Shown here: positions 1-64,000 of the stretch, one piece after another
Layout of the letters: each line of letters opens with the position of its first letter
Numbering within the stretch: position 1 is the stretch's first letter
NCBI GenBank assembly: GCA_963711735.1
Contig: CAVQFA010000003.1
Location: 82,971 to 146,970, forward strand
Direction of reading: 5' to 3'
Source of the DNA: Candidatus Gottesmanbacteria bacterium
GTDB lineage: Bacteria > Patescibacteriota > Microgenomatia > UBA10105 > UBA927
Length of the DNA: 64,000 bases
The notes under the pieces: model-generated
Told to the model about the DNA's origin: nothing
Databases searched by the model: none
Seen by the model: the letters and a program-made list of their open reading frames with translations, nothing else
Made by a program: the position numbers and the translations under genes

Positions 1-1234
1 ATCCTCTCACTCCCGTATAAATCGTTCTGGTTTGGTCACCAAATGAAACAGTCAGAAGTATGAGCTTCTCACTTTTTTCCACATTTTCCGCTTGCTCTAC
101 CTTCCCTACTCGAATTTCCATCTTCCCAAAATCATCAACGCTGATTTTCCCGTTTTCAGTTTTAATTTCAGTTACAACAGACAACTTACTGCTATACTTA
201 TTTACCAACCCCACTGCTTCCCGTACCTCTTTCATGGTTTCGTTGGCTACTTTTACAGCCTTTGTTCTCCCCTTTTCCAATATATCTGTAACCATTTCCC
301 TGTTTCTTTTAAACTCCTCATACCGTTTCCGTGATCCTTCAAACGTTTTCATAAGAGAGGTAAACAAATACTCTTTGATCTCCACGTCTGCCACTTTTCC
401 GTGCTTATATGCTTCTTTATATTCATCAACGGTTTGACGATCCCCGAAGAAATCCAGATAGCGAAACACCATATTCCCTTCCACATGTCCCGGGTCATTC
501 GCGTGCGCCCGGGTCGGATCGGTAAACGAGCTCATCACCTGTTTTTTTATAATTTCCTCCGGTTCGAAAATGGAGATAATGTTCCCAAGTGACTTGCTCA
601 TTTTCCGTTTGCCGTCGGTCCCTAATACCGACGCGACGTCTTCCGGAATATAAGGCTCTGGCAAAGGAAAGATGGGTTTTTTAAACGTCTTGTTAAACCT
701 TTCGGCAACGTCTCTGGCAATTTCCACATGCTGCTTCTGATCCTTGCCCACGGGCACATAGTCAGGTTTATACATGAGGATGTCCGCAGCCATGAGAATC
801 GGGTAGTTAAATAACCCTAAATTTATCTCGTCTTCCATCACGTCTTTTGCGAGTTTATCTTTATATGCGTGAGCGCGCTTGAGAAGTCCCAAAGGCGTCA
901 CGTTACTCAGAATTGTCTGGAGTTCCGGGTGGAGTCCTATATCGGACTGCCGGAAAAATACCAGCTTCGAAAACTCCTGGTCCGTCAGAAATCCTTTCAG
1001 GAGTGCCAGTTCATTGAGAATGAGTGTTTCAACGTTTTTCTGTAATTGTGCTTTATCCTGTACGGTTGTGAGGGCATGCAGGTCAGCCACAAAAAGAAAA
1101 CACTCGTTATTCCGTGCCATTTGAATAAACTGCTTGACGGCTCCCAAATAATTACCGATGTGTAAACTTCCGTCTCCCGACGGCGTAATACCTGAAAGAA
1201 TCCGTTTATTTTGCAATTGCGTCTGTATATTCAT
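1..1234 (-). CDS. trpS: Tryptophanyl-tRNA synthetase fused to a C-terminal tRNA-binding (Myf/Trbp111/EMAP-like) OB domain; the C-terminus runs off the window edge
   Basis: Hand translation of the minus strand from the ATG at 1234-1232 gives MNIQTQLQNKRILSGITPSGDGSLHIGNYLG (class I HIGH region, TrpRS type). The frame is open, with no stop, down to nt 2. The last ~80 codons read ISVDDFGKMEIRVGKVEQAENVEKSEKLILLTVSFGDQTRTIYTGVRG, the classic tRNA-binding domain signature. A GGAGG RBS sits upstream, and the ATGA overlaps the stop of the upstream racemase. This ORF is absent from the supplied track because it has no stop inside the window. Confidence 0.85.
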   Translation of the reverse strand, partial: MNIQTQLQNKRILSGITPSGDGSLHIGNYLGAVKQFIQMARNNECFLFVADLHALTTVQDKAQLQKNVETLILNELALLKGFLTDQEFSKLVFFRQSDIGLHPELQTILSNVTPLGLLKRAHAYKDKLAKDVMEDEINLGLFNYPILMAADILMYKPDYVPVGKDQKQHVEIARDVAERFNKTFKKPIFPLPEPYIPEDVASVLGTDGKRKMSKSLGNIISIFEPEEIIKKQVMSSFTDPTRAHANDPGHVEGNMVFRYLDFFGDRQTVDEYKEAYKHGKVADVEIKEYLFTSLMKTFEGSRKRYEEFKRNREMVTDILEKGRTKAVKVANETMKEVREAVGLVNKYSSKLSVVTEIKTENGKISVDDFGKMEIRVGKVEQAENVEKSEKLILLTVSFGDQTRTIYTGVRG

Positions 1235-1965
1235 ATTTCCTCCTTATTATAATAGCTTGTAAGTAAATTATCTGCCAGAACTTCCAGACTGCTCAGTATT
1301 TTGGGGTTTTTGACTTCTCCTGTTACCACGGGTAATTCCGTGCACCCCAAAATCACCCCATCTGCCTGACCTGACCGTAAATTCCTTGCCGCCAATTGCA
1401 GTATCCCGTTTCTGTCTGACTTTTTCAGCCTACCCGATATGACATTCCGGATAATCCTTTCTTGTATAACCTGAATTCTTCTGTCCGGATAAAATACCGA
1501 TATTCCCATGGATCGGAACGTTTTTCCGTATAAGTCGTTTTCGATGGTGACCGGTGAAGCATATACGCATACTTTTTTCATCTTCCGCCTGCATACTTCT
1601 TTCCCCATAATTTCAAGCAGGGATCGAAACTCCCGTGGTATAACTTTCTTAATCGGGAATTCCATGATGTGTGCAGTATTGCACGCCATCACAATCGGAT
1701 TGCATCCGAAACTTTTCAAAAGTTTCGCCCTGTCAACGAGCATCCGCTCTACGATTCCTATCTTTTCGGTGCTTGCGATAAAATCCTCAACCGGTATGGA
1801 GTCGAGTACTATTTCGGGAAACTCATTGGGTTCCCGCGCTCCCCGCTTCACTGCTTTTGCCACGATGAGCCGGACAAGCTCCGAGCTTGCCTGCGGACCC
1901 ATGCCTCCGAGTATGCCGATTTTCCTGTTTCTATTATTATTTAGTATATTTTTCATATTTATCAA
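1231..1965 (-). CDS. Aspartate racemase (Asp/Glu/hydantoin racemase family)
   Basis: 244 aa. Motifs IGILGGMGP, MACNTAH (first catalytic Cys) and GCTELP (second catalytic Cys) are present. Translationally coupled to trpS. Confidence 0.8.
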   Translation of the reverse strand: MINMKNILNNNRNRKIGILGGMGPQASSELVRLIVAKAVKRGAREPNEFPEIVLDSIPVEDFIASTEKIGIVERMLVDRAKLLKSFGCNPIVMACNTAHIMEFPIKKVIPREFRSLLEIMGKEVCRRKMKKVCVYASPVTIENDLYGKTFRSMGISVFYPDRRIQVIQERIIRNVISGRLKKSDRNGILQLAARNLRSGQADGVILGCTELPVVTGEVKNPKILSSLEVLADNLLTSYYNKEEI

Positions 1966-2077
1966 TTCTTAAATAATGATTATTACCAACAAATGGTTTG
2001 CTCTCCGCCTTTGGTGGATCGTAACCATATGTGGGATTAGACTCTTCCCCGCTTCGCTCGTCCTCGCCAAATCCCAC

Positions 2078-2100
2078 AAAAAAACCTCCCTGTAGGGAGG
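2078..2100 (-). terminator. Rho-independent terminator (hairpin CCTCCC-TGTA-GGGAGG followed by a T7 run on the minus strand)
   Basis: Seen directly in the sequence. It lies at the distal end of a ~750-nt stretch (1966-2740) that has no convincing ORF. Confidence 0.5.
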
Positions 2101-2739
2101 TCGGTTTGTGTGAATATGGTTATACTTTATTCCACGGTGCTACCAGCCTCCCGACTAGAGGTAAAATGCCAATAATATGCGCTGGTACATACGTTTTTCA
2201 TAGACAACATTCAGTATATCACACCCGGTCAAATATAAAATGCTATAATAAAAGTCATGTCATTCCCGAAACTTGCAGTTTCTGCACGCAAAATCCACCG
2301 GTTTCTCGTCATTTTTATCGTTATTCTGGGTTTGATCAATGATGATAACGGGAACAACGATGAAGTACCCCAACCTTATGCCGATCGATCCGTTCCTCGC
2401 GCGCCGCACACATAATATAGTCAGTACTTTTTTCTCAATAATTCTCCTGGGCATGATGCTAACGGGTTCATATTTGTTCCTTTTCCCGTGGCTTATAAAA
2501 ACATTCAGGAATAAACCCACTCCTAACCAACCGCAGGAATAATCTTAGGAATTCTTCACTTTGCTTGATTATTTATATTTTTACTGCGGGTGGCGCGTAT
2601 TTTGGGACCCGACAGCGCGCAAGGATCGGGTGGATCAGGAGATGTAATAATTTCAATATAATATAACTCGGTAAGCATTCTATTATTACAACGTTAAGAA
2701 AACTGAGCACTGGCGGGAAAATAATACGCGACAGGACCC

Positions 2740-3336
2740 GTGAGTGTATTTGTTACAATACAGTGTATGTCTGATTTATACCTTCGGATTGTTCTTTTTC
2801 TGTCTCTTGCCGCAATTGCGCTTACTTGGACGTTCACGAGTCCGAAGAATTTTTTCAAATTCCTCTCAACCCTCCCCCAACCGCGCTATTGGATCATGCT
2901 CGGATACCAGCTTCTTCCTTTCCTGCAGCTGGGAGATGTTGTACGCGTGTCGTGGATGCCGAATGCATTCAGTGCAATTTGTATTTTTTCAGGAATAATT
3001 ATCCTGTGGTGCGGCATTATTCTTGCTGCTTGGGCAAAAATTGTGATGAAAACCAACTGGGGACGCCCGGGTCAGCATGATATCCGCAAACAGCATACGC
3101 TCGTGACCGGAGGACCGTTTGGGTATACCCGCAACCCGATTTATCTCGGACTCATCCTCGTATTTTTAGGATTTGAGCTTGCGATGCAGAGCTATTTAGT
3201 CATCCTCACACCCTTCCTTTATGTTTTTATGACAGTAATGATCCGGAGAGAAGAAACGCTCCTTGATTCGTATTTCGGTAATGAGTATGCGGGCTACAAA
3301 AACCGTGTCCCCCGCTTCTTCCCGTTTGTCAGATAA
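2740..3336 (+). CDS. Isoprenylcysteine carboxyl methyltransferase (ICMT/phospholipid methyltransferase) family membrane protein
   Basis: 198 aa, multi-TM. Family signature GGPFGYTRNPIYLG ... REE..L...FG.EY..Y...VPR. Confidence 0.7.
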   Translation: MSVFVTIQCMSDLYLRIVLFLSLAAIALTWTFTSPKNFFKFLSTLPQPRYWIMLGYQLLPFLQLGDVVRVSWMPNAFSAICIFSGIIILWCGIILAAWAKIVMKTNWGRPGQHDIRKQHTLVTGGPFGYTRNPIYLGLILVFLGFELAMQSYLVILTPFLYVFMTVMIRREETLLDSYFGNEYAGYKNRVPRFFPFVR

Positions 3337-3442
3337 GTTGCGCAATTTATGTGCAGAATATGGATTTTTCCTCTATTTTGCTTCAATTTTCATTGCCATC
3401 GCATGAATCTGATGCTATAATCAACGGCGTACCTTAAAGTAC

Positions 3443-3512
3443 CGCGGGGTAGTGTACAGTTGCACAGAAGGCTCATAATCTTCTAGGCTGGGTGCGACTC
3501 CCAGCCCCGCAA
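3443..3512 (+). tRNA. tRNA-like cloverleaf with a CAT anticodon. Noncanonical: C1-A72 mismatch, D-loop without GG, T-loop TGCGACT. Possibly a degenerate tRNA-Met or an attachment site
   Basis: Manual fold: acceptor GCGGGG/CCCCGC with a C1-A72 mispair; U8; D-stem GTGT/GCAC; anticodon stem GAAGG/TCTTC with loop CTCATAA (U33-CAT-A37); T-stem CTGGG/CCCAG; discriminator A. The 3' part is repeated at 4743-4789. Confidence 0.35.
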
Positions 3513-3525
3513 CATATTAAATAAT

Positions 3526-3553
3526 AACCCTCCTTGTGAGGGTTTTTATTTTA
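3526..3553 (+). terminator. Rho-independent terminator (AACCCTC-CTTGT-GAGGGTT + T-rich tail)
   Basis: Hairpin plus TTTTATTTT, seen directly in the sequence. Confidence 0.5.
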
Positions 3554-3641
3554 TCCATAGCGGGATGAAAAGCTTATCCTGTAACCGTTCTGACGTCGAT
3601 GGAATTTACAGCGCTTCAATAATCCGGGAATGAAGACTATA

Positions 3642-3890
3642 TTATTCATCCAACTCTTTTTTAGGTAAATCTTCCTCCGCCGGTCCGTTCAACACCTTAC
3701 CATCTGTATTGAAGCTAGACCCATGACACGGACAGTCCCAGGTTTTGTCCTTACCGTTCCATTCGACAACGCAGTCCAAATGGGTACACAATGCTGATAA
3801 TGCGTGTACTTTCCCTGTTTTATCTTTATATACCGCTATTTTTTCATTTTTCTGGTTTATTATTTTCCCCTCATCTGTATTCAGATCCAT
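3642..3890 (-). CDS. Small Rieske [2Fe-2S] domain protein (Rieske-type ferredoxin)
   Basis: Box I CTHLDC and box II CPCHGS. Start chosen at MDLNTDEGK because a GGAGGTG RBS sits 6 nt upstream. The track ORF extends to 3938. Confidence 0.7.
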   Translation of the reverse strand: MDLNTDEGKIINQKNEKIAVYKDKTGKVHALSALCTHLDCVVEWNGKDKTWDCPCHGSSFNTDGKVLNGPAEEDLPKKELDE

Positions 3891-4005
3891 AAAATCACCT
3901 CCGGACTTAAAAATAGAGAAGAATTCCCAACACACCATGGATTATTGCAAGTGTTATTGAAACTGCAGAAATCAAAAAATATGATACGTTCCTCAATATT
4001 TTTAT

Positions 4006-4389
4006 TTACTCCACCACAATTTTTCCGGTCATTGACGGGTGAATGGCGCAACTATAGTCAAAGCTTCCCTTAGTATTAAATGTGAACGCGAACGTATCTC
4101 CCTGGTTTAAGTCTGATGAATTAAACGCATCGGACTTAATTTTATGAGTGGCTGAGTCCTGATTTGTCCAGGTTACTTTTGTGCCTTGCTTTACGGTCAG
4201 AGTACCGGGATTAAAAGCGAAATTCTGGATTGTAACTGAGTTGGCTTCAACGGCTGTTTGCGTTTGTTGTGTTGTTTGGGGCTGTGCTGCCGGTTGCACT
4301 TGACTTGGTTTGTTTTTCATAAGGAAATATAACCCGCCTATGACTACAACAACCAATACTATTCCGATAAGTATTTTATTCATATACAT
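4006..4389 (-). CDS. Membrane-anchored type-1 copper (cupredoxin; plastocyanin/amicyanin/halocyanin-like) protein
   Basis: N-terminal TM helix, Q/T-rich linker, then a cupredoxin fold with the Cu ligands His (THKI) ... Cys-x2-His-x2-Met (YSCAIHPSM). Confidence 0.7.
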   Translation of the reverse strand: MYMNKILIGIVLVVVVIGGLYFLMKNKPSQVQPAAQPQTTQQTQTAVEANSVTIQNFAFNPGTLTVKQGTKVTWTNQDSATHKIKSDAFNSSDLNQGDTFAFTFNTKGSFDYSCAIHPSMTGKIVVE

Positions 4390-4410
4390 TCACCCCCCTT
4401 TATATTAAGG

Positions 4411-4596
4411 TTAATGATCAGAATCAACTTTAATTTCAGGTTTCTTTATTACAGTCTCCCTGGGTAAATAATGAATTAAAGCCTTCTCTACCAGAGCTGT
4501 TAAACTACAATCTTCAACTACTGCTTGAGCTTTAGCATGTTTCGCTAAATCAGGATGAATGAATAGAGTTAATCGTTGTCTATTATTAAGTGTCAT
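4411..4596 (-). CDS. Ribbon-helix-helix (CopG/Arc/MetJ-like) DNA-binding protein
   Basis: 61 aa with the RHH pattern RLTLFIHPDLAKHAK...SLTALVEKALIHYL. CACGTT half-sites lie immediately upstream. Confidence 0.5.
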   Translation of the reverse strand: MTLNNRQRLTLFIHPDLAKHAKAQAVVEDCSLTALVEKALIHYLPRETVIKKPEIKVDSDH

Positions 4597-4642
4597 ACTT
4601 CATATTATACAATTAATTGAAGTACTTGTTAAGTAATAATTG

Positions 4643-4677
4643 CACGTTAACGCTTTAAACGTGAATATATCCACGTT
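4643..4677. promoter_or_regulatory. Candidate operator: CACGTT(N9)AACGTG palindrome plus a third CACGTT half-site, 47-80 nt upstream of the RHH gene
   Basis: Seen directly in the sequence; the position is typical of RHH autoregulation sites. Confidence 0.3.
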
Positions 4678-4936
4678 CTTTTTCAATATTCTTCGTACTT
4701 TCGGCTGATAAATACAGGTTTTTGAAATAAAAACCAGGTTCGGATTTCATCTAACCCCCGCAACAAATAAAATATAAAACCCTCCCTATGAGAATTTTCT
4801 CTATCGATCACTGAGAAGAGCAGTTTGACATGAGCGGTCGAAAAGGTTCAGGTATGTAACAAAAATATATAAGCAGACCACCTTGTCCGTAAAAAAGAGT
4901 ATATTAAAATAGTATAAATTTTAATACTATATCGTT

Positions 4937-5924
4937 ATGAAACGGGACTGGATTTACGTTTTACGTGGTATAGCTATCCTTAGTGTTGTGATCGGACATG
5001 CGATAGATATGAATCCGGAATATCCGTTGCTCTGGTTTTGGAATCATCTTGCTTTTACAATCCCCTGGTTTATTTTTCTTTCGGGCACTGCAAACGCCTT
5101 GTCATTACTTCGACGTCAACAACAAGTTTCGTATATCGTCATCATACATAACGATGGTGGGCCGGATTATAAAAATTTTACCGGTCTATGCGTTGGCAGT
5201 GTATGCTGCATTAACACTGTACGCCTACCCAATTCTTGATCTTCACGATTATCTGTACAGAGTATTGTCATTTCAAACGCAACCGACGTTTTATTTTGTA
5301 TTGTTAATTATTGAACTTTATATTCTGTTCCCCCTGCTTTATGCATTATCCGGTTTCAGCAAAAAAATTCCGGGCAGATTATTAACACTGGTATTAGTTG
5401 GGTTCGTTGCATACATCTGGCCGTTTCTCAAAGCTCCATATCCGTTTGTTCCGGCGGGCATAATCATCGGAGGAGGCTTCCTGTTCATTTTTTATGCCGG
5501 AATGCTTTATGGACGATACGGTATTAAGATGCCTAGACACGGCTGGATAGCGGTGATCTGCGGTATGGTTATAACTGATTATCTGTATATAGTTTACGGG
5601 AAAAATTTAGATCACACCGCTCTTTTTTTTGTATTACTCCAGAGTTGGTCGCTGTTTCTACTGTTTGTGATAAAGAGATTAATAACTTTTATCCCAAAAG
5701 GTGTATCTGCATTCCTGGCTATAATCGGACGTCAATCTTTATATATTTTCCTTTTTCATTATGCGGTTATACATTATCTTTTTGAAAACCGACCTCATAC
5801 TATTATGCTTTTTGTCACAACCTATATAATCGGTATTACCTTACCGATTATTTTTGGTGTTTTGTATGAAAAAATATATAAGTGGATAAAATACCGGTCA
5901 TTACCCATTTTTACTGTCCGATAA
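4937..5924 (+). CDS. Acyltransferase 3 (OafA-like) family membrane protein, interrupted by a +1 frameshift near 5095-5135
   Basis: N-terminal part RDWIYVLRGIAILSVVIGH...FIFLSG is in frame 2. The continuation RIIKILPVYALAVY... is in frame 0 (track ORFs 4937-5239 and 5049-5924). Confidence 0.65.
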
Positions 5925-6102
5925 TACCCCTCCCAATAACAATATGGTCCAAAAATTCTGATCTCTACAAACCCCCGCAATGGGTGAACGAATGAAAAGG
6001 CAGATGGGTTCCGGTTGGTATACCCCGTTTTTCCGGTAACAAGAAGCTATTGATAGTGATAGTATAATAGGAAAAACGTCCGGTGAATAAATTTATCCTA
6101 TT

Positions 6103-7230
6103 ATGTATAAAGAAATAATGAGCCCGCTTCTTGACAGACTGGATTCTGAAACAATGCAGAGATTTACAAAGGACGCACTTCGTATTGCGGAATTATCTCC
6201 GGTGACTCTGAAAGTTTTAGAATTACTCGCAGATCGGCATAAAAGATTTAAAGATGAAAGATTACGGGTACAATTAGGAGGTGTTGAGTTTGAAAATCCG
6301 GTGGTTGTAGCAGCCGGTTGGGATAAAAACGGTCTTGCGGTGAAGGGGTTGTATGCTCTCGGTTTTGCCGGAGTTGAAGTCGGATCCGTTCTAACATACC
6401 CCCAACCGGGTAATCCAAAACCGAGACAATTTGTTATTGGTCCGGGCGTTGCGTTAAACAGGCGCGGGTTTGACAGTGACGGTATGGGAAAGGTAAACAG
6501 TAATCTGAGAAGATATACCAACAGCGGAATTCCTATCGGAATAAATATAGGGAAAAATAAGGAAATTCCGGATATTGCAGCCCCCTGGATGTATGCGGCT
6601 GTTACAAGGCAACTATATAGACATGCTGCATATTTTGTGGTTAATGTTTCCTCACCGAATACTCCGGGACTCAGGAGACTTCAGGAAAAGGAGCCATTAA
6701 CAGATATTGTCCGAGCGGTAAATCAAACAATGGATGAAATGGGAGGAAGAAAGCCTTTATTTGTAAAAATTGCACCGGAGTTAACACGTGAGGCTACAAA
6801 TGATGTTATTCAGGTAGTTTTGGATAATGGTTTAACAGGTATTATTGCTACAAATACCACAACAAATCCTGATATAAAAGCAAAATATGGGGAAATGTGG
6901 AAAAATGAAGCCGGGGGTATAAGCGGTGACGATTCTGTTTATAGACGTATGGCAACAGAAAAAGTTGCTCATATTTACAGAGAGACAAAAGGTGCAATTG
7001 AAATTATCGGAGTAGGCGGAATAAAAGACGCGGAAACTGCATTAGAGAAAATAAAGGCAGGTGCAAAGGTAGTTCAGGTCCTGACAGCAATTCGCGGCGA
7101 AGGACCGACGGTGGCCGGAAGAATCAACCGAGGAATTGTGGACTTCATGGAAAAGGAAGGAATAAAGAATCTCAGCGAAATAATTGGTATGAGGAATTCT
7201 GATTTCTACCAATCCCCTGTTTCGTTATAG
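6103..7230 (+). CDS. pyrD: Dihydroorotate dehydrogenase, class 2 (quinone-type) like
   Basis: 375 aa, collinear with E. coli PyrD. Motifs: NPVVVAAGWDKNG, NRRGFDSDG, VNVSSPNTPGLR, LFVKIAPEL, IIATNTT, GGISG, IIGVGGI. Confidence 0.85.
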   Translation: MYKEIMSPLLDRLDSETMQRFTKDALRIAELSPVTLKVLELLADRHKRFKDERLRVQLGGVEFENPVVVAAGWDKNGLAVKGLYALGFAGVEVGSVLTYPQPGNPKPRQFVIGPGVALNRRGFDSDGMGKVNSNLRRYTNSGIPIGINIGKNKEIPDIAAPWMYAAVTRQLYRHAAYFVVNVSSPNTPGLRRLQEKEPLTDIVRAVNQTMDEMGGRKPLFVKIAPELTREATNDVIQVVLDNGLTGIIATNTTTNPDIKAKYGEMWKNEAGGISGDDSVYRRMATEKVAHIYRETKGAIEIIGVGGIKDAETALEKIKAGAKVVQVLTAIRGEGPTVAGRINRGIVDFMEKEGIKNLSEIIGMRNSDFYQSPVSL

Positions 7231-7233
7231 AAA

Positions 7234-7255
7234 CCGCATTTCTGCGGTCTTTTCT
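7234..7255 (+). terminator. Rho-independent terminator of pyrD (CCGCA-TTTCT-GCGG + TCTTTTCT)
   Basis: Seen directly in the sequence. Confidence 0.55.
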
Positions 7256-7347
7256 ACCCTCAAATGCTCAATAATCTATTGAGAACTTGAGGGTAGTGCT
7301 GAGGTCTCATAATCATTTTATTGATTTTTGAGGGAATGTCCTCAGCA
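7254..7347. repeat. Two adjacent long imperfect palindromes (CTACCCTCAA...TTGAGGGTAG and TGCTGAGG...CCTCAGCA) between convergent genes
   Basis: 10-bp and 8-bp outer stems with inner sub-stems. The motif TTGAGGG occurs twice. Sits at the left boundary of the higher-GC island. Confidence 0.4.
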
Positions 7348-7388
7348 CAGAAAATCGTCCCCTCGCTTATTCAGCGAAAACTACTTGT

Positions 7389-8264
7389 TTACATTTCGCG
7401 CAGATTACCGGCTTTCTTCCAGCAATCGTAGTCAGCATAGAAGATGGCAATCGGCAAGCGAGGTGCAGATACTTGAGTGAACCAGCCGATGAACGGACGG
7501 TTGAAGACTAGTGGCCTCGGCTCATCCAGATCAATACCCTTGCGCATTGCCATACCAGTTGCGACTTTGACCCGGGCACCTTCCTTGTTGATCCGCAACA
7601 TGAACTGTTGATACGCTTCACTGATGTACCAGTACTGATCACTTTCATCGTGAGTATCAGCACCAACCAGGAAGCTGATGTCAGGCTTCATGTTGAAATC
7701 CACTTCGGGCACCTGTACGGTCGAGATGTTGCCAACGCGAGAATGACCCTTTGACATCGTTGTAAACGCGATGCGAATCAGATCCATCGGGCTGGTTGGC
7801 GTCGTATTGGGCATGGTGAGCCAGAGCTTGTCACCGCTTTTAGTCAGCAGACTTGCAACCTGCGAACCTTCCACAGTGAAAACAGTGTGTCCACCTTGAG
7901 GGATTTCAAACCCAGCGTGTGTCCGGTTGTCGCGGCCGTAAATCTCGCAAAGCGCAGCCTGCTTGAGCCATTCGATGAGCATGTCAAGGATCGAAACAAC
8001 GCCGATGCCCTCGAGTGGTCCGTTGAACATGGGATCAAATCCGCTGTCCGTGAGAAAACGGTTCAGTTCTTCCCAGTCAGTGGACGCTTTGGCTTTGAGA
8101 TTTGCCAGTGCACTCAACATGCCTTTGTATTGGCGGTAAAGCTCAAAGACGACGATCTGATTCTGGTTCTTGGTACCCCACTTCCGATCTGCACCCAGGT
8201 ATGCGTTTTCCAGAGTATGCAACGCATGGAAGATGGTTGTTACGTCGATCGCTTGTGTAGCCAT
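7389..8264 (-). CDS. Serpin-like protein, short form (paralog A)
   Basis: 291 aa. The C-terminal part is collinear with serpins: the breach-like LILLLKWKV, the hinge EGARVKVATGMAM (cf. EGTEAAAAT), a reactive-centre-loop-sized spacer, then FNRPFIGWF...PRLPIAIF (cf. FNRPFLFxI...PLFMGxV). The ~100 N-terminal serpin residues are missing. Confidence 0.5.
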   Translation of the reverse strand: MATQAIDVTTIFHALHTLENAYLGADRKWGTKNQNQIVVFELYRQYKGMLSALANLKAKASTDWEELNRFLTDSGFDPMFNGPLEGIGVVSILDMLIEWLKQAALCEIYGRDNRTHAGFEIPQGGHTVFTVEGSQVASLLTKSGDKLWLTMPNTTPTSPMDLIRIAFTTMSKGHSRVGNISTVQVPEVDFNMKPDISFLVGADTHDESDQYWYISEAYQQFMLRINKEGARVKVATGMAMRKGIDLDEPRPLVFNRPFIGWFTQVSAPRLPIAIFYADYDCWKKAGNLREM

Positions 8265-8323
8265 ATGATTCTCCTTGTTGTGTCGAGATAATCAGATTAA
8301 ATTGAATTGGTGAATGTCATCGC

Positions 8324-9187
8324 TTACATAAGATCACCCGGATCAGTCCAGTTCTCCTGGGTGATGTGTGCGACGAGCAGCGGTTTAGCGAGACCGTCGC
8401 GGACAATCCAGACCAGGAACGGTCGGTCGATGACGAGGTCGGGCTTCGACAAAATCGCGAATTCAAGCGTGATAGCGGCAGCTGCAGCGCTTTTGAGTAA
8501 CGCGCCCTTATCGTTCATCTTGAAGATCGTCTGCTGCTTCGCCTGGCTGATCCTCGCCTGCTGACCTGTGTTGGCGGTAGTCTCCATGTTCAGGAGCCAA
8601 CTAATATCGACAAGCTGATCGAGATCGACCATCGGGAAAACCAGGTCACCAAACTCCCTGTTGTGCTCGAGGGATGCCTGTATCTGCTCGACGTAGCTCA
8701 CGAGGTCGAAGTCAGTCGGTGGTGTCTCCATGACAGTCATAAAAACCTGATCTCCCGACTTGGTGGCAATGCAGACGACCGGTTTGGGGTGTTTGACGGA
8801 CGTATAGTAGGACATACCATTTTCCATCCGAACACCGTCATAGGTTTTACCATCTGCTGCGCGAAACTTCTCCTTCATGCCCTCCACCTTCCATTTGAGT
8901 AGTAGGATCAGGGTGGCAGCAACGCCGAAAGTGTCCTCGTCGAAATCGTCCAGCGTGATGCTGAAACCGCGCTCCTGCAAGAAACGGTTAATGTCCTCCG
9001 CACTCCAACTCGCAATCGACTCGATCTCCGAGATGCCCAGAACCTCATTGCGTGTGCGGTCGAAAAACTCAGTCAGGAAGCGCGTCTGCATCTGGTTCTG
9101 GGGACGCCAAACGCGACCCTCACCGATGATGTCATCAGCCTTACGGATAGCAGCTACGATAGGATGCATACATACTGTAGTACTCAT
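8324..9187 (-). CDS. Serpin-like protein, short form (paralog B)
   Basis: 287 aa, a paralog of 7389-8264. LILLLKWKVEGMKEKF, VFPMVDL, the hinge KGALLKSAAAAAIT and IDRPFLVWIVRDGLAKPLLVAHITQE match the serpin C-terminal signature. An AAGGAG RBS sits 8 nt upstream of the ATG. Confidence 0.5.
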   Translation of the reverse strand: MSTTVCMHPIVAAIRKADDIIGEGRVWRPQNQMQTRFLTEFFDRTRNEVLGISEIESIASWSAEDINRFLQERGFSITLDDFDEDTFGVAATLILLLKWKVEGMKEKFRAADGKTYDGVRMENGMSYYTSVKHPKPVVCIATKSGDQVFMTVMETPPTDFDLVSYVEQIQASLEHNREFGDLVFPMVDLDQLVDISWLLNMETTANTGQQARISQAKQQTIFKMNDKGALLKSAAAAAITLEFAILSKPDLVIDRPFLVWIVRDGLAKPLLVAHITQENWTDPGDLM

Positions 9188-9582
9188 GTCAAATCTCCTT
9201 TAGAATCGTGAAAATAGTGAACGAAAAAACAAACGTTTGTTTGCCATCCGACCACTTGGTCGCCTCAGCTATTTGGTCCTGTACGGGGACACAAAATCAG
9301 TTTTCTCCTATTCTGATTTGTTTGTTTTAGCTTTGGTTGATGGCTATCCGAACACGATATACATCATGCCCGTGTAGCCACCAACCAGCTTCAGAAACTG
9401 GAGAGAAATAAGTAGTTCGTAGGGAGACGATTCCGGCACAACCTATTCCATATATCCAGTCACGAAAGAGCCTCACTATTGAGACGTTTCATATCTTGAT
9501 AATACAGACGGTCATACCGGTATAACTCCCTACGAGTATATTCAGTTGTTAATGTGCTATCACTTAAGAAACAAAAAAATGA

Positions 9583-9617
9583 CCCGGAGCATAACATTTG
9601 CTCCGGTTTATTTTTTT
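9583..9617. terminator. Bidirectional intrinsic terminator-like hairpin (CCGGAGCA-TAACATT-TGCTCCGG flanked by an A-run and a T-run)
   Basis: Seen directly in the sequence. It lies inside the 730-nt noncoding gap. Confidence 0.45.
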
Positions 9618-9654
9618 ATATCACTAAATAAATCGACGTTCTTTCTTCTTCTTA

Positions 9655-9705
9655 TCCCCTTTCGCTCTTTTGAGCTCATCAGTACGGACATACATCCGTA
9701 AAGGG
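9655..9705 (-). ncRNA. Hammerhead ribozyme motif (type III topology)
   Basis: The minus strand reads ACCCU-U-[UACGGA UGUAUG UCCGUA]-CUGAUGA-[GCUC AAAA GAGC]-GAAA-GGGG. The conserved CUGAUGA and GAAA cores are present. Stem I is 6 bp and directly precedes CUGAUGA, stem II is 4 bp with a tetraloop, and stem III is ACCCU/AGGG(G), which places a U-H cleavage site directly before stem I. Confidence 0.6.
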
Positions 9706-9922
9706 TGGTGCGATTTATATATTTTGTCTTGTGAGACTGATATAAAGGTTCGCACCGACCTATAAACTTCAAGAGTATAAAAACCGCAATTTTTCCCCGA
9801 CCTAGATTTGGTCAGTTACCTTTCAATCGCCGTCCGGCGAGCCATATTATGGCGAAAGGTCTGCTAGAGGGGGATCCCCGCAGTGTTAGGGGACACTAAT
9901 TCAGAAAATGTCTTTTCTATAG

Positions 9923-10711
9923 CTAGTTATCAGACTGTTTCTGAAACTTCGTCATGCGCTCTGCGACACGCTGTTCGATCGGTATCTCAGGGCTTTTAGC
10001 AAGAGATTCCAATTCGGCGGTAGCTTTGAGTTCGGCGCGAACTTTCTCTGCCTGTTCGGTCCAAACATCTGCTTCAGCTTCAGCGTCTTTGACCAAGTCG
10101 TATGCCTTCTTGATCTGTTCGTCGTTGCCATCAACGCCGAGTGTCGAAATCAGCTTGTTGGCATCGCCAACGCTTCGCGCTGTGCGCGACCGGACATCGA
10201 TCTCGTTGACCTGGCGGGCGCGAACGGCGATGATCTTTGCCAAATCCGTAAGAGCTGCTTCGACGTCAGCTTCCTTAGTTTTGATCTTGTTGAATTCAGG
10301 CTGAATGGTATCCACGCGGCCTTGAGCTTTAGCAATTTTTTCTTCGGCTTTCGTGACCAAATCAGCATTCTGAATGCTTGCCGCGTTATCAGCTGCGGCA
10401 TTGTATTTGGCAACATCAGCCATAGCTTCTGCCAAATCGTTTTGCAGGCGACGTCGGACTGTCTTGATTGCAATCAGGTCGGCGTTACCACGTGCTTGTT
10501 TGATTTCAGCATCGCGCTTAGATTTCAAGGCGCGATCCTTTGCGCTGTCCAGCAAACGCTGAGCGCGGGTTTTCAGCCCGAAAACGCGTACGCGGATTGT
10601 CTCCGCTAAAGGGTCAGGCGAGAGTGCACACCAGGCGGCAATAATCGCCCCAATGACCACAGCCAGTAAGATAGTTGTTCCAGTAGACATTTGATATACT
10701 CCTTCTTGCAT
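9923..10711 (-). CDS. Membrane-anchored coiled-coil protein, PspA/IM30-like (tentative)
   Basis: 262 aa: an N-terminal TM helix followed by a long A/Q/R/E/K-rich coiled coil. ...VRARQVNEIDVRSR...KDAEAEADVW resembles the conserved PspA segment ending in AEAEA. Confidence 0.4.
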   Translation of the reverse strand: MQEGVYQMSTGTTILLAVVIGAIIAAWCALSPDPLAETIRVRVFGLKTRAQRLLDSAKDRALKSKRDAEIKQARGNADLIAIKTVRRRLQNDLAEAMADVAKYNAAADNAASIQNADLVTKAEEKIAKAQGRVDTIQPEFNKIKTKEADVEAALTDLAKIIAVRARQVNEIDVRSRTARSVGDANKLISTLGVDGNDEQIKKAYDLVKDAEAEADVWTEQAEKVRAELKATAELESLAKSPEIPIEQRVAERMTKFQKQSDN

Positions 10712-10788
10712 TGATTTAAAAGGTTTTGTCTATGATTTGTTTGATCAGATTTTATTTTCTTTGGGTTATATCTCTTTTACTATCCTCC

Positions 10789-11400
10789 TTATGATGCCAA
10801 TGCTAGGATCAAAGTCGCAATTTTCACTACCACGACCATGATGACATGGCTATTGTTGTCCTTCATTGTCACCCAGTCACGGAATTCATCCATGTTGTGT
10901 ATAGAGAAAACGAACCGTGCAATCAGGATGGTGATACAGTCCCCGACAATCTCGCCCAAGGCTCCTCTGGTCATGATGCCATACAGATACTGATCAAAGG
11001 AAGCTCCTTTTATCGATACGATCAGTGCGAGAGTTAGGAAAATCAAACCACCCAGGATAATCGCGTGACTGTCATTCCGTGGGCTTTCGAATTCTCGCTT
11101 TATTTGACGAATTGGGGTATCCAACACATGGTAAAAAATCACCCATGCCCGCACAAAAACGATACCGATCACGATGCCCAATCGGATAAAATACTCCCCT
11201 ATCCAACCGGGGATATTCCCGAATGTTTCCGTCACCACATGTGTTGACGGAGCCAAAACATATTGAGCAATGGCAAATACTAAAACCATAAGGCTCCACC
11301 AAATAATCGTATATAACGTTCCGCTGATACCTCTAGTCGGAAAATGCACATGTTTCTTAATGCTGGCGCTCATAAATCGCTCCTTGATCTTATGCTGCAC
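10789..11400 (-). CDS. Integral membrane protein (about 5 TM), function unknown
   Basis: 203 aa with hydrophobic helices. Same strand and operon-like spacing as its neighbours. Confidence 0.5.
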   Translation of the reverse strand: MQHKIKERFMSASIKKHVHFPTRGISGTLYTIIWWSLMVLVFAIAQYVLAPSTHVVTETFGNIPGWIGEYFIRLGIVIGIVFVRAWVIFYHVLDTPIRQIKREFESPRNDSHAIILGGLIFLTLALIVSIKGASFDQYLYGIMTRGALGEIVGDCITILIARFVFSIHNMDEFRDWVTMKDNNSHVIMVVVVKIATLILALAS

Positions 11401-12160
11401 GCAAAATCTTGCCGCAGTACTGTTGAATGGTCATTCCTAGTGCATGACCCATCTTCCAAACACGATCCGCTCCAGCCTTGACGTTTTCCAGATATATGAT
11501 GTTCTTCTGGGTGTCTTCGGCCAACATGTATTTCACCATCATGCCGTTTGGAAGGTGACTTGTTCCATCTGTTTGTTCATACCGAAGATATCCGACGTCT
11601 AGTACGGTCAATTTCTGACCATTCCACTTAAACGAATAACTCCGTGGTACTTGATCATATTGTTCGCTGAAGGTTACACCGGCTTCATCAAACATGGAAG
11701 CGGATTCGCCCTCTAACACTATCGCGTTTCCTTTGTCGAACCAAAACCAGCCATCCGGACGTTTTATCAGCATAATTGTGCCGTCCAGAATAAAAACCGG
11801 CCAGTTTTCTCCCCGATCAGTGAAATTACGATCAGAACGATTTAGCGCGCACAATTGTCCCCTGCAGGTAACAACACGTTCTTTTCGTTCAAGAACATTA
11901 ACGCTATCTAAGTCGATCTCTACCGTCTCTCCTGAACGCAAATCTTCGAATTGCTTCTCTATAGGTGCGTCATAAGGAATACGGCTCATGGATGCCTTTG
12001 TTTCATTGGCAACCTGAACTAGAACGTTTGTAGATTTTCGAACAGTAGTGATCCATTCTTTCAAATCACGAATATGTTGTGGATTCGAGAGTAGGTAGCC
12101 GAGACCAGCCACCAACAATATCACAAACCCAAATATTACGAGTATTGTTCCTGTTATCAT
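11390..12160 (-). CDS. Membrane-anchored hypothetical protein (possibly DUF4178-like)
   Basis: 256 aa with an N-terminal TM and a soluble domain containing WPVFILDGTIMLIKRPDGWFWFDKG and YSFKWNGQKLTVLDVGYLRY. The family assignment is from memory only. Confidence 0.4.
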   Translation of the reverse strand: MITGTILVIFGFVILLVAGLGYLLSNPQHIRDLKEWITTVRKSTNVLVQVANETKASMSRIPYDAPIEKQFEDLRSGETVEIDLDSVNVLERKERVVTCRGQLCALNRSDRNFTDRGENWPVFILDGTIMLIKRPDGWFWFDKGNAIVLEGESASMFDEAGVTFSEQYDQVPRSYSFKWNGQKLTVLDVGYLRYEQTDGTSHLPNGMMVKYMLAEDTQKNIIYLENVKAGADRVWKMGHALGMTIQQYCGKILRAA

Positions 12161-12183
12161 GCTTTAAGCTCCTTATTTTTGAC

Positions 12184-13482
12184 TTACCATCCGTCATCAC
12201 TGCCCCAATCGTCGCTGGAATCCCAACTGTCATCACTGCCCCAATCGTCGCTGGAATCCCAACTGTCATCACTGCCCCAATCGTCACTGGAATCCCAACT
12301 GTCATCACTGCCCCAGTTGTCATCGCCGCCCCAATCGGAATCAGAACTCCAGTCAGTATCAGATCCTTCGTCATCAGAACTACCTGAAGAATCAGAATCT
12401 GAATTCCAATCCCAGCCTGAAGATGAACTCGGCGAATCATCATTATCAGAATTGCTAGGAACAGAAGTTGGTGGTGGAGGTTCAGCAGCAGAAATGCTCA
12501 TGTTTGCATAACTCACACATGAATTAACATGTGTAGTCACACTTGAAAAATCCTGAGATATACATGACTGATATGCTAAATCTCCTTCACTAATAGCAAG
12601 GTTATATTTGCTTTGCGCGACGATACTGTCATAAGCACCGATCAGTTGTGAGGCTGCAAGATTAATGGTGCTTTGACAATTTGCGATTTGTGATTGTGCT
12701 TGGTCAGCGGAGACATTGAGTTGTTCAGCGGTTGTTCTTGCTGATTCAACTTGATTTGCAACTTGTTGTGCTTGATCGTATGCTACAGGTTTGTCCACAA
12801 CGCCATCCGGAACGATCACTGTAAGTGTCGTCCGTGCGACATTAAGGCCTATTGATGCTTGGTTGAGTATGCTTAATGCGGATTCGTATGATAAAAGCGT
12901 TGATGACCCACATAAAGCTTTTGCAGGCAGGGTATTAATGTATTGTCGTCCTTCGTCAATGCTTGCCTGAACCCTATCGATATAACCACTGTCGATTTCT
13001 TGGGTTTTTTGATTAAGGATGTCATAGTATCGCTGATCCGTAGTACCTGGAGGACCAAGGATTTGAATAATTATCAGTTCTGAATTATTTAGAGCTGCAT
13101 CTGCTTCTTCCCAGTACTGACGTGCTAAGGTGCGGTTATTGTTTTGTAGCGCCTGCACACCAGATGCCCAGATATTATAGATTGTTCCATTGTTCTCTAG
13201 ATTGTCACGGGAAGTAGACAGTTTCTGCTCAAATCCTTCAGACCAATGTCGAGCAAATAGAGCTGCGTTTTGATCGAATTCATTCTCCGCGTTAGGAAGC
13301 ATTTGAAGCAGCGTTGTTCTGCGTACCTCAATATCTGCGAGCTTATTAGTTAAGTCACGTAAGTCCGCTGCACCAAACGCATTTATAATGAGTCCAATAG
13401 CTATGAGAACGATTCCCAAAGCGGCAACCCATGCCCACTTACTGTTGTCGACCTCGTGTCGACGATAGTAATAAACAGACAT
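12184..13482 (-). CDS. Membrane-anchored protein with a C-terminal acidic Trp-rich tandem repeat (DDWGSDDSWDSS)n
   Basis: 432 aa. The N-terminal TM is KWAWVAALGIVLIAIGLIINAFG. The C-terminus is encoded by 36-nt tandem DNA repeats. Confidence 0.55.
   Translation of the reverse strand: MSVYYYRRHEVDNSKWAWVAALGIVLIAIGLIINAFGAADLRDLTNKLADIEVRRTTLLQMLPNAENEFDQNAALFARHWSEGFEQKLSTSRDNLENNGTIYNIWASGVQALQNNNRTLARQYWEEADAALNNSELIIIQILGPPGTTDQRYYDILNQKTQEIDSGYIDRVQASIDEGRQYINTLPAKALCGSSTLLSYESALSILNQASIGLNVARTTLTVIVPDGVVDKPVAYDQAQQVANQVESARTTAEQLNVSADQAQSQIANCQSTINLAASQLIGAYDSIVAQSKYNLAISEGDLAYQSCISQDFSSVTTHVNSCVSYANMSISAAEPPPPTSVPSNSDNDDSPSSSSGWDWNSDSDSSGSSDDEGSDTDWSSDSDWGGDDNWGSDDSWDSSDDWGSDDSWDSSDDWGSDDSWDSSDDWGSDDGW
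12191..12330. repeat. Intragenic tandem repeat: 36-nt unit (CCAATCGTCGCTGGAATCCCAACTGTCATCACTGCC) about 3.5 copies
   Basis: Near-perfect direct copies seen in the sequence. They encode a 12-aa D/S/W/G repeat on the minus strand. Confidence 0.8.
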
Positions 13483-13842
13483 TTGGCATACCTCCTGCTC
13501 TGAACGTCAAGCTGGTTTGCGTCATCTTTCTATTGTTTAGTTGTCCTCCTGTATGAGATAAGTCGGATAAAATTGTATCAGCACTATAATAAAGCTGTAG
13601 TGCTTTCAAAGCCGATTGTTATCGACCCTCAAAGCACTACAGCAATCCCCTTTTTAATTTTTTCTCTTGAAGTTGTTAAGGTGCAAAATCTATGGTTTCC
13701 AACCCCACAATCACCCTTTCGGGTATATGTGGTTCTAATTTCTTTTTTTAAAAAGAAAAAGAACCACAAAAAACACTCCGCAAAATTGGAGTGTGGTTGT
13801 TTGGTTACGTAGCCATAGAATAGAACTCTCTCTTCGGGAAAA

Positions 13843-13890
13843 CAAAATAACCGCCGCCGGTGATTTCCACTGGCAGGCGGTTAAAATTTT
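13843..13890. terminator. Strong hairpin (AACCGCC GCCGGTG...CACTGGC A GGCGGTT) flanked by an A-run and a T-run; bidirectional terminator-like
   Basis: Seen directly in the sequence. Confidence 0.4.
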
Positions 13891-14108
13891 GAGGCACAAT
13901 TGCCCCAACCCCCAAAGATTTGAGTAAACGGAATTATACCTGACACTACTCTCACTGTCAATCACTATAGGGTATTTTATGTTAAAAAACCTTGGCTTGC
14001 ATTGAGGTTAATCAGCAGAACATATATATATTGATATGTCGGAAGTTTGATTTTCTTGCTTTTTCGTTGACTTCTGTCTTTCAGTCCCCATACAGTAGAA
14101 CTAGGCAT

Positions 14109-14672
14109 ATGAAATCAAAGAAAAAACCGGGTTTTCACATTTCAAATACCCTTCTCATTGTTCTTCTCCTGGCTAACGTTCTCATTCTCGACATTTGGGT
14201 TGTAACCCATTATCTTTGGGGTTCTCCTTCGGTACTCGGTGTTTCAAGTGATGCGTGTCCGCAATCGTGCATCGACAGGATAAACCGTACGTCAGGGTCC
14301 GCATCATCCTCCAAAGAATACTTCGTGCCGCTCGGGTCAGGAACAGGCACATCCAAAGAATGGGCGGATGTTTCCGGGGCACAGGCGTATATCGACAGCA
14401 CTCTCTACCCCGCCGGAAAGACTGTGACATTTGAGGTAACCCTTACGATTCCGGCAGGAAACCAGATCGTATGGGTGCGCCTCTATAACGCCACAGACAA
14501 ACACCCTGTATGGTTCTCGGAACTGTCTATGGAAGGATCCGGTCCGCGCGCGCTTATTTCAGGTCCCATTACCCTTGATTCGGGGAAAAAACTCTACGTC
14601 GTACAGCTTAAAACCCAACTCGGAACGCTTACAAACGTACTCCAGTCACGCATCCGCATTGTAGCGAAATAA
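14109..14672 (+). CDS. Secreted/membrane-anchored hypothetical protein
   Basis: Start taken at MKSKKKPGFHISNTLLIVLLLANVLIL (signal/TM), not at the track start 13992. No recognisable domain. Confidence 0.45.
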   Translation: MKSKKKPGFHISNTLLIVLLLANVLILDIWVVTHYLWGSPSVLGVSSDACPQSCIDRINRTSGSASSSKEYFVPLGSGTGTSKEWADVSGAQAYIDSTLYPAGKTVTFEVTLTIPAGNQIVWVRLYNATDKHPVWFSELSMEGSGPRALISGPITLDSGKKLYVVQLKTQLGTLTNVLQSRIRIVAK

Positions 14673-14699
14673 AGGCAATATTCGAACGCAAAATCATTG

Positions 14700-14771
14700 T
14701 GCCAGAGGAGAGGATCGGACTCTCGACGCCACGCTTATGAAGCGTGTGCTCTACCACTGAGCTACTCTGGC
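14700..14771 (-). tRNA. tRNA-Met (anticodon CAT), elongator-type
   Basis: Minus strand reads GCCAGAG-TA-GCTC-AGTGGTA-GAGC-A-CACGC-TTCATAA-GCGTG-GCGTC-GAGAG-TCCGATC-CTCTC-CTCTGGC-A. Acceptor and all arms are perfect; CCA is not encoded. The overlapping track ORF 14697-14882 is spurious. Confidence 0.9.
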
Positions 14772-14890
14772 CTGACGGAAAATGATAAAGTTCCAAAACA
14801 GAGCTCCATTATTCTACGAAATATAACCGTGTTTCGCAATTCGGATAATAAATCCAGCTCGTTCTTCTCTACCCGCGTTTAAGTCTTTTT

Positions 14891-15256
14891 TCAAAAGAAC
14901 AGCTTCCACCACTCTTTCCAGTATGGTTTATTAAATGTTTTTTCGCGAATACTGTTTCCGTCTCCTGCCCCGTTTGATTCAGGAGGTGCGACGAAAATGA
15001 CTGTTTCCCCCGGTTTAGCAAGACCGAGCTTGTTTCTCGCTTCCTCTTCAATATAATCCGGGTCATTTGACCGTTCCAGTTCCCGCTTCAGTTCCGTATT
15101 TTCTTTCTGCACCCGCATAAGCTCTTTTTCCCTGTCTGTTACGATATCGCGTTTTTGCCATACATCATAGGCAGATTTCCCCATGTTGTAAGCGAGGCTG
15201 GCGCTTAGAATAAAAATTACCAGTAAAACGGGTGTGTTATGTATAATTTTTTTCAT
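14891..15256 (-). CDS. ftsB: Cell division protein FtsB/DivIC (septum formation initiator)
   Basis: 121 aa: N-terminal TM, coiled coil, and the family signature YIEEEARNKLGLAKPGE. Confidence 0.75.
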   Translation of the reverse strand: MKKIIHNTPVLLVIFILSASLAYNMGKSAYDVWQKRDIVTDREKELMRVQKENTELKRELERSNDPDYIEEEARNKLGLAKPGETVIFVAPPESNGAGDGNSIREKTFNKPYWKEWWKLFF

Positions 15257-15418
15257 TATTCACCTCTTGCAGACCAGCTTGAAATATGATATTATAGGCT
15301 TCGTAGACTGTTTTTGAAGCGTTTTTATGCTCCAAAATGGCTTTTTAAATAAAGTCATGTCTATTTACAGTTTTTATTATATACAAATCAAATACTTTCC
15401 TGCTAAACCTATAATAAT

Positions 15419-16279
15419 ATGTCCCTAGACCTGAAGACCGCTCATGCCCAATTTATCGAACACCTTACCTCACGCAGACGTGCCCGCGCTACCATCATAG
15501 CATACGCCAAGGACATCGATCAGGTGCTTGCATACCTTACAAATGCCGGAAAAAAGGATGTGACTGACGTGACGCGTGATGAAATCGAAGCGTTTCTGAA
15601 AAAACTGTCAAGCGACAGCTACACACCCAAGTCCGTTTCACGGAAAATCAACTCGATCAAGACATTTTTCCGGTTTCTCAAATCATCCGGTGCTATTACG
15701 GCTGATCCGGCAATTGAGATAGAGCATCCCAAATACGAAGTCAAACCGCCCCGGATTCTGTCTAAACTGGAGTACCGCGCCCTTCGGGATGCGTGCCGCG
15801 GTGATCTTCGTACTCATGCAATCGTTGAACTTTTTCTCCAGACAGGAGTGAGGATCGGAGAACTGGCTAATCTGACTCTAACGGACATCAAAGAAACAGA
15901 ACTTCATATCGCGCCTGAGGAAGGTCACGCAGAACGCATGGTTCCTTTAAATAAAGCAGCTAAAGATGCTCTCAACAGCTATCTTGCACAGAGAAATTCC
16001 AACGGTACAAGCCAGGCTCTTTTTATCACAAAAACAGGCAAGCCGCTTCTTATCAGAAACATCCGTACTGCAATTGACCGGTATTTCCGTGTGGCAGGTA
16101 TTGAGGGAGCCAAAGTCAATGACCTTCGGCATACATTCATCGCCCACCACCTCATTGCCGGTACACCCATCACAACCCTGTCAAAACTTGTCGGACATAA
16201 ACGTTTATCCACAACGGAAAAGTACCTGGATCTCGTCAAGGATAAGCAGACGGAAAACGTGAAGCTTGATGAGTTATAA
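15419..16279 (+). CDS. xerD: Tyrosine recombinase XerC/XerD-like
   Basis: 286 aa. The N-terminal SAM-like domain reads TIIAYAKDIDQVLAYL. The catalytic region LRHTFIAHHLIAGTPITTLSKLVGHKRLSTTEKYLDL carries the R..H..R..Y motifs. Confidence 0.8.
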   Translation: MSLDLKTAHAQFIEHLTSRRRARATIIAYAKDIDQVLAYLTNAGKKDVTDVTRDEIEAFLKKLSSDSYTPKSVSRKINSIKTFFRFLKSSGAITADPAIEIEHPKYEVKPPRILSKLEYRALRDACRGDLRTHAIVELFLQTGVRIGELANLTLTDIKETELHIAPEEGHAERMVPLNKAAKDALNSYLAQRNSNGTSQALFITKTGKPLLIRNIRTAIDRYFRVAGIEGAKVNDLRHTFIAHHLIAGTPITTLSKLVGHKRLSTTEKYLDLVKDKQTENVKLDEL

Positions 16280-16284
16280 GGTAA

Positions 16285-16911
16285 TTAAACCGTCCCGAAG
16301 TACCTGTCTCCGAAGTCTCCGAGTCCCGGAACTATGTATTTTTTATCATTGAGGTTCCTGTCAATTGCAGCCGTGTAAATTTCCACGTCCGGATGTTCTT
16401 TTTGTATGCGTGTAATTCCTTCCGGTGCTGATACGATACAAACGAGCGTAATCTTTTTTGCTCCCATTTCTTTTATTGCCTTCACCGTATCGTCAAATGA
16501 TCCGCCGGTTGCAAGCATCGGATCAAGAATAACGACATTTCCTTTGGTGACCATTTTGGGAATTTTTTTGTAGTATTCGCGTGCAATAGCTGTTGTTTCA
16601 TCCCGCTCAAGCCCGATAAATCCGACGGAGATTGCGGGAAGAAAATCCTGTATGGCAAAAAGCATGGCAAGTCCTGCACGAAGAACCGGCACCACAACCA
16701 CATCGTCTTTAAGTTCCCTGCCGTCTGTCCAGGCAAGCGGTGTTTCTATATGAATGGTGTGTACCTTCAGGTGTTTGATTGCCTCCAGAACCACGATTTT
16801 TGATACGATTGCCGCATGCCGGCGGAACTCTTCTGTTTTCGTGTGTTTATTCCTCAGAATTGTGAGAGAGTGGTCAATGAGAGGATGTTTGATTGTGTGT
16901 ATATGTGTCAT
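16285..16911 (-). CDS. upp: Uracil phosphoribosyltransferase
   Basis: 208 aa with motifs VLRAG, VVILDPMLATGGS and GLGDFGDRYFGT. Confidence 0.9.
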   Translation of the reverse strand: MTHIHTIKHPLIDHSLTILRNKHTKTEEFRRHAAIVSKIVVLEAIKHLKVHTIHIETPLAWTDGRELKDDVVVVPVLRAGLAMLFAIQDFLPAISVGFIGLERDETTAIAREYYKKIPKMVTKGNVVILDPMLATGGSFDDTVKAIKEMGAKKITLVCIVSAPEGITRIQKEHPDVEIYTAAIDRNLNDKKYIVPGLGDFGDRYFGTV

Positions 16912-16934
16912 AAATATTTAATATATGTCGTTTG

Positions 16935-17006
16935 TGCGCCTGCTTGGAATCGGACCAAGTACATCCACTTTATAAGAGTGGCGTTCTACCACTGAACTAC
17001 AGGCGC
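16935..17006 (-). tRNA. tRNA-Ile (anticodon TAT)
   Basis: Minus strand reads GCGCCTG-TA-GTTC-AGTGGTA-GAAC-G-CCACT-CTTATAA-AGTGG-ATGTA-CTTGG-TCCGATT-CCAAG-CAGGCGC-A. All stems are perfect, and positions 34-36 are TAT. Confidence 0.85.
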
Positions 17007-17085
17007 TTCATTGTTATCATCGGCTATTGTACCAAAACTTTCTTCAATAATGAATCTTTGTTGAAAAAGACACAATATACGTAAT

Positions 17086-18374
17086 TTGCTACAATACGCG
17101 TACATGGATCGGATCAAACGGATGCTCTATTTTATCGTTGCCGGGTATTTTCGGGTGTTCGCGCGCATCCGGCTTTCCCGATGGCATCCGACTATTATTG
17201 TCATTACGGCTTCAAGCGGAAAAACAACGCTTTTACATATGCTTGCATCACAACTCGGAAATCGTGCTAAATTCTCCTATCACGCCAATTCCGCTCTCGG
17301 AATCCCATTCGATATCCTGGATATCCACAGGAAAACGCTTCTTCGTCGCGAATGGATAGGTATATTCCTGAAAGCATTGTTTATGGCATTTGCTTCTCCT
17401 CCAAACGAAAAACTCTATATAGTTGAAGCAGATTGTGACCGCCCCGGAGAAGGAAAGTTCCTGGGTTCATTTCTCAAACCCCACATTACCGTATGGCTCA
17501 ACGTTACGCGTACGCACAGTATGAATTTTGACCGGCTCGTTGCGCGTGGGAAATATGCGTCTGTTGACGCAGCTATAGCTCACGAATTCGGATATTATAT
17601 CCAATTCGCAACAGACTCTGTCATTATAAACGGAGATTCCTCACTTCTGTAGAAACGAACTGCACCGGACAAAGGCAAAAATTTCGGAAATGAAAATGGC
17701 AGACTGTACCTCCTTCCGGGTAAAAAAATATGAAACGGAATTTACCGTCAGAGGTAAAATCTATACTTTCCGCGCCATGCTTCCGCCGGATGCGTTTTAT
17801 GAAGTTGATGCGGTTATCCGGCTTATGGAATATCTTTCCCTCCCCATCAAACCCGCATTCCCGAATTTCGTCATGCCTCCTGGCCGCGGTATGGTATTTG
17901 ACGGGAAAAAGAACATGACTCTGGTAGATTCCAGCTACAACGCAAACGGGTCATCAATGACAAACATGCTCACCCTTTTTTCCCGATATCCTGCAAAGAC
18001 GAAATGGCTGGTGCTCGGCGATATGCTTGAACAGGGAGAGGAAGAACGGGAGGAGCATGCCAAACTTGCGCCGTTTATTGCGACAGTCGGCGCCAAACAA
18101 ATCATCCTTATGGGTACGCGTATTACCTCATACACATACCCGATTCTTGCAAAAGACACTTGGAAAAAACGTGTCGGTAGTACACTTCGACGAGCCGAGT
18201 GAGGTTCTTGATTATCTGGAAAAAAATCTCAAAGGCGGTGAGGCAATATTTTTCAAAGGAGGACGCCTGTTGGAAGGTGTTATTGAACATCTTCTTGCCA
18301 GTCCCGCTGACGCAAAATATTTAAGCCGCAGGGAGCTTGTTTGGCAACGTCGGCGTCAAAAGGCCGGTTTGTAA
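17086..18374 (+). CDS. murF: UDP-MurNAc-tripeptide--D-Ala-D-Ala ligase (MurF-like Mur ligase), interrupted by two +1 frameshifts (about 17630-17650 and the A6 run at 18162-18167)
   Basis: Three consecutive track ORFs in frames 1, 2 and 0. The first carries the P-loop ITASSGKTT and INGDS. The second, ADCTSFRVKKYETEFT ... GRGMVFDGKKNMTLVDSSYNANGSSM, is collinear with E. coli MurF. The third is the C-terminal FFKGGRLLEGV. Confidence 0.7.
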
Positions 18375-18381
18375 TGTGATT

Positions 18382-19081
18382 ATGGACAGTAAAAAGAAAC
18401 TCTACATACTGCACGGATGGGCATACCGGACGGATAAATGGCAACCCTTTCTTTCCGCACTGGAAAAATGTGGGTTTGAACCGGTCATGATCCCCATACC
18501 GGGGCTGACTACTCCGATGCAAAAGCCATGGACAATTGATGACTTTATTTCATATCTTGAAAAAACTTTTCCGAAGAATGCACCTTTCTTTCTCTTGGGA
18601 CACTCAAACGGCGGGAGGCTTGCCATCCGTTTTGCAATCAAACACCCCGGCCGCATCAGACATCTTATCCTTGTTGACAGCGCGGGTGTCTACCATACTG
18701 ATATACATATTCAATTGAAACGTTCTGTGTTTAAGCTTCTGTCAGTTATAGGCCAACCGCTTAAAAACATTCCGGTTTTCCGGAAATTCGTCGTATTTGT
18801 TCATAGGTGAGCGTGATTATCTGGAAGCGCCTCCTTATACACGCCGAACTATGTCTAATCTTCTCGAATCTGATAAAAATCTCAATTTGGATACTCTGCG
18901 TGTTCCGACGTCTATTATCTGGGGAGAAAATGATACGGTTACTCCCGTGTCCGATGGTCTTCACATGAAAAATATAATACCGAATGCCACGTGTCATATT
19001 ATCCCCAATGCCCGCCACGCACCTCAATTTACACATGTTTCTGAAGTTGTTAAGTGTGTTCAACGAGCTATACATGGATAA
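18382..19081 (+). CDS. Alpha/beta hydrolase, interrupted by a +1 frameshift near 18795-18810
   Basis: The nucleophile elbow LGHSNGG is in the first ORF (frame 1). The C-terminal IWGENDTVTP ... NARHAPQFTH (catalytic His) is in the second ORF (frame 2). Confidence 0.6.
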
Positions 19082-19128
19082 CAGCGAAGGTTTATCGTAA
19101 TTTTATGTCATACGGCACGTGTGTTGAA

Positions 19129-19254
19129 TTTTTTCTGGATTCACTTGCTCTTTAGAGTGATATTGAGGAGCAATAATTTGTAAGCATACACGTTGTGTAT
19201 AATTTATGCGGAATATGCAACTGAAGACAGATAAAAATTCAATACCGTGACGTG
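19129..19254. repeat. Copy A of a duplicated ~127-nt intergenic element (conserved ends TTTTTTCnGAyTTCACTTGCTCTT ... AACTGAAGnCnGATAAAAAnTTyAATACCGTGrCGT)
   Basis: Aligned by eye with copy B at 23748-23876: about 20 nt conserved at the 5' end and about 36 nt at the 3' end, with a variable middle. Confidence 0.5.
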
Positions 19255-19271
19255 TGTATTCTTATGAATCT

Positions 19272-20501
19272 ATGAATATTTTCAACTCTCTGGGATCCAA
19301 TTATCGCTTTTCGACTGCCCAGTTTGCACTCGTAACGCCGGACTTCAAATACTTCCGCAAACGCCTTCGGAAGTACCTCAATGACCGCTACGACTGCCGG
19401 TCCGTCCTCCTTTCCAAAGGACGTGAGGCAATTGAGCTTGCTCTTCGGATATCCGAACTTCCACCGGGAAGCAAAGTTGCCGTCAACGGATTTACGTGCT
19501 TTGTCGTTGTTGACGCAATCAAACGCGCAGGATTTATTCCGAAGTTTATTGATATTAAAATGGATATCCTCCACTTTACACCGGAAGCGCTCGAAACGGC
19601 AGTAAAAAAAGATCCTTCAATCCGTGTGGTTCTTATCCAGAATACTCTCGGATTTCCGTGCCGGATACAGGAAATCAAACGCCTATGTCAAAAGTACAAT
19701 CTCATTCTTATCGAAGATCTTGCCCACAGCGTCGGCTGTATGTATGATGCTGTACGGGAAGCAGGTACTGTCGGTGATTTCGCAGCTCTGTCATTTAGCC
19801 AGGACAAAAGCATTGATGCTGTTACGGGTGGCGCACTTCTTGTGAGAAACAGAAAATTCTTCCATTCTGTTTCAGAAATTCATGTTGCCTGTTTACCGTT
19901 ATTACAATCTCTCCGGTACAGAATATACCCGATACTCACGTGGTGGATCCGCACGCTTTACCCATTCCGGCTCGGAGCCGTCCTGCATTGGTTTGCTAAA
20001 ACATCCAGGGTGTTGTCATTGCCGATTGATAACTCCGATAAACCCACTCAGTATGACATTCCCGGATGGTGTGCGTCATTTGCATACAGGGAATATAAAG
20101 ATCTGCAGAAACTCCTCTTTCACAGGAAAAAAATCGCACACATTTATGCACACTACCTCCTCCCGATTGTCAGTTTTCCCAAACTCAACGATTGGATCAA
20201 ATATTCCTCCTGTATACGCTTCCCTGTCCGTATTCCCGACCGCTCCCGGTTTCTGGCATATTGTAAGAAATACGGTCTTTATATTGCCGATATCTGGTAT
20301 GATGCGCCTGTCGCACCGAAAAAAATGATTCGAAACAGTTCCTATGTACATGGCTCCTGCCCCGTCGGAGAAGCAGTGTCCGCGGAAATTGTAAATCTGC
20401 CGACGCACATCGGGATTTCTCCGAAAACAGCAGAAAAGATTTGCCGCTTTATTAATAATTATGTGCGTTTGGATACAAAGAAAATCACAGAAAGCGTATG
20501 A
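19272..20501 (+). CDS. DegT/DnrJ/EryC1/StrS-family PLP-dependent sugar aminotransferase
   Basis: About 410 aa. SFSQDKSIDAVTGGALLV places the Lys in the family-typical SF..K context. The track starts at GTG 19254; ATG 19272 was chosen here. Confidence 0.7.
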   Translation: MNIFNSLGSNYRFSTAQFALVTPDFKYFRKRLRKYLNDRYDCRSVLLSKGREAIELALRISELPPGSKVAVNGFTCFVVVDAIKRAGFIPKFIDIKMDILHFTPEALETAVKKDPSIRVVLIQNTLGFPCRIQEIKRLCQKYNLILIEDLAHSVGCMYDAVREAGTVGDFAALSFSQDKSIDAVTGGALLVRNRKFFHSVSEIHVACLPLLQSLRYRIYPILTWWIRTLYPFRLGAVLHWFAKTSRVLSLPIDNSDKPTQYDIPGWCASFAYREYKDLQKLLFHRKKIAHIYAHYLLPIVSFPKLNDWIKYSSCIRFPVRIPDRSRFLAYCKKYGLYIADIWYDAPVAPKKMIRNSSYVHGSCPVGEAVSAEIVNLPTHIGISPKTAEKICRFINNYVRLDTKKITESV

Positions 20502-21518
20502 TTACCGCCAAAACCGTTCCGGAGAAAAACGTCTGGGAATTATATCTTGGATCGCGCCCTGAGGCGAACTTTCTCCAGTCATGGTGGTGGGGAGAATTTC
20601 ACACACGTATTGAAAATTCTAGTCTTTCGGATAGGATTTTACGATAAGGACAAACTTCTTGGTGTTTGCCTTTCAGTCCTCGAGAGAGCACGTCGCGGAC
20701 GATACCTTACGGTTCCCGCAGGACCGGTTATTGACTGGAAAAATCAGGTGCTTGTCGGCGCATGGATGAAATCGCTTCGGAGTATTGCCCGTCAAACGGA
20801 CGCGTCATTCGTACGTGTCAGGCCTCAGCTTATTGATACGGAAAATTCACTTGCCATTTTCCGTACACTGGGTTTTCGTCCTGCACCGATGCATCTTCAT
20901 GCACAACTCACCAATGAACTGGACATAACAAAGACTGAAGAAGAACTGCTCCTGGGAATGCGTAAATCCACGCGATATGAAATACGTCAATCCGATAAAG
21001 CGGGTATCAGGGTATCTGCTTCAACAAATCCCAAGGATATCAAAGCATTCTATGACCTTCAACTTACTACGGCGAAACGACAGGGTTTTGTTCCCTTTTC
21101 GCTTACATATCTCGAAGAACAATTCCGCGTGTTCGCCCGTCAGGATATGGCAACGTTGTTTTCATCCTGGCTCGGCAGTACGCTTCTTGCTCAGGCGTTT
21201 ATCATCTTTTACGGACATGAAGCCGTATACCATTACGGTGCATCAACGGACGAGGCACGGAAATATCCGGGTGCGTATGCCATCCAATGGGCAGCAATCC
21301 GGGAAGCAAAAAAAAGAGGGATGAAAACATACAATTTCTGGGGAGTTGCTCCTGAGAATGAACCTAATCACCGTTTCTCTTCTCTATCGCTATTCAAGCG
21401 CGGATTCGGAGGAAAAGATGTTTCATATCTCCCTGCACAGGATCTTGTCGTTGATCCGCTCCGGTACGCTGTCAGTTCGGCCTTCGAAACTGTACGGAAG
21501 GCTGTCCGCAGGGTATAA
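20498..21518 (+). CDS. FemAB-family peptidyltransferase (peptidoglycan interpeptide-bridge formation), interrupted by a +1 frameshift near 20600-20625
   Basis: The ATG at 20498 overlaps the aminotransferase stop (ATGA) and gives MITAKTVPEKNVWELYLGSRPEANFLQSWWWGEF, the FemAB N-terminal signature, in frame 2. The body (GFYDKDKLLGV ... YHYGASTDEARKYPGAYAIQWAAIREAKKRG ... YNFWG) is in frame 0 (track ORF 20547-21518). Confidence 0.7.
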
Positions 21519-21547
21519 TCATACTTCCTGTCCGAACTATCCCGATC

Positions 21548-22222
21548 ATGTCGTGCGAAAAAAATTATCTCACCGATCTTACGCATCGTGTCGAGTCTTG
21601 CTTCGACGAAAATGAAATGCTCCGGTTCCTTTGGAGTATCGAAGGAATACCAATAGACCCCACACGAATCAACGGGAATGTGCTCGTTATCGGTCCGGGT
21701 TATGTATTTCCAGAACGGGTACTACTCTGCACGCCAGAATCTCTGTTCAGAACCCCGCATTCGGATATTAGTACCATAACTCTTTGCGATGAGGATTATC
21801 TAGCATTACCAAGTGATTCGTTTTCAACATGGAATATAAAAGTGGGATCATATCCTTACACACCGGATGAAACACATACAATTCCATTCTATCTTGCTTA
21901 TGCACGGGACATGCTTCAAGACATACCGGAAAGTACGTTTGATGTTGTTTTATTCTTTCGTCAGCCATTTTTTGCCCGACATCTCATGAATGATGGAAAT
22001 CTAGCCGAGATACATCGTACACTGCGCAAAGGAGGGTATTTTCTCGGATCAGGTTGTATGAAACATACGTTGTTTACTTCGATTGGTGAAGATAAAGAAC
22101 GATTCCGTGAATTTTGTAATGAAATTGGAATGACTGTCGACTCACTCACCCAATTATATGATTTTGATCAAAGTAGTTATGTATATAAGGACAATCATGG
22201 AGTCACCGCTACGAAGGTGTGA
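21548..22222 (+). CDS. Hypothetical protein, possible class I SAM-dependent methyltransferase-like
   Basis: 224 aa. NVLVIGPGY (motif I-like) and VVLFF ... LRKGGYFL are present. Weak. Confidence 0.4.
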   Translation: MSCEKNYLTDLTHRVESCFDENEMLRFLWSIEGIPIDPTRINGNVLVIGPGYVFPERVLLCTPESLFRTPHSDISTITLCDEDYLALPSDSFSTWNIKVGSYPYTPDETHTIPFYLAYARDMLQDIPESTFDVVLFFRQPFFARHLMNDGNLAEIHRTLRKGGYFLGSGCMKHTLFTSIGEDKERFREFCNEIGMTVDSLTQLYDFDQSSYVYKDNHGVTATKV

Positions 22223-23630
22223 CGTTTAGAAGTCGTTCCATCTCCGCTTCAGTTTCCAGTGCTTTTTTCCGTGTGTTTCCGAATATGACGTATGCAAGTT
22301 GTTTGTTTGCAAGTACATTTTCCGATATGATGACGAGGCCTTCCTTTGTTTTATTGTTATAGAGAATCGGCTGCATTCTTTTGTACATTTCCGTAAATGA
22401 AGTAAGTGTCGCGTCAGAAAACGGATACGAATTATGGGAAAGGACTATCGTCTCATACATAAACTCTTTCCCGAACAATTTTTCCGCTATGTGATACACA
22501 TGCGTTCCGCCGGTTCTTCTGGTATTTGATTCCGTGACATACATTTTTCCGTTTTTTCCGGCAACATAGTCTACGTCAAAATACCCGCGGTACCCCTCTG
22601 ACGCATACCGTTCGGCGATGAAATATCCGGTGTCGACAAGTTGAGCAGCCTGTTTGGGCGGTATTGCTTCGTTATGAATCTCAACACCATGAAATACACC
22701 GTCCTTGGTAACCCGAAGTCCGCAGTAATACAGAAATTCTATGTGTCCGTTTCTGGAGATTTTAAATTCCACATTCGGAAATCCTCCTCCCACGGAAGTA
22801 CTCACATTGATAAAATCCTCTATGATGATGGGAAATAAATCCCAATATGCGTCTTTTTTCAGGTATGTGAGTATTTCCCGCTCACACGAACGGTAATCAC
22901 CCGGCAAATCTCCGGGCCGGAATATGAGGACTCCCGCACCTGAGTGTCCTTTATTGGTTTTGATGACGACACCCTGGTTCTTCACATATTTATTTGCTGC
23001 TATCCGTGCCGCGTCAACTATGGATACGCAGATGATTCCTTCCGGCATGATAAAATCGGGCTCTGCCGCAGTGCTTGCGCCTGCCAGTTGCCGTATGCCT
23101 GACTTACTGCCATAAAAGTTTACTGTCCATGCGTCTTCTTCATCGGGTGCCTCACATGTGACCACCGCTATCCCCCGTTTTTGCACTACTTCAACGAGTG
23201 ACAGAAATTGAAACGATGTAGCATAAGAAAGCATCGTCACTTTTCGTGAAGAATTTGCAGCTGTCTCTATGGCTTTCAGTATTTTCTCATCCGCGATGAT
23301 ATCCCTGCAGATCTCTCCGCTGTGGTTTACGGGCGATAAAATATCAAAATTTCTCTTACCGGTGAGCTCTTCAAAGTAAGATAAAAATGTGTTTCCGATC
23401 GGTTTGGGGCATATAAATAAAACGTGGTTTTCGCTCGCAAGGGAAAACAAATCACGGTCAGCAAGCGTTGCATTTTCGTTAATTTCCGCCTTTCGCGCGA
23501 CGGGATCGGACATGGCTGAAATAAACGGCCATACGTCCTCAGAGAGATTTGCTATATAAATAACTGATTCGGGATGTTTCCTACCGCCACCAGGTTCTTC
23601 TTGTTCGTTCATGAAGATGTATATTCTCAT
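22209..23630 (-). CDS. ATP-grasp domain protein (putative carboxylate-amine ligase in the cell-envelope cluster)
   Basis: 473 aa. The central region VVIKTNKGHSGAGVLIF, plus downstream acidic and Asn residues, is typical of the ATP-grasp fold. Confidence 0.55.
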   Translation of the reverse strand: MRIYIFMNEQEEPGGGRKHPESVIYIANLSEDVWPFISAMSDPVARKAEINENATLADRDLFSLASENHVLFICPKPIGNTFLSYFEELTGKRNFDILSPVNHSGEICRDIIADEKILKAIETAANSSRKVTMLSYATSFQFLSLVEVVQKRGIAVVTCEAPDEEDAWTVNFYGSKSGIRQLAGASTAAEPDFIMPEGIICVSIVDAARIAANKYVKNQGVVIKTNKGHSGAGVLIFRPGDLPGDYRSCEREILTYLKKDAYWDLFPIIIEDFINVSTSVGGGFPNVEFKISRNGHIEFLYYCGLRVTKDGVFHGVEIHNEAIPPKQAAQLVDTGYFIAERYASEGYRGYFDVDYVAGKNGKMYVTESNTRRTGGTHVYHIAEKLFGKEFMYETIVLSHNSYPFSDATLTSFTEMYKRMQPILYNNKTKEGLVIISENVLANKQLAYVIFGNTRKKALETEAEMERLLNVTPS

Positions 23631-23747
23631 CCTTAATTTCTAAATGTTCAGGATGATCTGCTAATAGTACTGCATATGATGGGAAAATCAAGAGATGAAA
23701 TTTTCAGAAATTTGTTACATCATTCGTTTTAAACGACACGACTGTTA

Positions 23748-23876
23748 AATTTTTTTCAGACTTCACTTGCTCTTGAGGATTATCTTCAGTGGCATTTGTA
23801 GGGATGTACTATAGAACATTCTTATGAAAAGTATGGGTATGAAACTGAAGGCTGATAAAAAATTTAATACCGTGGC
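23748..23876. repeat. Copy B of the duplicated ~127-nt intergenic element, upstream of rpmH
   Basis: See copy A. It contains an internal CTTCAGT/ACTGAAG pairing. Confidence 0.5.
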
Positions 23877-23929
23877 GTTTCAATTTCCTGATTCTTGTCG
23901 CCATAGTATACTCCTGATATAATCACTTC

Positions 23930-24076
23930 ATGCCAAAACGAGTATTCCAACCGAAAAAAATCAAACGTGTCCGTAAGCACGGCTTCCGCACACGCATGAA
24001 AACAGCCGGCGGACGCAAGGTCCTTAAACACCGCCGCATTGTCAACCGCAAACGGCTCTCTGTATCTTCGAAATAA
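23930..24076 (+). CDS. rpmH: 50S ribosomal protein L34
   Basis: A 48-aa ORF absent from the track because it is under 60 aa: [48 protein letters not shown]. Confidence 0.9.
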
Positions 24077-24124
24077 CATACATGCTTTTGTACCTCAGAA
24101 GTATCACGGTATATAATTGAATAT

Positions 24125-24472
24125 ATGCTTCCCCGACATTTACGTCTTCCGACATCCCGCATCCTTCCGCTTCTGAAATCCGGTTCCCGGTCATCCTACG
24201 AATCTATGCAGCTTATTTATAAAAAAACACAAAACGGAAATGTGCGTTTTGCCGTTATTGTTCCGATACGAATTGAAAAACGGACAGTAATGAGAAACCG
24301 TATGAAACGGTTCGTAAGGGTTTCTATCCGTCACCTTGCTCCTCTTATTCTGCCGGGTGTTGACGGTATTCTCATGGCAAAATATGTCAAAGGTATTACA
24401 CAATCTTCTGTTGAAGCGCACATGCTGCACCTTTTTATGGCCGGACGGCTTTATTCAAAAAAATCAAAATGA
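24125..24472 (+). CDS. rnpA: Ribonuclease P protein component
   Basis: 115 aa with LLKSGSR ... VRFAVIV ... RNRMKRFVR. Conserved position after rpmH. Confidence 0.8.
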
Positions 24473-24717
24473 AAAAATTTATCCTTCTTTCCATCCGGTT
24501 CTACCAGCGATATCTTTCTCCTGATTCGGGTCTCCTTAAATCTCTTTATCTTACGGACGGAGTATGCAGATTTGAACCGCATTGCAGTGAGTATACATAT
24601 CAAGCAATCGGGCGCTATGGTATAATACTCGGATTGTACGTGGGTCTGAAACGCATTGTCCGGTGCCATCCATGGTCGAAAGGCGGCTATGATCCGGTAC
24701 CGGATCATATAAAGTAA
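24469..24717 (+). CDS. yidD: Membrane protein insertion efficiency factor YidD
   Basis: 82 aa with [10 protein letters not shown] ... [17 protein letters not shown]. Confidence 0.9.
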
Positions 24718-24748
24718 ATCATACATTGCGTATAATTCACTGATTTTT

Positions 24749-25579
24749 ATGTCAAATCCAAATCTCTGGAACCAGCTTCTTGTATGGCCGATTGCCAACA
24801 TTCTGGTGCTTTTTTATAAAATATGCGAGTGGCTCCATATACCCGGACCATTGGGCTGGGCTGTCATCCTCCTCACAATTACCATACGCGTTATTCTCTA
24901 CCCCCTCATGCATGCACAGATGAAATCCACAAAAAAAATGGCTGATCTGAAACCTAAAATCGACGAGCTATCCAAAAAACACAAAGACGATAAAACCGCA
25001 CTTCAGCAGGCACAACTGGCTTTATATAAAGAGCATGGTATAAATCCCGTTGCGGGATGCCTACCTCTTCTTGTCCAGATGCCGGTTCTCATTGCACTCT
25101 ATAGCGTGTTTAACCAGGTTCTCAATAACGGTAATCTGGCAAAGGTTGTCACGGAAATAAATAAAATCGTTTATCTTCCGGCTCTTAAACTTACGGAGCT
25201 CAATCTTACGTTTTTCGGAATAAATCTTGGTATTAAACCAAGTGAGTGGCAAAAGTACGGATGGTTGCTTTTGTCCGTTCCCCTTATAACCGGTCTGTTG
25301 CAATGGTACCAGACCAAACTTATGATGCCCGCACGCCAGAAAAATCCAGGCGACAAATCACTTGCCAAACTTCTCAAGGATACTTCCTCATCAGATAAAA
25401 ACAAAAAAGAAAAGTCTGAAACGGATACCGCGGGAGAAATGCAGCAGCAAATGGCACTCATCTCACCGGTTATGTTTGCGATATTTGCATTCCAGTTTCC
25501 CTTGGGACTCGCCCTCTATTGGAACGTGTTTGGGCTTTTTGGTATCATACAGCAAATGCAAGTGAACAAGCAGAGGTAG
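24749..25579 (+). CDS. yidC: Membrane protein insertase YidC/Oxa1 family
   Basis: 276 aa, multi-TM, with YKEHGINPVAGCLPLLVQMPVLIALY. Conserved rpmH-rnpA-yidD-yidC order. Confidence 0.85.
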   Translation: MSNPNLWNQLLVWPIANILVLFYKICEWLHIPGPLGWAVILLTITIRVILYPLMHAQMKSTKKMADLKPKIDELSKKHKDDKTALQQAQLALYKEHGINPVAGCLPLLVQMPVLIALYSVFNQVLNNGNLAKVVTEINKIVYLPALKLTELNLTFFGINLGIKPSEWQKYGWLLLSVPLITGLLQWYQTKLMMPARQKNPGDKSLAKLLKDTSSSDKNKKEKSETDTAGEMQQQMALISPVMFAIFAFQFPLGLALYWNVFGLFGIIQQMQVNKQR

Positions 25580-25652
25580 TCCCTATCCTCAAAAAGGAAT
25601 AGTCATAAGTATACGTGTGCGTGCCGGATGATTATTTACATTTGCAGGATAA

Positions 25653-26129
25653 TTGGACAGTATATATATGGATGATCATTCAAAACAAATACAGACAATT
25701 ACAGAAGATCTTCTTAAAAGGCTTGAAATAACCGGAACAGTAAATGTTGTTGTTGATGAATCGGGGGCATACCGTACGCACATCGACACCGAAGAAACAG
25801 GTCTTCTTATCGGATTTCATGGACAAACGCTTGAGAGTTTTCAGATTATCCTCGGACTTCTTGTTTCCAAAAGCATAGGATCGTGGCAGAAAGTATACGT
25901 GAACATCGGTGATTATCGTGAAAAACGCGAAGAAGCCCTCATGCATATGGCACAAACGGCAGCTGAACGCGCAATTGCTCTGAACAGACCTGTCGAACTT
26001 TCCAGATTGTCCGCGGCGGAACGGCGCATCATCCATCTCACGCTTTCCGGTGATGAGCGTGTTGAGACCGAATCAATCGGTGAAGGAATGGATCGGAGAC
26101 TTCTGGTAAAACCCAAACCGACTTCCTGA
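25653..26129 (+). CDS. jag: Jag/KhpB-like RNA-binding protein (KH + R3H domains)
   Basis: KH-like LLIGFHGQTLESFQ and R3H ERRIIHLTL ... VETESIGEG..RRLLV. Conserved position after yidC. Confidence 0.8.
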   Translation: MDSIYMDDHSKQIQTITEDLLKRLEITGTVNVVVDESGAYRTHIDTEETGLLIGFHGQTLESFQIILGLLVSKSIGSWQKVYVNIGDYREKREEALMHMAQTAAERAIALNRPVELSRLSAAERRIIHLTLSGDERVETESIGEGMDRRLLVKPKPTS

Positions 26130-26153
26130 AAAAATATCCGTTTTTTATTTTTC

Positions 26154-27518
26154 ATGCTGAAGGGTATACTCATGGGTAGTATGCCAATCCATAAGGCTTT
26201 GTTCTATCTCACAATTCTTCTTCTTCCTACACAGCTTGCATACCACCACTGGACGGAATTCTCTATGATACTCGGACGGAATGTCGACTATCTTGTACCG
26301 ACAATCTATGTTACGGATATTTTCGTTATCGGTACGCTTGTCGCATATGGGATACATAAGCGAAATCGCATCCTATATGTTGCCGGGCGGACGGTCAGGA
26401 ATTTTTTAGCAACTCCTCATACCAATACATATATTCTTTTATTTTTTATTATTTTTGTATTTATAAATACCGTACTTTCAAAAAATATTTCCGTGACATT
26501 ATTCAGGTGGTTAAAGTTCGCTGAACTTGCGTTGTTTGTGTTGTATATCAAACATGCGGGAGTTCATATCCGGACTTCCCTTCTTTTTCTGATGGTTGGG
26601 CTGTCCTTAACCTCATCGCTTGCTGTTGTCCAAACCATCCTCGGACACTCTGTGGGGGGTGTTCTCTATATGTTTGGTGAACGCACATTTACTGTCGACA
26701 CACCGGGAATTGCACGGTTTTCGCTTTGTTTACCGTTTAGATTAACATGCAGGGAAATACTTCGCGGGTATGGCACACTACCTCACCCTAATGTTCTTGC
26801 AGGTATGCTTGCATCATCCATTCCGGCTGTTCTTTTGTTACTCCCTGTGCTCCGTGCATCAGAGGTACACAAAAATTACCGGATCCTGTGGGAAAAAGGG
26901 GTTCGTATATTTTTTATGGTCTCAGGATTTCTTGCTCTTATCGTATCATTCGGACGCAGTGCCATATTCGTTACATGTATCGGAATCGTTGTATCACTTA
27001 CCTTCCTGATACGGCGTCATGCATATCGTACCCGTTTCATGATAATTGCACTTGGCGTAATTCTCGCCCTGATATTTCTGCTCATCCTCCGTATCAACGT
27101 GCAGGATGAATCATTTGTACTCCGCCGGGATTTAAACCGCGCAGCTGTTTCTATCTGGCAGACATCACCGTTTGTGGGTGTGGGGCTTGGTAACTTTTTG
27201 ACACAACTCCCTCATGTATACGCTGCAAGAACGATATTTTTTCTTCAGCCTGTCCACAATATCTATCTCCTGGTTTTATCAGAAGGCGGTTTTGTAGGGT
27301 TGTCTTTCTTTGTATATGGAATATATGCACTGTTTCGGGTTATCCGGCACCTGAAAAAAAGGTCTATTCGGAACGGATTTTTTTGGGCTGTCATTTCCAT
27401 GCTCATACTTGGATTTATTGATCACTATGCTCTGACTCTTCAACAGCCTCTTTTTCTGTGTGCATTGTATGTCGGTCTTATACTCCATCTCCATGCCCGG
27501 AACGATGCGGCTATATAA
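26154..27518 (+). CDS. O-antigen ligase/polymerase (Wzy_C) family membrane protein
   Basis: 454 aa with about 11 TM helices. It contains a periplasmic loop and the motif HNIYLLVLSEGGFVGL. Confidence 0.6.
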   Translation: MLKGILMGSMPIHKALFYLTILLLPTQLAYHHWTEFSMILGRNVDYLVPTIYVTDIFVIGTLVAYGIHKRNRILYVAGRTVRNFLATPHTNTYILLFFIIFVFINTVLSKNISVTLFRWLKFAELALFVLYIKHAGVHIRTSLLFLMVGLSLTSSLAVVQTILGHSVGGVLYMFGERTFTVDTPGIARFSLCLPFRLTCREILRGYGTLPHPNVLAGMLASSIPAVLLLLPVLRASEVHKNYRILWEKGVRIFFMVSGFLALIVSFGRSAIFVTCIGIVVSLTFLIRRHAYRTRFMIIALGVILALIFLLILRINVQDESFVLRRDLNRAAVSIWQTSPFVGVGLGNFLTQLPHVYAARTIFFLQPVHNIYLLVLSEGGFVGLSFFVYGIYALFRVIRHLKKRSIRNGFFWAVISMLILGFIDHYALTLQQPLFLCALYVGLILHLHARNDAAI

Positions 27519-27537
27519 GTGTAGTAATATAATTTAG

Positions 27538-28869
27538 TTGACCATTTTTTTATATACACTGTACAATGTGGCCATGATAAAATCTTTCTCCGGACATTCT
27601 CTCAAAATACAACTTGCAACTAATACTCTCTCTCAATTTACCGGAAAGATCTTTTCAGCAGGATCAACATTCATCATAAGCATACTTATTGCGCGTATGT
27701 ACGGACCATCCGGATACGGTGATTTTACAAAAATTACAGCCTTTGTTGCGCTTTTTTACCTACTCGCAGATTTCGGAGTAAATGCCGTTTACCTGAAGGA
27801 AGAAGCGTCCGCGTCCCATCCTGTCTCGTGGCTTGACCTCCTTGTCGTACGGGGTGTGCTGTCAGGTTTAGCTCTCTTCCTCGCACTTTCAATCTCCGTG
27901 TTTCTTCCCGGTTCAAATACACTCGGATATCCCGCGTACATTAAACTCGGTATCATCCTGTATTTACCGACGATTGTCCTACAGGGTTTTATCACATCCG
28001 CCAACGCGGTATTTCAAAAACACCTGCGGTATGATCTGGGTGCAATTGCCGTTGGAATAGGTTCTATCCTCAGCTGCATCCTGGTATATATGACAACACA
28101 AATTATTCTTCCGGAGCGTGCTCTTTTTATTATCATTCTGTCAATAATTGCCGGACTCACAATGTCTGCAATACTCTCTCTCAAGCTCGCGTCGGACAGA
28201 AATCCGCTTGGTGTACTCCATATCGGGATCTGGAAGCGGTTACTGATCGCTTCTCTTCCGATGGGTTTAACGCTTGCAACAAACACCATATATTTCCGTG
28301 CAGACAGTATTATTCTCACGCTGACCCGGAGCGTCACGGAGGTCGGCTTATACGGATTTGCCTATAAACTTTTTGAATTTCCCCTTGTTATCCCCACGTT
28401 TATCGCTAATTCCGTTTATCCCGTTTTTCTCAAACGGTTACATGAGGGGCACGATGGACATGAATCGTTTTGGCGTGCTGTGAAAAAAACACTTGTCGTG
28501 CTTTTTATCAGCTCTCTCCCCATCACAATTTTTGCGTGGTTTTGCGCACAATACATACCCCTCATTCGTCCGGAGTTTTCAGGAAGCATACAGGCTCTTC
28601 GGATTCTTTCTATCGGTATCCCTGTTTTTTTTGTCAGCGCGGGATTGCTTTGGGCACATATAGCTCTCGGAAACAGGTGGTTTATTTTTTGGACATATCT
28701 GGCAGGAATGGTCGGAAATGTCGGGATAAACGTGCTGTTGATCCCAACCTACGGATATTTAAGCGCGAGTGTTGTAACCGTTATCTCTGAAATTATGATT
28801 ATATGTATTACAGCTTCACATCTCCGTACGGTGTATGGGAGAGACACCAAAATATTACGGTCGTCATAA
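27538..28869 (+). CDS. Polysaccharide biosynthesis protein / lipid flippase (MOP superfamily, Wzx/MurJ-like)
   Basis: 443 aa with about 14 TM. The start (MIKSFSGHSLKIQLATNTLSQFTGKIF) is typical of polysaccharide-synthesis flippases. Confidence 0.6.
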   Translation: MTIFLYTLYNVAMIKSFSGHSLKIQLATNTLSQFTGKIFSAGSTFIISILIARMYGPSGYGDFTKITAFVALFYLLADFGVNAVYLKEEASASHPVSWLDLLVVRGVLSGLALFLALSISVFLPGSNTLGYPAYIKLGIILYLPTIVLQGFITSANAVFQKHLRYDLGAIAVGIGSILSCILVYMTTQIILPERALFIIILSIIAGLTMSAILSLKLASDRNPLGVLHIGIWKRLLIASLPMGLTLATNTIYFRADSIILTLTRSVTEVGLYGFAYKLFEFPLVIPTFIANSVYPVFLKRLHEGHDGHESFWRAVKKTLVVLFISSLPITIFAWFCAQYIPLIRPEFSGSIQALRILSIGIPVFFVSAGLLWAHIALGNRWFIFWTYLAGMVGNVGINVLLIPTYGYLSASVVTVISEIMIICITASHLRTVYGRDTKILRSS

Positions 28870-28901
28870 GAAACGTTTGATGCGTTATAATCACAATACA
28901 T

Positions 28902-29333
28902 ATGACAATTCAAATATATACAGACGGTGGAGCACGCGGAAATCCCGGGCCTGCAGCGATTGGTGTTGTTGTTTTACATGATAATAAACCCGTAGCGGAA
29001 TGGGGGAAAGGGATTGGTGCTGCTTCAAATAATGTTGCAGAGTATTGGGCAGTTTCAGATGCATTGGAATACGTACATACATACGTGAAAGGTATTTCAA
29101 AAAAAGTAAAAAAAACAATTGAACATATTCATTTTTATCTTGATTCAACTCTGGTAGTAAATCAGTTAAACGGAACATTTAAAGTAAAGGATGCGAATCT
29201 CAGGGAATTTCTTATGAAAATCAGAATTCTTGAAAGGGAAGTGGGAATACCTATTTCATATACATATATTCCGAGAGAAAAAAATACACGTGCGGATTTT
29301 ATGGTTAATCGTGCACTTGATAATCTTCAATAA
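28902..29333 (+). CDS. rnhA: Ribonuclease H (RNase HI type)
   Basis: 143 aa with IYTDGGARGNPGPAAIG, NNVAEYWAV and REKNTRAD (the DEDD catalytic residues). Confidence 0.8.
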   Translation: MTIQIYTDGGARGNPGPAAIGVVVLHDNKPVAEWGKGIGAASNNVAEYWAVSDALEYVHTYVKGISKKVKKTIEHIHFYLDSTLVVNQLNGTFKVKDANLREFLMKIRILEREVGIPISYTYIPREKNTRADFMVNRALDNLQ

Positions 29334-29601
29334 ATTATTTATCTCCGGTTGTTGTGTTTTCTAAATAATCTGACAGCTGTTCTTCCTGAGTGTATATCAA
29401 AAAACTCTTCATATGATTTTTGGGTTATATGCAATAATTTACGTCGTTCGCTGTAAACTCTATATGTAAATTTATAAACTCATCCCTCTCATGTCTCATG
29501 TATGGTAAGAGGGCGGAATTTCAGTGGTATAAAAATGTTGTTTTCGGGTTCATTGTCTGGGATAATGATATGGTATATTTCCGCGTTGTATTAGTTATTG
29601 T

Positions 29602-32160
29602 ATGAATACCCACACATCCCAGGCAGAATCAGAAAAGGAACAAGTACTTATCTATACGTCTGATGTCGAAATGGTTGTTGCCTTACGGGAATATTTTGAA
29701 TCGAAATCATATGAAATATTCGTTAATTCCCACACCGTGAAATTCCCTGTATATACATTCATATGCGGTAATTATATTTTCGTGAAATCTATTCTTGAAA
29801 AGAATAACTTCGGTGATTCAAAACTCTGTATATGCATATATGATGCTTATCATGAATACAAAGATAAACTTCCGGAAAAAAAGTATAAAGTGGTTTTTGT
29901 CGACCCTAAACCACTCTCAAAAACATCGGTGCAAAAGATATTGAAATTTTTTTTCACGGCACACGAGCACTGTATAAACATTCAAACTACCGTTATTGTT
30001 AACCTGCAGGCTCTCAAACCCGAAAACGAGCCAAAAACACCCTTATATGTAAGTAACGGAGCGGATGAGGAACAGCCTTCTCCACGTCATAAACCGATCA
30101 TTCTTCAAAAGCGTTCGGCATCTGACGAAAAAAAGGATTCTGAAAGAATTCTCCACACAATGAGAGAAATTTTTTCATCCGACATAAAACAGGAAACAAA
30201 ACATAACGTGAGGAAAAGTAAATATAGTAAAAAGATGCGTTCATTTATCATACTGATCGTTGCCGTTATTTTTCTACCGGCATTATGGTACACCATCGCA
30301 CTCACCATATCTTTGTTTTCTTTGGCTGTATCATTTCGACAGATTGTATACAGCAACTATAAAAGTTCGGCACCGTTTATTGCAATATCAAAATCCGCAA
30401 CACTCAACGCAAAAATATTTTTATCAACCGCAGCTGCACTTCATGTCCCTTTACCTCATTCCGTTGTCGAAACACAATACCGGTTTATCAGCATGCTCGA
30501 GGATGCGCAGGGGTTGGCAGACCACGGAACTACACTTATTTCGTACGCGAAAGAATTAACCGGCGGAATATTTACGGTCTATGGGCAGAATAATCCGGAT
30601 ACGGTATCTTTAGCATCAAAACTTTCCGATATCCGCATTGAACTGGATGAAACACAAAATAAAACAGGACTCCTCCTTGCGCAGTCACGTATATTAAAAG
30701 GACAAATATCTCCGCTCGACTCAATTCCTTTTATCAGAGAAAAAATAAATACAGGGATCACCCTCCTCGATGGGTTAAACAGTGATATAACATTTGTCAG
30801 AAATCTTATTACCTTGTATACGTACGCGTCAGGATTTGATCAGAAACGCACATATCTGCTTCTTTTTCAGAACAGCGCTGAACTGCGACCGACCGGAGGA
30901 TTTATCGGTAGTCTTGCCAAAAGCACACTTTCAGATGGTGCCATCGAAGAACTCGACGTTCAGGACGTCTACGTACCGGACGGACAACTGAAAGGGCACC
31001 TGGATCCGCCTTTACCCATAAGAGAGATAATGAAACAGGAGCATTGGTATCTGCGTGATTCCAATTGGGATCCTGATTTTAGAAACAGCGGCAGTCAGGC
31101 GACTTGGTTTTACGAAAAGGAAACGGGTGTACGGAGTGATGGAGCTGTGGCTATCTCATCACCATTTATTATAAACATTCTCAATCACACGGGTCCGATA
31201 CGCCTTGACGAATATAACGATACAATAACCGCTGATAATTTTTACGGGAAAACATTGTATTATGCCGAAGACGGATTTTTCCCGGGATCGACTCAAAAAA
31301 AAGATTTTCTGGGTATACTCCTCAAACAAATCATTACCCGCATTACAACCAGGGGTGGTATTTCACCGCTTACACTTCTTACGTCACTCCGTTCAAGTTT
31401 AGAGGCAAGGGATATACTGTTCTACTTTTCTGATCCAAAACTCCAGAATCTTGTTACACAGATGGGGTGGGCGGGTGTTCGGATACCCCAAAATGAATGC
31501 CCCGCGGGTATGAGCGGTATTTGTGTAACAGACAGTTTGGATGTGATCGAGGCAAACGTCGGGGTAAATAAAGTAAATCCTTTTATCCAAAGGACCAGAA
31601 CCCATACGGTAACCATTGAACCGAACGGAAGCATTTCGCATTCACTCACGCTGAATATTACCAATGATGCACCTTTAGATCAGAATCCTTCTGTCAATAC
31701 GTATACTGCATACGTGAGGTTCTATTTCCCTTCCGGATCAACACTCTCCGGTATTACGTTTAACGGTACTGATATTCCGCTACATCAAACGGTAAACACA
31801 AATCCGCTCGTATTCCCGTATTATGATATGCTTCCGGAGAACGGTGCTGTCGGTAGTGTAGGGATCGCTCTTTCTATGCCGCCGGGTCAATCGGTCATCA
31901 ACCTATCGTACAGGAAAGAACATGTGTTTGATGCTTCAGGTAATACTCCCATCATCTACAGGCTTGTAGAACCGAAACAACCGGGTATCACCAAATCCGA
32001 AACGCAAACAACAATTCTGTACCCGTCCCGGTGGCGGTCTTTCCCTGTTGTCACAGCCGATAATCAGACGTTTGTTGCAAAGGGGGAATCCCTCGAGTAC
32101 AATAGCTCGTTACAGAAAGATGAAAATATTATTATAACATTCATACAAGGAGGCATATGA
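29602..32160 (+). CDS. Large membrane-anchored envelope protein with a DUF4012-like domain
   Basis: 852 aa. A TM helix sits near residue 215. LLLFQNSAELRPTGGFIGSLAK matches the DUF4012 core. Confidence 0.5.
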   Translation: MNTHTSQAESEKEQVLIYTSDVEMVVALREYFESKSYEIFVNSHTVKFPVYTFICGNYIFVKSILEKNNFGDSKLCICIYDAYHEYKDKLPEKKYKVVFVDPKPLSKTSVQKILKFFFTAHEHCINIQTTVIVNLQALKPENEPKTPLYVSNGADEEQPSPRHKPIILQKRSASDEKKDSERILHTMREIFSSDIKQETKHNVRKSKYSKKMRSFIILIVAVIFLPALWYTIALTISLFSLAVSFRQIVYSNYKSSAPFIAISKSATLNAKIFLSTAAALHVPLPHSVVETQYRFISMLEDAQGLADHGTTLISYAKELTGGIFTVYGQNNPDTVSLASKLSDIRIELDETQNKTGLLLAQSRILKGQISPLDSIPFIREKINTGITLLDGLNSDITFVRNLITLYTYASGFDQKRTYLLLFQNSAELRPTGGFIGSLAKSTLSDGAIEELDVQDVYVPDGQLKGHLDPPLPIREIMKQEHWYLRDSNWDPDFRNSGSQATWFYEKETGVRSDGAVAISSPFIINILNHTGPIRLDEYNDTITADNFYGKTLYYAEDGFFPGSTQKKDFLGILLKQIITRITTRGGISPLTLLTSLRSSLEARDILFYFSDPKLQNLVTQMGWAGVRIPQNECPAGMSGICVTDSLDVIEANVGVNKVNPFIQRTRTHTVTIEPNGSISHSLTLNITNDAPLDQNPSVNTYTAYVRFYFPSGSTLSGITFNGTDIPLHQTVNTNPLVFPYYDMLPENGAVGSVGIALSMPPGQSVINLSYRKEHVFDASGNTPIIYRLVEPKQPGITKSETQTTILYPSRWRSFPVVTADNQTFVAKGESLEYNSSLQKDENIIITFIQGGI

Positions 32161-32849
32161 AAAAACACACTCTCACAGGCACAAAACGGACAGAGGTCGG
32201 CAGAAAGGTGAAAAAAATCCGTAAAAGCGGACTTATACCGGCAACAATCTACGGTAAAAGTATTAAAAGCGCTTCCATATCGGTTCAACACGATACGTTT
32301 GCAAAACTGTATGAAGAAACGGGTGAAACCGGACTTATAGAGCTGACGGTGGGGGATACGATGCATCCGGTATTGGTACATTCACTCCAGGTGAACCCGG
32401 TGACAAGAGAAATGCTACATATAGAATTTCACCGTGTAGATTTGAAAGAAAAGGTAAAAGCAAATATTGCTATTATATCCAAAGGTGAGGCAAAGGCGGT
32501 TGCCGAAAAAGCAGGCGTGTTTCTGCAGGTTCTTCAGGAAGTCGAGGTGGAAGCTCTTCCGACCCAACTGCCTGAACACATTGAGGTAGATGTTACACCT
32601 CTCGAAAAAATCAACGACCAGATTACGGTTGCAGATATCCATGTTCCCGCGGGCGTCACAATACTCACGGATAAATCTATAAGTGTTTTCAGGATCGCTT
32701 CGATAATCGTTGAGAAAATAGAGGAAGTGAAACCTGCAGAAGCAGTACCTGGTGAGGAAGGAGAGGTGCCTACGGCAGAGGAGGGTGAGAAAAAACCTGA
32801 AGATACAGAGGCGAAAACGCCGGGTACGGATGCAGAAAAAAGTAAATAG
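32157..32849 (+). CDS. rplY: 50S ribosomal protein L25 / general stress protein Ctc
   Basis: 230 aa with RKSGLIPATIYGK, MLHIEFHRVD and an acidic C-terminal tail. Confidence 0.8.
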   Translation: MKKHTLTGTKRTEVGRKVKKIRKSGLIPATIYGKSIKSASISVQHDTFAKLYEETGETGLIELTVGDTMHPVLVHSLQVNPVTREMLHIEFHRVDLKEKVKANIAIISKGEAKAVAEKAGVFLQVLQEVEVEALPTQLPEHIEVDVTPLEKINDQITVADIHVPAGVTILTDKSISVFRIASIIVEKIEEVKPAEAVPGEEGEVPTAEEGEKKPEDTEAKTPGTDAEKSK

Positions 32850-33407
32850 TTATTTACTTAAATACGGTTTCAGAAGTGTCAGGTACGGGTGTGCCGGAGA
32901 AAGTGTTAAACATCGTGCGTATGCACTCTTCGCTTCATCCATGTAACCCAATGACAACGCGCTTCCTGCTGTTATGAGACATGCGTCTATATACTCCGGA
33001 TTATCCTTGACTACTGCACTCCAGTAACTGTACGTTTTTTCTAAATAGATTTCGTTATGCTCCCATTGTTCCAGTGTTGCTTTGTTTGTGTCTGATGCCC
33101 CAAGGACTACCGGCACATTCCTCATTCCTCCTAAACTCATTGATAATTCTTCTTCAGCACGTACGGGCAAATTTCTATCCCAATACCAGCGAGCAAGATT
33201 AGTATGTGCGTCTTTTGCGTTTCCGGATTGAAGTGCCGGAAGAAGAGTCATGACATACGGTTCTTTTGTATGCATCTGTACCGTTATATTGGCCCAAACA
33301 AGCATAACGACACCGATTACCACAAGGAGTGACAGTACGCTTCCGAAAATGTCTGCGGAGAAAAATCGGGTATTATGCGGGAATATAAATCGTTTTGTGT
33401 GCTTCAT
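32850..33407 (-). CDS. Membrane-anchored hypothetical protein
   Basis: 185 aa: one TM plus a helical repeat-like soluble domain. Confidence 0.4.
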   Translation of the reverse strand: MKHTKRFIFPHNTRFFSADIFGSVLSLLVVIGVVMLVWANITVQMHTKEPYVMTLLPALQSGNAKDAHTNLARWYWDRNLPVRAEEELSMSLGGMRNVPVVLGASDTNKATLEQWEHNEIYLEKTYSYWSAVVKDNPEYIDACLITAGSALSLGYMDEAKSAYARCLTLSPAHPYLTLLKPYLSK

Positions 33408-33547
33408 GATACCTATGATATATCATACTTATTCCAAATTTGCATCCACCGGCTGGTGGGAAAAAACGAATTAAAATGGTATATACGGAAGAATTGTTGC
33501 ATATCCGGATTTTTCCGGTATTATTGTATAAAAGATACAAAACCGCT

Positions 33548-34276
33548 ATGGAGAATAAAAGTGGTCGTGCTATGACAAATAAACAGAGAGTAATTGCTAT
33601 TCTTCACATACTTGACAGTGTCTATCCGAATGCAAAAATTGTCCTACATTACCAAAACCCCTGGGAACTTCTGGTTTCCGTCATGTTGTCTGCACAATGC
33701 ACCGATGTAACGGTAAACAAAGTCACCGGAAATCTTTTCCGGAAATACCCGAGTCTTGATGCATATGTCAACGCAAATCCTGACGAATTTATGACTGATA
33801 TCAAATCCACGGGATTTTTCCGGGTGAAAGCAAAACATATTCTCGCTGCGGCTCAAAAAATAAAAGGGGAATTTCATGGGCAAGTACCTAAAACGATGGG
33901 TGAATTAATGACACTTCCTGGTGTTGCCAGAAAAACAGCAAATGTGGTTCTGGGAAATGCATATGGTATTGTTGTGGGAATTGCGGTTGATACACATGTA
34001 CTTCGTATTAGCCAAAGACTCCGTCTTGTGGGACCCGATGGTATAGGCGGAAAGAAAAACATGACATTTGTACGCGCAAGTCAAACAGTTCATGATTATT
34101 ATAAAGATGCCGATCCGGTGAAAATAGAACGGGAACTCATGATCACAATACCGCAGACACACTGGTTTACGCTTACGTACCGTATTATTGACCACGGACG
34201 ATCCGTCTGTAAGGCACAAAATCCCAAATGCGCAGAATGCCCGTTACGACAGCTTTGTCCAAGCTCCCGGTTATAA
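33548..34276 (+). CDS. nth: Endonuclease III (HhH-GPD with a [4Fe-4S] cluster loop)
   Basis: ELLVSVMLSAQCTDVTVNK, LPGVARKTANVV and the C-terminal C-x6-C-x2-C-x5-C (CKAQNPKCAECPLRQLC). The track ORF starts upstream at 33440; ATG 33548 or 33572 is more likely. Confidence 0.85.
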   Translation: MENKSGRAMTNKQRVIAILHILDSVYPNAKIVLHYQNPWELLVSVMLSAQCTDVTVNKVTGNLFRKYPSLDAYVNANPDEFMTDIKSTGFFRVKAKHILAAAQKIKGEFHGQVPKTMGELMTLPGVARKTANVVLGNAYGIVVGIAVDTHVLRISQRLRLVGPDGIGGKKNMTFVRASQTVHDYYKDADPVKIERELMITIPQTHWFTLTYRIIDHGRSVCKAQNPKCAECPLRQLCPSSRL

Positions 34277-34300
34277 TATTGTTTTTTTAATATCGTAACC

Positions 34301-34338
34301 CGTAAACCTGCCCGCATTGCATACGCAATGCGTTGCAG
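34301..34338 (+). terminator. Strong 13-bp hairpin after nth (CCTGC-C-CGCATTGC ATAC GCAATGCG-TT-GCAGG)
   Basis: Seen directly in the sequence. It lacks a clean T-tract. Confidence 0.35.
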
Positions 34339-34408
34339 GCGGGTCGTAATTCAAATTGTATCTTGCGCTTCCGTTTCCTCCATGTTATATTCATCAAACT
34401 GCTCCTAA

Positions 34409-35113
34409 GTGCCTATGCCAGCAAAGAAAAAAATAAGTACAATAAAACGCACAAGGCGGACAGAGCCGGTAATAGAATCATCTACAACTCCCTTTTTGGA
34501 TTCTCCTGAGGCTTTCAAATCCCCTTTGTATGAACAACCAAAAAAGTCCCGCATGGTTGTAGGTGTTATAGTAGTTCTTCTGGCATTTATTGTGATAACC
34601 ATTGTCCGTAAGGGATATGTTGTCGCAGCAATTGTAGGTGGTAAGCCTATTTATACTTTTCAGGTAGTCAGCCTTCTTATGCGGCAGTTTGGCAAACAGA
34701 CCCTCGAAGGTCTTATAACGGAAACAATTATTTCTCAAGAAGCCCGCAAAAGCGGAGTTTCCGTGACATCCCGGGACGTGAAGGCAAAAGAAGATCAAAT
34801 GCTCGCATCACTCGGAAGCAACGTGTCTCTGGATGAACTGCTCCAGTATCAGGGGATTACCAAAGAAGATCTCGATCGGCAGGTACATATACAGCTTCTT
34901 GTAGAAAAACTAGTCGGACGGGATGTTAAAATAACGGATACAGATATTTCAAATGTCATCGCTACCCAAAGTGCGCTCTTTGAAGCAACGGATGAAGCAA
35001 CGCTCCGGGAAAACGTGCGGGCTTACTTATTTGAGCAGTATATTTCAAAAAATGCTCGGTTGTGGTTTTCTGATCTTCAAAGCAAAGTAAAAGTGATGAA
35101 ATTCCTTCAATAA
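34409..35113 (+). CDS. SurA N-terminal domain-like membrane-anchored chaperone-type protein (no PPIase domain)
   Basis: 234 aa: a basic N-terminus, a TM helix, then a SurA_N-like helical domain. Confidence 0.4.
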   Translation: MPMPAKKKISTIKRTRRTEPVIESSTTPFLDSPEAFKSPLYEQPKKSRMVVGVIVVLLAFIVITIVRKGYVVAAIVGGKPIYTFQVVSLLMRQFGKQTLEGLITETIISQEARKSGVSVTSRDVKAKEDQMLASLGSNVSLDELLQYQGITKEDLDRQVHIQLLVEKLVGRDVKITDTDISNVIATQSALFEATDEATLRENVRAYLFEQYISKNARLWFSDLQSKVKVMKFLQ

Positions 35114-35177
35114 ATCCCTCTTGATGCGCCGGATCTATCATTCTTTGCTTTCCCGGATGTATAATACGGAATAGCTC

Positions 35178-36260
35178 ATGAAAACGTGGCAGAAGCTTAA
35201 AAAGGATCCGTCACTTTGGTCCCGGTATTTTATCCGTGAACAGGTCATTACCGGTATCCGGAGGTTTTTTCTTGACCGCAGATTCCACGAGGTGGAAACG
35301 CCGTATCTCACGGGGTCTCTCCCTCCTGAATCCTACCTCGACATATTTGAAACGACACTCTACAACAGAAAAAGACAGGGGAGAAGTGCATACCTTCCGA
35401 CATCTCCGGAACCATTCTTAAAGAAACTCCTTGCAGCAGGAATCGGCAACTGTTTTGCCATCCCTAAAAGTTTCAGAAATACTGAGGATATGAGCCTCAC
35501 GCATAATCCGGAATTTACCATTCTTGAGTGGTACAGGGTACATGCCGACTATATGGATATTATGCGGGATTGCGAAGAGCTCTTTATGTTTATCAATACC
35601 TATCTCATACGCTCCAAAGAAGTTGATACCAGATCCTCCTCACCGTTTAAACTTACCTATCAGGGTCATACGATAGATATCTCTCCTCCGTGGGACAGAA
35701 TAACCGTATCTGAGGCGTTTATAAAATATGCGGGTATCGATCTTGCCAGGGCATTAGATAAAAATAGTCTTGCAGTGCATGCACGGAAACTGGGTTTTGC
35801 CGTCAGCGGGAAAGACTCATGGGAGGAGCTTTTTCACCAGATATTTCTCAACATGATAGAACCCAAACTAGGACACGGAAAGCCGACAGTTATCTATGAA
35901 TATCCTGCGTCCCTGGCAGCACTTGCGAAACTCAAAAAAGGGGATGAACGGTTTGCAGAACGGTTTGAGTTTTATATCGAAGGACTGGAGCTCGGAGACG
36001 CGTATTCGGAGCTCACCAACTGGAAAGAACAACTGGAGCGGTTTGAGTATGAACAGTCTGAACGGAAACGTCTGGGAAAAGTGATGCATCCTATAGATAT
36101 GGATTTCATCGACGCGCTCAAAGCCGGTATGCCTCCTTCAGGAGGTATTGCAGTCGGTGTTGATCGTTTGATCATGCTGTTTGCAGATGTCCGCGATATA
36201 GCAGATACCATGTATTTTCCCGGAGCTGACCTTTTTGACCCAATCAAGCCGAATAAATAA
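35178..36260 (+). CDS. epmA: EF-P--(R)-beta-lysine ligase (EpmA/PoxA/GenX; class II LysRS catalytic-core paralog)
   Basis: 360 aa. Class II motifs FHEVETP (motif 1), FRNTEDMSLTHNPEFTILEWY (motif 2) and GMPPSGGIAVGVDRLIM (motif 3) are present. There is no anticodon-binding domain, and efp lies immediately downstream. Confidence 0.75.
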   Translation: MKTWQKLKKDPSLWSRYFIREQVITGIRRFFLDRRFHEVETPYLTGSLPPESYLDIFETTLYNRKRQGRSAYLPTSPEPFLKKLLAAGIGNCFAIPKSFRNTEDMSLTHNPEFTILEWYRVHADYMDIMRDCEELFMFINTYLIRSKEVDTRSSSPFKLTYQGHTIDISPPWDRITVSEAFIKYAGIDLARALDKNSLAVHARKLGFAVSGKDSWEELFHQIFLNMIEPKLGHGKPTVIYEYPASLAALAKLKKGDERFAERFEFYIEGLELGDAYSELTNWKEQLERFEYEQSERKRLGKVMHPIDMDFIDALKAGMPPSGGIAVGVDRLIMLFADVRDIADTMYFPGADLFDPIKPNK

Positions 36261-36393
36261 TAATATAAGTTGTTTATCTCTTTGGTATCATTCCTTTTGT
36301 TACATTATGGAGGTTATTGATCGGAGCGTGGATTGTGTGAGATAATATCCGTTGTCCCCTGAGTATCAAGGGGATTTTATTATTACAGTACAT

Positions 36394-36957
36394 ATGTCAA
36401 CCATCTCAACCAGCGATTTCAAAAAGGGAATTTTCATAGAATTTAAAGATGAACCGCATCAGATTACGGAGTTTCAGCATGTCAATCCCGGTAAAGGCAG
36501 CGCGTTTGTACGCACAAAACTTAAATCACTCAAAAGCGGCAGGGTACAGGAGTTCACATATAAATCCGGTGAGTCTGTAACGGAAGTGCCGATTGAAACC
36601 CATGAGATGCAATACCTCTATCCGGACGGGGATGCGTATATTTTTATGGATAACAGAAGCTTTGAACAATATACGGTTCCCGGTGCCATGATAGGGGATT
36701 TCTCCCAATATCTTAAGGCAAATGATACGTATCAGGTCCTTGTCTACGGGGACGATGCCGTTGGAGTGCGTCTTCCCAAAAAAGTCCGCCTGACGGTTAC
36801 GGAAGCAGACGAAGGGGCAAAAGGTAACACCGCAACGGGTGCGACTAAAACCGTCCGCGTGGAAACGGGTGCTGTTGTAACTGTTCCGCTGTTTATTAAA
36901 CAGGGTGATGTTATAGCCATTGACCCGGAAACGAACTCCTATCTGGAACGGGCATAA
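36394..36957 (+). CDS. efp: Translation elongation factor P
   Basis: MSTISTSDFKKGIFIEF ... NPGKGSAFVRTKLK (the modified-Lys loop). The track ORF starts at 36352; ATG 36394 was chosen. Confidence 0.9.
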   Translation: MSTISTSDFKKGIFIEFKDEPHQITEFQHVNPGKGSAFVRTKLKSLKSGRVQEFTYKSGESVTEVPIETHEMQYLYPDGDAYIFMDNRSFEQYTVPGAMIGDFSQYLKANDTYQVLVYGDDAVGVRLPKKVRLTVTEADEGAKGNTATGATKTVRVETGAVVTVPLFIKQGDVIAIDPETNSYLERA

Positions 36958-37017
36958 GTAAGACACCATCCGTCCTGTCACGTATTTCCCCCGTTCTGTT
37001 TCAGATATAATACTCTC

Positions 37018-37773
37018 ATGACGAAAAAAGTCGCGCGTCTCCGTCTCGGACCAATACCGTATATCGAAAAAGGGGCCGGTCCGACACTTCTTTTTTTACA
37101 TGGTGCTATTGCCATGCCTGATGCGTATACGGACCTTTTGGAGCTTCTGTCACAGACATACCGTGTGATAGCACCGACGCATCCGGGACACGGTGACGCT
37201 CTTCCGATTACCAATGATTGGAAACTTCATATGTTTGCGGACATATACACGGAGTTTTTGTCTGTCACTTCCACTGTGCCGTCTTTTATCGTCGGGCATT
37301 CATTCGGTGGTGTTCTCTCACTTCTGTTGGCACATGAATTTCCGGACGCCGGAATTGTCGTTATGGACCCATGCGGACTGCCGCTTCCTCTCACTGTCAA
37401 AGAGTACGTATCTTTCATGGTTGCTGAGGCAGCAGAGCTTGTGAAAAAACGCCCGGATCTTGATGCAATAAAGGAAATCGTCCCACCCACTGAGACACTG
37501 ATATATACAATTATTCATCATCCGGAAGATATTGTGTGGTTTCCGGAACATATTCCGGTGATGGATGTTTCAGAAAATCTTAAAAACATCACCAATCACG
37601 TTACGATTATATGGGGTGAGCACGATAAAATTGTCCCGCCTTCCATAGGAGAAAAAATGGCGGAACTTCTTTCCAACGGGCGCATACATATCTATCCGGA
37701 CAAAGGGCATCTCTATCCTGTTACCGAGGCTAAGTGGACTGCCGGGGAAATTTTGAAGGTTATTGCACCGTAA
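37018..37773 (+). CDS. Alpha/beta hydrolase
   Basis: 251 aa with the nucleophile elbow VGHSFGG and a C-terminal HDKIVPP ... DKGHLYP. Confidence 0.65.
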   Translation: MTKKVARLRLGPIPYIEKGAGPTLLFLHGAIAMPDAYTDLLELLSQTYRVIAPTHPGHGDALPITNDWKLHMFADIYTEFLSVTSTVPSFIVGHSFGGVLSLLLAHEFPDAGIVVMDPCGLPLPLTVKEYVSFMVAEAAELVKKRPDLDAIKEIVPPTETLIYTIIHHPEDIVWFPEHIPVMDVSENLKNITNHVTIIWGEHDKIVPPSIGEKMAELLSNGRIHIYPDKGHLYPVTEAKWTAGEILKVIAP

Positions 37774-38983
37774 ATACATTATGAGTATTACTAAATCCGT
37801 ATCATGGTTAACGCTTGTCAAAACAAGCATTCCGTTTCTTCTTTCACTCATTTTTGGTGCGCTGCTCATCATCGGTGTTATTTATGTGAGGAACCGCGAA
37901 CGGACATACCGGATGCGTGTTTCTGCTCTTGAAACAAACCGTTTTTCCCTGGAAGAACGTCTTGGAGAAGCTCAAAAAGAATTGGATACACTCAAGTCCG
38001 TGGATCAAAAGGTGAGAAACGACGCTCTCGAAGAGGAAATATCCCGGATTCAAACAACGTATAAGGATACGGTTTCCACGTATGACAAACTTCTTAAACT
38101 CAGGGAACAAACAACCAAAACCGGAACAATTGACCAGCTGTTCAGCCAGACTCTCTGGTATTTATCAAAAAATAACTACGCGTCAGCATCAGTGACCCTT
38201 AAAACTCTTTCAGGAGAAATGACGAAGCTCACGGATACAATCAATGCATCGTTTGTCATTCCGGCAAATGTTCCCGCCAGCAACGCTCCTCCCGCAGCGG
38301 GGTTTGCGCGGCAAAACGTTCAGACAGACGCAGGCAATTTTCTCGTAGATATTGTTTCTGCCGATCTTTCCTCCACACGCGTTATTGTAGACACAGCGTC
38401 TGACAAAGACTGTAGGAATGATTGTCCTGTCCTTCCTCTTGGTGATTATGTCGGAAGAAACGGTGGATTTGCGGGTATAAACGGGTCCTATTTCTGTCCG
38501 GCATCCTACCCATCCTGCCAGGATAAGAAAAATTCCTTTGACACACTCCTTATGAATAAAAATAAAGTGTATTTAAACTCCGACAACAATGTCTACAGCA
38601 CGGTTCCTGCTGTTATATTTTTAGGAGGCTCTGTCCGTTTTGTCGGACAGTCGCTTGCGTGGGGGAGGGATACCGGAGTTGACGGAGTCCTCGCTAACCA
38701 GCCGCTTCTTGTGTCAGGCGGGAATGTTGTCTTCGGAGGGGATGGCGATCCGAAAAAGGGAAGTAAAGGACCCCGTAGTTTTGTAGGGAACAAAGGAAAT
38801 ACCATATATATCGGCGTTGTTCATAATGCAACGGTTGCGGAAGGGGCAATTGTCCTCAAAGCTCTCGGGATGGAAAATGCTCTCAATCTCGATTCAGGAG
38901 GTTCTACTGCGCTCTGGTATGGAGGGTACAAAGTCGGACCGGGGAGGGCGATTCCCAACGCGATTGTTTTTGTCCGGAAATGA
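37763..38983 (+). CDS. Phosphodiester glycosidase (DUF2233/NAGPA-like) family protein, membrane-anchored
   Basis: 406 aa: N-terminal TM, coiled coil, and a C-terminal domain with NLDSGGSTALWYGG. Confidence 0.55.
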   Translation: MHRKYIMSITKSVSWLTLVKTSIPFLLSLIFGALLIIGVIYVRNRERTYRMRVSALETNRFSLEERLGEAQKELDTLKSVDQKVRNDALEEEISRIQTTYKDTVSTYDKLLKLREQTTKTGTIDQLFSQTLWYLSKNNYASASVTLKTLSGEMTKLTDTINASFVIPANVPASNAPPAAGFARQNVQTDAGNFLVDIVSADLSSTRVIVDTASDKDCRNDCPVLPLGDYVGRNGGFAGINGSYFCPASYPSCQDKKNSFDTLLMNKNKVYLNSDNNVYSTVPAVIFLGGSVRFVGQSLAWGRDTGVDGVLANQPLLVSGGNVVFGGDGDPKKGSKGPRSFVGNKGNTIYIGVVHNATVAEGAIVLKALGMENALNLDSGGSTALWYGGYKVGPGRAIPNAIVFVRK

Positions 38984-39041
38984 AAATTTTTATTCACGCA
39001 ATTTTTTATTCGTCAAAAAATCAACTTCTTGCCCCTCATGA

Positions 39042-39929
39042 TTGACAGTCTGCCCTTTGGAATGGAACAATAGATGTATGGATGATACTGCCTCACCAAA
39101 ACTGACAAATGAGGATCTCTACGGCCCGACACGTCAGGATGACACGATACAGTCCGTAAATGAAGTAAACACGCCGGTACCGCAAAATTCCCCTTTTGAG
39201 GAAAAGGGTCTGCCGGACCCGCTTGCCACACCTGAGCTTCCGTCAGAAGGTGAACAAAATTTGCTTATGGGAGCAAAGAAAGGGAGTTTCTTTGGTACGG
39301 TATTTCTTTTGGGAGTGCTTTTTTTCATTGGCGTTGCCCTTAGCATTCCCTTGCGGATGTTTTTGACACCCTCACCCGAACCAACCAAACAACCGGCGTT
39401 TACCAACCAAATTCCTTCTCCTGAAGCAAAGCCAGATACCGGTACCGCATCATGGAATGCCTACCTGGCTCCGGGATCAATCATTACTGCCGCCTACAGG
39501 CTCCCTCCGGAAGTCTTAGAACCAATTTGTGACAGTCAGACGTGCGTCTCAGAGGGAACATATCTGCCCGGAGGCACGCGGTTTACCATATCCGTCAAAT
39601 CGCATGCAACCCCAGTGACGGACTTTTCCCGGTCTGTCATAACGGATGCAAATGGAAAAGCCTTCACAACAACCCCGGCGACAATCGGTGATAAAAACGC
39701 CCTTTCGTTTACCGGGACAAACGGGACGACATCGGGCGGGTACGCGTTTACGCAAATAAAGGGTGTCCTTATCAACATCTCTCCTTTAGGCTCTCTGGAG
39801 CTCAACCACTTTACACCCTCAGGTATAACGACGGATTTCGGAAGTGATGATATACTATTTGACAAAATCGTCTCGTCATTGGATTTTACTGCCCCGCCTG
39901 CAAGCCCAACAGCAGACGTTATTCCGTAA
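39042..39929 (+). CDS. Membrane-anchored hypothetical protein (Pro/Thr-rich)
   Basis: 295 aa with one TM (FFGTVFLLGVLFFIGVALSI). Confidence 0.4.
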   Translation: MTVCPLEWNNRCMDDTASPKLTNEDLYGPTRQDDTIQSVNEVNTPVPQNSPFEEKGLPDPLATPELPSEGEQNLLMGAKKGSFFGTVFLLGVLFFIGVALSIPLRMFLTPSPEPTKQPAFTNQIPSPEAKPDTGTASWNAYLAPGSIITAAYRLPPEVLEPICDSQTCVSEGTYLPGGTRFTISVKSHATPVTDFSRSVITDANGKAFTTTPATIGDKNALSFTGTNGTTSGGYAFTQIKGVLINISPLGSLELNHFTPSGITTDFGSDDILFDKIVSSLDFTAPPASPTADVIP

Positions 39930-39945
39930 TCACACATCTTACGTT

Positions 39946-42201
39946 CTATTCCTGCTCCGATGGCCATTTCGATATGATGAGCGGATCGGATGTTTTTCGC
40001 GGGATTTCTTTCCAGATAGCTTCCGTTACAAACGGCATGAAAGGGTGGAGAAGCTTAAGCAGCGTAAGAAATACGTGCCGGAATACAGCGAGCGCCTGAA
40101 TATCACCCGATTTGAACCTTTCTTTATTTTTTTCTAAATATATATCGGCAACCCTGTGCCAGATAAATTCATACAGCGTCTGAGCTGCATCGGAAAACCG
40201 GTATGTGTCGAGGTTTTTTGTCACACCGGCAACAAGCATGTTTAGCTCCGATATAATCCGCTTATCTTCCGGATTTTTCAACTCCTCATGCATTGCGGTG
40301 TCATAGAACGGAATATCTTTTTTGCCCGTAAGGGACAACTGACAGCTGTCAACCATAAATCTCCCTATGTTCCAGATCTTATTTGCGAAGTTGCGCATCC
40401 CCCGGATTTTATCTTCCGAAATGGCGATGTCGCTTCCCGGTCCGGCACCGAAAACAAGAGCGAAACGGAGCGCATCAGCACCGTATGTATCAACCATTTC
40501 AATCGGGTTAACGACATTCCCTTTGCTTTTACTCATCTTCTGTCCTTTGGAATCCACAACCCGACTATGAAGGTGGATCGTCTTAAAAGGAACCTCGTCC
40601 GTGAGATACAACCCGAGCATCATCATCCGTGCAACCCAGAAAAACAGGATATCCCAAAGGGTATCAAGAACTGAGGTGGGATAGAAATATTCAAAATCCC
40701 CGGGTTTACTTTTGAGGGTATTTACCGGCCATTGTCCGGAAAGGAACCACGTATCAAACGTATCTGTTTCCTGTAACACGTGTGTCCTCCGCAGTGCTAG
40801 TACATAAATGGGCATCAAGTGCATATATTGCATCAACCGGTGCCGTAAGAGACTGCAAACCCGATTGGATTTCTTCAAATGAATGTTTTTCTGCGACATC
40901 TTTGTACCTGCCGTGGATTTTCTGTTTATCCGTATCAAGAAAAGATAGTTCGATGTTTTTATTGCAGTCTAAACAATACCAGGCAGGAATTCTGGGTCCC
41001 CACACGATTTGTCTCGAGATGTTCCAGTCTTCAATATTGTTTAACCAGTCAAAATACATTTTCTCAAAACGCTTGAGGGGCTACGATTTTAGTCTTTTTC
41101 TTTTTCACGGCTTCGATTGCTTTTACGGCAAGCGGTTTAGTTTTTATATACCACTGCGGGAGAAGCATCGGTTCGATTGTTGATTTACACCGGTAACAAA
41201 CGCTGACTGTATGTCTGAGAGTCTCTGTTTTTACGAGCTTTCCGGTTTTTTCCAGGTCTTCAACGACGGCTTTCCGTGCGGGCGTCACCTTCATACCGGT
41301 GTATTTTTCCGGAACATTATAAAGCCGTCCGAATCTGTCAATGGAACTGATAATCGGCAATTTGTGACGCTGTCCGATTTCATAATCCGTAGGATCATGC
41401 GCCGGAGTGACTTTGAGAGCACCCGTACCGAAATCTCTTTCAATTTCATCATCAGTTACAACAGGTATTTCTTTACCCGTTATGGGAATGGTTGCCATTT
41501 TGCCGACAATACTTTTGTAACGCTTATCCTTCGGATGAACGGCGACAGCGACATCGGCAAATATTGTTTCGGGTCTGGTTGTGGCAATTTGGATAACACC
41601 GTAGTCCAGGTAATAAAGAAGGTCGTCGCGTTCCTCGTGATTTATTTCGAGGTCAGAAAAGGCAGTTCCGCACTTGACGCAGTAATTCACAAGCCTGTTG
41701 GTGCGGTATATAAGTCCGTCTTTATGGAGTTTTCTGAAAGTCTCAAAGACCCTCTCAACAATTTCCGGTTCCAGACTGTAATGGTAGCGCGTCCAGTCGA
41801 GAGAAAATCCGAGACGCTTCATCTGGTCCTTATTGATTGTCTTGTTAGCGTCAACAAAATCGGCAATCATCCGATACAAAGTGTCACGGTCAAAGTCAAA
41901 CCTGCTTTTTCCTTCTTTTGCCAGTTTCCTTTCAAATACAAACTGGGTTTCGATACCGGCGTGATCTCCTCCGGGAAGCCAGAGTGTCGGATACGCCTCG
42001 CATCCGGTGATACCGGATCATGATATCTTCAACGGTAAAAAGCGCGTGTCCCATATGCATGGGATCGTTGGCGTTCGGAAGGGGAAGGAGAATGGAGAAT
42101 GGTTTCTTTTTTTTATCTATGGAAGGAGTAAAGTACCCACCCTCTTCCCACATGCGGTAGATGGATTCTTCATGTTTCTTTGCTTCGTATGCTTTATCCA
42201 T
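39946..42201 (-). CDS. valS: Valyl-tRNA synthetase, interrupted by three frameshifts (four track ORFs in successive frames)
   Basis: 41932-42201 holds the N-terminus with [13 protein letters not shown] (the HIGH region). 41064-41879 holds the CP1 editing domain ([17 protein letters not shown]). 40754-41059 is in another frame. 39946-40938 carries [26 protein letters not shown] and the anticodon-binding region. Confidence 0.75.
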
Positions 42202-42202
42202 A

Positions 42203-42445
42203 TTACTCCTGTTGTTCTATTGTAAATTGTACATCAGGAAAATACTCACGCATTAACTCTAATGCTTTCTCTAATCCTTCGGGAGTGTGTATATCTATTG
42301 AAAAACCATGGTGTTCCATCATGTGTTGATATCCGTTTAGTATTGCTTGCCGCTCAGCTGTACGTCCTTCTCCTCTTGCTACTCCAAAAATTGAACATCC
42401 ATCACTGGGACAAATGCCCATTTCAATTTTTGTATAAGTACTCAT
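42203..42445 (-). CDS. Small hypothetical protein
   Basis: 80 aa, with its stop adjacent to the valS start. No recognisable motif. Confidence 0.3.
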   Translation of the reverse strand: MSTYTKIEMGICPSDGCSIFGVARGEGRTAERQAILNGYQHMMEHHGFSIDIHTPEGLEKALELMREYFPDVQFTIEQQE

Positions 42446-42486
42446 AGCGTGTTGATTCTACGCGATATTATATGGAAGAGCAATGT

Positions 42487-43600
42487 CTATTCAACCTCCA
42501 CATCAAGATCTGGTTCTGCTTCAATTGTGCGCCAGTCAACCTTCTTCCCCCTGAAATATGCGTATGCTCCGATGTATGCGGCGTTATCCGTGCAAAGAGG
42601 TACGGGAGGAAAAAACAACTGCATGTTGCAGGATGTACATTGTGTGTTAAATTTTTCCCGGAGACGAAGGTTTGCGGCAACTCCGCCGGATACAAGAATG
42701 GACTTCGCTGAGTACTTTTCTGCCGCTCGGAGTGTTTTTACTACAAGTACATCGGTAATTGCTTCCTGCACTTCGTATGCCAATGCACTTACACGTTGTT
42801 GTTGTAAGTTGTAGGTTGTAAGTTATTAAATATTTATTCCACTCTCTCTGAAGTATCGCGGTTTTGAGTCCCGAAAAGGAAAAGTTGAGCGTATCATCAT
42901 GCATCATGGGACGGGGTAAACCAATCTTAAATTTCAAATTTGAAATTTTAAATTGAGATGCTGCTTCCTGTATCGCTGCCCCCCCGCGTGACCCGAATCC
43001 CAAAAGCCGGGCGCTTTTATCAAATGCCTCACCCGCCGCATCATCAATCGTTCCCCCAAGCCATTTCAAATCCTTCGGCGAACGCATGAGAAACAGTTCC
43101 GTGTGTCCTCCGGAAACAACGAGGGAAATGGCGGGAAAAGATATGACTATATTGTTGCTCCTCGACGGTCCTCGGAGCAAATTTCCTTCAGAAGACTGAA
43201 GGAAATTTGCATACATATGAGCCAGGACGTGGTTGACGGGAATAATCGGTTTGCCTGTCACATACGCTATCGTTTTTGCGGCTTCAACTCCTATAAGAAG
43301 CGATCCGATAAGCCCCGGGCCGGTCGTCACGGCAATCGCATCAATGTATTTCTCTATGCGTTTCTTATACTTTTCCGTTTCTGTGACTGTCTCTTTATCC
43401 GCAAATGGCTCGAGGGCTTCAACAATAACGGGAATGATAGACGCCAACTGTTCCCGCGCCGCAACCTCCGGCACGATCCCGCCCCATTTCTCATGCATGG
43501 ATGTCGATGAGGCAACAACGTTTGTGATGATTTTCGTTCCGTTCTCCACTATTGAAGCAGCAGTTTCATCACAGGATGTTTCGATTGCTAAGATAATCAT
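42487..43600 (-). CDS. tsaD: tRNA N6-adenosine threonylcarbamoyltransferase TsaD (Kae1/Gcp), interrupted by a frameshift inside a short tandem repeat at 42790-42840
   Basis: The N-terminus MIILAIETSCDETAASIV ... HVLAHM is in one frame. The C-terminus, with SGGVAAN and CTDNAAYIG, is in ORF 42487-42783. The junction falls in GTTGTAAGTT-like repeats. Confidence 0.7.
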
Positions 43601-44766
43601 ATGTGAGCCGGCGGAGAATTTTTCATCGTTTTCAGCTTAAAATTAATGTACAACACTGACAGCATACAAAACTGGACAATAATGAGGGCTTTTGCCGGTC
43701 CGTACAGATCCGCAACAATTCCCAGTACCGGTGAAAATATTCCGTAGAATATGCTCCCGAAAAACGAATTGAGTGATGCCATTGTTGCTCGCTCTCCTCT
43801 CGTATATTCTTTTTGCATCAGGGAATTTATGGCAACCTGTGTCGCACCGTAAAATACGGATGAGGATCCCATAATGACAGGGGACACGATAGTCGCGTAT
43901 CCGTACGCGATAAAATTTACAATCCGCGTATAAATGTTGGCAATAATTAATATGTTATATTCACCCATTTTACGTATAAGTTTGCCGCTAAACCAGTAGC
44001 TTAAAAACGCTCCTCCGTACGAAATCATTCTGGAGAATCCTATTGCCCAGATTGGCCAGAGAGTGCCGATAAAAGCCGCATTGAAATGGAATGACGATTC
44101 ACCGATTCCAAAGCTCAGAATATCCTGAATACTTAACAGTTTGAGTCTTTTATTGTTCCACATATTGAATGCTGAGATTTTCAGGTGGGAAAAAATATTT
44201 GTCTGACCTTTCGTGCTCTTTTCAGGATTTTGAAGGAAAAATGAAAGCATAAGACAAAGTGCCTGCGGAATAACCGATAGCCACATAATCAGGGGGAATG
44301 ACCATTGCGCCAGTATGCTTCCGACAACTGCGCCTATCATGAGCGCCAACTGGAACATGGAGCTTGTTTTCCCGAGGTAATGGGCAAATTTTTCTTTGTT
44401 CCCGGATTGAGAAAGAGAATCATAAAGAAGTGCATCATTGTTGCCGCTGTACCATGAACGGGATAAGCCTTCCAAAAGTGCACCAATAAAAAGTATCCAG
44501 TATGAGTATCCGATTGCATAGAATATTGCAGATACTGTTGCCGAAAGAGCTCCGAACATTACCGTTCTTTTCCGGCCGATAATATCTGAAAATATTCCTG
44601 TCGGAACTTCAAACAGAGCAGACGACAGCATGACGACGGAAAAAAGACTCATGCCAAGCGTGTACGAGCCGGTTACATGTACGAAATACAATATGAGTAC
44701 GGCACTATGGAATCTGAAGTCCGTAAAAAAATTAAATAGCGAAAGCAGCTTGATATTACGTTCCAT
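43597..44766 (-). CDS. MFS transporter
   Basis: 389 aa, 12 TM, with the typical MFS loop motif GIFSDIIGRKRT. Confidence 0.65.
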   Translation of the reverse strand: MERNIKLLSLFNFFTDFRFHSAVLILYFVHVTGSYTLGMSLFSVVMLSSALFEVPTGIFSDIIGRKRTVMFGALSATVSAIFYAIGYSYWILFIGALLEGLSRSWYSGNNDALLYDSLSQSGNKEKFAHYLGKTSSMFQLALMIGAVVGSILAQWSFPLIMWLSVIPQALCLMLSFFLQNPEKSTKGQTNIFSHLKISAFNMWNNKRLKLLSIQDILSFGIGESSFHFNAAFIGTLWPIWAIGFSRMISYGGAFLSYWFSGKLIRKMGEYNILIIANIYTRIVNFIAYGYATIVSPVIMGSSSVFYGATQVAINSLMQKEYTRGERATMASLNSFFGSIFYGIFSPVLGIVADLYGPAKALIIVQFCMLSVLYINFKLKTMKNSPPAHI

Positions 44767-44822
44767 GTTTCGATTATAGCGGAGATGGTCGTGTGAAGAA
44801 ATCGTGGCTTATGAGAATGCGG

Positions 44823-45266
44823 TTATTCAAGTCCCAGAAGTTTAGCGAGCTGACTCGTTGACGGGGTGTGAATTTTAGGGATAATGACGAGTTTTGCATC
44901 AATAAGCTTTGCCTGCAGTTCGATTTTCCCGATATGTACTTCACCTTCTGTAACGGCTATGATGTCCGGATTGATTTTCCTCACAAGGTTTATATAATCC
45001 CCGTCACTTACCATCGTCGGAAGTCGGATGACCTCATCAACAAAAGACAGAGACTTGAGCATTTCGGCCCGTTGTGTCTGAGTATGTATCGGACGCGATG
45101 GACCTTTTAACCTCCGGACGTCCCCGTCAGACTGAAGCATTACAATAAGTTTTTCTCCCAATGATTTCGCCTGTTTTAAAAAAGTAATATGTCCGAAGTG
45201 GATGAAATCAAAACATCCGCCCACCAACACAACACCTCCGTGTTCTTTAATGTTTTGTTTGTTCAT
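44823..45266 (-). CDS. Cytidylyltransferase-like nucleotidyltransferase (TagD / RfaE domain II-like)
   Basis: 147 aa with VLVGGCFDFIHFGHITFL (the HxGH motif). Confidence 0.65.
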   Translation of the reverse strand: MNKQNIKEHGGVVLVGGCFDFIHFGHITFLKQAKSLGEKLIVMLQSDGDVRRLKGPSRPIHTQTQRAEMLKSLSFVDEVIRLPTMVSDGDYINLVRKINPDIIAVTEGEVHIGKIELQAKLIDAKLVIIPKIHTPSTSQLAKLLGLE

Positions 45267-45276
45267 ATGACATGTA

Positions 45277-46737
45277 TTATGGCATCGTTCCCTTCAGGTA
45301 CACAGCCTGCCAGGGACGGAATACTGACGTGAATGTCTTTTCAATAAGTTTTTCATCGCCCCGCGTCACTTTATATTCAAACGATGCTTTCGCGCCCCAT
45401 GCTGCCCAATCCACCTGTTTTACCACGCCTACTTTTAATGTCGGATCGTCCTGATACAAATCAGGCGGAGGAGGTGATACGTCCCACATTTTAAATCCGA
45501 ACAACTCAGCTTTCCTTCCGTCAGGCGTACCGTAGAGATTAAATGTCAGGTTCATGTTTTGGGTATCCGCAATTGTCTGGATGAGGATGTATGCGGGTGT
45601 ATCGTTTTTTATAACAAGATCAGCTGACGGATCAAATACCGTTGCGTCAAGTCCCGCTTTAAATCCTCCGTCCTCGTAATAATGGACACGGTATGCGTGT
45701 GCGTGTCGTTCTATGATGGGAAGCCCTGCATTCATTGCGGCACGAAACAGCGTGGTTGAAACCTGACATACACCTCCGCCGTCTCCGAGTATTGTTCTTC
45801 CTTCTTTTATGATATATGCGGGCTGATATCCCGTTGCAGCAGACACATCCCCAAGCGTTTTGTTAAACGAAAAAGTTGCGCCGGGAGGAATAAGCACTCC
45901 GTTAAAGCGGGCTGAAGCAAGTGCAACATTGTGGATTCTGCCCTGTATAGATCCGGGAAATACCGAATACCCGGTTCCGATGAGCTCTTTTATGCCGAAC
46001 GAATTTGCATTATCTGTGGATACTGACGGTTTTATCGTAAGAGTTGTAAGCTCAATTGTAAATTCCCGAATCGGAGTTTTCGGGATGTTGGCAATGGCAT
46101 CTGTTAATTTTCCCATTACGGCAGCGCGGTCAAGTTTCCGTCCGTCCGACGACGGTTTAAATGCTGTCACTTTCCCATCTGTAAACGTGAAAAGCGCGTC
46201 CTGTGGCTCTGTATCAATTGAGGCAGAAAACGTGTCGAGAATTTCCTCTATTAAATTTTTTCTGTAACGGAAATAAGGCGTCAAATCAATCCTTTTTTCG
46301 AACAATTGCTGCCGGATGTCCGAGAGAATGTTGCCGCTTCTGCCGATTGCGTATGCCTGACTCGCTGAAATGGTTGCGTCATACCCCAAATCCAACATGC
46401 TGCCGGATACGGTCGCAATGGTAGTCCCATATATAAATTCAAACCTGCTTTGGGTAAACGGTTCATTTTTAGAAAGCCAGAAATCGCGTACTTCATCCGC
46501 CGTCTTTCCGCCGAACGGAATACCGCCGACGTTCACTGACGGGTACACTTTATTTTCATACCGTGCTTCAAAAACGGCAAACAGGAGTACGACGAACATA
46601 ATAAGAAGGAGAGCAGCGTCTAAAATAATAAACATGAGGTGTCGCCGCGGAGGAACGGATCCTTGTTGTTTATGGTGCTTTTTTAATTCAGGAGGAGTAA
46701 TTTTTTTCCGTAACATGATATGATAATTGTATACCAA
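45277..46737 (-). CDS. VanW-family protein
   Basis: 486 aa: N-terminal TM and the VanW core GGGVCQVSTTLFRAAMNAGL. Confidence 0.75.
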   Translation of the reverse strand: MVYNYHIMLRKKITPPELKKHHKQQGSVPPRRHLMFIILDAALLLIMFVVLLFAVFEARYENKVYPSVNVGGIPFGGKTADEVRDFWLSKNEPFTQSRFEFIYGTTIATVSGSMLDLGYDATISASQAYAIGRSGNILSDIRQQLFEKRIDLTPYFRYRKNLIEEILDTFSASIDTEPQDALFTFTDGKVTAFKPSSDGRKLDRAAVMGKLTDAIANIPKTPIREFTIELTTLTIKPSVSTDNANSFGIKELIGTGYSVFPGSIQGRIHNVALASARFNGVLIPPGATFSFNKTLGDVSAATGYQPAYIIKEGRTILGDGGGVCQVSTTLFRAAMNAGLPIIERHAHAYRVHYYEDGGFKAGLDATVFDPSADLVIKNDTPAYILIQTIADTQNMNLTFNLYGTPDGRKAELFGFKMWDVSPPPPDLYQDDPTLKVGVVKQVDWAAWGAKASFEYKVTRGDEKLIEKTFTSVFRPWQAVYLKGTMP

Positions 46738-46957
46738 TCTTACTTTAGTTTAATCATCCTGCGCCCGGTTGGATGCAGGGTGAAAAACAAGTGAGAAAGG
46801 TATATGCTGGAAAAACCGTATATAAAAAATAGTTTTTTCAGAATATATGATTCGAAGGCTAGGATGATGGGGTGTATGCTTATACATAGCTCGCGCGCAA
46901 TACTCTATACTATACGAAAATATACATAAGTACAACATTCGGCGTATCTGAAAATGT

Positions 46958-48529
46958 ATGACAAATCAATCTCAACAATCCCAGGGCACCGTCACAATAG
47001 ATATGCCTGCAACAACGCCGCCGCCCGTAGAACCCCCGTCAAACCCCCAGCCACGCGGAATGCCCATCCAGGAAACTGTTGTCATCCCGACCACTCCGCC
47101 CCAGACACCAAACATATATCAAACACCGGTAACTCCGCCTGCTGAAACACCGTCTTTTCAGCCTGTAAGTCCGGATATGGGAATACCTGCATCATCACAA
47201 AAATCATCTAAACCCGGTGGTGGTTTTGGAAAAATTCTCAAAACTCTTCTCATGCTTCTGCTTCTGGCTCTCCTGATCGGTGGTGGGATATACGCTGCAA
47301 CTAAATTTATGGGCGGGTCCAAAACAGCAACCATTTCATACTGGGGATTGTGGGAAAATGAAAATATCATCACTCCTCTCATCGCAGATTTTGAAAGCAC
47401 ACATCCGAATATAAAAGTCGAGTACGTCAAACAATCACATAAAGAATACCGTGAGAGGTTATCAAGCGCAATTGAGCGTGGAGAGGGACCTGATGTTTTC
47501 CGGTTTCATAATACCTGGGTGCCCATGTATAAATCAATTCTATCAACGGTTCCCGAGGATATAATGACTGTTTCGGAATTTTCATCTACATTCTACCCGG
47601 TTGCCAAACGGGATCTCGTCGGAGGATCGAATATATATGGTATGCCGGTCATGATTGACGGGCTGGGGTTATACGTTAATACTGATTTACTGGCAGCAGC
47701 CGGAGCGTCTCCTCCCACCTCATGGGAAGATGTACTTACAATGGTGCCGAGACTCACCGTGAGAAACGGTGAATCCATAACAACGGCAGGAATAGCGCTC
47801 GGTACTGCCAATAATGTCGAACATTTCAGTGATATACTCGCAACGATGATCATGCAGAATGGAGGAGATCTGGTAAATCCCACAAGCAAAGAGTCAGAAG
47901 AGGCGCTCATTTTTTACCGCAAGTTTGCAGATCTCAACGACCCTGTATATTCATGGAATTCAACGATGGATAATTCTGTCTATGCGTTTGCAACAGGAAA
48001 GGTTGCTATGATATTCGCCCCGTCCTGGCGTGCGTTTGATGTGAAACAGATAAATCCTAATTTCAACTGGATCATAACCCCCATACCCCAGCTTCCGGGC
48101 AACACTGTTACGTGGGCGTCATATTGGGTGGAGGGTGTGTCTGCTAAAAGCCCCAATCAGAAAGCTGCATGGGAATTTGTCAAATACATGACAGGCAAAG
48201 AGGGAGCAACCAAGCTGTACACAGAAGCATCCAAGGTCCGTTTATTCGGAGAACCGTACGCACGCGTCGATATGGCGGGAAGTCTCGCAGGAGACGCGTA
48301 TACAGAAGCATATGTCAAACAGGCTCCTGACGCACGGTCGTTTCCTCTTGCTTCACGGACGTTTGATAACGGACTTAATGATCAGATGATCAAATACCTT
48401 GAAGACGCCGTCAATAGTGTTGCGGGTGGATCTGCACCAAGTGCGGCACTGAAAACCGCATCGTACGGATTTCAACAGATATTATCCAAGTATGGCCTCG
48501 TTTCTGCGTCTGCTCCGCTCACACAATAA
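46958..48529 (+). CDS. Extracellular solute-binding protein (ABC transporter family-1 SBP) with a Pro-rich N-terminal region and a TM anchor
   Basis: 523 aa. The SBP_bac_1-like body begins at ISYWGLWENE. Confidence 0.55.
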   Translation: MTNQSQQSQGTVTIDMPATTPPPVEPPSNPQPRGMPIQETVVIPTTPPQTPNIYQTPVTPPAETPSFQPVSPDMGIPASSQKSSKPGGGFGKILKTLLMLLLLALLIGGGIYAATKFMGGSKTATISYWGLWENENIITPLIADFESTHPNIKVEYVKQSHKEYRERLSSAIERGEGPDVFRFHNTWVPMYKSILSTVPEDIMTVSEFSSTFYPVAKRDLVGGSNIYGMPVMIDGLGLYVNTDLLAAAGASPPTSWEDVLTMVPRLTVRNGESITTAGIALGTANNVEHFSDILATMIMQNGGDLVNPTSKESEEALIFYRKFADLNDPVYSWNSTMDNSVYAFATGKVAMIFAPSWRAFDVKQINPNFNWIITPIPQLPGNTVTWASYWVEGVSAKSPNQKAAWEFVKYMTGKEGATKLYTEASKVRLFGEPYARVDMAGSLAGDAYTEAYVKQAPDARSFPLASRTFDNGLNDQMIKYLEDAVNSVAGGSAPSAALKTASYGFQQILSKYGLVSASAPLTQ

Positions 48530-48532
48530 TAA

Positions 48533-49470
48533 ATGATCTTATCAACATCTGACCGAATATATGCCACGGTAGCGTACGGTGATGTTTTTGACTATCCCGT
48601 TACGGAGGCGGAAATAGTACGTTTCTTCATCGGACCGGAAAAAAGCGCAAAAAAAATACGCGCAACACTGCGTCGTATGCGCGTTTACTATCGCAAAAAA
48701 TCAGAGGGTCCGCGCCTCTATCATCTGTCCGGTCGTAAACATATAGTGTCGTATCGCAGGATCAGAAACGTGTGGGCGGATGCAAAATGGAAAGAGGCCA
48801 GGCGTGTAGCTGCCATTCTCGGACATATTCCCTCAGTCAGGCTTGTCGGAGTCACGGGAGGACTTGCCAGAAATAATGCAGCGCATACCGATGATATTGA
48901 TATTTTCATAATTAGCCGGGAAAAAAACGCTATACAGTACCCGGTTTCTGGTAACACTGACAACAGAGCTCGTTTCCAAAAGGCGTCGTCCGTTGGAGTT
49001 GGAACACGGCAACAGCATTTGTTTAAATATGTATATGTCAGAGGATAAACTCACTATCCCTTCCCAAGAACAGGACCTTTACACTGCTTATGAGCTTCTC
49101 CAGATGAAACCGCTTATAGATAAGGACAATATCTTACCGGTTATTCGTGTTGTCCAATTCATGGGTACGTTCACTTCTTGGTAACGCGTGGGAAGAAACG
49201 ATGCAACATCATAAAACCGCGCATCCGCAAGGTCAAATCCTGAACCCCTCTCGTTTTATCAATCTGCTCATCGTCTTATTGCAGGCAATAGAACCTTTCG
49301 CACGTTTCATCCAGCTTTTGTATATGAGACGAAGAAGAACGACGGAGGTTGTAACCCAAACGCGTATTCGTTTTCACCCTCACGATGTACGCACTATTAT
49401 CCGTGAAAAATTTGCACAGAGACTGGCCAAATATAATATCCCCCTTGACAAGCTGTGGAATGCTACATAA
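48533..49470 (+). CDS. Hypothetical nucleotidyltransferase-like protein, interrupted by two +1 frameshifts (about 49000-49050 and about 49150-49185)
   Basis: Three overlapping track ORFs sit in frames 2, 0 and 1. The first contains VGVTGGLARNNAAHTDDIDIFII (a Pol-beta-like NTase motif). Confidence 0.4.
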
Positions 49471-49601
49471 AATAGCAGTCGTATTACATGAGTGCCAAAA
49501 AATTAGAGGCGCAAAGCGTGAATATGGTGTGATTTTCGTATATCTGTGCGATAATCTCACAATGAACGCTCGCGCTCTTTGTTTCTATAAAGGAGGTCCG
49601 T

Positions 49602-49898
49602 ATGGCGAAAATTAATATTCAGCCATTGTTCGATAATGTTCTTGTCAAACCCGGAAAACAGGAGGAAGTCCTTCCGTCCGGTATTGTTCTTCCGGATAGC
49701 GCCAAAGAAAAGCCCCAAATGGGCACCATTATGGCAGTTGGTCCCGGAACTACGGATGACAAGGGGAAAAAGGTAAAAATGACCGTAAAAGTCGGACAAA
49801 AAGTCATGTATAAAAAGTGGGGCGGCAACGAAATAAAAGTGAACGGGGAAGAGTGGATGCTTGTGGAACAGAAAGATATTCTTGCAGTAGTAAAGTAA
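49602..49898 (+). CDS. groES: Co-chaperonin GroES
   Basis: 98 aa beginning MAKINIQPLFDNVLVKP. An AGGAGG RBS is present. Confidence 0.95.
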   Translation: MAKINIQPLFDNVLVKPGKQEEVLPSGIVLPDSAKEKPQMGTIMAVGPGTTDDKGKKVKMTVKVGQKVMYKKWGGNEIKVNGEEWMLVEQKDILAVVK

Positions 49899-49924
49899 GT
49901 ATTAAAGTTCATTTTCACTCATAA

Positions 49925-51586
<1,662 letters not shown>

Positions 51587-51635
51587 TCCGAAACGAAGGT
51601 CTCAATAAACGTAAAAAAATACTGTATTGTCAAAA

Positions 51636-51660
51636 GCCCCGCGTGAGCGGGGTTTTTGTT
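51636..51660 (+). terminator. Rho-independent terminator of groESL (GCCCCGC-GTGA-GCGGGGT + TTTTTGTT)
   Basis: Seen directly in the sequence. Confidence 0.7.
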
Positions 51661-51738
51661 GGTATAGTAATATAATTTCACAATAGAAAAAAGAGAAGAA
51701 TTTCTGTATTGTATGGTAGAATGGTTCAGGGAAACGCT

Positions 51739-53136
51739 ATGAATACCGGAAAGAATAATACATTAATTTCATACAATCCTTCAAACGGTTCAATTATTGG
51801 TAAAACTGTCTGTTCTACACCTGAAGACGTTCGTACGTCCGTGAACAAATCTAAACGCGCCTGGTCTTCGTGGAAAAAAACACCTTTTGCTAAACGGGCG
51901 TCGTATTGTAAAAAACTTATTGAACTTCTTAAAAGTAATAAAAATAAAATTGCACGGTTAACAAGCTTGGAAATGGGTAAGCCGTTTACGGAAGCGCTTG
52001 GCGATATCGATTGGGAATTGGATTTTATCTCGTACTATGCGGAAAATGCAGAAAAAATTCTCGGTGAAAAAATGATCCGAAAAGACAAGCGCGCGGTATA
52101 TAAAACACTGTATGAACCGTGGGGAGTGGTTGCCTCCATTGCCCCGTGGAATTTTCCGGTCTCGATGGCAAGCACTGGCATTACAGCGCCGCTCATGGCG
52201 GGTAATACTGTTATTTTTAAACCATCGGAATATACGACATTGACGCAAAAATTGTTCGTAGATCTTTTTAATCAAACCGGATTACCTGAGGGTGTGCTTC
52301 AGTGTGTGGTCGGAGACGGATCCGTTGGTAAAATGCTCATTGATAGTGACGTTAATTATGTCTGGTTTACAGGAAGCACTGCTGTGGGTCAGGAAATCTA
52401 TAAAAAATGCGCAGATAAGCTTATCCGGTGCACACTCGAACTTGGGGGTTCCAGTCCGGGAATTGTTTTTGCAGATTGTCCGCTCGAGACAACCATCGAA
52501 ACGGTATATACAGCGAGGTTTTATAACTGCGGTCAGGTATGCTCTGCAATAAAAAGGTTGTTTGTGGAAAAACCTGTTATGGATTCTGTCGTTGATAAGC
52601 TTGTACAGAAAGTGCAGTCAGCGGTTATTGGTGACCCTCTCGATTCCAAAACTACAATCGGACCGTTAGTAAGCAAAAAACAGTTGGACATCCTGGTTTC
52701 TCAGATAGAAGACGCGAGAAAAAAAGGTGCAAAAATAATTATCGGCGGTACGAAACCGGACGATAAAAAACTTACCGGTGGCAATTACTTTCTTCCGACA
52801 ATAATTACCAATGTCACAGAAAATATGAGGGTTTTCAAAGAAGAGGTGTTTGGACCCGTGTTGCCGGTTATGTCTTTCTCCTCAGAAAAAGAAGCCGTGC
52901 GTCTTGCTAACGATACAGAGTACGGACTGACTGCAGAAATATTTACGAGTGATGTGAAAAAAGGCAGACGGATTGCAGGAGATCTTGACGCTGGCGGAAT
53001 ATCTGTCAACGGCGATGTTATATATTCTCCGCACTGTCCAATCGGAGGATTTAAAAAAAGCGGAATAGGAAGAGAGTACGGTGAAGAAGGGTTTAAGGAA
53101 TTCGGTCAGCTGAAATATATCTGCGAGTATATATAA
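51739..53136 (+). CDS. NAD(P)-dependent aldehyde dehydrogenase
   Basis: FTGSTAVGQEI, ELGGSSPGIVF and the catalytic Cys in YNCGQVCSAIKRL. The track starts at TTG 51709; ATG 51739 was chosen. Confidence 0.85.
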   Translation: MNTGKNNTLISYNPSNGSIIGKTVCSTPEDVRTSVNKSKRAWSSWKKTPFAKRASYCKKLIELLKSNKNKIARLTSLEMGKPFTEALGDIDWELDFISYYAENAEKILGEKMIRKDKRAVYKTLYEPWGVVASIAPWNFPVSMASTGITAPLMAGNTVIFKPSEYTTLTQKLFVDLFNQTGLPEGVLQCVVGDGSVGKMLIDSDVNYVWFTGSTAVGQEIYKKCADKLIRCTLELGGSSPGIVFADCPLETTIETVYTARFYNCGQVCSAIKRLFVEKPVMDSVVDKLVQKVQSAVIGDPLDSKTTIGPLVSKKQLDILVSQIEDARKKGAKIIIGGTKPDDKKLTGGNYFLPTIITNVTENMRVFKEEVFGPVLPVMSFSSEKEAVRLANDTEYGLTAEIFTSDVKKGRRIAGDLDAGGISVNGDVIYSPHCPIGGFKKSGIGREYGEEGFKEFGQLKYICEYI

Positions 53137-53163
53137 AATACAGTAACTTTCCGATTTATCAAC

Positions 53164-53949
53164 ATGAATAAAATTATTTTCTTAGGTACAGGTGCGGCAT
53201 CGTCGCTCACACGGCAACTCACGTCTATTCTCTTTGTAACGGACAGAAAGAATTTCCTCATAGATTGCGGTGACGGGATGGGAACCGTGAGGAATCTCGT
53301 CAAATCCGGTGTTGCACTTGAAAGCGTCACTGACGTGTTTATCACCCACCGCCACGCCGATCATATGCTTGGCATGCCGCACTTTCTCCTTACGCAGATG
53401 ATCGGAAACGACAAAACAAAGGTCCGCGTTTTTGGCCCCAAACAGGCCCTTGATGTTGTCCGTCTTGTGTCTTTTAAAACCCATGATTATTTAAAAAAAC
53501 ACGCATCACGCATAGCCTTCGTTTCCATGAAACCAAATGTATCCGTCAGGCTTGCACCGGGACTTACCGTAACGGGTACAAAAGTGGCAGGACCCAAGGG
53601 AGGCGCTATTATCACCTATGCGTATAAAATCACTGTTGACGGAAAAACGGTTGTGTTTTCAAGCGACATGCACCCGAATGCATTGTTTGATAAACTCGCA
53701 AAAAATACGGACGTCATGATACACGAATGTTTTGGTCCTGAAAAAGACCGCGAACAGTCGGGGCTATTCGGTCACAGCACTGCCCGTGAGGCTGGGGAAG
53801 CGGCTATGCGCGCAAAGGTAAAAAAACTGATTCTCACTCATATTCGCGATGAGAAAGTTGTGTCGGTGAAATCAATGGTGACGGAGGCGCGGAGATACTT
53901 TAACGGATTTGTCATTCCTGCAGAAGATCTGCTCGCTGTGGAATTTTAG
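53164..53949 (+). CDS. MBL-fold metallo-hydrolase (RNase Z/beta-lactamase-like)
   Basis: 261 aa with ITHRHADHMLG (the HxHxDH motif). Confidence 0.7.
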   Translation: MNKIIFLGTGAASSLTRQLTSILFVTDRKNFLIDCGDGMGTVRNLVKSGVALESVTDVFITHRHADHMLGMPHFLLTQMIGNDKTKVRVFGPKQALDVVRLVSFKTHDYLKKHASRIAFVSMKPNVSVRLAPGLTVTGTKVAGPKGGAIITYAYKITVDGKTVVFSSDMHPNALFDKLAKNTDVMIHECFGPEKDREQSGLFGHSTAREAGEAAMRAKVKKLILTHIRDEKVVSVKSMVTEARRYFNGFVIPAEDLLAVEF

Positions 53950-53973
53950 ATTACGGTGTTTCCTCATGAATCC

Positions 53974-54567
53974 TTAAACCCCGATGTTCTTTTCGTGGTG
54001 GTGTCTCACAAATGCAATCTGTCCTTCCCGGAATCCTATGGATAATAGTCTGTCCTGGATCTGTTTTTTGGTTAGTCCGTCCTTTACAAACCTCCGGATA
54101 AGAAATGTGATCATTTCTGTTGGTTCGTAGGGAAATAATATCCATTTATCCGTTTGTTGCGCAAAGTAATCCGGGCGGATTTTGGATAATGGTTTATGAA
54201 ACATGGCAACGGTGGTTATTTCAGCGGGTTTAAACCTCCGTAGGTATGAAAGGGCACGTTTAAATGTCTTTCCGGAGTCGGCTACATCATCAACCAGAAG
54301 CACGCGTTTTCCGTTGATAGGTTTTCGGAGTGTTTGTGTTATGTGTATTTCACCGCTTTTCTGAATATCCGTATAACTCTGTATGGCAAACGTGGAAACA
54401 GGCAGTCGCAACAGGTCGCTTAACAGATGCCCGAGCGTGAGTCCTCCGCGGGCAATAGCGACAATTTCATCATATGGCTCTGAATGGTGGAGGATTGCAG
54501 CAGCAAGTTTTTGGGTTAAAATATGGTAGTCTGCCCATGAGAGATAGAGGTATTCAGGATCACTCAT
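53974..54567 (-). CDS. Purine phosphoribosyltransferase (hypoxanthine/xanthine-guanine PRT type)
   Basis: 197 aa with the PRPP-binding motif VLLVDDVADSGKT. Confidence 0.75.
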   Translation of the reverse strand: MSDPEYLYLSWADYHILTQKLAAAILHHSEPYDEIVAIARGGLTLGHLLSDLLRLPVSTFAIQSYTDIQKSGEIHITQTLRKPINGKRVLLVDDVADSGKTFKRALSYLRRFKPAEITTVAMFHKPLSKIRPDYFAQQTDKWILFPYEPTEMITFLIRRFVKDGLTKKQIQDRLLSIGFREGQIAFVRHHHEKNIGV

Positions 54568-54595
54568 GCCTAAGTATGACTCACGATATTGATTC

Positions 54596-55240
54596 GTGTC
54601 AAGAAGTCTCTATAATACGTCTATGGACGGCGTTCAAACAAACAAACCTTTGAAATATTCATCAATCGCTATTTCCGGTCGTCCCGGCGCAGGCCGCTCG
54701 ACGCTTCTCAATAACCTTAAACCCATTATAGTACCCCTCGGGTGGGAAACATTTTCCGGCGGAGACTGGTCACGTCAGTTTTCCATACAGATGGGTAAAC
54801 ATGACCCGAAAGATGCCAAACACCACCTTGCGACGGATTACGGGGAAGATATAGATCACCAGATAGATCTTGCACTCCGGGAAAAATTGGCAAACCCAAA
54901 AACCCACGTTGCCGTCGAATCCTGGATAGCGGGTTGGAATATGAGGGGATTTAAACATGTTCTCAAAATACTTCTCATGTGCGATGATGCGCTTCGAATA
55001 GACCGGATAGTCAACAGGGATAATCTGTCCGTGAATGAGGCCAAGAAGCACATACGCGACAGGGAAGAAGCCAATCTCACCAAATGGAGCAAAATGTACC
55101 ACGTGCCCAAAAAGGATTTTTGGGATCCGAAACATTATGATCTTGTCCTTAACACTTACTCCCACGGGCCGCAGGAAACCCTTGGCGTGGTTCTGCAGGC
55201 GCTCGGCTACTATACGGCAAACGGACAGAGGCCGGGGTGA
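54596..55240 (+). CDS. P-loop nucleoside monophosphate kinase-like protein (cytidylate kinase-like family)
   Basis: 214 aa with the Walker A motif IAISGRPGAGRSTL. Confidence 0.55.
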   Translation: MSRSLYNTSMDGVQTNKPLKYSSIAISGRPGAGRSTLLNNLKPIIVPLGWETFSGGDWSRQFSIQMGKHDPKDAKHHLATDYGEDIDHQIDLALREKLANPKTHVAVESWIAGWNMRGFKHVLKILLMCDDALRIDRIVNRDNLSVNEAKKHIRDREEANLTKWSKMYHVPKKDFWDPKHYDLVLNTYSHGPQETLGVVLQALGYYTANGQRPG

Positions 55241-55243
55241 AAA

Positions 55244-55909
55244 TTGCGTATACGTATGACAGTTGCTAAGCGTCATATTATCGCGGGTATTGTTTCAGTA
55301 TTAAAGAAGCGGTATTCGGGTGAATCCTCCGGACATGACTGGCTGCATCTGGAAAGAGTGTGGAAAACGGCAATACGGCTTTCCGAAAATGAGAAGGTCG
55401 ATATGTTTGTTGTCGAAGTTGCGGCTCTTCTTCATGATGTTGATGATTATAAATTCGCAAAAGCAGGGGACGGTCCTCTTACACACACAAAAGAAATTCT
55501 CGGCGTGTACCCCATAGATACCCGGACAAAAAAACACATTTATACCATTGTTTCTCATGTGTCTTTTAAGGGTGGCAATGAGGATGATGTCCAAAAAACA
55601 CGTGAGGGGCAGGTTGTACAGGACGCCGACAGACTTGATGTTCTGGGTGCAATCGGTATTGCGCGTATATTTGCCTACGGCGGATCACGCGGACACCCGA
55701 TATATGATCCAAACATTAAGCCGAGAAAAAATATGACGTTCAAAGAGTACCGGAAGGATAGTCCGTCCATCAATCACATGTATGAAAAACTTTTGCTTCT
55801 GAAAGACAGAATGAACACGCCGCAGGCCAAACTCATCGCATCATTCCGCCATACGTACATCGTTGAGTTTCTACGGGAGTTCTGGGCGGAAGTGAAAGGA
55901 GACAGGTGA
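55244..55909 (+). CDS. HD-domain phosphohydrolase
   Basis: 221 aa with H ... LHDVDD ... DADRLD. Confidence 0.7.
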   Translation: MRIRMTVAKRHIIAGIVSVLKKRYSGESSGHDWLHLERVWKTAIRLSENEKVDMFVVEVAALLHDVDDYKFAKAGDGPLTHTKEILGVYPIDTRTKKHIYTIVSHVSFKGGNEDDVQKTREGQVVQDADRLDVLGAIGIARIFAYGGSRGHPIYDPNIKPRKNMTFKEYRKDSPSINHMYEKLLLLKDRMNTPQAKLIASFRHTYIVEFLREFWAEVKGDR

Positions 55910-55916
55910 TACATAT

Positions 55917-56504
55917 ATGATTCCGACGGAAAAACACAGTAAGGTATTGTGGCAAAAGTATCACCTTCCGGAAATGAAACAGGCCCACTCTGCACTTGTC
56001 GCGCGTGTCGCGGTGTGTCTGGCAAAAACGATCATGCGTCATGATTCCCGTCTTATGATTGATAATAATCTGCTTGTTGCCGGCGCACTTCTCCATGATA
56101 TTGATAAAAACATACCCGGATTGCCCGGGGAGCATCATCCGGATGCGGGGGTGCGCGTGTTGCGTGAAACGGGAATGGATGAGGTTGCGGAGGTTATCCG
56201 CACACACCCGCTTCACATGATTTTGGATCCTCTGAATGGTCCGGTTAGCTGGGAGCAAAAACTTCTGTATCTTGCTGATAAAATGGTGAAATATGAGGTG
56301 ATCGGCGTAGATGCCCGTTTTGCGTTGTGGAGAAAAGAAGCACTTCCACCTGAAGCAATTGTTATACTTGACCGGTCGTACCCTCTTGTTAAAAAACTTG
56401 AAGAGAATGTTTGCGCGGTTATCGGTATTCCGGCAACCACACTTGCACAATATTGCCGCAGGAGTATACTTGAAGCGGAAAATATGAAGGAGGACAAAAT
56501 ATGA
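55917..56504 (+). CDS. HD-domain protein (second, tandem)
   Basis: 195 aa with LLHDIDK. Its stop overlaps the next ORF. Confidence 0.6.
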   Translation: MIPTEKHSKVLWQKYHLPEMKQAHSALVARVAVCLAKTIMRHDSRLMIDNNLLVAGALLHDIDKNIPGLPGEHHPDAGVRVLRETGMDEVAEVIRTHPLHMILDPLNGPVSWEQKLLYLADKMVKYEVIGVDARFALWRKEALPPEAIVILDRSYPLVKKLEENVCAVIGIPATTLAQYCRRSILEAENMKEDKI

Positions 56505-57115
56505 AACAAATAGTCATGGTTTTGGCAATCGTATTTCTTTGTGTGAGCGCAGTAAGCGCAGCCAATGCAGCACCGGCGGGAGTGAGCCCGGGAAAAAGCG
56601 CTGTTGTAAAAAAGGAATCCGTAAATCTTACCCCAACACCGGTTACGGAAACACCCGGCGTTGAAGAAAAGAAGGAAGTTGTCGATTATACACTTCCGTA
56701 CCCGGGGATTTTGACGGATCATCCTCTCTACTTTCTCAAAAATCTCCGCGATCAGATTATGGAACGCCTTATCAGTGATCCTTCCAAGAAAGCTGAGTTT
56801 GCTATACTCCAGTCAGATAAGTTTCTCGCTATGGCAATGCGTTTCATAGATCAGGGCAAGTGGCAGGGCGCTAATCAGACACTCGAGTCAGCGGAGCGCT
56901 TTATGGAAAAAGCAGCTGCAGTAGTCGGGTCTGCAACGGGAAATACTATTCCCAATCACATATATGAACAACTTCGTCTCTCATCTCTCAAGCACGAAGA
57001 GGTTCTTGAAAATATCATGACAAACGCCCCTGTCGGAGAAAAGGCGGCTACAGAGAAACGCTTGCAAACAGGCAGGGACATGGTGAAGCGCGTGGGTTCT
57101 CTGAACAAACAATAG
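56501..57115 (+). CDS. Secreted hypothetical protein (DUF5667-like)
   Basis: 204 aa with a signal peptide, then YTLPYPGILTDHPLYFLK. The family call is from memory. Confidence 0.45.
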   Translation: MKQIVMVLAIVFLCVSAVSAANAAPAGVSPGKSAVVKKESVNLTPTPVTETPGVEEKKEVVDYTLPYPGILTDHPLYFLKNLRDQIMERLISDPSKKAEFAILQSDKFLAMAMRFIDQGKWQGANQTLESAERFMEKAAAVVGSATGNTIPNHIYEQLRLSSLKHEEVLENIMTNAPVGEKAATEKRLQTGRDMVKRVGSLNKQ

Positions 57116-57366
57116 CATTTAGATCACTAAAATAATCCTTATTGGGTATTATTGAACAATTTTCTTTTTACCACGTCGGGTACCTTCGTCCCCCTATAGG
57201 GTGTGATATAGATAATCTCCGAAGAATTTCCTCGGACTTTTCCTGTTGTGGCTAAAGAAGAAAATTGACCTTGTTTGATCCGGAAGTTGCCAGTTGACCT
57301 TGGTCCATTTAGTGTCATAGGATTGTTAGTGGCACCACCCATAGCGTAAATATTTTCACATTATCC

Positions 57367-57813
57367 ATGAAATGTCCGTACTGTACAAATGAAACCACAG
57401 AGGTTATAGAGACGCGGGAAAGCGAAGATTTAGCGGTAACCAGAAGGAGAAGAGGCTGTCCGAAGTGTGAAAAAAGGTTTACAACATACGAACGGATTGA
57501 GTCTGTGCCCATTACGGTTATAAAGAAAGACGGAAGGCGTGAGACGTTTGACAGGGACAAGCTGACCCGCGGCATCTGGAGAGCGAGCGGAAAAACCGCC
57601 GTACGACAGGAAGATGTAGACAGGATTGTTAACGAGGTCGAGCGGGAACTTATTTCAGGAGAAACGACGGAGGTAGTCAGCAAAAAAATCGGTGAGCTGG
57701 TCGCGCGGAGGCTGAAAAAAATTGATAAAATCGCGTACATCCGGTTTGCAAGTGTTTTCAGGCGTTTTGTAGACATAGAAGATTTTGAAAAGGAAGTGCA
57801 GAAATTGTTATAA
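57367..57813 (+). CDS. nrdR: Transcriptional repressor NrdR
   Basis: 148 aa with the zinc ribbon MKCPYCTNETTEVIETRESEDLAVTRRRRGCPKCEKRFTTYE followed by an ATP cone. Confidence 0.9.
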   Translation: MKCPYCTNETTEVIETRESEDLAVTRRRRGCPKCEKRFTTYERIESVPITVIKKDGRRETFDRDKLTRGIWRASGKTAVRQEDVDRIVNEVERELISGETTEVVSKKIGELVARRLKKIDKIAYIRFASVFRRFVDIEDFEKEVQKLL

Positions 57814-57823
57814 ATGACACTCT

Positions 57824-60307
57824 ATGGAACCATTGACGGGCATCAGAAATACCGTATTTATCGACCGCTACGCGCTCAAAAACGAGGAAGGCGTTCCGAT
57901 TGAAAAAAATCCACAGGAAATGTGGAGGAGAATAGCCGGAGCAATAGCCAAGGTTGAACCAAAAGCAACGAGGATGGAGTGGGAAGAAAAATTCTATGGC
58001 GCCATGACCGACTTTAAGCTGATTCCCGGCGGACGGATCCTCTCAGGTGCAGGCACCGGCTACCATGTAACGTTTTACAACTGTTTCGTCATCCCGAGCC
58101 CTCATGATTCGCGCCAGGGCATACTCAAATCACTTTCCCAAATGGTAGAAATTATGTCCCGCGGCGGTGGCGTGGGAATAAACCTATCGAGCCTCCGGCC
58201 CCGCGGATCGCGCGTCCAGAAAGTTAACGGATTTTCTTCCGGTCCCTGCAACTGGGCAGAGCTTTTCAGTGTCGCAACAAAAGATATCATTCAGCAGGGT
58301 GGTTCCAGGAGAGGCGCTCTCATGCTTATGCTCTGGGACTGGCATCCGGACATCGAGGAATTCATAACCGTAAAGGAAGATTTATCCCGTATAAACGGCG
58401 CAAATCTTTCCGTTTGCGTCTCCGACTCGTTTATGGAGGCGGTGAAAAATGACGCTGATTGGGATTTGGTGTTTCCTGATAAAAATGATCCTGACTACGA
58501 TACTAAGTGGGACGGGTACCTTCCCAACTGGATAGCGCTTGGTAAAAAACCGGTTGTCCAAAGGACCCTGAAGGCCCGCGCCCTTTGGGATCTCATCGCA
58601 ACAGCCGCATGGAAAAGCGCGGAACCCGGCGTTGTATTTATGGAACGGTACAATAAGTGGTTCAACAACAATTACTTCGAATATATAAACTGTGTCAATC
58701 CGTGTGGCGAAGAAGGGCTCCCGAATTGGGGAGTGTGCAATCTTTGTTCCATTAACCTCGCATCCCTTGTGGACGCTTCCGGCATCATGGACTATGCGGC
58801 GCTTGCGGAAATCGCACGCGTCGGTGTGCGGTTTCAGGATGACGTCATTGACAGCGACTACTATGTCTTTGAGGAGATAAAGAAAGTGCAGCTGAAAGGA
58901 GAACGGAGAATCGGGCTTGGTACCATGGGCTTGGGTGATGCACTTATAAAAATGAAACTCCGGTACGGTTCCCAGGAGAGCATCTCCGTCATTGATAAAA
59001 TATACTCAACCATTCGTGACGCAGCATACGATGCGTCTGTTGAAATAGCACGCGAAAAAGGGCCGTTTCCCAAAATTGTGAAGAAAAAGCATGTGGAAGG
59101 GTACTTCGTGAGCCGTCTTCCTGAAGAAATCAAAAAGAAAATGAAAAAGTACGGTGTGAGAAACAGCCTCATCCTCCAGCAGGCGCCTACAGGATCCACA
59201 TCGCTTATGGCGGGTGTGTCGTCAGGCATTGAGCCCGTTTATGAATTTGAGTTTATCCGCCGGGACCGCCTCGGTGAGAACATTCTCAGGCATCCTCTGT
59301 ACGACGCGTGGTTTCAGGAGTTCAAACTTACCCAGGGCCGTGAACCGACTAAGGCAGACAGGCCGGCGTGGTTTGTCTCTGCCAATGATTTATCTCCTGA
59401 AGATCATGTGCGCGTGCAGGCAACGATCCAACAGTATGTGGACGCGTCAATCTCCAAAACCGTCAACGCACCGAATACCCACACTGTGGAGGATGTAAAA
59501 AGGCTTTACACGCTCGCGTACGATTTGGGGTGCAAGGGTATTGCGTACATGCGTGAAGGCAGCAGACAGGGGGTATTAACGCGCGTTGAACAGGATAAGA
59601 AAGAAAAAGATGCAGCAAAGGCAGACGAGGTGAAAGTCGGAACACAGTATGTACCGGAAATCAAACCCCGCCCGGCGGTCGTCCACGGATCCACCTATCA
59701 GGTAGAAACGCCTGTCGGACAGGCATATGTGACGATCAACACAAACGGCGGCAGACAGCCGCTTGAAATGTTCATTAATGTGGGCAAAGCCGGATCGGAT
59801 GTGACAGCCATGGCTGAGGCGGTCGGACGTTTGATTTCTCTATTGTTCCGGCTTGCATCACCGGTAAGTCCGATGGAACGGGCACACAGAATAGCGGCAG
59901 AGCTCATAGGGATAGGCGGAGCGCGGTCTTTGGGATTCGGGGAAAACCGCGTACGGAGTCTTCCTGATGCGGTTGCAAAAGTCATAGACAGGCATTTCGG
60001 ATTTTTTACCAAGCATCGTCTCATGGATTCACCGTCGGCTGCCAAAACCGACAGTATTGTTGCGACAAACGGGAACGGAAATGGGAATGGCAACGGTTCA
60101 TCAGAAATCCACCAAACAGCAACTGCTGTTGCTGCAGATACCCGGATAGAGGATCACGAACAGGCACCGGACCCGGCCTCATACCAGGCTGCGGTTGCCC
60201 AGACACGCATGGTGACGGTTGATCTTTGTCCCTCCTGTGGAGAAGGAAGCCTCGTATTTGAGGAGTCCTGCAAAAAGTGCTACTCCTGCGGATATTCAGA
60301 ATGCTGA
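57824..60307 (+). CDS. nrdJ: Adenosylcobalamin-dependent ribonucleoside reductase, class II, with a C-terminal zinc ribbon
   Basis: 827 aa. The active-site region reads NPCGEEGLPNWGVCNLCSINLASL. The C-terminus reads CPSCGEG ... CKKCYSCGY. An internal NGNGNGNGNG linker is present. Confidence 0.85.
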   Translation: MEPLTGIRNTVFIDRYALKNEEGVPIEKNPQEMWRRIAGAIAKVEPKATRMEWEEKFYGAMTDFKLIPGGRILSGAGTGYHVTFYNCFVIPSPHDSRQGILKSLSQMVEIMSRGGGVGINLSSLRPRGSRVQKVNGFSSGPCNWAELFSVATKDIIQQGGSRRGALMLMLWDWHPDIEEFITVKEDLSRINGANLSVCVSDSFMEAVKNDADWDLVFPDKNDPDYDTKWDGYLPNWIALGKKPVVQRTLKARALWDLIATAAWKSAEPGVVFMERYNKWFNNNYFEYINCVNPCGEEGLPNWGVCNLCSINLASLVDASGIMDYAALAEIARVGVRFQDDVIDSDYYVFEEIKKVQLKGERRIGLGTMGLGDALIKMKLRYGSQESISVIDKIYSTIRDAAYDASVEIAREKGPFPKIVKKKHVEGYFVSRLPEEIKKKMKKYGVRNSLILQQAPTGSTSLMAGVSSGIEPVYEFEFIRRDRLGENILRHPLYDAWFQEFKLTQGREPTKADRPAWFVSANDLSPEDHVRVQATIQQYVDASISKTVNAPNTHTVEDVKRLYTLAYDLGCKGIAYMREGSRQGVLTRVEQDKKEKDAAKADEVKVGTQYVPEIKPRPAVVHGSTYQVETPVGQAYVTINTNGGRQPLEMFINVGKAGSDVTAMAEAVGRLISLLFRLASPVSPMERAHRIAAELIGIGGARSLGFGENRVRSLPDAVAKVIDRHFGFFTKHRLMDSPSAAKTDSIVATNGNGNGNGNGSSEIHQTATAVAADTRIEDHEQAPDPASYQAAVAQTRMVTVDLCPSCGEGSLVFEESCKKCYSCGYSEC

Positions 60308-60316
60308 AGTTCCCTT

Positions 60317-60862
60317 ATGAAAATCTATACCAGAACCGGCGACGACGGAACGACGTCTCTCTTTGGAGGAAAGCGTACCCGGAAAGATGACCCGCGCGTA
60401 GAGGCATACGGATCCATTGATGAGTTAAACAGTGCCGTCGGATTTCTGATATCAGAGTGTAAAACAGACTCCGTTATACGCGCTCTCACTGACGTGCAGC
60501 AAACCCTCATGAGTATCGCCGGATTTCTTGCGGGAAGTCCGCTTGATACGAAATTCCTTGATCATAAAGTGACGGATATGGAACACCTCATAGACGAATT
60601 TAGCACCGGTGTCCCCAAGATTACCAATTTCATATTACCCGGCGGTTCACCTTGTGGCGCGTGGGCGCACGTAGCCAGAACCGTATGCAGGAGGGCAGAA
60701 CGGACAATTGTCCGGACAAGCAAAGAAAAACCGGTGAATTTGGGTTTCAGTCAAATACTCACGTATATAAACCGTCTTTCTGACCTCCTATTTGTTATTG
60801 CGCGCACAGAAAATTATGCACGCGGAATTAATGAGCAGGTATGGTCGGGACAAAAAAAATAG
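60317..60862 (+). CDS. ATP:cob(I)alamin adenosyltransferase, PduO type
   Basis: 181 aa beginning MKIYTRTGDDGTTSLFGGKRTRKDDPRVEAYGSIDELNS. Confidence 0.9.
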   Translation: MKIYTRTGDDGTTSLFGGKRTRKDDPRVEAYGSIDELNSAVGFLISECKTDSVIRALTDVQQTLMSIAGFLAGSPLDTKFLDHKVTDMEHLIDEFSTGVPKITNFILPGGSPCGAWAHVARTVCRRAERTIVRTSKEKPVNLGFSQILTYINRLSDLLFVIARTENYARGINEQVWSGQKK

Positions 60863-60907
60863 ATCCGGATGGAAATTACCGTATAAATTTGATACTATAA
60901 CATCCTT

Positions 60908-61330
60908 ATGAAACGCGTTGTTTTTATCATCCTTGCATGTATCGCCGCTCTTATTCTTTTCGGAAAAGTTATTCCGCGAAACGCAGTTACTCCACAAAAA
61001 GTCTCTCAGGTTGCGTCACCCAAAGCGCTGCCGCAAACAACCGGGACGCTTGTTCTCAACGACGGACAGACAATTGCGACGTATTCTGGGATAGCTGCAA
61101 AAAACGCGTTCGAACTTCTCACGATAGTCGGAGAAAAAAATAATATTCCTGTTGTCACAAAACAGTATGACTTTGGTGTTTTTGTAGAAGAGGTCAGGGG
61201 AAAAAAGTCAGGTGCCGACATGTCGTGGATATATTTTGTGAACGGCAAGTCGGGGACGGTGGCGGCAGACAAATATGAACTGAAAAACGGAGACGTGGTA
61301 GAGTGGAAGTATACCAAACCGATATATTAA
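60908..61330 (+). CDS. DUF4430-like secreted/surface protein (BtuG-like putative cobalamin-binding)
   Basis: 140 aa with a signal peptide; ...FELLTIVGEKNNIPVVTKQYDFGVFVEEV ... WIYFVNG ... YELKNGDVVEWKY fits the DUF4430 fold pattern. Confidence 0.5.
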   Translation: MKRVVFIILACIAALILFGKVIPRNAVTPQKVSQVASPKALPQTTGTLVLNDGQTIATYSGIAAKNAFELLTIVGEKNNIPVVTKQYDFGVFVEEVRGKKSGADMSWIYFVNGKSGTVAADKYELKNGDVVEWKYTKPIY

Positions 61331-61387
61331 TGACTGCCTGACAATTTTATTTCGTATCTCGTATATCGTATTTCAATAAATAACAAT

Positions 61388-61897
61388 ATGGACATTATTA
61401 TTTTTATCGCAATCGGTATTGTCGCGAGACTTGTCCCTCATGTGCCGAATATGACGCCTGTTGGTGCTTTGGCCATCACCTCCGGCGCCAAACTTGGATT
61501 GAAAAAAGCGCTTATCGTTACTCTTTCAATTATGCTCTTCACGGACCTTCTCATCGGGCTTCACCCTGTTATGTGGGCTACATACGGCAGTTTATTCCTT
61601 GCTGTCATCCTCGGACGGGTGATTACTAAAAAACAAACACTCATACGCATTGGTGCGGCTACGCTTACCTCAGCGCTTCTTTTTTTCATTATCACAAATT
61701 TTGCCGTGTGGATTGCCCCTTTATCCATGTACCCCAAAACGCTTGCAGGGTTCATTGAATGTTACGTGATGGCTCTGCCGTTTTTCCGTAACTCACTCAT
61801 GGGAGACGTGTTTTACACGACGGTGTTTTTCGCCGGATATGAAATGGTGGGCGTTCTTTCCAGGCGCGTGTTTGCAAAAATCCCCCTTCGCAGGTAA
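61388..61897 (+). CDS. Small 5-6 TM membrane protein, possible ECF-type S component (cobalamin uptake?)
   Basis: 169 aa; size and topology match an ECF S component. Context follows the B12 genes. The functional call is inference. Confidence 0.35.
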   Translation: MDIIIFIAIGIVARLVPHVPNMTPVGALAITSGAKLGLKKALIVTLSIMLFTDLLIGLHPVMWATYGSLFLAVILGRVITKKQTLIRIGAATLTSALLFFIITNFAVWIAPLSMYPKTLAGFIECYVMALPFFRNSLMGDVFYTTVFFAGYEMVGVLSRRVFAKIPLRR

Positions 61898-62027
61898 ACG
61901 TCATTATTTTTTCTCTTTCCTATCACTGACGCGGGTGCTTTCGTGATAAAATGATACGTATGCCCGGATAGGGATTATTGCTTATACCGGTATTATCAAC
62001 CCATATTCCCGGACATAATTTGTTTCT

Positions 62028-62486
62028 ATGGATGACAATCTGCCCGTACAACCCACACAGGGGTCTGCCCAAAACGTGAAGTCGGATGCCGGTGTAAACG
62101 CGCCACCGGCGCAACCAACACCTTTATCCGGATCAATCGGGAAGGAACTTGAGGGAGGAGCGGGGTTAACGGTTGCGGAATCACCCCGCGCAGCAGAGAT
62201 CGGTCACGATGTGGATCTGCCCAAGGAAGTTTCCCGGGTTGGTGTAACGGTCCATCCGACAGTCATTCCGATACCCGCAAATCTCACGCGTGCAGGCGTC
62301 CGGCCTGCGGGGATGAACGTCCCCGCATCAACAGGCGGAGCAACGACGGTTGTACTGCCTTTGACTGATGCAGAAATTGCTGCGGGTCTGACGAAAAGCA
62401 TCACCCTGTCGTGGCGGTGGCTTGCTGAATGGTGTAGAAGGAGAATTAAACAAATTCATACGACGCTCGTATCAAAAAAGAAATAA
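62028..62486 (+). CDS. Hypothetical protein (higher GC, Pro/Ala-rich)
   Basis: 152 aa, immediately upstream of the T4SS-like ATPase. Confidence 0.35.
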   Translation: MDDNLPVQPTQGSAQNVKSDAGVNAPPAQPTPLSGSIGKELEGGAGLTVAESPRAAEIGHDVDLPKEVSRVGVTVHPTVIPIPANLTRAGVRPAGMNVPASTGGATTVVLPLTDAEIAAGLTKSITLSWRWLAEWCRRRIKQIHTTLVSKKK

Positions 62487-62492
62487 TATATT

Positions 62493-64000
62493 ATGAACGA
62501 TCAATTTCTGGACCTTATCTACCGCCTCGAAGCATTTGGAATTGCTCTTGTGTTCCTCATCCTGTTCCTCGGCGGATTTGTACTCCTCGGGTACATCCTG
62601 TTTCTTGTATGGAAAAACCGCAACAGGGAAAGGGAGTCTTTGGAAAGAGTCGTCATGCAGATAGCTGTCCCGCGCGATAATGAGATAAAAATTGATGCGG
62701 CAGAACAGCTGTTTTCAAGTCTTGCGGGTATCCACCATTCGGGATTCTGGTCGTTTTTAACCCCAGCAGAGCACCTCACCTTTGAGATTGTTGCGCGTAA
62801 AGAGGATATACGTTTCTACACGTCTGTTCCGCGTAAGCTCGTCGACCTTGTCGAAAAGCAGATTCACGGCGCATACCCCGGCGCTGACATCCGTGTTGTG
62901 GAGGAGTACAACGTGTTTGACGAAAAAGGCAAAGTCGCATTCGCGGCTTTGTGTTTAAAAAACTCCGATTACATGCCGATTCGGATATTCAGGGATTTGC
63001 CGACCGACCCTCTTTCGTCGATAACGTCAGTCCTTGCAAAGATGCAGGAGGGGGAGGCGGCGGCGATTCAAATCCTCATCCAGCCGGCCGGACATAAATG
63101 GGCGGGTCTTGGGCACAGCTATGTGGCAAAAACCAAAAAGGATGAGGCAAATCCGGAAAAAGCAAGCTTCCGTGTAGATCCCAAAACCCTGGAAGCGGTC
63201 GAGCAGAAATGCACCAAGCCCGGGTTTAACACGGTGGTGCGCATCGTCGTTTCCTCGGATTCCAAAGAGTCAGCCAAGATGCATCTGGATAACGTGACGT
63301 CATCATTCGGACAGTTTGCGTCAGACAATAATTATTTTACAAAAGCCAAACAGCCCATCAAGGCGTTTTTTATGAAAGACTTTATTTACCGGTATTTCCC
63401 GGTTATAAACCCCCCGTTTTTCAAACAGTACGGTGTATGCAACAGCGACGAGCTTGCCACAATCTACCACCTCCCGAATAAATCCGTGGAAACAGCGCAT
63501 ATCTTCTGGCTCAATGCCAAACGCGCACCCGCGCCTTCGCAAATACCCGCAACAGGGATGTTTCTTGGTATTTCCCGCTACCGCGGTATTGACAGGAAGA
63601 TCCACATAAGTGACGAGGACAGGCGCAGGCACATGTACATTATCGGGAAAACAGGCACCGGCAAATCCCAGCTTCTGGAGGAAATGGTTCTCCAGGATAT
63701 CCGTGACGGCAAGGGGCTTGCGGTTGTTGACCCGCACGGTGATCTCATCGAGGGCATTCTTGAGCGTCTTCCTCCGGAGCGGGCAGAGGATGTCATTTAC
63801 TTTGATCCGTCAGATTCAGAGCGTCCGATGGGACTTAATATGCTTGAGGCAAAAACCGAGGACCAGAAGCACTTTGTCGTCACGTCCATTGTCGGGCTTA
63901 TGTACAAGCTCTATGATCCCTATGAAAACCGGCATCATCGGTCCGCGCTTTGAGCACGCCATTCGAAACGCCATGCTGACGGTCATGTCAGAACCCGGCA
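62493..64000 (+). CDS. Type IV secretion/conjugation-type P-loop ATPase (VirB4/TrbE- or VirD4/TrwB-like, FtsK-HerA superfamily); a frameshift near 63925 and then continues past the window end
   Basis: N-terminal TM, then a ~330-aa domain, then the Walker A HMYIIGKTGTGKSQLLEEMVLQDIRDGKGLAVVDPHGDL. After the track stop at 63951 the +1 frame continues: KTGIIGPRFEHAIRNAMLTVMSEPG. Confidence 0.5.

Follow-up and report, generated by a model that had tools for sequence, protein, structure and literature searches.

The minus strand of the stretch of DNA analysed here (hereafter the window, meaning all 64,000 nucleotides) carries a compact RNA motif whose identity as a type III hammerhead ribozyme is strongly supported by its intact core, its topology and the covarying family to which it belongs. 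In our view, the best explanation of its sequence and surroundings, and probably the right one, is that it acts as a bona fide self-cleaving hammerhead that segments a transcript and defines the 3′ end of an operon mRNA.

Structure of the motif

From 9710 to 9654 on the minus strand, the motif reads 5′-CACC-ACCCU-U/UACGGA-UGUAUG-UCCGUA-CUGAUGA-GCUC-AAAA-GAGC-GAAA-GGGG-AU-3′, where the slash marks the predicted cut (Table 1). A preliminary description of this DNA had claimed the complete CUGAUGA ... GAAA core on the minus strand, a 6-bp stem I (UACGGA/UCCGUA) immediately 5′ of CUGAUGA, and a 4-bp stem II (GCUC/GAGC) with an AAAA loop, and all of these elements are present, the core being intact; stem I amounts to 7 bp if the U-G at the base of its loop is counted. 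The type III topology had also been recognized correctly, in that stems I and II are capped, stem III is open and the core-adjacent pairs, U9700-A9683 and G9675-C9664, are in place. In hammerhead numbering, C3-A9 corresponds to 9682-9676, G12-A14 to 9663-9661 and A15.1 to A9660; the G10.1-C11.1 pair (G9675-C9664) closes stem II, and the A15.1-U16.1 pair (A9660-U9702) is present. H17 is U9701, which is unpaired and not G, and a U-H site (U9702-U9701) does lie directly before stem I, as had been noted, with the predicted cut at 9701/9700. The triplet C9703-U9702-U9701 is CUU, a minority choice found in 6 of the 116 members of the family described below. The earlier account of stem III needs correction: the helix exists, but it has four pairs (U-A, C-G, C-G and C-G) and not five, and A9706, previously counted as its fifth nucleotide, lies unpaired opposite G9656.

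Table 1. Positions of the ribozyme, its parts and the neighbouring features (numbering of the window).
Feature	Position	Strand	Basis
Type III hammerhead ribozyme, 55-nt covariance-model match	9654..9708	-	family model R1 and Rfam RF00008, same span
Minimal ribozyme	9705..9657	-	sequence
Stem I hairpin, UACGGA (9700-9695) / UCCGUA (9688-9683), 6 bp, loop 1 UGUAUG	9683..9700	-	sequence
Core strand CUGAUGA (C3-A9)	9676..9682	-	sequence; columns invariant in the 116-member family alignment
Stem II, GCUC (9675-9672) / GAGC (9667-9664), 4 bp, loop 2 AAAA	9664..9675	-	sequence; family covariation
GAAA (9663-9660) and 3′ strand of stem III, GGG (9659-9657)	9657..9663	-	sequence; stem III covaries in the family
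5′ strand of stem III, C9705-C9704-C9703-U9702	9705..9702	-	sequence
Predicted cleavage site, phosphodiester 3′ of U9701 (H17)	9700..9701	-	hammerhead numbering applied to the sequence
Stable hairpin, GGUGCGA (9756-9750) / UCGCACC (9713-9707)	9707..9756	-	MFE -14.9 kcal/mol, z=-6.85
Intrinsic bidirectional terminator, CCGGAGCA / UGCUCCGG and U-run (9606-9584 and U-run)	9571..9606	-	terminator scan and fold
Promoter-like site, downstream of the terminator	9563-9535		promoter scan
Two weakly serpin-like genes (291 and 287 aa), 466 nt from the ribozyme	7389-9187	-	
Four-gene operon (432, 256 and 203 aa, PspA-like 262 aa)	9923..13482	-	ORFs; weak PspA/IM30 match

Statistical support and the Rfam score

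How often would such a motif be expected by chance? The bare core (CTGATGA-N8-30-CGAAA) has an expectation of 0.24 per window. When the full type III descriptor was applied (stem I of at least 4 bp, stem II of at least 3 bp, stem III of at least 3 bp plus the A-U pair, and H17 other than G), exactly one site was found in the window, namely the candidate, and 1500 dinucleotide-shuffled windows gave four relaxed matches (about 0.003 per window), none of which equalled it. The earlier assertion that a random occurrence is unlikely in 64 kb is thus borne out. The MFE structure of a 71-nt segment is a three-way junction (z = -2.5). Scans of the 64-kb window by pattern, with Rfam and with the family model R1 detected no second ribozyme that would enable the production of a circular RNA.

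At the gathering score, a search of the whole window with Rfam returned two tRNAs only and no hammerhead. In E-value mode, the RF00008 (Hammerhead_3) model, which had been proposed as a check, matched 9708..9654 with 29.2 bits, below its gathering score of 48.5, and with E values of 1.6e-4 on 251 nt and 0.04 on the whole window against 4227 families; the candidate aligns end to end with the 54-position model. By itself, this match is suggestive but not decisive. The low score does not refute the identification, because the relatives score likewise: clear members of the family reach only 26-45 bits with RF00008 (26.2-45.2), and 0 of 15 loci attain the gathering score. We therefore regard the sub-threshold score as a property of the subfamily and not as the sign of a false positive. 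Because the RF00008 threshold leaves out this entire subfamily, standard annotation misses the candidate and its clear relatives, which number at least in the hundreds.

A covariance model (R1) was built from the 116 family members, with the window left out. It matched the candidate over its full length without indels (67.8 bits, E=3e-18), and this was its sole match in the 64 kb. Scores within the family range from 57 to 76 bits, so that the candidate is a mid-range member.

A family of related hammerheads

A first scan of IMG/VR with the loose pattern CTGATGAG-N10-CGAAAGG returned a handful of type III matches closely resembling the candidate. A second scan, with the pattern CTGATGAG-NNN-AAAA-NNN-CGAAA, which leaves stem I, loop 1 and stem III unconstrained, returned at least 120 phage contigs, and among the matches listed, 111 of 131 raw matches have the complete architecture, that is, a 6-bp stem I, a 6-nt loop 1, a 4-bp stem II, the AAAA loop 2, a U-H site and a short stem III. 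When 185,579 species genomes were scanned with a GG-ending variant of the pattern, 53 loci were found, about 40 of which carry the same ribozyme, mostly in Patescibacteria MAGs; the hosts include Saccharibacteria, Woesebacteria and Shapirobacteria, often with several copies per 8 kb. A metagenome scan with one pattern (GTA...GGGG) gave no matches, and one with another pattern gave five relatives. The closest relative found, L281, comes from a JGI metagenome and has a near-identical ribozyme (69.4 bits with R1).

The 116 distinct family sequences align without gaps. Paired cells make up 98.4% of the alignment, compared with 35-43% in slid controls, and 13 of the 15 pairs have changes on both sides, with a covariation score of 0.943 (0.07-0.15 for slid partners); the aligned members had been filtered for pairing, but 111 of the 131 listed matches already had the full architecture before filtering. 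The stems vary and the loops are conserved, loop 1 as UGNNUR and loop 2 as AAAA, to which the UGUAUG and AAAA of the candidate conform; its loop 1 also matches the narrower family form UGURUG. Loop 1 is UGUGUG, UGUGUA or UGAGUG in 81 of the 116 sequences, UGUAUG is also found, and the commonest stem II is GUCC/GGAC.

In the phage contigs, the ribozymes occupy short same-strand intergenic gaps between co-directional genes, at a median of 37 nt past the stop codon and often about 20 nt ahead of the next ATG. These positions fit the published view of hammerheads that cut polycistronic RNA into gene-length pieces (PMC3088659). The copies of the window and L281 resemble each other most, and both are placed at a transcription unit's 3′ end and not ahead of a start codon. 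The L281 module (8790-9063) lies 73 nt past a hypothetical gene and faces a convergent tRNA-Asp, and the L281 genes, which are unrelated to those of the window, look chromosomal (EamA transporter, tRNA-Asp, LemA and M48 peptidase). We found no longer repeated element: similarity to the other copies ends at the ribozyme borders, except in L281, which has the hairpin stems and the purine-rich tail beyond the ribozyme in common with the window. A terminator behind the ribozyme is found in 2 of 26 genome members and 6 of 83 viral members and does not characterize the family, nor is a promoter in that position supported as a common trait.

Some further observations were made on the family. Eight Patescibacteria-type contigs (L234, L277, L239, L240, L258, L270, L275 and L276) carry two to three copies within 8 kb, sometimes on both strands and beside mostly hypothetical genes, and the MAG SRP286056_co1_440, which bears the label 'Pseudomonadales', contains at least five copies whose stem I matches that of the window exactly. 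In many of the family-bearing phage contigs, the ribozyme lies a few kb at most from a gene for a full-length GroEL homologue with 34-39% identity to the GroEL of the window (L111, L112, L123, L126, L127, L136, L140, L155, L164, L166, L168, L172, L177, L180, L181, L197, L215, L218 and others). Much of the viral part of the family may therefore be accounted for by a single large clade of phages that encode GroEL.

Genomic context

The gap that holds the candidate extends from the stop of the PspA-like gene (9923) to the start of the serpin-like gene (9187), covers 735 nt (9188-9922) and contains only ORFs of 54 aa or less; the noncoding gap of about 730 nt in the preliminary description is therefore real. 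The ribozyme lies 214 nt past the PspA-like stop codon and shares its strand with the transcription units on both sides. Because no sigma-70-like promoter was detected between that stop codon and the ribozyme, we place the ribozyme in the putative 3′ UTR of the operon. The terminator, which is strong, follows 48 nt past the ribozyme with no ORF between them. Given this position upstream of a terminator and the shared strand, the ribozyme should be transcribed.

With regard to the neighbours, the placement of the ribozyme between a PspA-like gene and a serpin-like pair holds, but the serpin assignment is weak, since the match to the Serpin profile is limited to the C-terminal 60-70 residues or so and scores 19.6 and 22.7 bits, below the Pfam cut-off of 27. 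Both products are also about 100 residues shorter than typical serpins. The 'higher-GC block' that had been reported here stands out only slightly, at 0.47-0.48 compared with about 0.44, and values of up to 0.51 occur in other blocks. The suggestion of a prophage setting did not survive closer inspection, as the neighbouring genes match no phage family and no phage DNA match was found. A blastn search against 50,697 phage records gave no match, PADLOC and PHROG gave no phage or defence match (PHROG, 0 of 7 genes from 7389 to 14672), and the only gene matching integrase families is a XerC/D-like recombinase at 15419-16279, beyond a tRNA. We rejected the prophage reading on the strength of these blastn, PADLOC and PHROG results and because the homologues of the operon are found among housekeeping genes. 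The context looks chromosomal, and the flanking genes are rare and hypothetical.

Among 5.8 billion proteins, the PspA-like protein has only three homologues. Two of the corresponding loci (L001 and L002) conserve the operon, with its last three genes together, and the homologues sit among housekeeping genes. A protein of the window is also present in run ERR12037368. No hammerhead is present downstream of the three PspA-like homologues (L001-L003), so the ribozyme is not conserved at this locus. Weak protein similarities (45-53% aa identity to a few loci) hint at Saccharimonadales-like relatives. Beyond the weak PspA/IM30 match, the four-gene operon has no match in Pfam, PADLOC or PHROG.

The window also contains a tRNA-Ile with the anticodon UAU at 16934-17006 on the minus strand (ARAGORN; 69.3 bits with the Rfam tRNA model). 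In most bacteria, AUA codons are decoded by a CAU tRNA modified with lysidine, and a UAU tRNA-Ile is uncommon; this gene may be informative on taxonomy. ARAGORN predicted a third tRNA (Met, CAU) at 3443-3513 on the plus strand, which Rfam reported neither at the gathering score nor at E<=1.

A hairpin abutting the ribozyme

A stable hairpin abuts the ribozyme on its 5′ side in most members of the family and in the window. The 50 nt upstream of the ribozyme have a mean MFE of -15.6 kcal/mol and a mean z of -3.06 in viral members, 77% of which are at or below -10 kcal/mol, and a mean MFE of -13.5 kcal/mol and a mean z of -2.83 in genome members. For the 50 nt downstream, the corresponding values are -3.4 (viral) and -6.0 (genome) kcal/mol, with z of -0.10 and -0.61. 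In L281, the stem of the hairpin is kept though its loop has diverged. A 3′-tail metric (short tail and MFE <= -10) discriminated poorly, as it was satisfied by 81-93% of the family and by 59% of the control segments. In the window, the hairpin has an optional extension, GGU (9760-9758) / ACC (9706-9704), which would take up the 5′ strand of stem III.

Stem III is able to form, but in the 356-nt 3′ UTR as a whole (MFE -118.9 kcal/mol, z=-6.9), the MFE fold pairs AGGGGAUA (9660-9653) with UGUCCCCU (9895-9888), which disrupts stems II and III. A fold of this transcript that contains the hammerhead is 6.3 kcal/mol less stable than the MFE fold, according to energy models that ignore tertiary contact and co-transcriptional folding. 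The centroid structures retain stems I and II together with the hairpin 5′ of the ribozyme. The 214 nt that separate the stop codon from the ribozyme (9709-9922, minus strand) are themselves unusually structured (MFE -61.9 kcal/mol, z=-3.5); they match no Rfam family, and no homologue of them was found.

Proposed mechanism

How might the hammerhead act in this setting? We envisage that it would be transcribed within the 3′ UTR of the PspA-like operon, that stems I and II would dock through their loops, and that the RNA would be cut 3′ of U9701 by internal transesterification. The upstream mRNA would then be left with an end of the form ...hairpin-ACCCUU bearing a 2′,3′-cyclic phosphate. The hairpin could subsequently extend by the GGU and ACC segments, capturing the released strand of stem III, and we propose that this capture would make the cut irreversible and would leave a nearly flush, exonuclease-resistant 3′ end. 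The downstream product would be a 5′-OH RNA of about 128 nt, consisting of the ribozyme body, a purine-rich linker and the terminator hairpin. In this way, the operon mRNA might be uncoupled both from the terminator and from read-through into the serpin-like genes. The protective role of the hairpin is one that we infer from its position on the 5′ product. For the family as a whole, the same segmentation job appears to be performed between the cistrons of phage operons.

Could the motif have another meaning? Several features count against the reading of a functional, transcript-segmenting hammerhead: the start of a gene just behind the ribozyme, as seen in the phage members, is missing here, stem III is limited to 4 bp, the CUU triplet belongs to a minority, a terminator behind the ribozyme is not typical of the family, the Rfam score stays under the gathering score, the MFE fold of the 356-nt 3′ UTR disrupts stems II and III, and the ribozyme is absent at three related loci. 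An intact-looking but functionless relic, dropped by a phage or mobile event and either not transcribed or cleaving without consequence for the host, would be consistent with this absence from the related PspA-like loci and with the lack of a gene immediately downstream, and also with the single copy in 64 kb and with the similarity to other copies that stops at the module borders. We nevertheless consider such a relic unlikely, given that all the core nucleotides and the three helices are intact with a score typical of the family, that the accessory upstream hairpin is intact as well (z=-6.85), and that the strand and the downstream terminator indicate that the element should be transcribed. 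Alternatively, the cleavage might serve small-RNA biogenesis, releasing a stable 5′-OH RNA of about 128 nt (9700..~9573) that acts in trans; the strong terminator so close behind the ribozyme, the lack of an intervening ORF, and the purine-rich linker AAGAAnAnGAAAGAA, which is common to L281, are in line with this idea. However, a terminator is rare in the family, the downstream flanks of the family are unstructured, and neither a target nor evidence of conservation was found, and we accordingly give this explanation little credence.

A conditionally active ribozyme, whose cleavage depends on folding kinetics or on a factor, would make sense of the unusually structured 3′ UTR and of an MFE fold that replaces stems II and III, since UGUCCCCU (9895-9888), AGUUUAU (9768-9762) and GGU (9760-9758) compete with these stems. 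Yet stem I, stem II and the upstream hairpin all persist in the centroids, L281 has not conserved the long-range partners, and the energy models omit the loop-loop tertiary contact as well as co-transcriptional folding, so that gating of this kind seems very improbable to us. As for a chance resemblance to the hammerhead consensus, the Rfam score below the gathering score, with its E value of 0.04 for the whole window against all families, could be taken in its favour; it is effectively refuted already by the shuffled windows, 0 of 1500 of which had a site as good as the candidate, by the E value of the family model, and by the agreement of loop 1 and the upstream hairpin with family traits that formed no part of the retrieval criteria. 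We thus return to a hammerhead that segments the operon transcript as the explanation that we favour.

We can also speculate, tentatively and with considerable doubt, that the hairpin and the hammerhead together form a chromosomal, phage-independent device for RNA 3′-end formation and insulation that is widespread in the reduced genomes of the Patescibacteria type. If this were true, transcripts in these organisms would be cut at the boundaries of transcription units into hairpin-capped mRNAs, and the device would be a partial stand-in for terminators and processing RNases; at the present locus, the stability of the PspA-like operon mRNA would be determined by it, and the 5′-OH RNA of about 128 nt would be released.

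Comparison with known hammerhead ribozymes

That bacteria and phages carry hammerheads in their DNA has been known since 2010-2011. Bacterial type I and type III hammerheads and phage-linked ones are already established (PMC3088659, PMC6155905), and the present candidate adds one more, unsurprising example to a well-known ribozyme class. The biological role of prokaryotic hammerheads has been described as an open question (PMC6155905). In this regard, the conserved hairpin on the 5′ product suggests a concrete role, namely a protected 3′ end and the uncoupling of adjoining transcript segments. Many of the copies are found in Patescibacteria-type genomes, in contexts that are not phage-like. 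No paper linking hammerheads to Patescibacteria was found in the library that we searched.

The candidate has the core, the A15.1-U16.1 pair, the non-G H17, the G10.1-C11.1 pair, the capped stems I and II and the open stem III in common with the type III ribozymes of RF00008 (clan CL00010). It differs from them in its score (29.2 bits, below 48.5, with the whole subfamily at 26-45 bits), its 4-bp stem III and its CUU triplet. Among individual hammerheads, that of the tobacco ringspot virus satellite RNA (sTRSV), quoted as GUC-ACCGGA-UGUGCUU-UCCGGU-CUGAUGA-GUCC-GUGA-GGAC-GAAAC (PMC9519601), has a similar 6-bp stem I, a loop 1 starting with UGU(G), and a 4-bp stem II with a tetraloop; moreover, the commonest stem II of the family, GUCC/GGAC, is identical to that of sTRSV. 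Loop 1 of the window has 6 nt, whereas that of sTRSV has 7, and loop 2 is AAAA in place of GUGA. We infer that a loop 1-loop 2 contact of the sTRSV kind may form in the candidate; in hammerheads, such tertiary contacts allow rapid cleavage at physiological Mg2+. The settings differ as well, in that the sTRSV hammerhead resides in a circular satellite RNA replicated by a rolling circle, whereas the window holds a single DNA-encoded copy in a bacterial chromosome.

RiboJ-type insulators consist of an engineered sTRSV hammerhead and a downstream hairpin, and they uncouple adjoining transcript segments. Both RiboJ and the present locus thus pair a hammerhead with a stable hairpin, but the window has a naturally occurring hairpin that precedes the ribozyme and forms part of the 5′ cleavage product.

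The intergenic hammerheads of bacteria and prophages described so far are for the most part pseudoknotted members of type II in the vicinity of integrases or prophages (Perreault et al. 2011, PMC3088659; PMC6155905). They flank genes and cleave polycistronic RNA in vitro and in E. coli (PMC3088659), and the processing of polycistronic transcripts has been proposed as their role (PMC3088659; PMC6155905). Like them (PMC3088659, PMC6155905), the present family is DNA-encoded, frequently multicopy and found between genes of the same direction, many of which are small, non-conserved or hypothetical. In contrast, the ribozyme of the window is of type III, with a putative loop-loop architecture, its neighbours have no phage protein matches, and its place is a putative 3′ UTR followed by a terminator, not the stretch directly before a start codon. 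The loose pattern also caught many phage hammerheads of another design (e.g., L015, L038, L049 and L100), in which the hairpin loop of stem I is able to pair with the 'stem II' region. These are consistent with the pseudoknotted hammerheads reported previously (PMC3088659), and they are often found directly after a GC-rich hairpin and directly before an ATG.
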